Below, piece after piece: positions 1-64,000 of a stretch of 64,000 bases of DNA; the stretch's first letter is position 1, and every line of letters begins with the position of its first letter. The position numbers and the translations under genes are program-made. The stretch is taken from contig OX597824.1 of NCBI GenBank assembly GCA_951406725.2, forward strand, positions 62,868,001-62,932,000, read 5' to 3'. This stretch comes from Octopus vulgaris (lineage: Eukaryota). The notes beneath the pieces are model-generated. The model made no database searches, was not told the DNA's origin, and saw only the letters and a list, made by a program, of their open reading frames with translations.

Positions 1-1185
1 TGATTTTTTGTGTTTTTGCCTCAATGATTTCATGTTATTCAGACTTCCATTACAAGGAGGATGGCAACAGTTTACACAGTTCATCTAATATCAAGGAGAC
101 AGATTAATGTGATACATTATTTGAATATTTTTTAGATGTTTAAGAAAAAATTTCTATTGTTATCAGTGAATTCAAAAGTCATTGTATATTTTTAGTTGTT
201 TTTTTCTGTCGTATGGAAGAGCATTGCCTTTTAAATTCTGATCCTTGGAATAATTGTTTAATACGTGTTCGAGAGCGTTTCTGATTTTCTGCAAAATAGG
301 TGAGGAAAAAATGATGAGGAAATTAGTCAGCGCTCCTGGTGTGAATAAAGTGAAGTTACTATTAATAAATAGCTTCCGTTTAAGTACGGTTTAGTGGAAG
401 TATAACTCACCCTCTTTGTCATCCTGTTTGTATACTGAATTTGACAGAATTGTTAGAATATTCAACTGAAAAACATTAACGAGATGTAATCATCTCTTAT
501 GTATAACAATTCCTATAAACTACCTTGCTCATTACTTCCAAGAGATCTATGTCGGAACGACAATGTAAATATATAACAGTGTTAGGAATTATACTAAATT
601 ACTTGAGATAAACAGTATATATTATAAAAATGTACATTGAGTAAGATATTCGGAAACATTAGAAACAATGTAGGATCATTTCAAAGAAAACGTGAAATAA
701 TTTTATTTAAAAAATGACTACTAGAGAGAGACAGCGAAGTATTATTGAAATAAAGTAAAACTTTTAAAGAATTAAGGTACATATATATATATTGTATTCT
801 GAAGAATAAAACAATAATTGATAAAGGCGGGAGAATTATTTAAACGTTGGTTTCTCATATGTATTATTATTTATGTAGCTTTTTACGAAACTACCTCTAG
901 TTTTACTTTTTTTGTTTCATTCTTTTTTTTCATTTATGCTTATAATTAGGAAGATGTATATTCAGAATTTAATGGCTGCGAATGAAGGATGCTCATATTT
1001 TACACATTTCATGTGTATTCTAGTTTTATATAATATATTTTTTATTTTTCGGTAATATGTTGTTGAGGTTTTAGCTATACTCAAACTATCGAAGATTATT
1101 ACAATGTTATTAATATATATGTTTGTAGTTTTATATATGTGTGTGTGTGTGACAGTGTGCGTGCGCACACGTGCGTGAGTATTAA

Positions 1186-1484
1186 GGCTCATGGCTTAAT
1201 GGTTACGGTGTTGCACTCAAGATTACTAGATCGTCGGTTCGATTCCTAGACCGGGCGTTGCGCTGTGTTCCTGAGCAAAGCACTTCATCTCAGGTTGCTC
1301 TGCGATCATTCCGGTATCTGACATCTGACATATGGAACCCCTTGCACCTGTACAGGTAATGTCGATCTGATGGAAAGAGTGAGCTTATGTCTACACAAAC
1401 ATTTGATTACTATAAACAAATCATCTGTGTGTTTGTTCGGTAAGAAATTGTCGGTAAGAAATTGTTCGGTAAGAAATTGTCGTC
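1186..1484 (+). mobile_element. tRNA-derived CORE-type SINE
   Basis: A box TGGCTTAATGG (1192-1202), B box GGTTCGATTCC (1236-1246), CORE-like TGTGTTCCTGAGCAAAGCACTTCATCTCA; 3' end has three tandem TTGT(T)CGGTAAGAAA units. Confidence 0.8.
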
Positions 1485-1499
1485 TTACGATGGAAGAGT

Positions 1500-1503
<4 letters not shown>

Positions 1504-1568
<65 letters not shown>

Positions 1569-1600
1569 ATTATTATTATTATTATTATTATTACTATTAT
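1504..1600. repeat. compound microsatellite (TA)n(GT)n(TAT)n
   Basis: directly visible. Confidence 0.97.
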
Positions 1601-1852
1601 CTCTTTATCACAGGTATTGTTGGAGCTACTGGAGTTTTGTATGCGTATCGGGTTTACTACTTTCAGCCTATGGTACCATGCTGTTCGTTCTTTTCAGGTA
1701 TGTAATACTTTCCAGATTATTCTGGCTGTGCCAAGGAGGCAAACCTCTTGTGACAGTTCTACTGAGCACTCTATTCCAATTTCCTTTATATTTTTCTAGA
1801 AGCCTTCTGATACTGAACCCAACAATAATTGACACAATTTTCACCATCTTCA
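1600..1852 (-). mobile_element. 3' end of an R4/Dong-type (RLE) LINE
   Basis: minus strand reads KMVKIVSIIVG...GTARIIWKVLHT*, then a short 3' UTR and (TAA)n; also bounded upstream by (TAA)n at 1853-1950. Confidence 0.75.
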
Positions 1853-1859
1853 TTTATTA

Positions 1860-1951
<92 letters not shown>

Positions 1952-2096
1952 GGCGACGGAAGCAGTATTAATACCAAAATATTATCTTTTCATCCAACTA
2001 AACATGGATGCCTAGTTGGAATACAGAATACTGCATTATTAGCCTTGTTCTAACAAGGCATCTCTGTTTAGTTGGATGTGAAGATTGCTTTTATGA

Positions 2097-2140
<44 letters not shown>

Positions 2141-3413
2141 GCTCTCTCTGTGCGTGCGTGTATATGCATGTGTGCATGTGTGTGTGTGTGTGTGTGTATA
2201 TATTTATGTATATGTATACCTTTTTAGCTTATACAAAATGTAGCTAATCAGGCTGCTCATGATTAACTACTGTTTAATACACTAAATTTAATATTTAAGT
2301 TTTACAGCGACGCATCTAATAATGTAGACATATCTATAGCAAAATCATTATATGCGAAATGGAGAATTTTACCGAAATCATACGGAAATCAACACAACGG
2401 ATATTAAATTAGAAGTAGTGGAGCCAGATGATATGCTTAAATAATAAACTAATGTAAGGAAACATTTTGAAATTTGCAATACATTTTACTCATTGTTAAA
2501 GCAATACAACTTATAGGAAATATAATAAAAATTATATAGATAAAACATTTTTGAAAACATTTATCTGCAATATTAAGAAATGAATTCATGAGAGACTGAC
2601 AGATGAATATATATTCAATAAATATAAATTTTGTTCTTGCTTTTGATACTAAATGTACATTAAAATAAATATTAATTGTACATATGTAGTAATATGTGCT
2701 TCAGGCAACTTCCAATTTGTTAAGTTAAATTTAACACTCCATCAACATCCGAAGCAACGTTACTTCTGCGCCATGCATTTCATACTAAATGCAACCTTAT
2801 CACAAAATCAAAAGTTTAATTCCAAAAATCGTATATACTGAATAACTTTTCGTCGGTGCTTTGTAGTGTTTTGCATGATCCTGCTTTTCAGAAACATAGG
2901 TTAGTATTATTAGGGTTATATTTTATATTTTTTTCTTTTTTATTGGTGTTATATTAATTCCTTTTATATTCATTACAAAATAGGTTTTTGAATCATAAGA
3001 TGCAAATTGTGTATTTCAGTATTATTCTCATTGTAGAGCACTATAACATGGTTATAGAGCGGCGTGTTTATCGATGTAAACATTGGCAGAAAAAATACCA
3101 TTTGTTCATATAAGTGATATATACGCTTATATATAATTTGAACACTGATTTTCTTTTTACATTTCACTTCCACTAGATTTATCTTTTTCCAAGCCTTTAA
3201 GCTTTTATTTTAATTCACATACCGTTCTGTATTTCTCCTTTATTAGTCTTCTGCTTATTTCTTTCCTTTACCACTTCTCTTTCTAAAGACAACATTTGAC
3301 GTTACATATTCTATCGTTGTTTAAAAAAACAAACATAATAGCCTTTCGTTCATCATTGTACACATCCATCACATTCTGTTAAAATGCCTTATTGATGGGT
3401 TTGGTTTCTTTCA

Positions 3414-3498
3414 TTCCCTGATGAGAAGGATACATTGTTTTACACCATTTTATTCTTTTGGAATAATACCAATGTTGACTTCGAAACATATGTCGGAA
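3414..3498 (+). ncRNA. type I hammerhead ribozyme motif, intact core, long stem II
   Basis: TTCC-CTGATGA-GAAG...CTTC-GAAA-C-ATAT-G-TC-GGAA; stem I TTCC/GGAA, stem II GAAG/CTTC extended by ACATTG/CAATGT, palindromic stem III ACATATGT, GUC triplet at 3492-3494. Confidence 0.8.
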
Positions 3499-4268
3499 GT
3501 AAAAGAATTTGAATAACTCCATTTATTTATTTATATATATTATACAAAATATTTCACATTAACCCGAGTTTCTACCGTTACAAACGATATTACTTCCTTA
3601 TTACTTGAGTGATTTTGTACTGCCCTGATAACTGTTTATCTATTTTTCCCATGTTAATTATAAACAAGGGAAAATACACACATCCATTTATATATATATA
3701 TATATGTGTATGTGTGTGTGTGTGTGTTAGTATGTATGTATATATATGCATATATTTTATATATATATATATAAAATTGTATGCATATATTAGTACAGGA
3801 TGTCACCAACTGTGTAAACATCAAGACGTTCTAAGGGCCGGGCGCCTTCTATCTCTCTCTTCTACCTTTTCTCTTTTCAAAGAAAATATTTTTCCCAAAG
3901 TTCACAATCTTCATCTCGTTCTGGTCTAACGGCCCTCCATGTTTTTTTTTCATTATGCTTTCTTGTATGTCTCTACTGTCCTGTTTTGTTCCCAATTTGA
4001 CCCTCCACGAATCCAAAATTTTATTTTGGAATTTATAGGAGCAATGTCTTCCACCACTCATATTGTAGTTAAATGCTCGAAATGAGAAGTAGATAGGATG
4101 CCGACAACTAATGAAGGGACTGTCTTTGTGCTACTTGTCCTGCTTTCCCTTTTTTGTCTCGCTGTTTGTGTATTTACCTCGTTTGTTTATGTACTTCATG
4201 TTGTTTACACAGTTGGTGACGTCCTATAGCCATACATGCATATATATGCATACATATATATATATATG

Positions 4269-4299
<31 letters not shown>

Positions 4300-4721
4300 T
4301 TGTGTATATATACATATATAATATATATATTATTTATATTATTATTTAATTGAACGCCACGCGCCCATTTCCAAGTAAGTTTATGTATATGTACATATAT
4401 ACTATAAGAATAACAGAAACACAACTGGTCGAACAACGAGGGGAACTGAACGAATGATGAATGATGCTGACAAACCCACTAACCGTGAAGACAACAGTAA
4501 TACAACCTGTAGTAGCAACTCAAAATACTACCGGCGTAAACCTAGTGATATCACTACTAATGGCAATATAAAAGCTTAGAGCCTGGATAATAGAACTAAT
4601 AATAATATACATATTCCTGTATACATGTGGTGCTCGATGAGACTACCAGTAAATCCGGAAACATGATCTGTTTCATATAAGTTATGCATTTCCAAGAAAG
4701 TTTATACATGTGTGTATATAT

Positions 4722-5900
4722 ACATGGAGCTTCTGATAAAGATCAATGTAGTAGATCGAACATCCTATGAAGATGACGAATATTATTTTCGTAATTCTTT
4801 CGTAGGCACCGACTGGCATTGGGAAGCTGAAACGGCCGTAAGAATTGTTGTCACAGAAATGTTATGTCATGTTTTGTATTACAAAATCATCTACAGTTGA
4901 TTAAATATTACTTAACATGTATTACATTAATCTAAAAGTTAGATTGTTCATATCAATAAATTTAATTATATTGACCCTTGCAGCCATACTAGATCCACCA
5001 ACAAATTACACTTTCAACCCAGCAAAATAAACCCGAGTTTACCAATATCTCATGTGAAATCAACTACAGTAGTGTCCAAATACAGACCTATACAATCTAT
5101 AGTGTGGAAAGGTAATACTGAGTTCAATAAAATAAGATAAATTCTACTGGGGGTAATGTTGTTCCTATGTGGGTAGGACTATTAGGATCTATTTTAAGTG
5201 GAGGTAGACTAATATATTGGTAGGGAATTAAGTCCAGATTACAGCAAATGCGAACAAGCGTATCCATAGTATAATAGGTACAGGAAAATAAAATTTAATT
5301 AAAACAAAATAAATAAATAAATTTAAAACTAAAAATTAAAACTTTGAATTAGTTTTTTGGGGTCATAACATTGTGGTTGAATAATGGTCCTCTGTGTTCT
5401 TAATTAAGTTCGTGATTGACGTATCTGGCATTTGTAAAAGGGGTAATTTTGTTATATTAAGGAGGAATGGTTTAATTTGTATTAAATGTAGGTAGTTGTT
5501 TTGGGTGGAGGTGGAATCTAAATTCAGAATTGTGTTTAATATTTTTAAGAATCGAGTTTAATCTTTTTCTTAAGGGTAGGTATATACTTATCTAGAATTG
5601 CTTTACTGAGCTTACCTAAATCTTACTTATTGGGGCATATTAATCTGACCTGTAGATAATTTTCTAATGTAAAACATGACATAACATTTCTGTGACATAA
5701 CAATTATTACGGCCATTTCGGATTCCAATGCCAGTCGGTGGCTACGAAAGAATTACGAAAATAATATTCGTCATCGTCATAGGATATTCGCTCTAGCACA
5801 TGGAGCTTCATCAGAGTGAATACAAATGCATCAAATAAAATCAACAAAGGGAAAAGGCTATAGGAAGGAAAATGGCCTCGAGAAGAAGCCAGGAGGCTCA
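4722..5900. mobile_element. PLE-like remnant bounded by inverted terminal-repeat copies with hammerhead-like motifs
   Basis: 4733-4908 is the reverse complement of 5637-5814; each has CTGAT(G/A)A...GAAA(C/T)GGCCGTA; the spacer has weak PLE-like peptides on the minus strand (PFYKC...EDHY). Confidence 0.6.
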
Positions 5901-7197
5901 ATATATTAAAATCTTACCATCTTCCAGCGAAGAGCTTCGAAGTCGATCGGCAAAAGAATGATCTAGCGGTGGTTTAGGGAAATATTTACGGGTTATTTCT
6001 ATATAAAGGAGGGAACCAGGATGTTTGAAAAGTTGTGAAATGAAATTAGTACTAAAATAAGACAAGAAAGTTACTAATATGCCTAGAAAGAGAATAGCAC
6101 TTATGTTATCATAAATAGGGCTAGTTGATATTTATCCAAAACAAAACCGCAGGGTTCTTACAATAGCATACTTACTGAAATGTTGTAGAGAACACTACCT
6201 CTTGTCCGCAATGGGATTGACCAAAGTCTATCCATCGTGACAATCGGTCAATTACATTTGAAGCAAGGGCAAAAGTTAAAACCGTTTCAAGAGATATGTA
6301 AATAAAGAAGAGAACGAACTAGTAAATAAAGGGTGCGGGAGAAAAGACTATCATATAAGTAGCCGCTTATGGTCTTCTGCAGCTTCTCAACACAACATAA
6401 ATAAGAATAAATAAATAGATAATACTGACAGACAAACTGCTATAACTTTTTTTACAGTTAAGGGAAGACAACTAGTACAGGAGGTGTATATGAATATAAT
6501 AACCTATTAAAATAATGTTAAATTTTACATCCTAGATAGCAAATAAACTTTCAAATGGTGGTCATAAAGGACAAACAAGTAAATGTGTACACTACCCACT
6601 TTATGAATCATAGAAATTTTGACTTAATAAAGATATAGCTATAAATCAGTTGATATTTTGATAAGAAACACAAAAATGACAACATAAGTTTTATAAGTAG
6701 ATGGTTCCATGCCTGACCTCAGTTAATTCTTAGTTGGATCCATGATCTTCTCATTTATATTGTGTACAGACATATCCATTATTTTTGCTCTTGTTAGAAA
6801 CAATTCTTCAATCAGTGCGAACAACCTGCTTGCAGGACAGCTGCGAGTACGGTGCTAATTATTCATATCGGTAGAAATATTCAGAGCATCAGGGAAATGA
6901 TGTCTAGAATTTTCTGCAGTAAAACCGTTTCATACATTATTCATTTACAATGATAATACATAGTTACATAGTAAAATGTTATGGAGCTATATGGATTCAA
7001 GATTATAGATATGTGGATATCTCGGTCTCTATCACTTAACTGAATATTCTCTGTTATATAAAATCATTTCGAAATGAAGTGCTTTATTAAAAGTGGATGG
7101 ATATCATTATTTTTATATCAAGAAGATAAAATAATTTTATTGAGAATTTAATCTGAACACGGCATTGCTTTTTAAATAATCATAGAAAAATGTTGCA

Positions 7198-7341
7198 TCA
7201 AGCCAGATGCATACACTTTGTATTTCTGTGTAGAGAATATAACAGCCAATTCTCTCTTAAATGGTATTCAAGCCAGATGCATACACTTTGTATTTCTGTG
7301 TAGAGAATATAACAGCCAATTCTCTCTTAAATGGTATTCAA
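7198..7341. repeat. perfect 70-bp tandem duplication
   Basis: TCAAGCCAGATG...AAATGGTAT starts at 7198 and 7268. Confidence 0.95.
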
Positions 7342-8088
7342 CAATCATACAGTAAAGAAAGGGAACATTGATAACGTAAAACTCCAGGATACCTCATGTC
7401 TGAAAATAAAACGTGAAACTTACAACTGGAACAGATCAAGCATAAGTCTACTCGTTCAAACATCCTCTAGAGCTACACAGCAACAACACTCATGGAACGA
7501 AATCAAATTATAACTGAGGTCAATGCGTAACTAAAAGGAACAGATAGCCGCTGTTGTTTTCTGAGTGATACTTCTCTAAAATGATGAACTTCGCGTAATT
7601 GCAGAAACACTGTATATTTCACAACGACATGTAACAATTGACTAAACAGTTGCAACAAACTGAGAAATTATTCTATTGTTGATGCATAAGTTATATGAAT
7701 GCTGTATTTCTCAAATCCAATAATCTCGCCCGGTCGTGATATTTCTTTTGCAATTACAAGTAATAATATATTTTATTATATTCATTGATTTATTTTATTT
7801 AATATAATATGAAAAACAGTAAAAGTGCTGCTATTTCTTAAGAATTTACAGGAACAATTAATCCAAGAACAGTGAAGAAATAATAGTAATCGCAAAATTA
7901 TCAGCAGCTGTTTGGTTGAATGAGTTCTAGATACGCAGGCGTTAATTAGATACGAAACGTCTGATTACATTATTAATTATAAATACAGAAGAGGTGAAAA
8001 GTAGTGATGTACTAGCGAGATTAGATTTTAAAGATAAAGATATCAAGTATATTTTATCTGTTCTATATTAAAGAGATGAGGAATTATG

Positions 8089-8248
8089 TACATTATTTAC
8101 ATTATTTACAATTGACAGATATTTGTCCTCATCTTGTTTATTGTTAACACAACGTTTCGGCTGGAGGGTATATCAGCCGAAACGTTGTGTTAACAACAAA
8201 CACGATGATGACAAATATCAGTTAATTGTGAATAATGTAAATAATGTA
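8089..8248. repeat. fold-back palindrome, 75-bp arms, 10-nt loop
   Basis: 8089-8163 vs 8174-8248; core TTGTTAACACAACGTTTCGGCTG/CAGCCGAAACGTTGTGTTAACAA is perfect. Confidence 0.93.
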
Positions 8249-8261
8249 TATTTTATCATTT

Positions 8262-8520
8262 ATCTTTTATTCGTTACAGCATTTAGGCAGCGGCCCTGCT
8301 GGGGAACCACCTTGAGGAATTTTAGTCGAACCAATCGCCTCCGGTCCTTATTTTTTCTGAGCTTGGTACTTAATTCTATCGCTCGCTTTAGTCGAACTAC
8401 TAAGTTAAAGGGTGTAAACATTCCAACACTAGTTGCTAAGCAGCTGTAGGGTCAAACACAGACACAAAGACACAAATTACACACACACACGCGCACACAC
8501 ACACACATGCACACATGCAC

Positions 8521-8553
<33 letters not shown>

Positions 8554-8772
8554 TGCACACATGCACACACGCACACACACAAAAATACACACACATACAA
8601 ACACACACACACACACACACACAAATACACACACATATACGACTTACTTTTTTCAGTTTCGGCCTACCAAATCCATTCACAAGGCTTCGATCGTCCTTGC
8701 TCAAATTGCTACGTAGTGCGGGCTGAACCCGGGTCCATGTGGTTGGGCAGCAAACTTCTTACCACACAGCCA
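8262..8772 (-). mobile_element. tRNA-headed SINE with internal microsatellite (family B)
   Basis: minus-strand head TGGCTGTGTGGTAAGAAG...GGTTCAGCCC; internal (CA)n-type array 8455-8640; 3' half shared with the copies at 14573, 30172 and 39450. Confidence 0.8.
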
Positions 8773-9299
8773 AATTACTTTCTCACGCATAACCAATCAA
8801 GGACTGACAGAGAAATATAACTAAATGTGTGAATTGAGTAAATAATGAGTTTCTAAGACAATTTACCGCATAGCTGTTCGCTTTTGTGAAATTCCTGACA
8901 ATTAGGATGTCAACGTTAATAAATGACTTGCAATTTAAATTATCAAAACAACAGAAGAATACTTCAAATACACGTTTCTAAGAACGACAGGTGCAACAAA
9001 ATTTCCAGAGATTTCAATTTAGGTGTTGCGTTAACAGCTCCAAATAATGCCTCGGGGTATACATAATAGGATTACGATAAAATCATTGCTTTCCTACAGA
9101 ATAGCTTACTTTAAAGAAGCCGTAAAACCAAATGCGTACGGGTCTTTTAATCAATTCTACATTGCAAATGTACAACATTTTGAACTCCGTCCATCTAATA
9201 AAATGGAGAAATTACAAAGTAACAAATATCCAGTGTTACCTAAACTATAGAATTTAATTTTTTAAAAACACATATCGTATCGTATGACAAAGTAAATAC

Positions 9300-10550
9300 T
9301 AATATATATATGCAGAGTTGGGAATGCTAATATATATCTTAAATTCGAGTAGCTTCAGGTATATGAAATACAAATTACAGTACTATAGTGTACAACATAT
9401 AACTTTCTTCTGTGAAATTCTATTATCTGTTCAGCAAAATTGACTTCTTTCCAAACTCGGCTCCTAAATGTCAGCGACTGTTTGCGTTTGGACACGAAAC
9501 ACAACTTTTTGGCAGATGAGGGAGATATGTTATCAAATCAGCCACTTAGAAAGAAACAATGAAAGCTGATGTCATGCAAAAGTCAATTCTTCTTCCAAAT
9601 GTGATATGATTTGTATAATTATCCCCATATTAAATTGGACCATTATATTTAATCTGCGATTATAGTGAAGCGTTATATTATATTAAATTTACCAACACTG
9701 AAACTAATGCAGACACAGTGACCTAGGGGCATTCGTTGAATAACCGAATTAGCAGAATACATATGCGACAAAGTAGGTAGTTCCTCTTTCAACCATTTCC
9801 ACCGTCTTCAACGATATTAAATAATGAATTTAACAATGATTTTCAGTTACTACAAATTTGTGATGCCAAAGCTATTTGACTTCAGTGAAGTAAATTTCAT
9901 TAAATTTAATCTATCAAGAACGGAGATAATTAAAGACAGAATCGATCTCTGCTGCATCTGATTAAAGCATATGAAGAGGATAATAAATCATGAATTGCAC
10001 GTAGGACAATAAGAAACCAAAAAAAACGTATGTATTCATTCTTAATATGTTCTGGCACATTCGGATATGAATATCGGATCACTGTTCTTTCATCATGAAA
10101 ATCTCTTTGCTTTTTTGATTGTGTGATCATAAAACTCAATTCGCCAATATAATGAGACTTTGAGACAGCATGTACTTCTCATTTCGTTGTGTATGTACTT
10201 ATTGAAAGCTGCCGCACGGGACGGGCGAATCTAACGAGATCACGAAATTTACTTTATAGAAATCAGCATACAGATTATTTGCTGTTGCCCGCTTTAATCT
10301 GCCAAACAGATAATTCATGGGGTGCACATAGAACAGAATCCGTACAATAACGTACCTATTCATTCTTGGCATACTGTGACCGATTCACACGTATATATCG
10401 GATCGCGGTTGTTTAACATCATCTGAAAATACCTATTCCCTTCAAATGTGTGTTCATAACATACGCGATACAACGGTGTAAAAGGACTTTGAGAAAGCCG
10501 GGTGTTCCAACCGCATTGAGTGATTCCACAGTCAAGCCTACTCCACCGGA
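9300..10550 (+). mobile_element. highly decayed 3' portion of CR1/L2-group LINE ORF2, terminal segment present twice
   Basis: peptide traces LNLPTL (~9683) and IGSRLFNII*KYL (~10396) resemble GPQLFNII in the better-preserved copy at ~41.2 kb; many stops and frameshifts. Confidence 0.4.
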
Positions 10551-10784
10551 TCTATGAACTTGGTATGATATATACTATGATATATACTCGAACGACCTGG
10601 CAGAATGTATACATTGGCACACCGTCGGTTATGACGACGAGTTTTCTAGCCGATCTGATGAACGGAACAGGCTGCTCATGAAATTAATGCGCAAGTCGAT
10701 GAACAATCGACATACACAGCTTCAACATGGCACAAGATATGAAAAGACTTGCCTTCTGATTTATAGACACAGACCCTTATACCA

Positions 10785-10900
10785 GCTGAGTGAACCGTAG
10801 CAACGGGAAATAAAGTGTCATGCTTAAGGGCCCAACGATTATCGAACTAGTAACCTTACAATCGTAACCCAAATACCCTAATGACGTAGCCACGTGCCTT
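10785..10900 (-). mobile_element. decayed head of a CORE-type SINE related to the 1186 copy
   Basis: reverse complement AGGCACGTGGCT...AGTTCGATA...CCTTAAGCATGACACTTTATTTC. Confidence 0.55.
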
Positions 10901-12610
10901 CACGGTATTACAGGAAGAAACCTTTACAGAAAACTACATCACACAAGCTATAGTATATTTATATGTACAGTGACTGTTTGATACCACAGTAAATTTAAAA
11001 TACGAAAGAGCAATGCAAATGAACGAGATTGAGCGAAACTTTCTCGACTATTGGGATTTCTTTTTCTTTAGCTCTTTAACTAATTACACTGTTTATTCAT
11101 CTCACAGTCTGTCGGAGCCTTTTAATACTATGTTGTCAGGCATAATGTAATCTTAATGTACATTATGGGATGTGTTCTTATTTTTTAAATCTTTCAGTGT
11201 ATGAATTAGAGGAGATATAGTTGCTACTTTCAGCTACTTGTATTATCATGTAGACACTACATTGTATAGTATCCCTCACCCCATGGCAATAAACTATAAT
11301 GACATCGATAGCTCAAAAGAATCGTTTATAAGCAAAACCTTGTGTTATTTAATCCATTTTAAGCTGAGTATGCACTTTATTGTTCAGGGGGTCAATGAAA
11401 TATTGTACTTGTGATGTACTAGCATCGATATAATCGATTAATACCCGTCCCTTAAAATAACTGCTACCCTTAGGTGTAAATTGTAAACAATTACCACCGA
11501 TGACACGTTTTTTAACTAATAAACTACAATTCCCTCGTGTATCTGTGTGAGAAACGTTTGTGGTGTAGTGGTTTCAAGAAACGTTTGCATCGGATGATTA
11601 TTATTCTGGGCATATATGCTAGAGTATTCAAGTTTATACAGATAGTCATTGCAATCATATCGTATAATCAGTTCAATCATCAACAACATACAATTAATTA
11701 GATGAAAAAAACACTGGGATATCTACTTATTATCGTTAACATTTCAAATACTGTTGGGACGATAGTCACCGTTTGAGTATTACAACTATATTTTGTCCGT
11801 TATAATGACACCGTAATGAAAACAACACAACTAAGAAACTACTTCATATTAAAGGTGAGAGGGCAATTGTGTAGCAATGAAGATGGATATACAGAATTTC
11901 GTAATGCGTGTTTTAAACAAACAATAAATATTAATTACTAAATGTTAGAAAAAAGAAACCGCTTGAACATTTCTGGTAAAATGCGTATGTGTGTGTCGTG
12001 TGCCTGTGTTTGTGTGCCTGTGCGTGGGGGTCTGTGTGTGTGTAGGCAAGTCAAAAATAAAATTAAACACAAAAACCACAAACGTCAAAATGACGTAGAC
12101 ATTGGGTCTATTAGGTTGAGGTTCAGTTTAAGATTGAAAAAAAAAGATGCAGGTGTGATATCTCGAGTATGTCTCCTCATGAGAAAGTGAAAAATGAAAA
12201 TGACGTAGGGGAATGAAAAATAGTCAACGAAAATTGCGTATGTTATTACATGAGTGTGTGTGTGTGTGTATGTATGGAAGTTTGTATTGTGTGTGTGTGT
12301 TTCTGACTTAATTTATGCATCATCACCGCTTGACTCTGGTGTTGGTGGCACACACAAAAATTTCACCTATTTTTCATCCCACTAACTCCCACACATTCAT
12401 TATTTCTCACCTGCTCTCTTTCTCTCCAACTGTCTGTCTATTTATCTTCTTGTGTATGTTCTTCACAGTTGTGTGTGTACATCCAGAGAAGACAAAGTGT
12501 ATATAACAAGAATTAATCATAAAATATATATGTCCTGTTTTTTATCCTTAAATATTTATTAAGATATGCGTTAGCGTAAGATGATTAAAAAATAATATCA
12601 CTGGAAAGCT

Positions 12611-12657
<47 letters not shown>

Positions 12658-12697
12658 TATCTTTATGTCTGCAATAATTAGAAATTAACATTATACC

Positions 12698-12741
12698 GTA
12701 CTACTACTACCACTTCTACTACCACCACAACTACTACTCTA

Positions 12742-12790
<49 letters not shown>

Positions 12791-12811
12791 GAATAATAAT
12801 AATAATAATAA

Positions 12812-12842
<31 letters not shown>

Positions 12843-12880
12843 AAGAAGAAGAAGAAGAAGAAGAAGAAGAAGAAGAAGAA
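12698..12880. repeat. compound trinucleotide array (CTA/CCA)n(TAA)n(GAA)n
   Basis: directly visible. Confidence 0.97.
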
Positions 12881-13087
12881 TTACAGAGATAACAAAAAAA
12901 AAAGAATAGAAGCATCGCAAAATGTCATCACATATATGTGAATGTATACCGGAGGCTACATTCACACATCCATTGATAGATTTATATGTACATACACAGA
13001 TACATATGCTTACAAATACATTAGTACATATATATATACGTGCATATACACATAAATATTTATACGTATGCGTATATATATATAGTG

Positions 13088-13126
<39 letters not shown>

Positions 13127-13799
13127 ATGTGCATGTGCGTGTGTGTGTGTATACATATATACATGATATGTTTATATATACGGAGATAGATAGATATAGT
13201 TTGATGGATTATACACATACGAATATATGTACCAAATGTGCAGTTATAAAAATGTAAAAAAGAAACTCTTTTGAGTATCCTTCATATGAAAAATGGATGA
13301 ACTACCAATTATACTGATTGTCTACATATCTATACTCGTATGTGTTTCTCTGTGTGTGGGTGCGCGTGTGTGTGTTTGTGTATACATATATGATATATAT
13401 ATATATACATATATATATGGTATCAAAATTTATATACCGTAGAGAAGAAATTATAAAAAAGAAAACGATACAAAATATATCAACTGAATGTTTTAAATGT
13501 AATTATGATCTTGGCAGGAAAGAAACACGATAGCAACAATAACATACAACTTCAAACCAGATACATTTTACAGCAACGCAAAGAACAGCTACAACAACAA
13601 CAACAGTAATTCCAACAACTGCATCAAGAACCACAAGGGTGAATACAAAAAGAAAAGTACATTGACATAACTAAAGTAAAAAGTGAAAAGGAAAAAAATC
13701 ACAGACGGAAAAGACGTGAATAATAGTAAGGAGCGAAATATAAACGAATTGAAGTAAATATCTAAACGTCAAATCACACTGCTTCTAACATATATTATT

Positions 13800-13965
<166 letters not shown>

Positions 13966-14091
13966 TACATATAATTTATCTGTGTTTCATACGACTGTGT
14001 ATATTTATGTGGCCATATGTGTGCATTTATATAATTTCTCTGTATTTCATATGATTGTATATATTTACTTCTGGAGCCATATATGTGCGTG

Positions 14092-14133
<42 letters not shown>

Positions 14134-14344
14134 CATACATATACATATATATAAATTAGTAGATTTATCGGTTAGAATAACCGTCTTAGGGATAAGAATA
14201 TCCGTTTTACTACCGGTATATGTTACCTCTGTATGTTAACATAGGATACAGGCAATGATAAAGACAAACAGGAGTTTATCAGGAATCAAATTTAAATTAA
14301 GCAGCAAATGAAGAAACCTCGATTATTATTTTTTATACAATACT

Positions 14345-14520
14345 TTATCCCATCTAATAGCCGTTTCTTCTTCCAATGTCCCACGGTGTTGCCATTGATA
14401 ATTCTGAGAATGATATTCGCCATATTTTGTAACACGTTCGATTTGGAACATGGAGCTTCATCAGAGTGGAGAAAAATACATAAAATAAAAGTGGAAGAGC
14501 GTCGAGAAGAGGAATGACGG
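14345..14520 (-). mobile_element. third copy of the hammerhead-bearing unit seen at 4733 and 5814
   Basis: shares CATGGAGCTTCATCAGAGTG and TTCCAATG with 5700-5830; minus strand CTGATGA (14464-14458)...GAAACGGCTATT, stem III damaged. Confidence 0.7.
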
Positions 14521-14572
14521 CTTAATATATTTAAACCAAAATATTTTGCAGTGTAACGCTTCAAGATGTTGA

Positions 14573-14927
14573 GGCGCAGCCATAGCTGTATGGTAAGACG
14601 CTTGCTTCCCAACCACATGGCTACGGATTCAGTTCCACTGAGTGACAACTTGGGTATGTGTTTTATACTGTAGCTTCGGAGTGACCAAGGCCAAGTTGGG
14701 TGGATTTAGGAGATGCAAACTGAAATAAATCTGTCTTATATATATTTATATGCCTGTATTTGTGTGTCTGTTTTTGGTGTGTTTACGTCCACAAAACTTA
14801 ACGGTTCGGCAACAGGTTCGATAGAATACGTACTAGGCTTACAAATAATAAGTCCTGTGGTCAGTTCATTTGACTAAAGGTGGTGCTCCAGCATGGCCGC
14901 CGTCAAATGCCTGAAACCGGTAAAACA
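14573..14927 (+). mobile_element. SINE family B, near full length
   Basis: GGCGCAGC...TGGTAAGACGCTTGCTTCCCAACCACATGG...; 3' GGTGCTCCAGCATGGCCGCCGTCAAATG; short internal TA/TG tract. Confidence 0.85.
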
Positions 14928-14928
14928 G

Positions 14929-14980
<52 letters not shown>

Positions 14981-15187
14981 CACACATATACACGTGTACT
15001 AGTATATACATATATATATAAGTATATATACATATATATGTGTGTATGTATAATTATTATTTGAGGGAATAAAATCCAAACTTGCAAGGAAAAATTCAAT
15101 TTAGAAATCCCTTCCATATAAATATAGTCGCTCATCAGGTTAAAATTGACTAGAACAATAAAATAATTAATTAATAAATATACTTTA

Positions 15188-15242
<55 letters not shown>

Positions 15243-15331
15243 ATCCTAAATATACATAAGTGAATAATGAAAGAAAGTATATATGTGTATATATATGTAT
15301 CTATATATGTATATATATGTATCTATATATG

Positions 15332-15392
<61 letters not shown>

Positions 15393-15666
15393 ATATATAT
15401 ATACGTATCTTATGAATATATTCTTAGCACTCTCGAAAATTCGGCTCGGCTTTGCACTTATTGCTGACTGTAAATGCGCCTATATATATGTATGTATATA
15501 TATATATATATAGTTTGTAAAAGTTTTTAATTTTCATCTCACTAAATTTATCCAGCTATTGTGTATCTAGTGCACTCTTCGCCTTGAATGTAATGATATA
15601 TGTATAATATATGGCGTGTACTGGTACACCGGCGATTATAATTAATTTTATTGTATCGCATTTATC

Positions 15667-15726
<60 letters not shown>

Positions 15727-15834
15727 AACATATATATAGATATATACTTGTATTTAATTACTGTATATTCTTAAATATATTTTTACAATCCAACGAATAA
15801 CTTTTTGTGTTTAAAATTTCCAAATCCGTACATG

Positions 15835-15922
15835 TCCTTTAATGAAGGAAATCTGGATTACCAAAGTTCAAAAGGTCTTACCTATACACTTCTACACACT
15901 TTCCCAGAAACGGCCGTAAGAT
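15835..15922 (+). ncRNA. degenerate hammerhead motif of a related family
   Basis: CCT-TTAATGA-AGGAAA...TTTCCC-A-GAAACGGCCGTA-AGA; core decayed, stem II base GGAAA/TTTCC and palindromic ACGGCCGT retained. Confidence 0.5.
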
Positions 15923-15927
15923 TCTCG

Positions 15928-15999
<72 letters not shown>

Positions 16000-16145
16000 C
16001 TATCTCTCTCTCACTCACTCTCTCGATTCATTTCACGACTTACCTTTTGGATTATTGTTATCTCATCAGCTTGGACTTCTTAATTTTTCTCTATGTATAT
16101 ATGCAATTGCTTATCCGTCCTTGATTTGGGCACGGAATTGCACAT

Positions 16146-16179
<34 letters not shown>

Positions 16180-16324
16180 GTTATTGTATGTTACGTATTC
16201 GCATGTCTATAATGGCTTATATAAGCCCTCAGTGTTTAGATATATGTTGGCTTTGATGAAGAGTAATATTGACCTTGGAATGTATTTCTTTCAAATTAAT
16301 AATTTAATCATATATATATTAAGT

Positions 16325-16794
16325 GATGTTTCGTTGCCAACTTATTGTGGCAAGAAACACCGTTTCTAGTGGGATACGCGACACAAGTGTTCGTAAGTTT
16401 TCACACAGGGGAGTTAAGTACCTCCACCCAACAATGCCAGCATCCAGAGACTAGTTCCAGTGTAATTGCTTTCATCAATCTGGAGTAGTTTGGCATTGCT
16501 AGCTGTTGGCGTTAAATCACTGTTGAAAACTTATAGAATTTCAAGTGAAATAAATTCACTGATCTGCAAAATCGGAAATGTTGCAATTCTAAATCTCTCA
16601 AAGGGTGTTATGCATTAGCAACACGATAAAGTGATGATTTGTTGCCATCTTAATGTGGCAGTCCAGGAAAGGGAATAATTCATCTGCTATTTAACCCCTA
16701 ATAAACACCGTTTCTAGTTGGCTATGCGACACAAGAGTTTTCAAATAGGGGGGGGGGTAAAAGCACCTCTACCCAATAAAGCCAGCATCCAGAG
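16325..16794. repeat. pair of diverged direct repeats
   Basis: GTTGCCA.CTTA.TGTGGCA, AAACACCGTTTCTAGT.GG.TA.GCGACACAAG and GCCAGCATCCAGAG occur in both 16325-16449 and 16633-16794. Confidence 0.8.
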
Positions 16795-17499
16795 GAATAT
16801 TTTGTCATATAAGGACATGAACCAAAATGTTCGGTACTTGAATTTAGACATGTAGTGGGGTATAGAGAATTTTTCAGATGAGCCATCTTTCCATATTACA
16901 AAGACCGCACTTTCCACTGCCGTTGATATCTTCTCCATTATGCAAACCTTCTCCATTATGTAATCCACCAAATAATGGAGACGTCTTCTCCATTATGCAA
17001 TCCACCAAATATTCGAACGAAAGATATATTTTGACTTTTTGTTGCGAAACACAAATTATGCAACACTTTCACAAGGTACAAATGACAGCGCCCTCTCCCC
17101 CTCCGTTTCATTCCCTAACTATTCCTCTGCCCCACCACTTGCAACTCTTCTATTTATCTATAACTGACAACTTTTTGACTGCCTTTATAAATTTTACATT
17201 ATTCTATTTTATTTATTTGTTTCATATTTCTCATTTGTTTTTTTTATTCCTTTATTTGTTTATATTTATATGTTTATGTTTATATTTATCCTAACATGTT
17301 TATCGACCCACACTCTCTTTCTGTACCTGAGAATACACAAACGCTTAAGCAAGCATACACATACATAAATACGCACCGATATGCGCTGTTACAATTTTAA
17401 AATGAAGACACAAACCAACACCTAACCTAGAACAACTATGTTTCCCTACCGACCAGAAACATTATCTCCCTCTCCTTCCCTTAACATATTCTTAATTGA

Positions 17500-18715
17500 C
17501 AACACTCCTACATCTTTCTCTGATTTTGCTTAAATGCATTTACAGATATTTACAGTAGACACGTAAATGATCCCAGCTTAAATTCACAAACACATTCCCA
17601 TGGCTAGCTTCAATAATACCAACTCTCCATATCTTGAAGAGTCCGATTGAACGAGCGGAAGAGCACAATAAAATTATCCAAAGCTCTGACTGCCTCCTAC
17701 TACTTAATTTGCAGTGTCTGTTTACCACTTCAAATACGCTATTCATCTCTGATACTTTCGTAAACTTCCACTTTACCTCTCTCCATTGATCCCCTCATCC
17801 ACTCTCTCACCATCTCCACTTTCTTTAAACCCACGGGCTCCCACCTCTACCTCAACTTTTCCTCCTCCCATCCCTCTCACACCAAATTGGTCATCCCCTA
17901 CTCCTAGTTCCTCCGCTTCCGACGCCTATGCAGCCGGGACCAGAATTTAACACTCAGACCCAATATCTGGCCCTCTTGTTCATGAGTCGTGGACACCCCT
18001 GTCCAAACCGCCCTTACTCGCGCCCGTGAATTCGATCGCACTACCACTCTCACCCCTTCCCTACACCGATCCCCAACTACATTCCTTTCCGACTCCTTTC
18101 TAAACTCCACCCTACCCCTCTACCTACCCTTCTACCTACCCCTCTACTCTATCCCTCCACCCTACTCCTTCTTCGGACCTTCCGTCTCCCCAGCTAGATT
18201 CCATGAACCTCTCTATTTCCCCAACCCACAATTGCCCTCCTTCAAACGAGCCCGTAACCTACGCGACCTACTAGTCCTCTACTCCTTTCTCCCATACATT
18301 CCAACACACCCTGAATCCTTCTTTTGCTCCAGACGCCGTTGCCACATTTGCCTTTTAATCACCAACTCCCTCACTGGATCCAAACAACACATCTACATTA
18401 GGAACTATTCCTACATTTCTTCAAGCCTCATTTATTGCATCAGGTTCAATCTTTGCAATAAAACTTAGGTTGGTCAGAAGGGCCGCCGGCTAGCCGACCT
18501 GTTTACCGAACGCCTACAAGATGTTTGTCTACGTAAGAACAATTCCGTCGTCTGTTATTTTCACATGGTCGAATAATCTATCTCAGATCTCACCGTCTTC
18601 GGCTAGCAGTACACCATGAATCAACCAACACGTTGTAATCAAATAGAACAGCGTTACATTTTCGCTCTACGTACTCAAACTCCTTTTGGACTCAACACAA
18701 TTCCCGCGTCTCAGT
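17500..18715 (+). mobile_element. Penelope-like retroelement: RT C-terminus plus GIY-YIG endonuclease (pseudogenised)
   Basis: KPTGSHLYLNFSSSHPSHTKLVIPYS*FLRFRRLCS; FKRARNLRDLLV; CSRRRCHIC; SSLIYCI...VGQKGRRLADLF; EQRYIFALRTQTPFGLN. Confidence 0.88.
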
Positions 18716-18804
18716 GACTTTACCTACACACCCATTTCTATAAAGAATATTTTATTCAATCTTTTTTATTCGTTTATTTTTTATAATTAAAAAAACAATA
18801 TATA

Positions 18805-19392
18805 CACAGCGAGTGTGACAGTGACATAGATAGACACACACACGCACCCATACACATGTGCACACGCACGCACAGACTCAACGCACATACGCATGCGCAC
18901 ATATACTCGCACGTACATGTACATATATATATATAGGCACGTATATACACATCCCCGACACTCAGAGATCCTTCACACATACACATCCCCACACGAACAC
19001 ACGCAGACACACACACACACGCATATATACACAGCAAGAAATACAGAGAGAGACACACACGCACCCATACACATGTGCACACACATACATATACACATTC
19101 CACTGTGTCTACGCCCACATGGCAACACATACGCACACAGACAACCACTTCTCCCCATTCCCACAACCACACCCACCCATTCTCGCACTCTCTTCAGACT
19201 GCCTCTGCTTCTAACTCACTACTGACCTACCATCTACGCACACATGCAAACACACATACATCTGTCACTATAGTTTGCTGACCTCACAGGGCGACTTTAA
19301 CACACACTCACACACACCTACAGACTACGCACACAAACACACGCACAGTTAATACACACACAGACTAAGCACACAAACACAAACACACTTAC
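18805..19392. repeat. degenerate (CA)-rich low-complexity tract
   Basis: directly visible; source of several spurious H/T-rich ORFs. Confidence 0.9.
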
Positions 19393-19394
19393 AT

Positions 19395-21090
19395 CAGCAT
19401 GTACCATCATTTGGTACAAACGTAGATGAAAGCGTCAACCTGAAGTAACTTACCCTTAACAAAAATTTGAGTGGGGTTTCAAACAGTACCATGTGCAGGT
19501 TGATACATCACAACTGTATTTTTCAAGTTGTTGGTGAAGCCAGAATCATCACAAGCTGAATCGAATGCAGATACAAGAGATTTCAAGCCTGTTTCAGGCT
19601 AGATCGCAATCTTTAGCGTATAAGAGTTCCCTAATGAGTGTAGTAAAAACCCGCGTTTTGAATTTCAATCTGGTCATTCACTTTGTTCCGTATTTTATGA
19701 AAAATACCCACCTCGGAGTTTTGAAAAGCTTGTGACTGCACAGCAGCAAATTATATCTCAAAGGAGGTCGGTGCATCAAGGTCTCCTTGGTTTACCTATT
19801 TTCCACTCCAAAAGATTCAGAAAGCCTATCACCAAAATTAACTTTTGCTTTCATATCTCGATGCAAAACTCTGTTCATATTTACAATTTTTTATGGGCAT
19901 GCTATTTGCCTTGGAATTAGCCACAAGCATTTCGATTGGTAGTATTAAACGCTATATTTGGAACTATGAAGGAATTTAAACGTTCTAACATGATAGAGGC
20001 ATGTACCTTTCCAATTACAAACAAAAGCCAAGTCCCACGAAAATTGTCACACAGATCCTTTGGCGTCGATTTATACAAGGAGGCTAAAATAACATCAAAC
20101 AGTCTTGAGGCACCTACTATGTTCTCGAACAGTGACAATTTAATATATTTAAGAGTAATATTTTGTCACCCTCATATTTCAAGAGCTCTGCACAGATTGC
20201 ATCCGGACATGGAGGCTTATTGTTAATCAGCTTATTTACAGCTAAATATATGTCATTTAGAGTTGTATCAAATGCCATATTCTCTATAGCTGAAAGGTAT
20301 TCGATTTTTTTCTATCTTCATGTCAACGGCTGGTGGTCTATTCAAAAGTGCAGAGAAATGTTCTAACCGAAGTTTTTGAATAGAAGCAGTGTCAGTCAAA
20401 AGTAAATGTCCATTTGCTGTTCTCACTGGTGCTATTGAAGAAGATTAATATACCACCTTCAAAGTACACACCCTTTATATCACTTCTATGAGCTGCTTCT
20501 TTTACCCCCTTTTACCCTGTCATCCTACCATTCCCGTTTAATTTTCCTTAGATCAGTGTGCACTTTCCCTTTCAGCTTTCTGTGATCTACGTTTAAGTTG
20601 ATATTCTAGGACTGCGAAAAAATGTGTATTGCATAAATTTTGTTTTTTCTAAAAGCAGATAATGAATTTCTAGTGATTTGTATGAAACCAGTCACTGGAC
20701 TTAGGCGATTTAAATCCCAATGGAGTACTTGCAGCATGGAATACTTTTGATTTAAAATCTTCCCATAGATTGTTTGCGATCAAAGTAAAGAACCCTTGAT
20801 GTGCCCATCAAAACTTGACGTCTAAGGTGCCCACCAATTGGCTATAATGTTTCGTTGAAAAAAGTGCAATAAGTGTTAACCCAAGTTTGCACATCCACCA
20901 ATCAAGAGACATATAAACCACATAGGATTGGTCGAAATAGGAATAAAACTTAGTTGCCGCGCTCACCAAACCGTGACATCTAAACAACATACTGATTGGT
21001 AAAAATACAGCTCGTGAGAATCAACCTGCTGGAGCCTTTCGGAGGGACAGATTTAATCACTTTACTAAAGTTGTCAATGTTGGAAGACGA
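19395..21090 (-). mobile_element. RTE-clade (BovB-like) LINE remnant
   Basis: minus strand WEDFKSKVFHAASTPLG...DWF, CDNFRGTWLLFVIGKVHASIMLERLN, ELLYAKDCDL (decayed YADD), VMYQPAHG. Confidence 0.85.
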
Positions 21091-21294
21091 CTGTCACTAC
21101 TACTACTACTACTATTACTACTACTACTACATAAACCTGATGATTGCAAAACGCATGAAAGTACCAGTTTTATGACAATAAATGTATATTTTATTATTAT
21201 AATATTGTAATATTGCAAAATTGTAAATAATAAAACGCAAAAATCAGACTAGTTTAGAATTTCATTGATTGATTTATATATATATTGATTTAAT

Positions 21295-21560
21295 CTTTTA
21301 CTCGTGTCAGTCATGCGGCTGTAGTTATGCTGGGGCGGTGGATATAAATATCGCCTTTAAGAAATTTCAGGTCAAATGAAACGACCCCAGTATTTGATAA
21401 TTTTTTGAATACTGGTATTTATTTTACGTGTCTCTTTTGCCGAAACGCTAGAATACGTGGACCGCTAAGTTACGGAAATACAACCAGCACCAAGCCATGG
21501 AGAAGAAGAGACACAGACACAAACACATACACAGACGCATATATACGTGTGAGTGTGAGT
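21295..21560 (-). mobile_element. 3' half of SINE family B
   Basis: CTCTTTTGCCGAA...CGCTAAGTTACGG...ACAGACACAAAC match the other copies. Confidence 0.65.
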
Positions 21561-21578
21561 GTGTATATACAAACATAG

Positions 21579-21657
<79 letters not shown>

Positions 21658-21660
<3 letters not shown>

Positions 21661-21784
21661 GGTGTCCACAAAGTCTGGGTGCATGGGGATTAACACATAC
21701 TTTAAGAAATTATTATTTCTTATATTTAATTATTTATGTTATGATTTTATTTACTCCATGTACCTAGACTTTGTGGATACCCTG
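21658..21784. mobile_element. 127-bp Tc1/mariner-type MITE
   Basis: 29-bp TIRs CAGGGTGTCCACAAAGTCTGGGTGCATGG / CCATGTACCTAGACTTTGTGGATACCCTG (3 mismatches), flanked by TA within (TA)n. Confidence 0.9.
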
Positions 21785-21786
21785 TA

Positions 21787-21872
<86 letters not shown>

Positions 21873-21877
21873 CACAC

Positions 21878-21927
<50 letters not shown>

Positions 21928-24224
21928 GTATATATTTGAACACATACCGTTATATATATATATATATACCCACACATATACATTTCTCACATATTACAGC
22001 TGACTAATCCCAACATCATGTTTGAAGCATTAGGCTGTTACTTATCTAACTTAAGTTTGCATCTGCGTGTACGTGAATGTATTCTTTTGTGGGACGTAGA
22101 AAGTTTAACATAGAAATATTTGTAAACTACCTGTTCCGCTCCGCTATTTAAAAGTCTTTTGTAATTCTGCTTAATTAATGACGATTCAAGACTAACAAGT
22201 TTCTGTGGCAGCTCTGAATAATCTCGAATTGCCGTTGTCTGTGAATTTTATTTGAACTCGAATCGCTGAGAGGTAGATTTAGTAGTGCTACATATTTTGC
22301 CCAATATTCTTCTTTCTCTGCCAGTAAGGCGATATGCACATATAATACACACACACATACACATACACACACACACATACACACACACACATACAAAGAT
22401 ACATAAATTATGTATATATACATATATGCATGTATGTATATATAGAGATATGCTGTACATGTGCACCTGTTTGTGTGCTTGTGAACAGGTATTGAACATA
22501 TATTGTTACAGAGAAACAATTTTACGCTCATGTTGGCAATAACTGCAGTAATTCGGCTTGCATTAATGTTCCACATGAAAAACACAACTTAATAAATTCA
22601 GTTATTCAATTAAGGTCTACAACTAAGCTGAAGTTTTCATAGCATTTATTTCTGTAACGATTGATATCAAAATGCAACAAAAGAAAAGTCGAGTGGGATT
22701 TTCTTTTCTTTTCTTTTTCACTTTTATAATAAATTTTAGGCAAGGCTATATTATGCTAAATATGAAAGGGTGTTTAAAAGGTATATAATCAATTATAAGC
22801 AAAATATTTATTTTAATATTTAACTTCAAAGTAAATTTGCGTTTGCAGAGTGATTAAAATGTTACAGTTTTTGTAGCGTTTATAAAATCTTTATACATGT
22901 AAATGAAGAAAATATCAAAACTTTATAACAGAAACTCCATTCACATATTTTTGAAACTTGCGTTCGCAATACTTTATATTTCAGTTTTCCTATAGTGTAA
23001 ACAATATGGCAATTAGGAAGCTTGTTTAGCTCTAGGCAGCTATATGTGACATAAAATAGGAAATTAATTTTATTTACATTTCATTTATATTTATACTTTC
23101 AACAATGAAATAATGCATTTACTTTTTACCATTTTCATTTTCTGATAAGGTATATCAATTATATTCCGCTATTCGAAACAAAGAAATGAATTGTCGCCTT
23201 AGAATCACATCTAGTTGATATTTTTCAATACGATTTCTAGTTTTCTAACCTGAACAGATTTAAGAGCTATATACCACTTTACATGCATGAAAATGCGTAA
23301 AAATGCAAGCATCTATATATGTTTGTCTCTATGAACGCGAACCTCCATTTTAGAGTCAATTTTATACAGGTAACGTGGGAAAAATACAAAAATGAGCTAT
23401 ATTTGAACTTGATTGTGTAATTTACCCCCAAAATTTCAATTTCATAATGGAAATATAAACATTTAAAAGTTCCTTAAAATTGTTAAACCAGAGAATAAAA
23501 CTATAATAAAATTATTGGACTCAATGTTCTCTAAACTTGAAAAGAAATGTTGCAATCGAACATTATGGTTAAGAAAAATTCCAAAAGTGGGTGTTTTTAC
23601 TGAGTTTGCAGTTGGACCTTTAAAATGCGTTCCTTCATACTGGGTGTCTTCAATAGATCACTGACTATTGCAAATACTTATATCTCTTGAGATATATATG
23701 CATTCGTCCTGGACATCACTAATAAGTCACTCACTATCGAAAATCGATTTTATCTTTTAATAGGTTATTGTTTAACGTAAAATAGTCGCACATAAGTGAT
23801 GGGATTTTTCACTTGAAATACTTTGATTTATCGTAATGACGGTAGTAGCTTACAATTTACTTGGCATTTCAACATAACTTGTCCACGAAGGAGAAGGATT
23901 AGCTATGAAATACCTAACAGATCCAATGATCTTTCAATTGTTGTTCGAGAAATAATTTTTGTTAACTAACATCTTATGGTAATAGATTAAGAATTATTAT
24001 ATTTAATTAATTATTTATATTAAGATAACACAACTTTTGGATCTCTTCTGTTCTTTTGCTTCAGTCTCTTTTTCGGATTGTGAGGTTCAGCACTGAATAC
24101 ACTCTTTTTCTAGTTAGTGTGGTAGAACTTTAATTTTGTCTTAAATATTTTTGTGTACTATTTTATTTTCATATTTATACTGTGATTGTTATTTTTATTG
24201 ATTGTATTAACATATTCATCGTGG

Positions 24225-24271
24225 TCATGATCATCATCACATCATCATCATCATCATCATCATCATCGTCG

Positions 24272-24302
<31 letters not shown>

Positions 24303-24303
24303 T

Positions 24304-24353
<50 letters not shown>

Positions 24354-24385
24354 TATTATTATTATTATTGTTATTGTTATTGTTA

Positions 24386-24443
<58 letters not shown>
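24225..24443. repeat. compound (TCA)n(TTA/TTG)n microsatellite
   Basis: directly visible. Confidence 0.97.
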
Positions 24444-24447
<4 letters not shown>

Positions 24448-25542
24448 TAGTTTGATTTTTATAGCGTGCTTACACTTCACTACCGAGCGCAGCTCTGTGT
24501 GCCTTGGGTATGTGCTGTGATTTGTTGTGATGCTCTGATGGTTATTGTATGGAAAGTGTTCTGCGTAGGATGTGTGCAGTGCCTAGTAGTGCAATTTTCT
24601 ATATGTTATATGTGTTTGTAAGTCCTGATGTTTTTGTTATGTATTTGTCTGAATATTTCTTTCGTGCCTAATGCGCCTACTATGATAGGAATTGTTTCTG
24701 TTTTTAGATTACCGCTATTTCCAGGTCTTTGTATTTTGAAAGTGTCTCCATTTCTTTTAGAGACACGTTGTCATCTACCGGTATTGATACATCAATTAGA
24801 AAGCATTTTTTTCCTTCATGATCTCTGACAACTATATCTGGTCTGTTGGCCTTAATTTCTCTATCTGTGTGTATCGGCATATCCCAGAGTATGGTTGCTT
24901 TCTCGTTTTCTGTGACCTTTTCTGGTCTGTGCCTATACCATCTTTTTTCTGTTGTTATTCCATAATGTTGGCATAGCTTCCAGTGTATGTAGGTCCCAAC
25001 TCTGTCGTGTCTGTGAATATATTCCTTCTTAGCCAGGACTGAGAAGCCAAAGATAATATGATTTATTGTTTCTTGTCCATCTCCACATATTCTGCAGTTA
25101 TTTGTTATATTTCTTTTCATTACATGTTTTTGGTAATTTCTGGTGGGGAGGTTTTGGTCTTGTGCTGAAATTAAAAATCCCTCTGTCTCTGCTTTGAGTC
25201 CTGAGCTTCTCAACCATTGCTGGGATTTTTCTTTGTCTATTTCTTTTGCGTTTAGTTTAGTCCAGTATTTACCATGAAGGGGCTTATCTTGCCATCGTTT
25301 TATCATGGTTCGTTGCTGTTCTATTTTTAGTTTGGATTTCATTTGTTTTATAGTTTTTGTTGTTTCTTCATCTTCTTCTTCTTCTTCTTCTTCTTCTTCT
25401 TCTTCTTCTTCTTCTTCTTCTTCTTCTTCTTCTTCTTCTTTATATTTATTAGGTGGTATGATTTCTTGTTTGTATTTGTCAGCTTCTTTAAATACTGAGA
25501 ACAGTTTTTTGTTTTGCTCGTGTTTTGCCGCTATTTGTATCA

Positions 25543-25543
<1 letters not shown>
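24444..25543 (-). mobile_element. 5'-truncated R4/Dong-type LINE (zinc knuckle plus restriction-like endonuclease)
   Basis: open frame 25543-24704: KPLHGKY, AQDQ, CRICGDGQETINHI, RHD, ANRPDIVV...IDVSIP...KYKDL; then IPIIVGALG and GTAHILRRTL after frameshifts, 3' UTR and (TAA)n. Confidence 0.93.
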
Positions 25544-25604
<61 letters not shown>

Positions 25605-25610
25605 CATCAA

Positions 25611-25792
25611 GGCGGTTAACTGACTTAATCGATAGCGCACAGGAAGAAATGCTCGTCGTTACTTTCTCGTCGTTACTTTCTGAATTCAAATTCTGCCGAA
25701 GTCTACTTTACTCTTCATCCTTCGGGGTCGATAAAATCAATACCAGTAGGACACTGGGGTCGAAGTAATCCACTCATCCATCCCCCAAAATA
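25611..25792 (+). mobile_element. Meta-type SINE (family C), decayed
   Basis: GAATTCAAATTC B-box-like motif, then CTTCATCCTTCGGGGTCGATAAAATCAATACCAGT. Confidence 0.7.
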
Positions 25793-26837
25793 AGGAGTTT
25801 TGATGGTCTCTCACTCAGCTGCGTCCCACACATAATAATCAAGGGCGTTGCAGTCTGCGGAGTTAGGTGGCCACATATTAGGAGTGATGTGATCGCAGAA
25901 ATTGTCTGACAGCCATCTTCAGCTACACAAATAAATCAATTCTTTCTCAAATATTTTAATAGAACAAGTAGATGGAAGAAATTCGTGTTGTCGCTATTGT
26001 AACTAAGAATAGGCTACACTTCCAAGAATCACATGAAGCCTATTGGGAGTCACGATGTTGTAACGGATAGTAATTCATTTCTAATTCATTTATCTCTTTA
26101 TTAACTACTATATCTAAGACTAAAAGAGTGTGTCTATTTTGAATAAATGACAAGGATGAGTTGACACCTCATGGTAAGCTATGGTCATAAATATTATCAT
26201 ATCTATTCTTTTTCCTCAGGGAGGAAAGAAGGCATTAGGAACAGTCTGTTGAATATAAGTAACTGTCTATAAATGGAGGCTGGGTGGAGGAAAACTTTAA
26301 AACATGATGTTAATTACCAGTTAAAGGGGCAAGACGCCAAGAAACCTGAGATGTTAATACCGAAGACATTTTGTTATACTGTATAAAAACAAAATTTAAG
26401 ATTTTCAAAAATGATATCATAACTAAAATAGATAAAATGTGTGTATATATCAATTATAAACATTAAAAAGAAAACATTAATAGAATCAGTTTAATATTGA
26501 TTCATGTACTTAATTAATTACTTATTAGGTATCTTTTATAAAGACTGCTCAGGGCATTTACTTATGGAATAATTGGAAAGATATACGTGCTACCTATTAA
26601 TTTTAAGCCATGAATCGGAGAAAAGTGAAGATGCAGACAGCTACACATACATTTATATGTGCATATATGTACATATACACATGCATAAATATTTACAGGT
26701 TTATATGGATCTAGTATAACCATCTCGCATTTAAGAACAAGATTACACACAAAACCTGCTGATGCTGAGATTAATTTAAATGATACTAGAGTTGAAAGAA
26801 GTATAAATAACAACAGCAATAATAAAAATAACGCAGA

Positions 26838-26840
26838 TGT

Positions 26841-26889
<49 letters not shown>

Positions 26890-27046
26890 CATCATCATCA
26901 TTGTTCGACCGTGGTCGAGACAATGGAATTTACCATGCTACGCCAGACTTCACGTTCCATCATGGCATTACGGAGGTCCTGTTGCTGGATGCCTGTATCC
27001 CTGGAGATTACATCAGGGTAGGAGAATGTGCACCATCTGGTTTTGC

Positions 27047-27090
<44 letters not shown>

Positions 27091-27091
27091 C

Positions 27092-27148
<57 letters not shown>

Positions 27149-27205
27149 AAGTGGTAGTAGTAGTAATAGTTGTAGTAGTAGTAGTAGTTGTTGTTGCTGT
27201 TGTGA
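26838..27205. repeat. (TAG)n array split by a LINE tail
   Basis: directly visible. Confidence 0.95.
26890..27047 (-). mobile_element. 3' tip of an RTE-type LINE
   Basis: SYPDVISRDTGIQQQDLRNAMMEREVWRSMV...* followed by a (TGA)n tail. Confidence 0.75.
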
Positions 27206-27949
27206 TTACTAATTCCACTGAATAGAGCTAGAACTGAACGCTTCATGACGAAAATATATTATAAATTATATTATTAACAATTTGCTTAGAAGAGTATGAA
27301 CACTATTCAGTGTCGTGTGTGTTTGTATGTGTGCGCGCGTGCGTGCGTGTAGCCGTGTGTACTTACTTGCGTGCGTCTATGTGTTTGTGTGTGTTTTGAG
27401 CACATTTAAGAGAGTTTACGATCTTGCTCTGCAAATCTTTAAAAGTCCTAAGTATTAATATATAACTCATAATTATTCGTGTTTTAGTGTTAATTCCCCT
27501 AACAAGTGGAAACGTTAAATGCGATGTTTTAAAGCGTTAGATAGTAATATAATATTCTATCCGAAGCTTTGAATACAAGTTAGTCTGTAGAGTACTGCAG
27601 TGATCTATTCACGTAAACTTGCGTGCCAGGAATATATGCCAGTGTCATTTTGGTATGCATCATTAACACTGCAATCTCGACGGCAATAGATACAACGTTA
27701 ATGCTGTGAGAAAGAATATTTAATTTATATGTCTTCCATTATTGATTGTGTGTTTTTCATATGATCCCATATTTGAAGACTTAGTCATTCGTGTATAAAT
27801 GTGATTTTAAAATACATGACTAGATCACACACTTAGAACAGCCTTGCCGCTTATATCATTATAAATTCATACGAAGATAGCCTCTACAACTATTTAATAA
27901 CATTTACAACACTCTTCAACAACTACCAAATTAACGACTTACAGTTTAC

Positions 27950-28330
27950 AGTGGACGTTCTCGTAAAGATACGCGATTCCAGAGTCACAACTGGTATATT
28001 TTACATATATAAAAACCACATACTTTAATAACTGAACTTCTAGTTTTGCCATCCTTTACACATCAAAAGGAACATTCCATACAGTACAGTAAAACGATTC
28101 TGTGCAATGATAGCTGATCCGAAAATACGTTGAATGCAACGAACTCAAAGACATCCTAAAAATACAGAAATACAAAAATTGATATTATAAAGGCGATAAA
28201 TTTGGATAACTCTCAACAGAAGAAACTAAAGGCAAAAGGTAATATTTAAAGCAAAGTAATAAACGCAGAGAGCCACTGAAATTGCAAAAGTTATGGACAC
28301 TATTTTACAAAGTTAACGCATTCAAGTACT
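27950..28330 (+). mobile_element. decayed Penelope-like RT C-terminal fragment
   Basis: CHPLHIKRNIPYSTVKRFCAMIAD...ELKDILK. Confidence 0.65.
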
Positions 28331-28576
28331 GTTCTTTTGTCGGAAATGTGTTTAGAGTGAAATAATCAAGAGGTAGTACTTGAATACTCTATCGTTCTCC
28401 AAGCGTATCATTTCTGTATGAGATTAATCGAACTTGGGGCGAGTGTATGTTTACATTGTAAATCCGATTTGGATCCTTTGGATTTCATTCATATCTTATA
28501 ATCACGACTACATGCATTCTTGCTTAAAGCTATTACAAATCACCTTTCCAAACGTCGAGGGATTGGTGGATGAATG

Positions 28577-28614
<38 letters not shown>

Positions 28615-29025
28615 CCCTCTGACGAAATCCTCAAAAATTCACTAGACACATACATACTTACACACATGCATATACAGAGAGGAAGAGAGATAAGTGACTT
28701 CAAAATGCCAAAATTGACATCATGAAATGTCATTAACTTCGAAGAACTATGTAAGTGCTGCCCATAGAAATATAATAAAAGCACTCTAAAAGAAGAAAAA
28801 AGATCTCTTTTCTTTCATTCTTTCTTTCCCCACCTTTCCTTTCTACTTTCTTTTCTCCTTCTCACTTTCCTCTTCTCCTTTCAGGTTTCCTTTTCTTTCT
28901 TTCCTTCTTTCCCCTTTTCTTTATTCCATCACCCAGGTCTTCACCACAGTGGCATTCACATAGAAGTGCACACACAAGTGCACACATAAGAACGTACACT
29001 TATGTACACACGCTTATATATATAT

Positions 29026-29080
<55 letters not shown>

Positions 29081-29320
29081 GAAATGAAGAAAATGCTGAC
29101 AAAATAATTTAAGTAATTTAAGTAATTTAATTAGGTGAGAGTTCCTTTTACCGGTTCATTTGTTATGCTTATCAAAAGATTAGAGTTCCTTTCTGATAGA
29201 TTTTTTCCTCTTATCTGACTTTATGTTGGGTTTGCTGTCTCCTTTTTTAAATATATATATATATATATTTCTTCGGTAAATCCGAAAGAGAAAGACACTC
29301 TAGACCAGTAAAGTATAAGA

Positions 29321-29563
29321 AGATAGATATGACCGGTCTATGGGGTTACTCTGGGTTTCACGTCCATTAAGTGGTTAGTTTTACAGCGTTTGTTCTGGCT
29401 CTAAAATCCTTTGCCGCTGGACTCTCTGGTAAGTAGCCTCTCTAGAGAATGGAGGAGGATAAGACATCGTTGCTCTGTGAGAAACAAGGGATTAGCCTCC
29501 TTTGACCGCTATAATTGACCATGAGAAATCCAGGGCAACCCCGTAGACCGGCCACATCTATCT
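29321..29563. repeat. inverted repeat, ~60-bp arms
   Basis: AGATAGATATGACCGGTCTATGGGGTTACTCTGGGTTTC vs reverse complement of GAAATCCAGGGCAACCCCGTAGACCGGCCACATCTATCT. Confidence 0.85.
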
Positions 29564-29575
29564 TTATCACTCTCT

Positions 29576-29649
<74 letters not shown>

Positions 29650-30171
29650 ATATATATATATATCCATATTATTCACATTTTATTCACATTATCCATTACC
29701 CACTAACGCAACCTATGGCCCCCTGGCCTAGGTTTATACCAATATTACCAACAAAATAATATTCGGTCTACTGAGATGATTTCAAAATGCAACAGCTACC
29801 TAACGGTGTATCTTTTCTATCCTTCGGATGAGATTTTTCTTAATACAATGATATAAATTAATCTAATTTAATCTTTGGGCAAAATGGAAACAGCTGTAAG
29901 AGAATATGTTAGATTTTTATGTAGTTAATAAATTACATTAATGCTACATCTCTAGTTTATAAATTTTCTTTTCAATGTTTAGAAACCAAGATTTATAGTT
30001 AGACCTTTAATCTTATGAATATTACTATTCAAGAAAATACTGGACAATGAACCAGTAATGCATTGGATATTATTATCCCTTAATGAGGCTGTTTTAACTT
30101 CTAATTAAATATATATATAATAACCGTATACATCGGTTGTAGCCTATCTTCATCTAAATACACACATATAT

Positions 30172-30405
30172 TTTTAGTCTCTTACTTGTCTCAGTCATTT
30201 GATTGCGGTCATGCTGGAGCACCACTTTAAAGGCTTTTAAGTTGAACAAATCGACCGCGGGCCTTATTCTTTATAAGCATTGTACATATACTATTGATCT
30301 CTTAGGCCAAACTTCTAAATTACAGAGGCGTAAACACACCACCATTGGTTGTCAAGCGATGATGAGGGACAAACACAGACACACACGCACACGTGAATAT
30401 ATACC

Positions 30406-30468
<63 letters not shown>

Positions 30469-30628
30469 CGGGCTTCCTTCAGTTTCCGTCGACGAAATCC
30501 ACTCACAAGGGTTTGGCCGGCCGGAGGTTATAGTAAAAGACACTTGCCCAAGCTACTACGCAGTGAGACTGAACCCAGTACCATGTGGTTGGGAAACAAG
30601 CTTCATACCACATACCGATGCCTGCGCC
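30172..30628 (-). mobile_element. SINE family B, full length, internal (TA)n
   Basis: head GGCGCAGGC...TGTGGTATGAAGCTTGTTTCCCAACCACATGG; CTTGGGCAAGTGTCTTTTACTATA; internal (TA)n 30411-30466. Confidence 0.88.
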
Positions 30629-33600
30629 TATGATATAGATAACAAAAGATCATTCTCGTCCCTACTGATATAAAATGGCAAACAATTCTATAACAAAAAT
30701 CACGTCTGATGAGTCTCCGAAGAGAATGAGATGAAGGTGGTAATAAATAATTATGCAAATTTCTGAAAACCTCCCTTTTCTTAATATACAAAATATGTCC
30801 ACCACTTTAATTTCTCTCCCCCTCTTTCTTTCTCTCTCTCTCCTTCTGCATATATATATGCATACATACATGCATACATGCATACACACATACTTACATA
30901 CATTCATGCATACATACATTGCTGTATTTCCATTACTTTCTGTGAAACCCATTTGATTGTCCTTTTTGCCAGAGAGAAGTGTATATACTTGGAAATGAAT
31001 CAGCTCAATATAACTGAGTAAAACAAAAGCGTTAACAGTAATAGTTCAGGATCACTTACGGCTTTGACGGAAGCTATTAAAAACATAGCACTGACGCTAG
31101 TCTTTTTAAAGAGATCTTGAAATGGAGCAGGCTATTTAAGTAGATATATATATATCGTTGTGAAGATTGTGAATATGTACAGTTTTCGTAAAAAATCCAA
31201 TGAAAGAAAGTGGACAGAATCGATTGAGATTACAGTTTAATTAATTAATTTTAACGACTATGTGTTGTTTTGGACGGAATATTTACATGTTGGGAAGTTA
31301 GATATTCCTACAGTTGTGTGAGACTAATGAGGAATGGGATTTTACCTACAAAACCGGTTAGAGGCACGGCAAAGCATAAATGACTTATTTTGCTACGAAA
31401 ACTAGTTTTATGAAAGTGTTTAAAGCGACAGTGTTTCAGCAATGGTGAAAGGTTTAATTCTTCTTTTTAATCTAGTTGAATTATGGCTAATTTGATTATT
31501 GCATACTAGACAAAGTATTGAGTAGAGCGATATTAAACCACAAAGCTAATTTTGGATGGAACGTTTTCTTTTATTGCTATTAGCCTTGGCTATATAATAA
31601 GAGATGGCGAGTAATAATCCCCTGCCACGAAGACCTCATAAGGAATTTTAATTTCCGACTATTATGATTTATTTTATGTTAATGTAAGTCACTTAAAACA
31701 TTAGTCAATCCTCCATTGCCGGGACATGTTAAAACTAGCAGAATGTTAAAGTCAGTTTAATTCAATGTTTATAATCAGTTATGCAGCTATCGAGCAATTT
31801 ATGCAGCTATATGAACAATTCGTATAGAAAACACGTTTGTAATGTGTTGCTAGTTATTTTGTCGCTATACTGTTATGCATTGTAATATTATATGCAAACA
31901 ATTATTGTGGATCTGTAGAATGATTAGATCATAAAAAATGCTTTGAATTATATTGTCACTTATCTTTAAGCTTTGGGCGCAAATCCCGCCAATATCGATT
32001 TTGCCATTCTATCGCAGCATCAATAAAGTAAAGAATCGCATCGATATAAACGGTCATACTCGTATGCTCAAACTGAGGCCGTATGGTCTAACTTATAAAA
32101 AACATACTAGACCAACAAGCAATGAGTTACGTTTACCTGCAGTGAGGTAAATGATTTTAAGTGGCATGCACACGTAAATATCAGCTTATGAACAGTATTG
32201 TATAGTTTGATTTATTATATCAGATAATCTTTATTGAAATAGCAATTTTAATCTATTTACGACGTCTAAATAACTGTGGATTCAATGAAATTCCTTTACC
32301 AACAAACTAAACTCCGATATTTTTATAATATACTATAGGTTTAATCCTTAAATACAACCAGAAACACATTTCTGCCAAATATAGCTGATTGTAGATTGTT
32401 TGGGCAAGGTTACCTTCATCACAAATTATGGAGTCCTGCAAATTGGAGTCATTCATCAAATTGTTTGACATAACAAATTGCTCCAATGCCCTAATGTCAG
32501 AGAACGACAAATAGAAAAACGATGGCTTTATTCCCTTTCTCGAAACAACTACTTGAAGTAATGATTTTACTCATTAGATTTATTCTTCTAACGCGTCCAA
32601 TCTATAACCCGACTTTCTTATATTATGTGTCTAATGGCACAAAAGCTCCACATTGTCCACAATCGATACCTATTAAAGCAATCTGTCATTTTAATTGCTT
32701 AACGCGTATTCCGAATATAGCAAATGGCCATCAATCATTTGATAACGTCTGAAATTTCATTTCATACCAAGTTACATCTCTTGAGTACAGAATGTTACTG
32801 CTTTAAAATATCACAGCTAATGAAACTGAGTCGGATTTCTCTTGAGCAATTTTAGCTGGCTGCAGATCAAAACAAGTTTAAATCAATCTCGTCAGGATAA
32901 CAAAGGTTCGCTCTACCATTTGGATACAGTGACCAATGATTTTGATTTCAATATTTTTGCATTACACGTATGTAGCAGCGTATGGTTTATATATAAAAAC
33001 AGAAAAAGGAATATGGATTAAGTTTCAAAATGTCATCTTCTGAGTTAATAAACCGGGAATTCAAACTGATTCACTGAGTCTAGAAGCAGTTCATATGCGC
33101 AGATTATTGCTAATATAATTGTCATAACACTCACAGTTCTAAGCGCGGGCAGTTGCCAAGTTGTTCAACTCCTTATTGGAATTGATTGATGCTCTCGGTC
33201 AGAATAAGACTTAGGGTTTCTGTAATTTATAAATAATACGAAATTAACTTTGCTTATTATCATGGCATTATTCCAGTTTCTCCGTTGAGATACCCCTCAG
33301 CTCCCAGTAAAATATATCAAACTTGGTATGAAAAGGTACACTGCATAAGGATGTGAAATAACAACTGGTTATCTTTCGCTCCGTTAACAACATTCAATTA
33401 GACTCTATTTCACATGAGTATTAAAACATTAAAAAGGAGAAATCTTTAGCCATGTACTTAGCTGTGGGACATTCTTTTGTAATATTCTTGTCGCAAAAGA
33501 TAGTTTTCGTTGTCTGGGAGAATTGTTCGCTATTATATCAAATTCTGTTATAAACAACACAATGTTTTTTAATCGCTAAATATTAACGTGATTTTGTGTG

Positions 33601-33928
33601 GATGCGGAGATCAATAACTTCTAGAAGTAACCAAAATTCCGGCAATGTTTTGTAGTATTGCAATTCTTTTTAGTGAAGTTGTTCTAAGACATGTTTGCTA
33701 AATGAAGCGATCTGTTGCTGGGATATTAAATTAGAGGCAATGATACGTAATAGCACTGCTTGATAGCTGAAACACAAGGCATATTATAACAAACATATAT
33801 TTGGTTCTCATATTCCCCACATAGTGTTTTCTTTTATCGTCCACATGAGCATATCCGTCTATACCTGAGAATATTCATGCAGATATCCACATATGCCTAT
33901 GTGATTGTGTGCATATATACATATGCTT

Positions 33929-33987
<59 letters not shown>

Positions 33988-34160
33988 TATATACACACAT
34001 AAGTGCACAAACACACACACATAACTGCACAAACACACACACATATAGAATTTATATATATTATTTAAAACCATAGTTTATGCACAAATTCAAAAATGTA
34101 CATCCACGCACTCATATATCTAGTATACACACAAACACGCTCTCTCTCTCTGTCTCTCTG

Positions 34161-34195
<35 letters not shown>

Positions 34196-34289
34196 GTCTC
34201 TCTATCGCACACGCACACACATACAGACACACGCACACACTACAGCTCTGCACACACAAACACAATGGTCAAGTTTGTTCTCTCTTGCT

Positions 34290-34578
34290 TTCAAAAGCCA
34301 CATTCCTTACCAAGTCGCACTAGACACCAGCTTTCTCTCAAGCCTAAGGAAATTTTCCGTCTAATGTTTTTAATGCATCTGGTGTCGCTGAAACGCTGAT
34401 ATTACCACTAATATCACTATGTGACCAACCTTGACCAATAGCAGCCATCTTAGACTTCCAGTCGCTATCATGAACCTCCTGTACTTCTTTATTTTGTAAT
34501 CTGGTCCTAAAAGAGCCGGATTTCTGTTACAAGCTTTCAAAAGTCGTATGGAGTGGAATCAATATGTTTTCAATAGAA
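34290..34578 (-). mobile_element. possible decayed R4/Dong 3' end
   Basis: KIKKYR...VILVVISAF resembles the RLE C-terminal KY...VPVVIGALG motif; weak. Confidence 0.35.
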
Positions 34579-34579
34579 A

Positions 34580-34593
34580 TGATGATGATGATA

Positions 34594-34649
<56 letters not shown>

Positions 34650-34782
34650 AAATTCAAATTTTGACACAAAACCAGCAATTTCGAGGCAAGAGGTAATTCC
34701 ATTACAGTGAGCACTGTACTCGAATGTTATCTATTTTATCGACCCCGAAAGGATGAAATACAAAGTGGCCTATGGCGAAATT
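34580..34782 (-). mobile_element. Meta-type SINE 3' part with adjacent (ATC)n array
   Basis: TTTTATCGACCCCGAAAGGATGAAA is the reverse complement of the Meta-like core. Confidence 0.7.
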
Positions 34783-35744
34783 TTTATTTTTGATTTTGGT
34801 TTTTGTTTTCCACACACGTCCATATACATATCTCGTACTTTCTCTCACACACATTCATACATATCTACCACACACATGCATACATACATTCCCATATCCT
34901 AGGATGCAGAAGAAACGCCTTGCCTACTGTGACAGATACACACCTCTACATGCATACGCACACATAGGTAAATAATAGGCGAGCGCATTTATACAAACGC
35001 ATGCACACACATCCGTACACACGTACTCACACACACTTACGCGCACATGCACGGGAACGTACGTTAACACACATCATTAGTCACGCAATCAAGCATCTAC
35101 CGCATGAACCCATGCCTGTCCACAGCTAAAATCTCCCTACTACTACTAATCTTTTCGCTTCACTACCTCACCCATATATCACTCTTTATAAACACAGACA
35201 CGAACATCCATACTACATATCCTCCCTAATATATAAACACGTTACTCGCAATCCGCACAAATACACATAAACATATACATACATTCACAATTAGCCCCCA
35301 TACACACACACAAGCAGTCTTTCTCTCTCCCTTTCTCTCTCTCTCTCTCTCTCTCTCTTTCTCACACATGCATACAGATACCCATACATTACGACTCTTG
35401 CATACACAAATACAATAGCCAAGTTTGTACACTCCGGCCTTCAAAAGTCACATTCTCTATCTCCCTCTAACTTCGTGACTTATTATTCGGCCATACAACG
35501 AATGTGTATTTCTCTGACCAGCTGATGCTTCCTCATTTCCCTCCTTACTGAACGTTTTCTTCTTTCCAACGAAGAGTCATGCTTGAAACCTCACTCCTGC
35601 TTTTTTTCCCATTTAAAACCTTCACTAAGCATCAATCTCATATACTTACTATGTACGTCCAATTGGCTTTTGTTGTTATTTGTTTATTTGGTTTACCTGT
35701 ATATCGATATATCATTTGCTTTCTACTGCAGGAAGAGGGCTCGA

Positions 35745-35910
35745 AATAGGTGTGAGGTAATTTTCGATCACATGCAGCCCCAAGGATTCATCGGTATACA
35801 TTTTATTGAACCTTAAATGATAAAAAGTTAAGACCCCAAAATTGAAACCCAGAAGAAAAGCAGCAAATATTTTGTCCGGCATGCTATCGCTTATGCTAGC
35901 TCGACGCCAT
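35745..35910 (-). mobile_element. decayed Meta-type SINE
   Basis: GCTAGCTCGACGCC head and TTTTATTGAACCTTAAATGATAAAA core in reverse orientation. Confidence 0.5.
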
Positions 35911-36947
35911 CATTTATCTGTATGCGTTCGTGTGTGTGTGTGTGTGAGTGTATAAGTATGCACTCGTATGTATATAAGTATGTATTTATGTATGTATCCA
36001 TGCGTGTAAGTTAATATGTATGGTATTTTATCTCCTCAGTAACTGCCGTGAATTTGTCTTCATGAGGTAAAATATGTGACATATTTTAACTCGCCTAAAT
36101 TTCGTTTCTTCCTACTTACTGAGTGGCACTAATGCTGCAGTTTTTCTCCGACCAGGCGGTTCACTAGCACAGCACTGTTTTTATCTAAAGCTAGGGCATC
36201 GAATCTTCGGTATTTCCCATTGAGAAAGGTTAAAGAGTCATAAATATGCTCCTTGACATGCGCTACATGGAAATACTGGGCATATATGGTGTTCTTACTC
36301 TGTTAACAGGAGAGAGAATTTGGTTCTCAATGGTTTAAATATCATAGTAGTAGAGTCGCCAGGGTAGAATACCACGTGCCATTTGTTTCGTCTCTCTTCA
36401 CTGTGTCGTATCTGCGTCCCGCCAAGACCAACGTTATCTTTCAGCTTTTTGCAGTGGATACAAGAAGTAACAATTAAGTTTCATGGTTAAGCAAAAATTT
36501 GAAAGCTACGCACTATAATGCCCTACTGAGTCTACTGCGACATTAAGCGTCCAGACCACCATGCCTGCAACGAAATTAAGGCCAAGTAGTATCCTATATC
36601 AGGCTTGCTATTCTGGGTATGCTATACCAAGTGAAATGTTGAGACAGAACCAGGCTGCAATACACACACAAACACATAGATACGTACACACATAGCTACA
36701 TAAATGCATGCATACCTACACACATGGATACACTCATACATATGCGTGTGGGATTTTATATATATATATATCTAAGGCAAATAATTCACGAAAAAATAAT
36801 TTGCGATGATACCATTCTCTGTTATTATCTAGTGTAGTTATTACCAGCGTATTTTGGCGATTTAAATAAGAGTTTTTACTGTTAATTTGAGCAGGTAGAC
36901 ATACTGAGTATGTCCCTTGATCCCTTGATTACTTTTTAAGCCTTCAT

Positions 36948-36982
<35 letters not shown>

Positions 36983-37082
36983 CAATAATAATTAAGGGTA
37001 AAATCAATTAGTTATTAATTAATTTCACCAAGTAGTGTTCAGTATGTAAAAGGACCATTCAAGGCGTATTCAAAATATTATT

Positions 37083-37131
37083 TTATATAATTAAGGGCTC
37101 AGTAAAATAATTATTTTACTGAGCCCTTAAT

Positions 37132-37138
<7 letters not shown>
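37083..37138. repeat. perfect 56-bp palindrome with no spacer
   Basis: TTATATAATTAAGGGCTCAGTAAAATAA|TTATTTTACTGAGCCCTTAATTATATAA. Confidence 0.95.
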
Positions 37139-37217
<79 letters not shown>

Positions 37218-37222
37218 ATATA

Positions 37223-37890
37223 TATTAGTTCATCCCATAGATAATGCCGTTTTTATGGTCTTATTTTTCAAAATTAAGATAAAAAAAACGTTCTTTTTTA
37301 ATCTAAAATATACTCTACTTTATTTTCTACAATGCTCTGCCATCTATCTCGTAGACTTACAAGGCCCCTATTCCAAAATTCAGTTGGTGCTGACGAAAAA
37401 TCCTCCTCCACTACTGTTCTGACCTCGTCACCAGTTACCAGATACATTCGTGAGACGTGACAGAAAAAAAAAACACACATTCACTATCTGAGCGCGATCA
37501 GACCTGGAAAGTTTGTGAGGAAAACATTGACCCAATTTGCTGACTTTTCCGATGACATGCAGGTATCGATGAATGGTTGAATGACCAAATCCAAGCATCT
37601 GTCTTAGTTCCTCAACAGTTATGATAAGATTTTATGCCGCTAGGTTTTGCAGGATGTCCTCGTCGAGTTCTACAGATCTTCCAAGAAGAGGTTCATCTTC
37701 TAGGCTGTAGTTTCCAGCTCGGAATTTCTAGAAACCACCGTTCATACCGACTTATACTCATTGTCCAATTTCCATACACCTCGCACTTTCCCATGCCTTG
37801 TTGCCTTTATTGAACTCATGAAGCAAAATATGGCGGATATGTTCCTCACTCAATTCCATTATAGCTTTGAAAAAATTGTGAAAACCGAAG
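37223..37890 (-). mobile_element. internally deleted mariner transposon
   Basis: N-terminus MELSEEHIRHILLHEFNKG...KFRAGNYSLEDEP.LGRS; C-terminus FWNRGLVSLRDRWQSIVENKVEY; TIR-like end TATTAGTTCATCCCATAGATAATGCCG. Confidence 0.88.
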
Positions 37891-37899
37891 GCAGTTTTC

Positions 37900-39300
37900 C
37901 TTTGCCTGGTCGCTGTACCAAAACAGGTTGTTTGATGGACAAGGTTGAACTGCATGAAGACAGATACATTCTTCTTTGGTAGAGCTCTCATTGCTTTATT
38001 CATGTTTACCTTGGAATTGAAATTGAGAGTGGAGAGGGAAGTGCAGTCGTCGAGTGAGGTTAATGAAAGGTGAGTGAAAGTTGCAAAAATGGCAAATGAT
38101 GACCTATGAGCCGGACAGAAGGAATTGGGGAGGACACTTGCTCCTGTGGTTTCAGGGATATCTCGGACAGTGGGGTTTCTCGACTATCCTTCCAGGCCTT
38201 CTTGTATCAGGAGAGCAACGTCTCTATCAACTTCGCCACCACTTGTTTTTAAACCTTTGTTTCCTTTGCATATGTCCCTTCTTGTTCGGTGAAACCGTGT
38301 ATGCATACTTTCTTTCTGTTCTTTTTTTATTCATTTTATTATTTGTAAACCCCCACACTTTATCTCAGTATTTGTGGCAAATAAATGTGGCGTAAACCGA
38401 GGAGAGGCGTTTGGCACCTCGTGTACCGTCAAGCGCTCACAGCCCTCAGTCAGGCCTGCAATGCAGTCGGTGGTAGTTCCTCTCTAGCGTTCTATAAACG
38501 GCTAGTGGAGGGAAAGTGCGACGACGTTCTCGAGGAAACTCTGGGTGTCGATGAAGATCGACTAACCGGTCTGTTTCGGAGAACTTTCGGGCAGGGGCTT
38601 ATAGATAACTTTCAGAAATCCCTTGTCTAGCAATGCTACCGAGGGTCGCTATCTGTACGCAATAAACTTTACAGGCACGGAAGTGCCATCAGCCGGGTCT
38701 GCCCGAGTTGAGCCCAAAACGATGAAACCGGTCTGCACGCCCTAGTCCAGTGACTGAGTGTTGCTGACCTGTGGGTTTAAGTTGAACACCTACTGTCTCG
38801 TGTAGGTTGGATCCGGCTATCAACTGAATCCATTGCGAAGATTGCTCCGCTGCCCTCTTTTAGCCGGATGGTGCAGGCAATTTGTACTTGTCGAGTGGCT
38901 GTAGTGAAAGAGGTATTATGGTGGGCATGTTTCAAAGGGCTTAAGACAGACACTTTCATTTTGGCGACCTCATCACCCTTTTCAAGTTTCACTTGAAAAG
39001 GAAGTTGAAGTTAGGGAAGTGTTGCCTTGTAGCAAGTTTGTTGAAAGGTGGGTGAATGGCCAGTGTGAAAGGGCCAATTCTTAGCATGCACCTGTTGATC
39101 AGGTAGCCGTGGCTTTTGTGGGTTTTCTCCGAAGACCTTAAAGCACCTCCCCTATAGGGAGTTTAAATTTGTTTAATTTTTTATTGTTACATATATTGTT
39201 TACACGCTGTAAAACCCATTGTATGTCCTGGCTTTGTCTTTTATGTTGTTGCATGTCATTTAATGATGTTTTATGTGAGCCCTTTTGGCTAATAAAATAA
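37900..39300 (+). mobile_element. Tx1/L1-group LINE 3' remnant
   Basis: FQKSLV*QCYRGSLSVRNKLYRHG...CPS*...ETGLHALVQ (zf-RVT-like knuckle); ends near AATAAA. Confidence 0.7.
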
Positions 39301-39449
39301 TGAATTATTATCCTCATCATCATCATCATCATCGTTATTATTATTTTTTAGTTTATTATTGTTCCTTTGTATAACTAATGCGAATTACGTATTTGTGAAT
39401 GTAATAAAGAAAGAAACCGGTAGAGAGGTACAGAAACAAAAAAAAAAAC

Positions 39450-39569
39450 GTTCTAGGGTTCATTCTCACTGCATGGCACCTTGGGCAAGTGTCTTCTACT
39501 ATAGCCTCAGGCCGACAAAAGCCTTTGTGAGTGGATTTGGTAGACGGAATCTGAAAGAAGCCCGTCGTA

Positions 39570-39626
<57 letters not shown>

Positions 39627-39847
39627 GTATGTGTCTGTATATGTTTGTGTGTCTATGTTTGTATCCCCAACATCGCTTGACAACCGATGCTGGTGTGTTT
39701 ACGTCCCAGTAACTTAGCGCTTCGATAGAAAAAGTACTAGGCTTCCAAAGAATAAGTCATGGGGTTGGTTTGCTCGACTGAATGCGGTGTTCCAGCATGG
39801 TCACAGTCAAATGATCGAAACAAGTAAAAGAGTAAAAGAGAAAAGAG
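39450..39847 (+). mobile_element. SINE family B, 5'-truncated, internal (TA)n/(TG)n
   Basis: GGCACCTTGGGCAAGTGTCTTCTACTATAGCC...GAAAGAAGCCCGTCG-(TA)n-...; (GTAAAAGA)n-like tail. Confidence 0.88.
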
Positions 39848-40989
39848 TTATATAGAAGTGCTTTTGCTAATTCTGCCATAAATGTATGCTAAATTTTCAT
39901 AAATCTTTCTACACCCTTACAGTAATCTACCGTGACATTTGATAAATCTCCCTTCCCATCCTTTGGGACAACTATTTTTCCATATTGTTTGCTGGTATTA
40001 TGAGGCAGTCTGAATTACAGGAAATTCTACGTTACACTCCTAAACGTAAAGTTCCTCCATATAAATTACTGTTTAATTGTCATTTACAGAGATTAGTCTA
40101 TGCCTGAGTTTCCCTTTCACATTTATTATATCCTTAGTGAGATCGACTTTTGTTAACTTACTCATTTTTAAACATTTAATACTATAGTCCAATTCTCAAA
40201 GTCTGAACGATCGAAGTCGGAACCTCTGTAAGCATAATATTCTGTTTGATTATCTCAAAACAACATTTACTAAACCATTCACGAACGTTATAATTTGTAT
40301 AGAAGTTTAAAAGTAATTTTTTATGATTTATTCTGGCAATAGTCAACTCTTTAATACAATTCATATTGTGTGTATTCAGCCAGGAAATGAAATTGGAAAC
40401 ATGTCGTATATTTGATTTTTTTTTCTTTATTTAACACATTTCCCTTTGATAGAAATATACTACTGCAGCCCATTAATTTATTCTCTTTACCTGTTGTATA
40501 TAAATGATTTGTTGAAGCATTACATTTACTTACAATTTTAAGTTTTCCCACTGTGTAATTAAACAATAGTTAATTCTAAACTACAGATAATGGTGTGTTT
40601 GTCATACAATGTACATTATGAATACTGGTAACTTACTTTGAAAACTCACCAGCGCTGTTTATATTTAAATTATAGAGTTCATATATAATATAGACCAAAT
40701 AACTGCTACACTGTCTGTACCACATACAGAACTGTTTTCTAACAAAACAATGTTCTGTTCAGCACCAGCATTCTGAATTATATCTTAGCCAACTCCATGG
40801 AAATCTAGGACAGTCATAACAGCTTCACGTCAAAGATAAACAGGAAGTCTGTTGATACCTAACTTTATAATAAACATATACATATATACACATGTATGTA
40901 TGTATGTGTATGTGTGTGTGTATGTATCTATGTATCTATGTATGTATATCCTTTTGTTCTTTCATGCGTTTCAACCCAAAGACTGAATG

Positions 40990-41430
40990 ATGGAAACCGC
41001 CAGTATTATCACCGTTTTCACTGAGAGTTCCATATTGCTTTGAATTTCTTTCCATGGTGTAGGTTTATCAAAGGCCTCGGATAGGAGGTCAAGTTTTTAC
41101 TTGAAATCATCTGATTCAGTCCATGTTGATCTCTCAGATTTTGGTGATGATATTAAATAGCTGTGGTCCTTTGAATCCCAGGCTACTACAGTACCTAATC
41201 CTCGCTCAAGACTGGATGGATGATTTATTTGGAACCGTCAAGTACGGGAGCCGATATAACTCTCGATGCCAAAGTTGGGTAGCATCCGCTCTAGGATCTG
41301 TCATATGTAAATCATCGCAGATCGCCCTTGTCTTCGCTCCAGGAAGTAGAGTCGTAACCCTTTTGGTCTCTCCCAACAGCTCAACTTTCTGTGATGTAAT
41401 ATTCCTCGCGTAACACAGTTGAACTGCCTC
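40990..41430 (-). mobile_element. CR1/L2-group LINE ORF2 C-terminus
   Basis: WERPKGLRLYFLERRQGRSAMIYI*QILERMLPNFGIESY...RYCSSLGFKGPQLFNII. Confidence 0.8.
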
Positions 41431-41570
41431 AAGTCACTCTATTAATTCGACACACAAGGTTGACGACAGTTTAGAGCAGTAGACCAGGCGGCTACAGACA
41501 AAAGTCTGTTTATCATGTAGGCAGTCATCGTAATTGTAATAATGCCTTGTTGTTGAGAGAGGCTCTCTTT

Positions 41571-41652
41571 CTTTCCTGATGAGAAGATTGCATCTTACAC
41601 CGTTTATTCCTTTGGAATAAAACCATGTTGTCTTCGAAATATATGTCGAAAG
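41571..41652 (+). ncRNA. type I hammerhead ribozyme motif, intact core (paralog of 3414-3498)
   Basis: CTTTC-CTGATGA-GAAGA...TCTTC-GAAA-T-ATAT-G-TC-GAAAG; stem I CTTTC/GAAAG, stem II GAAGA/TCTTC, GUC at 41645-41647. Confidence 0.8.
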
Positions 41653-41702
41653 TAAAATAATTTTATTAATATCTTCGTTCAACTCGATTTATTTACCTAT
41701 TC

Positions 41703-41756
<54 letters not shown>

Positions 41757-41773
41757 ATATATATGTATGTATG

Positions 41774-41807
<34 letters not shown>

Positions 41808-42602
41808 TGTATGTATGTATGTATGTATGCATATTTATATATACATATAATCCATAAAAACATTGCTGACATAGGATATCAAACAACACATAAGACATTG
41901 TTGCAAGACCATTCTACGGATGGCCTAATTGTATTTTTGTGCTCCCGCACATTGATTTGTGAGCATATTATTAAATACATTACAAAAATATTACAAGAAT
42001 TTTATTGTAACTGTTATTTCTAAAGTAGAAATATTTACTAATCTCGGTTTTATGTACTTTCTTTGATATGATTATTTGAAAGATTTAGGAAATTAAATCA
42101 AATAGCTTATATTCTGATCCTTCACATTTCCGATCAACATTCTAAGTCACGAACTCTCTATAATTAGTAAACAGATTTCTGTAATGGAAAATACGAAAGA
42201 AGCGAATATAGAAACTAAACACAACAGAAAATATTGAACATTTTACAAGATTTCTTCTGAATACAAATATTAGTTTTTAATACCTTATTGTGATTGAAAA
42301 TTTTGAGAATAGCCAAAATTTGAGAATCGCAAAGTATTGCAGCCACGTGATATTTAAGAAAAAAATTAATCTAATTTTTAGCAAACTTATTCGTCCTACT
42401 GGTATTTAGCAAAATATAATCACATTCGGGAATTATTCAAAGTCTTCATCTACCTAATGAAAAGCTTATGACAGTGTGCATATAAGAGATGATTAAACAT
42501 AGTTACGTGTTCATAGTTATGTGGTCAAAAAACCACATTACTTCAAAGTAAATCACATCATTTTTGTCATTTATTTCAAGAAATATGCAGGAGAAAGGTA
42601 AT

Positions 42603-43445
42603 AATATTACGTCTCCTTAAGGCGGCGAGCTGCCAGAAACGTTAGCACGCCGGGCGAAGTGCTTCGTAGTAGTTCGTCTGCCGTTACGTTCTGAGTTCAA
42701 ATACCGCCGGGGTCGACTTTGCCTTTCATCCGTTCGGTGTCGATAAATCAAACACCAGTTACGCTCTGGGGTCGATATAATCGATTTAATCCGTTTGTCT
42801 GTCCTTGTTTGTCCTCTCTGTGTTTAACCCCTTGTGGGTAGTAAAGAAATAGTTATTTCGTCTGTCCTTACGTTCTGAGTTCAAATTTCATGGATGTCGA
42901 CTTTGCCTTTCATCTTTTCGGGGTCGAAAGATTAAGTGTGTACAAGGGATCGATCTAATTGACTGGCCCCTTACCCAAATATTTCGTGCCTTGTGCCTAT
43001 AGTAGAAAACAATATTTAGGGTGGCGATCTGGCAGAATGCTTAGCGGCATTTCGTCTGCCGCTACATTCTGAGTTCAAATTCCGCTGGGGTTCACTTTGC
43101 CATTCATCCTTTCGAGGTCGATTAAATAAGTACCAGTTATGCAATGTGGTCGATGTAATTGACTTACACTCATTGTCGTTGTTCGTCGCCTCTATGTTTA
43201 GCCCCCTGTGAGCAATAAAGAAATAAATATTACGTCTCCGTATGGCGGCGAGCTAGCAGAAACATTAGCACGCCGGGCGAAATGCTTCGCGGTATTTCGT
43301 CTGAGTTCTGAGTTCAAATTCCGCCGAGGTCAACTTTGCCTTTCATCCTTTTGGGGTCGATTAAATAAGTACCAGTTACGCACTGGGGTCGATATAATCG
43401 ACTTAATCCGTTTGGCTGTCCTTGTTTCTCCTCTCTGTGTTTAGG
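42603..43445 (+). mobile_element. head-to-tail array of four Meta-type SINE units
   Basis: TTCTGAGTTCAAAT and CTTTGCC.TTCATC...GTCGA recur four times (~42690, 42873, 43067, 43306). Confidence 0.88.
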
Positions 43446-46400
43446 TAATAACTAAAGTAATGTTGAGGTGTACATTATTGTACAATGATTGTGGTGAAAT
43501 TATTTAAGATATTAACCACAAGAAGATGTATAATACGTTCAACAGTCCAAACTTCAAATCAAAGTATAAGCGGTTTATTAGCGATTCAATGATGACACTA
43601 AATTATTGTTTTTAATAATTAGTTAATGAGTAAAAAGATTTATTTCAATCGTCTTAATTTGCTTTTTATGCTCTCTGCTTTGTATATTATGATATTGATA
43701 CAAATAAGAGATTGTTAGTTTAACACTTAAACTACCAGAATACGTTACTTTATAATTAAATGAATACCCACTATTAATGAGAACAATCAAGAGTTTTTCA
43801 TGTTAGTGCTATATATATATATATATATATATAGGACAAAATCGCATGAGATCAGGCCTGCCAATTTAAACTTTCGATAAAATTGGATATTTAATAAACG
43901 CTATTTATTGTCTGAAGAAAAAAATCAGATGGTTATAGTTAGAACGCTTCGTTAATATCAAAATGCTGTAAGCAACATTAATACACAGGATTATGTTTCT
44001 TCAAGAACGTAAACTGAATTATTTTTTGTTGATGTACAGAGAGAAATGGATACACTAATGGAGAGGAGGGTACAGTTACTGAAACCTTACAGCCTATATC
44101 CTACCTAACAGTATTATAATAGCGTAAATCTATACATTTAGTTTGTATGTGATTGTGAGAAGACTCGACTTATGGAATATCATAGTTGATAAACAAATAA
44201 GTGAAAACTTATGACCGGAATATAACCAAGGGGGCATTTAGGTAGGAAGAAAAACACATAAGACGTCATTTGTACGACTTATTTACAGTTAAGTCTATAA
44301 GAAACCTTCACTTAAATAATCAGAAGTACATGATCCTTTGTTCAGATATCCAGAGCGCCCATATCCTTTGGCAACTATACTGAGTGACAAACCCAAACTC
44401 TCTTAGATTTCCTGTGATAAATGCCATGATTTCAGACTGAGATATTTGAAAATATGACAATTTTCAAACATTGTCCTGAAATAAATGGCAGAAAGAAATC
44501 AATATAGAAGCATGAAATAAAAAGTAAAGAACACAGCCAGAAAACCGAAGTGCGGTACAGAGAGAAGCGTGCAGAAAGCATATTGTTTTCTGCAACATGC
44601 AAAGTTCATTTGTTATTGTTTTCGTTCGTGTGTGTTAGAACCATGCCTACCATTATCATTACAGCAAGTTACTGCACAATATTTCGGTTATGACAATCTC
44701 GTCTTTTACCAATGTGTAGCACAAAATTACTTAATATATCATTGCCTTGTTTAGTGTGAATGTTTGCTAAGATTTGTTTTCTATATGTAACAGTGTGACA
44801 GACCATATAAAGAATACCACGTTTGATTGATTCGAAATTCCATTATTCCGTCAGGTAATACATCCTAGAATAATTTTGATAGTGCATCCTAGACACTTTG
44901 AGATAGAATTATTTCCTTCTCCTTCCTTTTTCGCCACACTATATATGATAGGTTCAAACGATCATATAAAAAATACACAATATAGGAACGCTGTTCTATA
45001 GCAAGCAAAATGTTATTATTCCGGACCTCACTACTCCATTGCATTGAAAATTATTAAGAAACAGCAAAGTTGAAATGTCAGGAATGTAGTAGAAAAATGC
45101 TGCGAAGAAGGAATATCTAAGCGGTCACTTGAAGTGCAAGAATCAGCAGTCCAATCTTCTGGAAATCGCAATTCACTATTTTAGAAAATTGAAGAATATC
45201 CAGTAGATGTATTTCGATATGCTGTGTTTTTAAAATGGATGGCTACGGCTGAATGTAATTGAATTGTGTGCTGCATAATCTCGGCTGATTTAGGGCTAAA
45301 CAAGGAAGTCAAAATTTAACAAGACATTTCTGCCTACAAATAAGTTTTTGAAGGCAGAAACCTATCTTCTTTTTCTGCACTTTATCATAACAGCAGTAGA
45401 ATTTGAACGATAACTAGTTCTGCATACTGTAAAAGTTTTGCGAATGAGAATGTCATCATGAGTAGTGGCCTGAATTTTAAGGAAGCTCATTTCCGAACAA
45501 TGCACTCATGCGCACATGGTTCTCAAACAGAAGAGACTAGTTCTTATTTTGCTAACTTTTATTTGCATCCGTGTTCTTTTTACAATAGGGAATTGGAGAG
45601 GTTAAATATTTTGAACTACCTAAATATTATTAGAACTGGAATCGCATTTGCTTGCCTTCCATCCCTCGCGGATTTCCAGCCCACAACCTCCATGAATTTT
45701 CCTCGGTGAGACATTGACATACAGAATACAGACGCATCTTTGCTCATCATCATAATACATTTTTGGATTAATACTGCTTCTCAACACTGACATAATAATA
45801 GCATTAACATAAACACTAAGAATTATGCTGAAGTATTCTGGAGCATTGTATGCAAATCTATAAATCTTGAACATTCTAATTAATAGACACTCAACGAGTG
45901 ATGTTTAGAGGAGGCATTTTTAGAAAAGAAATTTGAGTTAGACAAACGCAATTTTTTCACATTGTGATCCGCGCCAAATTCATACGAATGACCAAAATTT
46001 CACTCCCCTTTTAGTTGCTTTATGTAACACAGTATAACATAAAGCTCGTAATGGATCATCAAATCTTGAAAGGGAACCCTTGTTTCATCTACTTGCATTT
46101 AAAAGTAGCTTGCTTGATAGAACATATATTCGTAATATATAAAAGCCTAGCTTGCAATATAGCTAGAACCGAGAATTTAAAATAATTGGATATATACGTT
46201 AGCAAGTCACATATTAACAGAGCATATTATTAACACCATATATCATATTAATTGAAAAATTATCAAATGAGAGATAATGAAAAAGCACAGTTTGGATTCA
46301 CTTATTCAATTTAATATTGCAGAGAACGTTAGAAGAATGGTACACAAATTGACGAAAGAAGAATTTTTGAAATATGACAGGGCTGTCGCATTGGCATTTA

Positions 46401-46506
46401 CATGGTATTAAAGTGATTCAAATCGCAACTGTATTGCACTGTATTGGGGATATTTCGGGCACTATCTCCCTGCATTTAAAGCACTACTGATACGTAGATA
46501 TTTCAT

Positions 46507-46657
<151 letters not shown>

Positions 46658-46815
46658 CTAAACATATGCAGTTGGTAACACCAACTTATATGCTTCCGTT
46701 CTGCAGGTAAACTATAATCTCTTCTTTCTCTCCTAATTACTTTTCCTATAGTTTGTAAACACAAACATTTACTTAATTATAAATATGTATGTATATATAG
46801 GAACTGAGTAAGATG

Positions 46816-46865
<50 letters not shown>

Positions 46866-48324
46866 ATATATATACATACATATATATATATCCATACGTA
46901 TATCTATATTTATATATGTATGAACATATGTGTGTGTGTGTCTCCTGTTAGTTGTTTTTATTGTTTTTGCACAGTAACACAAAGGAATATACTTTAGTCG
47001 CCAGAGTAATTATATCGAACATGCAAGAACGAGTACTCCCTAACAATTTAAGATAACATTATTTCACAAAATATAATTAGCCATATTGTTTCTCTTTCAT
47101 AAATTCAATTTTCGTGTAATTTTCGATAATTGATTTCCATTTAACGATGCAGACGGTATACGCTGTGCGGTGTATTTCATGCTTTTCAGTAGTATCTGAA
47201 CGAGATTAGTTTTGGCGACACCCACCGTGCGATGTAAATAAACTACAGTTAAATGATGATATGGAACTTTAATAGATGGTTCACTTACATTGATGACCTT
47301 TACAACATAATATAATCTTACTTGTATCCTTATAAATTATTGGAGTTCTCAAGAATCTAAGAAAATATACAGTAAACAGATGATGTCTACTTTTTTGTAT
47401 TTTCTCTGACATTTTCAGAAAATGGCAGATTGTCACACATTTCGATTCCATTTAGTCATAAAATGATTCTATAACTCTAATCTGCTAAGCCGAGCAAGAT
47501 ATTTTAAAGTGATCTCTAAGTCGAAATCATTGTAACCTATTCATCCTTTCAACGGTAACTCAAGTAATCATTCGTTGTGTTGGCAACATATTTGCCACAA
47601 AATCTATATCTTCCATTACCTTCAAGAAATCTAATCTTTATAGTCTGAAACTCTAATCTTTAAAGCCGCGATAATTATTATTCGCAAATATCATAGTTAT
47701 GAATGGAAAATTCTAATTTTAGATCAACGATGATTGTGATATAATAATCTGATAATTACTGACTGCAGTGACACCCCATAAAGATGTGTCGTAAGGCTAT
47801 GTATGTTTCGTATTGGCTATCACGTTTTCCTCTTCACATTTGTATTTGCTTTGTCTTCTAAATACAATTTTTCAAAAGAAAATGTTGATACGAATCGTTG
47901 TTTTTACTAGTAGCAAGTTGTATTTTAAATGTTCTAATCTATTCGCTGATTAAAATGAATGTTTTAGTAGTTTACAGAGTAAAATAAATACAAACGATTG
48001 ACTAACAATCTCGTGACAAAGTGACTCGCATTTAAACACTGCGGAAAGAGAAACGTGATCACTGACGCTAAGAATATTTCTGATTGCATTATTCATTAAT
48101 CATAAAATTATTGTATTTCCGTTTTTTCAATGTTGTAAATCAGGTTTGACATACTGAATTACAGAATTTTTCACCAAGATTTTGTTGTTCATTTCGATTC
48201 TTCTCATCGTCACTACTATTAATTTTCTCACCTCAAACATTATTGCTAACTACTTCTTGCTGTCATTCACGTTTCCACATCGGTTCTGTTTAAATGTTTA
48301 TAACAACAATTTTCTTTGGTTGTT

Positions 48325-48498
<174 letters not shown>

Positions 48499-49195
48499 AG
48501 GGTGAAGATGATGTTGAAATCCATTATGAATGCCAAAAATTTGATTGCCGCAATGAATATCTGGATAGTTGCGGTGGTAAGATACAGTGCCTCCATGCTC
48601 AAATGGACTAAGGAGGAAATATCAAAACTGGATAGAAGTACAGGAAAGTTGACGACTATGCATGGGGCGCTACAACATAAAGCAAACTTAAACAGGTTGT
48701 ATATAAAAAGAAAGAATGGTGGCAGTGGACTGATTAGTATAGACCATTCTATAAGGAGTGAAAGGGAGAACGCTACCCGAGTATTTATAAATAGTGATGA
48801 AGACCTGCTACAATATGCCGCGAAAGATATGGGTGTTAATGCAGATGAAATGATGGCAAGGGAGAGTTTAACCAAAGAACTAAGGAGAAGAGAAAAGAAG
48901 ACCTGCTTGAAGTAAGAATGCATGGGCAGTTTGAAAGGAATACACAAAACGTTAAGGATAATACAGCATCGTGGGCATGTCTTGAGCGAAGTGATTTGAA
49001 GCGTACCACCGAAAGCCTGATCATTGCTGCACAAGACCAGGCTCTCGCTACCAATTCAGTGGAGTATAACATCTATAAAATGTCTGACTCCTATAAATGC
49101 AGCCTCTGTGGAAAGAGTAGAAAATGTGACCCACTTAGTAAGTGGAATGTGAGAGCTTTGCACGAAAAGATTACAAACGGCGCCACCATAATTAA
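48499..49195 (+). mobile_element. R4/Dong-type LINE fragment (post-RT region to zinc knuckle)
   Basis: NAKNLIAAMNIW.VAVVRYSA...RLYIKRKNGGSGL; MHGQF...AAQDQAL...CSLCGK...KRRHHN. Confidence 0.9.
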
Positions 49196-49201
49196 GGAAA
49201 G

Positions 49202-49665
49202 TAATGGGTTGGCAACTAATTTCCCGCCGTTGTTTTTTTTAATTTTGGAATTTATTGTGTTTTTAAATTTTCGAATCTATTTTTCCGAGAATTCTATTTT
49301 TGAATCATTTTAGAATCTACTTTGTTTTTTGTTGGTTTTTTTTCTAGTTAATTTTCGTTTACTTTCAGATCATTAAAATGGAATTTCAAGTTAAGAAAAA
49401 CGAGCATTTTCGACACCTCCTTTTTGCTTTTAATCAAGGTTCTAATGACGAAAGGCTGCTCACAACATTTGTGCTGTGTATGGAGAGGGTGCCATAGCTG
49501 AAAGAACCACTCGTGATTGGTATGCTAAGTTCAAACATGGAAATTTTGACCTCAAAGACGCACCTCGTTCTGGCCGTCCAGTTGAGTTTGATAAAGAGCG
49601 ATTAAACCATTGAGACGTATGGCTGGGAAGTGCTAACACACCTGCCGTACTCTCCAGATTTGAAA
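49202..49665 (+). mobile_element. internally deleted mariner remnant
   Basis: TIR-like TAATGGGTTGGCAACTAA; MEFQVKKNEHFRHLL...ICAVYGEGAIAERTTRDWYAKFKHGNFDLKDAPRSGRP; GWEVLTHLPYSPDL. Confidence 0.9.
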
Positions 49666-49669
49666 TAAT

Positions 49670-51432
49670 GAGAGATGAAATATCAATATTAAATGAACTA
49701 ATCAGCGGAAACTACCTATAATCCAGAAAAGTAAGGAAGGTGAAGAGAAAATATTGATTCTCATCAAGGGAAGTGCTGCTTTCATCAAAAGAGGCACTGC
49801 AACAAAATTTCCAACTGAAAGGTAAGAGATATACGAATATTTGAGAATAAAGACAAGATTTACAAGCAAAATAAATTGTTAACATCCGATGTGAAAACAT
49901 TCTACAGAGAAATAGGGAAGAAGAAAGGAACATTTGAACAGCCTCCCATGGAGGAAGATGAAAACTTTTGGAAAGATATTTCGAGGAATGAAAAGACACA
50001 CGATGAAAATGCATACTGGATAAGAGGCATAGAAGGATCATACAAAAATTAACCAGAACGTGTATGGGAAGATATCACAATAGCAGACTTAAGGATGCCA
50101 CACAGAAATATCGGGTCCGCATGGATTGATTATAAAAAGGCATTTGACAGCATACCGTACTAATGGATCTTGAAATCGCTGGATATCTTCACAATTTCTC
50201 CTGTGATTTCAAACTTACCGAAGCGCATGCCAGTGTGGAATACGAAACTCCAATTAAACCACTCTAATGGAGTACTGACCGCAAACGATATTTTCTCTAA
50301 TTTTTATTTTCACAGGTCTAATACCCCTTACAAATGAACTTAACAGGAAGAATGTGGTTATAAAATTGGCGGCAAGAGAATAAGTTATCTATTTTATATT
50401 GGTGACTTAAAACTCTATGGCAAAGAAGATAATGAGCTTGAAGGGTTACTACGTACTGTGAAAGCATTCAGTGATGACACCGGGATGCAATTTGGTCTTG
50501 ATAAATGCACCGAGGCCACGTTTCAGAAAGGGAAATTGAAGACCTCACAGTCAGTGGTATAAGATGTTAACACGGTTATAAAAAAACTTGAGTAAGAAAA
50601 AACTTACAATTACCTCGGAAGACACGAGGTCTCTGGCATCTGGCATGTAAGCATGAAATAGAAGATAAGGATGGACTGTTACAGGAGAGATCGAGCAGTG
50701 TTAAAATCCGAGTTAAATGCACGTAATATGGTGCCAGCTATAAATTCCTTAGCAGTTCTGGTTGTTATTTACTGTTTCAATGTGTTGCACTGGAATATGA
50801 GCGAAACATAGAAGATTCACAGGAAAATCCATAAGCTACCGAGTTGCAATAAGATGCATCACCCAAAGCATACACATATCATTTTTACCTTCCCAGAGCT
50901 CAAGGAGATTGAGGTTTGATCAAATTTGAAATCTCTTAAAAATCACTACAATTGAACTGGCAAAATATCGTGAAAGATCTCACGACTGGCTGCTAAAACT
51001 CGTTGAAAATCACGAGAGACGGAAGAAGTTACATTCTGTTATGAAGGAGAGCAAAAAAATTACAAGGTTGAACAGCATGATGAAAGCGCGAGACTTATGG
51101 TATTAAAGAAGATGAAATCAATGGCAAAGCATAAAGCGTTTGAACAATTTGTTGATAGTGGGACGAAAAACCTCTGCATGGAAAATATATAGCCCGTAGC
51201 AAACAAGCTGATGTAGAACATAAGTACATTCACCAGTGGGTACGGAGCTCAGGGCTTAAAGCAGAGAGCAAAGGTTTTATATTAGCTGCTCAAGATCAAA
51301 GCTTATTTACTAGGAACAACCAAGCCAATGTGATAAAAAATGGTGTAGAACCAAAGTACCGATACTGCAACAATGAGATTGAAACAGTGGACTACGTAAT
51401 CTCTGGGTGTAAGATTTTAGCATCAGCAGAGA
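49670..51432 (+). mobile_element. second R4/Dong-type LINE remnant with RT domain
   Basis: WIDYKKAFDSIP, LFYIGDLKLY (decayed YMDD), MQFGLDKC, YNYLG, KPLHGKY, GLKAESKGFILAAQDQ, YRYC...ETVDYVISGC; many stops. Confidence 0.88.
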
Positions 51433-53922
51433 ATTTTGCTCAGTTCAGTGACTTAAGAGAAGATACTTACTCGATATGCTTCGCACTGGCATTCAACTCA
51501 AAACAGGTTTTGCAAAGCAGATATCTTAAACATATTTCATTATGATTCCTGTAAGGGACACAACTCTTTAATCTTTTCAGTCATATTAGTCAACCTCGTA
51601 AAACGGGTTATACACATATAGCTGAAGTAATTAAGAGAAACGTCGATGTTCAATATTAAAGACACGTAGGTGTGAAAACATATTTTAAGAATAAATTACA
51701 GAGAAATTTGTCAATGGCCTCATCTGCACGAAAGCATTATACTGAAGCCGTATTTAATGCAGAGAGCATTAGATAAAGCTTATCAGAAATATCTAATCGC
51801 AGATGGTCCTATGCTCTTTTCAACTGCTAATCCAATATATAGCAATTCTTCAATGATTACTTCGATATACTGACGGATATCATAGGTGGAAGAATTCTAG
51901 TGATTATGAACTGTGTACGTTATTCTACTCCGTATTTTGCTAAAATATTGAAAACACTACTAATCATTGGCTGATATTGTTTTTTTTCTTCAAAATATTT
52001 CTAATTAGTTTTTAATGCTAATTGCACTTTATATGGTTGCGTCTTTTAGTAGAAATATATCATTTATATTGTTACACGGTGGGCTTATAAAACCATTTGG
52101 TACGCAATTTTATACGACTAGATATAGATATACAGGGTCTTTGATAATGATTCCCACTTAGAAATGGAACATAATTCAGGTTATTCATTCTTTTTCTCGT
52201 CGTAGAAAAATAAATAAAAGTGTTATATGTTTGCAATTTCCATTTGAGTTATTTATAAATTGAGACAACTGAAGTAATATATTGTATTTTTTATTGTAGA
52301 TATTTACTACAAGTATTTATCCTATACTACATAAAGCTATCAAAACCAAATGTCTAGCGTGATTTATGAATGAAGTCAATTGTTTTTATAAGGCTCCTTT
52401 TATGGGTAAATTAAATATTAATACTATAACTTAAATAGTGTGAAAAACAAAAATATTCTAAAAATAAACAGAATCACTAGACAGAATCATTGCGTCAACA
52501 AATAAATATCATAGATTTGTTTAATTATTGTGTATAACACAATTTTCGTCTTTGGGTAGCAACTGCAATTTCCAAGTTGCTTACCCCCAATGAGTAGGAA
52601 AACGGTTAATATGTCCTTTTGTTACATTTATTCATTAATACATTTAACTTTGCTTTTGCTACATATATTCAAACTACAAAGAATCCCTTTCAACCCATAG
52701 CTATGATGCTCCCCAACTACTCCTGCTCATGGTCAGAGATGCGCATATCGTCAGTCATTAAGTGACATGCTCAATTGGTTAAGATCAAGCAACTGACAAT
52801 CAAATCTGTAGTATTAAGCAAAGTATTTGCTTTAGCGATATTTCTACATCTCAGAATTGAATGGAAAATAGGGTCAGTTTGAAAACATTGATGTCTTGGT
52901 CAGAAAAGCGAAGCTTGAAGAGAATAATAGTTCTTTCCTTTGAGTGCTGGATAGAAGCAAACAGGAAATAAAACATAGTGACCGAAGACAACAAAAAAAT
53001 AATAAAATAATAAAATAAATTAATAAAATAAATGAAATAATAAAAAAATAATATCGTTACAAAGTGATATCTTTGAATTGTCTATGCTATTGATTACTTC
53101 CGCTGACATAAACCACCATACGGGGGAAGAGGTGTAGAGTATTTTATAGATCCCTGTATATAACAGGTACTTAATATTATCACTATTGTACCCGCTGCGT
53201 CGGGTAAAGTTAAAGATGAAGTTTATAGCATTTGAAACGAGAAAAGAAAGTCCTGAATCTCATTACCTCGATATATTTTGCTCCATTGCCAAATGACTGC
53301 TCCAAATTCTGATCCCTACTCTATTGTACACAATTAAACTTTAGAAGAAAACCCGTAACAATTATATACAGACTATATAAGATGCCTATAGTGACTTTGC
53401 TTTATTATGAAACTAATTATATTTATCACTGACTTTGAATGTTTGCAGACAAGCTGTAAACGCTAAACAACTGAGGTTGTTTTGTTTTGTTTTCTTGTTT
53501 ATGTTGATGATCTATTCTGTCTCCCATGAGATGATATGTAAGGTAGTAGCGACATCAGTCAAGTGAAATTGTTTCACTTGGAACTTACAAAAAGATACTT
53601 TCAATTTCTTCCAATTTTTCAAACTTTACCGAGATTATTTTCAAAACATTTAGTTCTGTCGTGGTTGTTGCATGCTGATAAACTAAATCCCATCGATTTG
53701 GTGAAAGAATTTAAGAACTTACCAGCTGTTAAAATGTGTAACTTTGGCCAATGAAGAAGATGTACGTTGCCAACATACCGTAGGTTGGGACTGCCTGTTG
53801 GCGTGGAACACAAAACGAAAGGTTTACGTATTCGTAGATCTGCTAGAAATAGCACTCAAATCTCCTTTCAACTACATTATGGCGTCTAAAAATCAGAAAA
53901 TATTACATATAATCGCAATCAG

Positions 53923-54138
53923 GGCGGGGAGCTGACAGAATCCTTTGCAAGCCAGACAAACTACTCGGCAGCAATTCGTCCGACTCTAGATTCTGAGCTC
54001 AAATTCCGTCGAGGTCAACATAACCCTTCGTGCTTTCGTGGTACGTAAAATAAGTACTAATGGATTAATGATGTTGATGTAATAGATTTACACCCTCCCC
54101 CAAAAAACTTCAGGCCTTGTGCCTATAGTTGAAAAGAT
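53923..54138 (+). mobile_element. Meta-type SINE
   Basis: GGCGGGGAGCTGACAGAA head, TTCTGAGCTCAAATTCCGTCGAGGTCAAC, AAAATAAGTAC, tail GGCCTTGTGCCTATAGTTGAAAA. Confidence 0.75.
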
Positions 54139-54829
54139 TATATGTAACCATAAACACAGTGTATATAGTAATAATAAACTCGTAGTCAGCGTATGATAAC
54201 GTATAGTAACCATATTTTGTGTCGTTGGGAATTTACAGCCATACATTCGTGCCCGACAAATGTATAAAAAAAAAACAGTAGCCCCAACCACGTTATATAA
54301 AGTTTTAAGATGTTATGGTAGAGTTTATAGAAGGTTTCGATGCTATTTATTGCAGGTTGACAGACCACGAAGATATTTTGTCTTCGATGTATTTGCTTGT
54401 TTCAATGAAAACAGACAGTTAGGACGTACGATATAGTGGACATCTTCGTTTGGTTTAAATTACATAAGTTTAACTGCTTGTAACTAGTACGTTCTTTATT
54501 TACTAATTGTAGATAAATACTTCGAATTTTTTTCCACAGATATCAAAATTACACAAAAACAAAATTTTCTTAAAACTACGCTAGAGAACATTTTAAAATT
54601 CGAAGAAATTTAACAAGTGTCATAAACAATAAAACCTTTGCAATGCCTTGTGTACTGCACAGCACGGCAGCACATCAGCCCATATCTTTGAATAAAGAAA
54701 TACGTAGCACAGGAACTCATCTGCGTTTAACAATTTCAGTACCATGGATAGATCTAAGCCTGTAGTACCATCCACATGTGTCAAACACTATGGGTTTTGA
54801 TTGATTAGTATATTCTGATATTCGGGGTA

Positions 54830-54873
<44 letters not shown>

Positions 54874-55268
54874 CATTTTTAGATTTGGTTTACAAGATTC
54901 TTTATATGAGTTCGTGTAGCATCTTCTGTTGTGGTTGTGTCTGGGGAGAGTCAGTTTCTTTTTGTGCCTTATAATGTAACACACTCGCCGGTAAAATTTC
55001 CACTTATTTCTTATTTTTATTTTCCTAAAATTTTCGTTTCAAAGATTATGACACCATTCACCATCTGAAACAAGGAGGCCATCCAGAGAGTTGCAGGGAG
55101 GCCGTCGTTGTAGCGATTTTATTGCATAAATTTCCTCTAGTATTTCATGATATATTTATGCAGTTTAAATATATCTGTTACAATGAGATGTCAGAGTTAT
55201 TTTCATTTTTGCGCAATTTAGACGAGAGTTTATTCACCGTACCCTGTAAATATATATATATATGTATG

Positions 55269-55324
<56 letters not shown>

Positions 55325-56059
55325 GAGTATGGTGAATGAACTCTCGTCTAAATGACATATTTATATATATACACTCACATACGCATATATGTTCATGTAT
55401 GTCATGTGTGTGTGTGTGTGTGTGTGTTTGCGGCTATATTCACTGGTATAGTAATTTCTTTCAGTAGATGGAGTTTAATAAAAAAAAAATGTATTGTATT
55501 GAAAGATGTAATATATTTGATACGATCATTTTGCACCCTTGAGAGTTGCATGGAAAAATATAATGCATTTCAATTACTAGAACATGTTAATAAATATTTC
55601 TTGAAGCTATATTTTCTTGATAATAATGGTAGTCTTCTTTACTTTACGGTGTTATATCTCAAAGTTGTTTGTTTAAAAACTGTTGAATTATGCTAGCGAC
55701 AAATAGTGAATTGGAATAAATATAAAACAGAGATATGAAATAACTTTATAACAGTTTCCTCTATAAAGCAAAGAAAAAGAAAAGAAAGTATATCAATAAA
55801 AATATGATAACAGGAATTCAATATTGAAAATCAGTTTTCATAATAGCAGTCTTACAAACAATATTTGAAAGATAACTTTCATAATTAAGTAATTCTACAT
55901 TGATAAAATTCTATGTACTATGCAAGCTCAACGCTACAACTAGTTCTATTTCCCACAATTGTGAAAGGCGTGCTAATTTGTTTTCAAAATAGTAATTAAT
56001 TACAAGATACATTCTTTAAGAAAATTTAAATTTTATTAATTATATATGACTGCCACAAT

Positions 56060-58400
56060 TTATAGACACAGGATGACCACCATTGCTACCAAGCCGACCA
56101 GTATTATACATCTACTGATAAATATCAGATGGCTTCTAGAGAACAACAGCAGACACAAAATTGCGTACCTCAGGAACCTTTCCACATGTACATTGCACTT
56201 ACAAAAACATCCGCAGACATAAACGATGCAGAGATATACGTCCCAATATGTGCTGTATTTCACACTCAGAGAAGTGAAACAAGTCACGTTGGAATTGCTC
56301 TGTACATCTGTGAAGTTGCCAAACGACTAAACCTGTTGTCTTATTCAGACTTGGTCTCTGACACACTCACAATATGTTTAAAACAACTTAATTTGGTAAT
56401 ATGCACATTATATCGTTCACACGATGCTTCAAATCTTGAAGGTAAATTTGAGGAAAGCCTTTCAACTTTAAAAGAAATACTAACAAAACTATATGAATGC
56501 GCTAATGTACTTCTAATGGATGACTTGAAGCCCCACCATCAGATGGCCAGAAGGCAAATTAATCTTAAGAATGACACTGAAAGAGTGCAATGAAACAGAT
56601 GCTCTGTTTGATCCCAATCAGGAAGCCATTTTCACCACTCAGAAAAATAGCATCTTAGACCAACAATTTGGGTTATATCAACAATGTCAAGATATCACAG
56701 AAAATTTACGCAGAACATAAGATGATTGAACTGACGATGTATAGTCCAAAGATAATGAAATATATATTCCACATAGATGGTCTGCAAAGACTATCCTGTC
56801 TGAAATTTTGCAAGGCTGATGGAAAGGCAATTGAAAAACAGATACTCCATAAGAAATGGGTAAAACGTTTCTCTACACATGACATTGATATGAAACTCAA
56901 AGAATTCGTCACTAGAATGCGAGATATAGGCGTTAAATCGTCCTCAGAAAACAGAGCGACTACATACAAGACATCGTTCCGCGAGACAGGAGAGTCTATA
57001 TGAAACGGAGAATAGAAATCTTCAATCGCTTAAATAAGCAACTTATTGGCGGCTACAAATCCCACCTCAAAGAGTTGCTCTTGGAGATCGAAACTAAACT
57101 AATACCCTCCCATGAAAAAGAAACAGAAGAACGAGAAGGAAGGGCGGTGGAACGTATAACAATGAATCTTAAAACCTTCTGTAGGTTAGTTCAAGAATTT
57201 GTCTCAGGGTCCTACAAGATAGGGCTACTGTTTGAAGAAGAAGGCTCATTGACTGAAGTCCCTAGGAGGATAAGAGAAATACTAAATAAACAATTCCAAA
57301 GATTTTACTGTTCTCTGCTGGGAAATATACAATTAAGCAAACCTGCTAAGTTCTTCAACGCCAAAAATATACATAGGAAAGAAGCAGCCATCGATTACAG
57401 GAACATAAAGGGCGAAAACGTAATATTAGCCACTGATGTGATAAAGCGAATATCGGCAACAGGCCCGGATGGATGTCCGGTTCTTTTGTTAAAGAAGTGT
57501 AAGAAATGTCTCGCTAAACAACTGGAAAAAAAAATTTCAGTTTCATTGCATATGGTAAACGTGCTAAAATGTTAAAAGAAATTACAATATGCCCTGTCCA
57601 CTAAGGAGGAAGCAGATCAGACGCTAAAAATTTAAGGTCTATTACTCTGATCTAAAATGTTAGCAAGGTCATGGAACTTATTGTCAAAAGAAGGTTGATC
57701 ACATTCCTGGAAGAAGGGCTTCCGCTTAGGGAGGAGTAGCTTAACACATCTACTACAGTATCATGACTAGGTCTCATGTGCATATTACCGAAATGGCAAT
57801 ACATTGCGCACGAGTGGCTGACCGGATTCTGAGATCTTTCAGAAACAGTTTAAAGGAGACCATGCTACTCCTATGAACTTTCATTTCAGTTGTCTGGATT
57901 ATTGCTCCTAACTGTGGTCACCAAAGAGCCTCGAACGGTCAGCGAAACACGAGGCAATACAGCACCCGTCCACGAAGTTTTATTCGATGCTGCGGAAGAT
58001 CTACAGGGAGAGGCTAATGGAACTGAATCTCTAATCCCTTGGAAAGAGACTCGAAAGAAATGCAGTGATATAAACATAGAAGTTCCCGGAAGGTCTTGCT
58101 TCCAATAATGGGATCGGAAGTTATATTAACCACCGAAATGGAGGGCACTGCATAGTACCAATGGTAACACGTTTTCTACGTGTAGAGTAAGAACCCAGTA
58201 CTGTATTGGTTAGGTTACAAGCGTCCACAAGTGCTCAGCATTCTGCCAAACTACTTCAGGTATTTGTGAGGTGTAATTATGGTGGTTTTCAAAAAAGTCC
58301 GAACGCACTCTTTAACTGAAATTCGAGATGAATCCATATCGCACCAGTAGGCACAGAGAAGAGCAGGTGTAGCCAACTCGTTACTTCTCCTGAAAGAACA
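56060..58400 (+). mobile_element. CR1/L2-group LINE ORF2 remnant (APE endonuclease, partial RT, C-terminus)
   Basis: VGIALYI, LVICTLYRS, LLMDDL; SATGPDGCPVLLLKKC; ICPVH*GGSRSDAKN; LTHLLQYHD; RPQVLSILPNYFR; internal deletions. Confidence 0.85.
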
Positions 58401-58508
58401 CAGAAAGAAAACCCAATCACACTGAAAGACGGTGGCCTCAGACTCCAGAAATAGACCATAGACCGGATAAAATCGGCATAATATAAAAATTATTTATATA
58501 TATATATA

Positions 58509-58574
58509 CTAGCTGAAGGTGACCCGCTCTACGCGCGGGTAAGAGTGTGGGTGTTACTTTCTGTTGCTTCCTTT
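58509..58574 (-). mobile_element. Helitron 3' terminus
   Basis: minus strand: hairpin ACCCGC/GCGGGT (58522-58540), then CTAG followed by T. Confidence 0.7.
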
Positions 58575-58886
58575 CAGCACGTAAAAAGCACCATCCGAAC
58601 GTGACCGATTGCAGCACCGCCTTGACTTACTTCTGTGCCGGTGGCACGTAAAAATCACCAACCGATCGTTGCCACTGCGAGCCCTCCTGGCACCAGTGCC
58701 GGCGGCACGAAAAAAGCACTCACTACACTCACAGAGTGGTTGGCGTTAGGAAGGTCATCCACCTGTAGAAACACTGCCAGATCAGACTGGAGCCTAGTGC
58801 AGCCTCCTGGCTTCCGAGACCCCGGTCACACTGCCCAACCCGTGCTAGCACGGAAAACGGACGTTAAACGATGATGATGATGATGA
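58575..58886 (+). mobile_element. RTE-associated non-autonomous retroposon
   Basis: three GCACG(T/A)AAAAA.CAC repeats, GTGGTTGGCGTTAGGAAGG, 3' GGAAAACGGACGTTAAAC(GAT)n tail. Confidence 0.65.
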
Positions 58887-59885
58887 TTCTCCGTATTTGT
58901 TTCTCTCTCCTTTCTCTCTCACTTTCCCACTCTCTTACTTTTCTTTTCTCTCGGACTCTCACTCGCTTTCTCTTACTCCCTATCTTTATCTATCTCTCTC
59001 CCATTTATAAACAACAGAAGATCTTGAGTAAGTTGAGAAATAAAATATTTAGAAAGATCAATCAGAAATATGAGGCAGTGGCAATGGAAAGGTCTGCTTC
59101 AAGGCAGACAGCAAAACGCTAACATTTAAAAGGGACAGCCGAACTTGCGAGCTGAATAAAAATAATAAAATATTGGAAACCAAAGTTTGAAGGGATAGAA
59201 TCTGAGGATAGTAGAGTCACCATGGCTGGCATTTGTTAACGACGGACAGCAACGTAGTGACAGTTTAACGGCTGGCGTAAAATTTTGAACTTGATGTAAA
59301 AGAAAATTCGTAAACACCAAGTTTTGAAGTGATTCTTTCTCACGACAGTAGACTCACCATGGCAAGCATTCAAAACTTCTTTATCATGGACGGCAACACA
59401 TTGACGATTAAAAGGCTGGCGCAAATTTTTTAGCTTGATGTAACAGAGAATTCCTAAACACCCACTCCTAGAAATTTTAATCCCCTTCCAGCCCCATTTA
59501 GACCCCTTTTCACATTTTGGTTAATATAACCCGATTTCATTCGGGTCTACTGGGGCCACATTTTATAAGATGAGGAATTTTGTCCTAGAGGTGACGCCTT
59601 TCATTTGAGGAACAAAATAGTTGTCATGGAAACTTGTCAGCACCTTTAACATAGGTGTGCATATTTTCAGCTGAATCGACCGACTACGTAATGCACACAT
59701 TATATATATATATGTGTATATATATATATGTGTGTGTGTGTGCACGCATTATATATACAAATGTATACAAATGAGATATATATCTGTATAAATTAAATTC
59801 GAGATAAAACCACTAATAGGCAAATCAAACAGTGAAAAACCAAAAACAAAAACATAAAAAAAGAAAATATAACATAGAAAATATA

Positions 59886-60401
59886 TCTATATATATAAAA
59901 CTGTAGTTGTGTGAGTGTCTGTCCCCTTCGATTTAGATTCCTAACTACTCCCACATTTTGCAGTGCAGTTTAACCAAATTCGGGTATCTTATAGTCGTGA
60001 TTCATATCGAGCCCGTCTGGCTATTAGCGCGCGTCTACGATGAGTCTACGATTTTAAAAATAATTTAACATAATTTTTTATTCCATTTTAATGCATAATT
60101 TTTCGCGTGTCGATGGTGGCGGAGTTGGCGTCCACGCTCACATCTGCACCTGTTTGCTTCTCCCTCGTGAAGCTGTGGGGAAGGGAGTGTAAGGAAATCA
60201 ACGTCGTAAAGCGTTGTCAAGGAGACCAGCGTTCTTTTAGAACAACGACTTCATGGCTTGAAGACACTGAGTCAACGATTTAAAAAAAATTACCATCACT
60301 TTTTATTCCATTTTTAATGCATTTTTTTGCTATAACTCTCTAAAAATGCATATATAGTTATTTCCCTTACAAACCCGAGCAACGCCGGGCGATGCTGCTA
60401 G
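59886..60401 (+). mobile_element. non-autonomous Helitron, copy 1
   Basis: A|TCTATATATATAAAA start; hairpin CCCGAGCAACGCCGGG; CTAG end at 60398-60401. Confidence 0.88.
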
Positions 60402-60798
60402 TCTTTATATATAAAAGTAAGGTTGTGTGTCTGTCTCCTACGATTTAGATTCCTAACCACTCCCGCATTTTGCGCTGCAGTGTAACCAAAACCGGGTATC
60501 TTATAGTTGTGATTCATATCGAGCCCTTGTGGGTATTAGCGCGCGTCTACGATGAGTCTACGATTAAAAAAAAATTTACCACCATTTTTTATTCCATTTT
60601 AATGCATTTTATGCTATTATATAAGGGAAGTAACTCTCTAAAAATGTCTACGATGAGTCAACGATTAAAAAAAAAATTACCATCATTTTTATTCCATTTT
60701 AAATGCATTTTTTGCTATTCTTTTTGCTATAACTCACTAAAAATGCTTATATAGTTTTTTCCCTTACAAACCCGAGCAACGCCGGGCGATACTGCTAG
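60402..60798 (+). mobile_element. non-autonomous Helitron, copy 2, directly head-to-tail
   Basis: TCTTTATATATAAAA begins immediately after copy 1 CTAG; same hairpin; CTAG|T at 60795-60799. Confidence 0.88.
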
Positions 60799-60948
60799 TA
60801 AAATATAAAATTGAAAACTTTAAATTATTTAAATTGAAAATAAAAATTATTAAATTATATTTATAATGTGTTTAAAAATATATATAACTATGAAAAAGTA
60901 TGAAAAAGTTTAATATACATAAATACAGATATATACACTTTGTATATA

Positions 60949-61230
60949 TACATTATATATACATATTTATATATAGAACACACACACACACACATACATT
61001 ATATATACATATTTATATATAGAACACACACACACATACATTATATATACATATTTATATATAGAACACACACACACACACATACATTATATATACATAT
61101 TTATATATAGAACACATACACACACACACACACATACATTATATATACATATTTATATATAGAACACACACACACACACATACATTATATATACATATTT
61201 ATATATAGAACACACACACACACACACACG
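60949..61230. repeat. six-unit minisatellite with embedded variable (CA)n
   Basis: TACATTATATATACATATTTATATATAGAA(CA)n repeated six times. Confidence 0.95.
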
Positions 61231-61519
61231 CAAGAATATCTGATTCATAATATTTGTTCTCATGCTCGTGTGTTGTTTGTTGGTGACAGACATATACTTA
61301 AAAGAACGTCGCCGAAGTGATAGGAAGGTAGGAAGCAGAGTCAGTGAAAAAGAAAGGAAATAGCGATAGTGACAGATACTTTGAACAACTGTAGTGGACT
61401 TCTGAAAGTTATGAAGAGGAGTAAGAGAGGGAAAGGAGGAAATAGGGTGAGTGAGGAAGATGGCCCCTAGCAACCACACCTTTTAAGATAGGGATTTCTA
61501 ATGTAGCCCACGCGCATCG

Positions 61520-61628
61520 TCACCTCATTCTACATGTCCCTGTAAATTTTGGAGCGAATCGGACGGGATGTAGTGGCATTGAAAGCGATCCAAGCGGTAA
61601 AAACGCAATTCAGTTTTATATATAGAGA
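61520..61628 (-). mobile_element. probable Helitron 5' terminus
   Basis: minus strand A|TCTCTATATATAAAACTG resembles the start of the Helitron at 59886. Confidence 0.55.
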
Positions 61629-61663
61629 TATACACAATTTATACATACATATATATATATGTG

Positions 61664-61694
<31 letters not shown>

Positions 61695-61754
61695 ATGTGT
61701 GTGTACGTGTGTGTGGGTATGTGTATGTGTGTGTGTGGGTATATATGCATGCAT

Positions 61755-62128
61755 AAATTATAATAAGGGTATTGAATGATTACAACACGTGTTTGCAAGA
61801 AATAGACCCAAGACGGTCTATGAACCACTTAGATTATCACTCCACTGCACAAGGCTGTAAGCGCGGAAAATAAACAGCGAGGATTCATAAGATAAGTTGG
61901 ATAGTCCTAAATCTATAGATTTCACGGTATGAATTATTAAAACTCCTTTTTCAATAACTCTTACTGTGACATCTATAGATTTGGGACTATCCAAATTATC
62001 TTATAAATCCTCGCTGTCAATTTTCCGCGCTTGTGTTGTGGAGTAATAATCTAAGTGATTCATAGACCATTTGGGGTCTACCTCTAGTAGACTGGTGTTG
62101 TATTCATTCAACACCCTTATTATAATTT
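61755..62128. repeat. ~370-bp fold-back element (arms ~185 bp, very small loop)
   Basis: AAATTATAATAAGGG...ATCTATAGAT on the left is mirrored by ATCTATAGAT...CCCTTATTATAATTT on the right; centre near 61945. Confidence 0.93.
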
Positions 62129-64000
62129 TTGTATAAATTAACCATTGTGGTATTTTTAGTATGCTGGCCACTAATAAATCATTAAATAATGATTTTAGCA
62201 CGTTTACACATCTCACCATTCTGTGATATTATGATTGGCACAGATATAAATGCTATTTTTAGCAAGTCATGAAACAGCGTAAATTTTTTTAAATATTCTA
62301 AGATTGGATTTTAAAGTTGCTATAAGATTGCTTCAAGTTTAACAAAAATATATGCATTTTTCTTTCTATTATTAATTTTTTACGTCTATGTCGATTACTA
62401 TCAGATGTGATGAGAGAAAGAAGGTTGTGTCTTTTGCATTCACCTGTTGTATATTCCCGCAAAATACATTATGTCGCTTGTTGAATGTTATCGTTTTTTA
62501 AGTATAACTGTGAAACAGAAGTGTTTCAGGTAACAAATATTGTTTTCCAAAGGTTATCTATAATTGCAAATTTAGCACAGTGTTGTTTCTGCAACACCAT
62601 CAGTTTGTAAGCCTTTTGAACGATCTGCCATGACGAAAATGGCTGAGGTTTGCCAATTACAAAGTTTTGAAGTGTTTTCACGACCACTTAATGTTTTATG
62701 TAACTGATGTTGTTTTGGATAGACTATATAACACTACTGAAGGAGTCCAAATGCAAACATTCCGAGTGAGTAAAAGGTTCGAAACCTTTCATTTATCAAG
62801 GACATCTACTGCTTATAGCGATTGATAATATCTCCTTGTTGTTTGTAATCAATTAAGTAATCTTGACTATCTGAGATTTCTGTTCATACATATACACACA
62901 CATGGAATTTTGAGTAATGTGGTATTATGATGCCACGCAATTCTATAATGAGTTTACTCATGGCAATTTGCTCACATTTTACTGATTTAATAATTAAAGC
63001 TACTGCTTCTTTGACTCAACGGTACAGCTTTCTAAATGCAATTACATAAGAATAACACATATAGAGGTAAGGTTGTTCCTAAAGCCTCATAGGAAACCAG
63101 AGGTCTTATTAGAATAATTTCATGTCAATAACAATAACGGCGTTACAGTGTTGGTTCGAGCGCAGATTCAGAAGTATGCAAAATTATTATAGATCTTTGT
63201 ATCTGCCATGAGATATAAAACATATTTCTTATATTTTTCGATTACAAAATATAAACTATGTACTTGGTACATAATTCAATCTACATTAATGTGAATTATG
63301 GTTAAGAAATAACTACTTCGATTGCTACAACTATCAAAACTGTCAACGCTAGATTTTATGTATATTCAACTAATAAAACTATATAAATATCAAACAAAGT
63401 GCAGTTGAGTTAAAGGCTGGTTGAATCAGTTTATGTTTACTAACGGACATTTGCCAAAGAGGGGATATTTTAATGCATCAATACTTCATATATTTTTATT
63501 TCTCAAGCAGAGTGGAATAAACTGCAGGGAAATGAGGAAGTCACTGTGTGATCATTCGGCCTACTTGCAACTGGAGCCAAGTCCCCATCAGGCTATTATC
63601 TTGCAGTTGTTGCCCACTAAAATGCAGAACACGAGTTTTGAGGTAGATTGTCAGATGAAACATGAAATTATCAATGCTAGAATGTATTCGATCAGAATGC
63701 TCAATAAGTGGCCGTCTGGGATTAGACATCTAAAATTGTAACACCAACAGCAACGACAACAACAACATAATTTAATCATAAAATCTGTTTTACTTCGTAT
63801 TTGCAGTACTATTCTTCTATTACGAATATAAAGCGCTAATGCCCTAACATCCGGAGACATTATACGAAGATATTTTCACTAAATGTCTTTATTTTCTTCA
63901 AGAACCTATTTTAGTTTCGAAGAAGCTACTTCAAATTTTCAATAACAGGTTTTGTGCTCCTTATCGTCTACCATCGGTAATATAATTCTCGGAATTTAAT

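Follow-up and report, generated by a model that had tools for sequence, protein, structure and literature searches.

Long-armed type I hammerhead motifs in the terminal repeats of Penelope-like retrotransposon remnants of Octopus vulgaris

Two hammerhead motifs lie in the window (the whole stretch of 64,000 nucleotides of Octopus vulgaris DNA analysed here), and it is highly probable that both are type I hammerheads, each sitting in a terminal repeat of a Penelope-like element (PLE) whose copies here are dead and truncated at the 5' end, and whose active forms would cut their RNA as a dimer. Hammerheads have been known in PLE terminal repeats since 2014 (PMC4209133, PMC6765202, PMC8557442, PMC11167929), including those of the Hydra clade and of a family from octopus in which stem II is short (PMC8557442), and their role was given as unclear by Craig et al. 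2021 (PMC8557442). The association with a PLE is ordinary; less ordinary are the very long arm of these motifs and a downstream segment predicted to cover the start codon. The lineage is good test material for the role of these hammerheads, with no fewer than 15,000 copies of the motif, numerous subfamilies displaying natural covariation, young intact open reading frames (ORFs) of 899 and 778 amino acids, and a conserved leader helix predicted over the AUG.

The two motifs

When the window is scanned for CTGANGA with a paired stem and GAAA after it, two motifs and no more are retrieved; their cores begin at 3418 and 41576, and both display the CUGANGA core, GAAA and NUH in type I order. The initial annotation had placed them at 41571 and 3414 with three letter differences between them, and the sequence bears out these coordinates as well as all three differences. 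The motif of subfamily A (41571..41652, forward strand) is built around CTGATGA at 41576-41582 and GAAA at 41636-41639, with stem I made of CTTTC (41571-41575) and GAAAG (41648-41652), and C17 at 41647; its position in the motif predicts a cut between 41647 and 41648. Between the two core segments, fold and covariation delineate an extended domain II of 53 nt (41583..41635), predicted to form a 6-bp stem, a mismatch, a 4-bp stem, an internal loop and an apical hairpin, with double changes at four of its ten stem pairs across subfamilies. The 8-nt stem III palindrome, which would serve intermolecular pairing, occupies 41639..41646 and is only near-palindromic in this copy, where a private C-to-T change sits at 41640. 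Further down, 41680..41689 is a box that is complementary to the region around the start codon in full-length elements, with a private C-to-G change at 41686. The motif of subfamily B (3414..3498, forward strand) has its core at 3418-3424, a domain II of 58 nt and C17 at 3494, with a predicted cut between 3494 and 3495. It is followed on the same strand by its own start-codon-complementary box (3514..3523) and by the 5' strand of a second leader helix (3627..3638), the partner of which, found immediately ahead of the AUG in full-length copies, is missing from this one.

The long arm appears to hide these motifs from Rfam: a scan of the window gave no match at the gathering threshold for either of them, likely because of the long domain II, a limit of the model that is not a defining feature of the class. 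Our own model R1 gives the 41571 motif 102 bits, its alignment including that very copy, and a model derived from 14 family motifs recovers both motifs together with a weak decayed one at 29811-29912 (forward strand; E 0.011), which belongs to another family and combines a CAGCTG palindrome with a broken core. Folding of the single strand is weak (z -1.83 for the 41571 copy, 0.14 for the 3414 copy), and the pair probability of stem I is 0.03 in the 41571 copy versus 0.68 in a typical A copy. Across the genome (2.8 Gb, 227 contigs), a tight pattern of the motif has 3,942 exact matches versus none in the reversed control, and a broader one 15,083 matches versus 19.

Remnants of a Penelope-like element

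The 41571 motif is part of a fragment of subfamily A (41505..41703, forward strand), recognized through genomic copies that are 92-96% identical. This 5'-truncated piece comprises only the 3' UTR, or pseudo-LTR (pLTR), and ends 56 nt past the predicted cut, at what is described below as the short end, where a (TA)n/(TG)n/(TATG)n microsatellite (41704..41843) makes the 3' junction. The 3414 motif belongs to a similarly truncated fragment of subfamily B (3045..3689, forward strand; 83-88% identical to its closest B copies), which opens with a broken remnant of the last endonuclease codons (3045..3107, forward strand; tblastn E 3e-5 and 6e-5 against the A and B ORF ends) and extends for about 195 nt beyond the cut, up to the long end, which (TA)n follows. 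Neither copy has a promoter context or an ORF, and both are best read as dead. No inverted partner or longer element was found beside 41505, the left flank being an older unrelated repeat: the segment 41040-41500 is dispersed in the genome, with no fewer than 39 other places about 70% identical to it. At the 5' junction of the A fragment (41495-41510) the sequence forms a 6-bp inverted repeat (ACAGAC/GTCTGT) together with the flank, perhaps the trace of a fold-back during truncation. Elsewhere in the window, 5551-5649 on the reverse strand is a short coding remnant resembling the reverse transcriptase (RT) region of the same PLE lineage (tblastn E 2e-6).

Longer A and B copies extend upstream into coding sequence for the RT thumb, YRDD, a linker and the endonuclease. 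Full-length relatives are organized as pLTR-ORF-pLTR, 2.9-3.7 kb long with one hammerhead per repeat and intact ORFs of 899-908 or 778 amino acids. Direct pLTRs or tandem units with the hammerhead are found in L251, L253, L255 and L256, where the span from one hammerhead to the next is 3,657, 3,625, 2,863 and 3,683 nt, respectively. One young subfamily (L251-L253, L257) has many open frames of 899 amino acids across contigs, with a tandem pair 99.9% identical in L253, which suggests recent activity. In L255, which carries a young, intact 778-residue ORF, both repeats (967-1041 and 3830-3904) have the variant core CCGAAGA (U4C). A model of this 778-residue protein, built with an alignment of 86 sequences, reaches a pLDDT of 86.5, and its top five Foldseek matches in the PDB are all telomerase TERT (E 4e-10 to 1.5e-8), as expected for the RT of a PLE. 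The C-terminal domain has an IYxC...Y(I/V)G signature aligned across homologues, with a Pfam GIY-YIG match at E 0.022, below the cut-off. Intact relatives appear to encode a telomerase-like RT and a C-terminal domain of the GIY-YIG type, Pfam support for the latter being weak. Other searches were little informative: in Pfam, RVT_1 had no match and neither the RT nor the full ORFs were named, while a nine-sequence profile run against PDB sequences returned a retron RT (E 9e-4) and otherwise nothing useful. The closest named protein relative comes from Argonauta hians.

Going by its sequence, the element is filed here as a PLE of a Hydra-related lineage. With the EN+ PLEs of the Hydra clade, Hydra-1_Obim among them, it shares a single ORF with RT then endonuclease, DKT, YRDD and a C-terminal CxxC...CxH, as well as (TA)n targets, a hammerhead in the 3' repeat and an inverted truncated arm (PMC8557442). 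The printed protein of Hydra-1_Obim has RT motifs close to those found here when compared by eye, and the CCHH motif of the endonuclease was likewise judged by eye, against the Hydra alignment printed in the same article (PMC8557442). DKT replaces DKG in the ORFs of the lineage, as it does in 100 of 120 database homologues. By contrast, the CxCx5C linker of the Hydra clade (PMC8557442), present in 106 of the 120 homologues, is absent from all ten lineage ORFs scanned and from L251-L257, the single match to the regular expression being in the RT core; a cysteine-poor, Asn/Ser-rich stretch of low complexity, 74-159 residues long, stands in its place. Units are generally below 3 kb in that clade and up to 3.6-3.7 kb here, domain II measures some 12-24 nt in its motif table and 47-60 nt here, and a tail of 30-40 bp there compares with about 155 nt here (PMC8557442). 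It is because the linker is replaced and units reach 3.7 kb that the element does not qualify as a strict Hydra member. Fragments of other Hydra-type families, in which the linker is recognisable, adjoin lineage copies in L032:469-1227 and L120:665-1072, with CxCx5C intact in L120 and one cysteine changed in L032, which indicates that nested PLE insertions occur.

The motifs themselves resemble the minimal dimeric hammerheads of metazoan PLEs, with their type I topology, a proximal stem I of 4-5 bp, a helix II longer than usual, G10.1-C11.1, a short palindromic stem III, a location in the pLTR and mostly dispersed truncated copies (PMC4209133, PMC6765202; see also Lunse et al., as cited in PMC6765202). 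They differ in that helix II has 6-8 bp there, while here it is an arm of three segments, interrupted by an internal loop and capped by a hairpin (PMC4209133, PMC6765202).

A structure conserved between subfamilies, in copies that decay

Between subfamilies the secondary structure of the motif has been preserved, whereas single copies decay in a neutral manner. Copies used to evaluate decay were gathered by the UTR upstream of the motif, a choice whereby the quality of the motif did not steer selection; the whole motif is spanned by 26 of 29 A copies and 25 of 29 B copies. (At first look there had been 1,747 candidates for the 41571 stretch and 2,236 for the 3414 stretch, of which 40 each were scored.) Counting rare substitutions only, with gaps excluded, private changes hit the core as often as the flanks, in A (9/311 versus 120/5067, p 0.56) as in B (7/302 versus 170/5071, p 0.41). 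A cruder count that included gaps gave a lower core rate in B (p 0.006), an effect that is gone when substitutions only are considered. Yet the A and B majority sequences are identical at 77 of 87 motif positions (89%) versus 143 of 204 in the upstream UTR (70%). The proposal that structure was selected while the family was mobile is upheld by this pair of facts, the core decaying at the rate of its flanks and the motif nevertheless being better preserved than the UTR between subfamilies. The flanks, presented as diverged, are indeed only about 70% identical between subfamilies, but they are not unrelated and belong to the same element.

Seen in this light, the differences between the two window copies do not all have the same meaning. 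The copy at 41571 departs from the majority of its subfamily at 9 of 191 positions, that at 3414 at 42 of 427, with breaks in stems I and II among them; calling them intact, as the initial annotation did, is correct for the 12 core bases, but beyond the core both carry private changes. The C-G to U-A change in stem I is a real compensatory change, fixed in the subfamilies (CTTTC and GAAAG in 21 and 22 of 26 A copies, TTTCC and GGAAG in 16 and 20 of 25 B copies), but it counts as a single event, and on its 5' side it would most simply derive from a one-base slip in a (CTTT)n run. The U-G wobble of stem III, in contrast, is no covariation but private decay: position 41640 is C in 25 of 26 A copies, and U there lowers the predicted stability of the dimer duplex from -7.0 to -3.2 kcal/mol. 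As for the C/T difference in the inner hairpin, it is present, but it again is not covariation, being for the most part a loss private to the 3414 copy (2 of 27 B copies).

Stronger support than from this pair of copies, which had been put forward as the best internal evidence, comes from other families. Among 14 close sequences, 93.5% of the cells are paired and both sides have changed in 7 of 23 pairs. Among 12 families, double changes affect 10 of 13 pairs, and the covariation score is 0.742 versus 0.217 in shuffled alignments and at most 0.203 with slid partners. Aligning many copies was the check that had been recommended, and across subfamilies and families the motif beats all 500 shuffles and every slid control, counts that are not to be read as probabilities, for the controls ignore relatedness and the structures were drawn from the same sequences. 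The positions C3, G5, A6, G8, A9, G12-A14, A15.1 and U16.1 are invariant in the 12 families, the stems of which are unrelated, and position 17 is never G. Covariation supports stems I, II and III, the third being stable only as an intermolecular duplex. Left unconstrained on the close subfamilies, RNAalifold proposes an alternative fold that disrupts the core and is not a hammerhead. Copies of subfamily C (L097, L083 and related ones) that have a second AGGAAT partner in domain II often have a disrupted first GGAAT; ATTCC thus seems to pair with different partners in different subfamilies.

Probable cleavage in pairs, and other readings

Of 165 motifs, 142 have a stem III loop that is a perfect palindrome (seven distinct sequences in all), and a further 16 pair with themselves via G-U, the search patterns having left four bases of this loop free or nearly free. 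Within a monomer the A15.1-U16.1 pair has a probability below 0.02. Varied palindromes and weak pairing in the monomer fit the dimer mechanism described for PLE hammerheads, and the sequences of the loops point to dimer cleavage. It is likely that two hammerheads pair through the 8-nt palindrome, which would act as stem III, and are cut after C17, probably slowly or with the assistance of the element's protein. The partners would be both repeats of one transcript, or two transcripts, and the seven family-specific palindromes could serve as self-recognition codes. A heterodimer of the 3414 and 41571 copies, suggested at the outset as an assay, is plausible on paper (-5.1 kcal/mol predicted), but the two are decayed and 38 kb apart.

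Might the motifs instead belong to a non-autonomous non-LTR retrozyme, in which short tandem non-coding units are excised as circular RNA? This lead, present in the initial annotation, finds some comfort in the type I hammerhead with its short palindromic stem III, in the high copy number and in a tandem hammerhead array of a different family in the same genome. That array (L190:884-3881, i.e. G000:C1:16526400-16529400) comprises five tandem 535-bp units, about 98-99% identical and each with a long-armed hammerhead, plus an inverted arm of 560 bp and TA-rich flanks, with no ORF of at least 300 amino acids; it is itself a candidate for a PLE-mobilised retrozyme. Metazoan retrozymes share with the present motifs the type I hammerhead and a kinship to PLEs, but they are tandem and non-coding where we find single or inverted fragments of a coding element (PMC7229834, 10.64898/2026.07.22.740005). 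They are made of tandem repeats of 150-450 bp (PMC7229834), whereas the A/B loci with a motif (98, that is 120 minus 11 duplicates and minus 11 without a motif within the mismatch limits) are single in 85 cases and inverted pairs in 12, with one direct repeat, and the sequence upstream of the motif codes for an RT and an endonuclease. Locus layout and coding sequence largely refute a retrozyme for subfamilies A and B, leaving it a very slim chance, and the circular RNA lead is not supported. Slimmer still is the chance that the host has co-opted the 41571 copy, with selection at present maintaining it as a ribozyme. None of its 12 core bases is damaged, to be sure, but the core is intact as well in 18 of 26 unselected A copies, as expected at such an age, and private changes make the copy weaker in stem III, in the distal part of stem I and in the anti-AUG box.

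A more serious rival, albeit an improbable one, holds that the hammerhead fold was selected as a structural platform, for protein binding or for dimerisation in a ribonucleoprotein (RNP), cutting being rare or irrelevant. It would account for 5' ends that do not pile up at the cut and for the half of leader-bearing copies that read through it. It accords with the young, intact subfamily whose core base is changed (CCGAAGA) and with PAc (Poseidon, Anolis carolinensis), where catalytic mutants had no effect on insertion and no RNA reads ended at the cut (PMC11167929). Against it stands the catalytic core, invariant in 12 families with unrelated stems, and the exclusion of G from position 17, a pattern expected if catalysis is what was selected. 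Cleavage as a dimer by active elements keeps our preference.

Insertion ends

Whatever cutting took place, the genome holds no footprint of it, as the absence of a 5'-end pile-up and the frequent read-through tell. Among 43 leader-bearing copies (60 loci less 11 that lacked a usable alignment and 6 in which no AUG could be recognised), a single one begins within 5 nt of the cut, and 21 read through it. Cleavage as a source of 5' truncation is rejected on the ground that 5' ends do not accumulate there. At the other end, the first microsatellite past the cut was met at 26-75 nt in 67 of 125 motifs and at 171-260 nt in 42, five motifs being without microsatellite and 11 having it elsewhere. Insertions have two end points, separated by about 155 nt; the short one is illustrated by the 41571 copy and the long one by the 3414 copy. 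The distance between them corresponds to the tail of PLEs. The microsatellite reached by family ends is TA/AT in 105 of 120 cases, and 8 of 15 two-strand loci clearly combine one short and one long arm, the rest being ambiguous. Reverse transcription would probably proceed for the most part from uncut RNA, with two internal starts some 50 and 205 nt past the cut, and priming by, and insertion into, (TA)n. In PAc, too, there are two internal 3' ends, an AT-rich target and uncut RNA as the main template (PMC11167929); its tail reflects two RT start sites, and its ribozyme requires protein (PMC11167929). The start sites are adjacent there, while here the two ends are about 155 nt apart within the leader, and the AUG, which is inside the hammerhead there, is about 260 nt downstream of the cut here (PMC11167929).

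A leader predicted to fold over the start codon

From the predicted cut to the AUG, full-length copies have 254-267 nt. Applied to 14 leaders with no structure supplied, RNAalifold predicts two long-range helices: in the first, a box about 34-45 nt past the cut pairs with the start-codon region, and in the second, a segment near +150 pairs with the bases just before the AUG. Overall, 95.7% of the cells are paired, with double changes in 6 of 20 pairs, five of them in the second helix; by our reading of the tree, these changes would fall on at least two branches. The first helix has one double change, the remainder being single changes tolerated as G-U, and A-to-G changes that keep G-U pairs point to the sense RNA. 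Its pair probability ranges from 0.71 to 1.0 over five copies, and 19 of 3,000 shuffled leaders contain as good a match, with the caveat that coding constraint also holds its AUG side. The leader folds with a z of -5.96 in a young intact copy and -2.01 in an older A copy. Taken together, these predictions make it quite likely that a helix of 9-11 bp holding the AUG is real. The anti-AUG box may instead be conserved as a signal for the start of reverse transcription. The literature, incompletely covered, gave no description of an AUG-covering helix or of a long arm, and the supplement of PMC8557442 may list similar arms. Four contig sets guessed to be RNA display no intron-like joint in the L251 leader; ends, strand and level are not readable in them, which makes them neutral.

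It is possible, if rather doubtful, that this helix is used as a switch for translation or for the RNP. Hammerheads in the 5' UTR of chrysoviruses are likewise of type I, upstream of an ORF and devoid of classical loop-loop contacts, but their context is viral and cap-independent translation has been shown for them, while it is a hypothesis here (PMC13725137). Cleavage in our elements would release an uncapped RNA starting with a folded leader that holds the AUG. A bolder version, which we consider unlikely, would make the long-armed hammerhead and the 260-nt leader one RNA switch, where dimer cleavage frees an uncapped, AUG-locked RNA and the fold joins both RT start sites. Were it true, start sites about 155 nt apart would be brought together for an RT dimer, explaining inverted arms of short and long kinds, and PLE hammerheads would gain a definite function, that of allotting transcripts to translation or to reverse transcription.

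Other repeats in the window

The window has recorded further mobile elements. A LINE-like remnant with zf-RVT (E 2.5e-4) lies on the reverse strand at 24704-25543, and a mariner remnant with HTH_48 (E 1.8e-6) on the same strand at 37758-38183. Apparent LINE or PLE pieces, recognized by eye only, are found on the forward strand at 17986-18468, 48304-49313, 51159-51545 and 56066-57575. Finally, a 70-bp unit is perfectly duplicated in tandem at 7198-7341.
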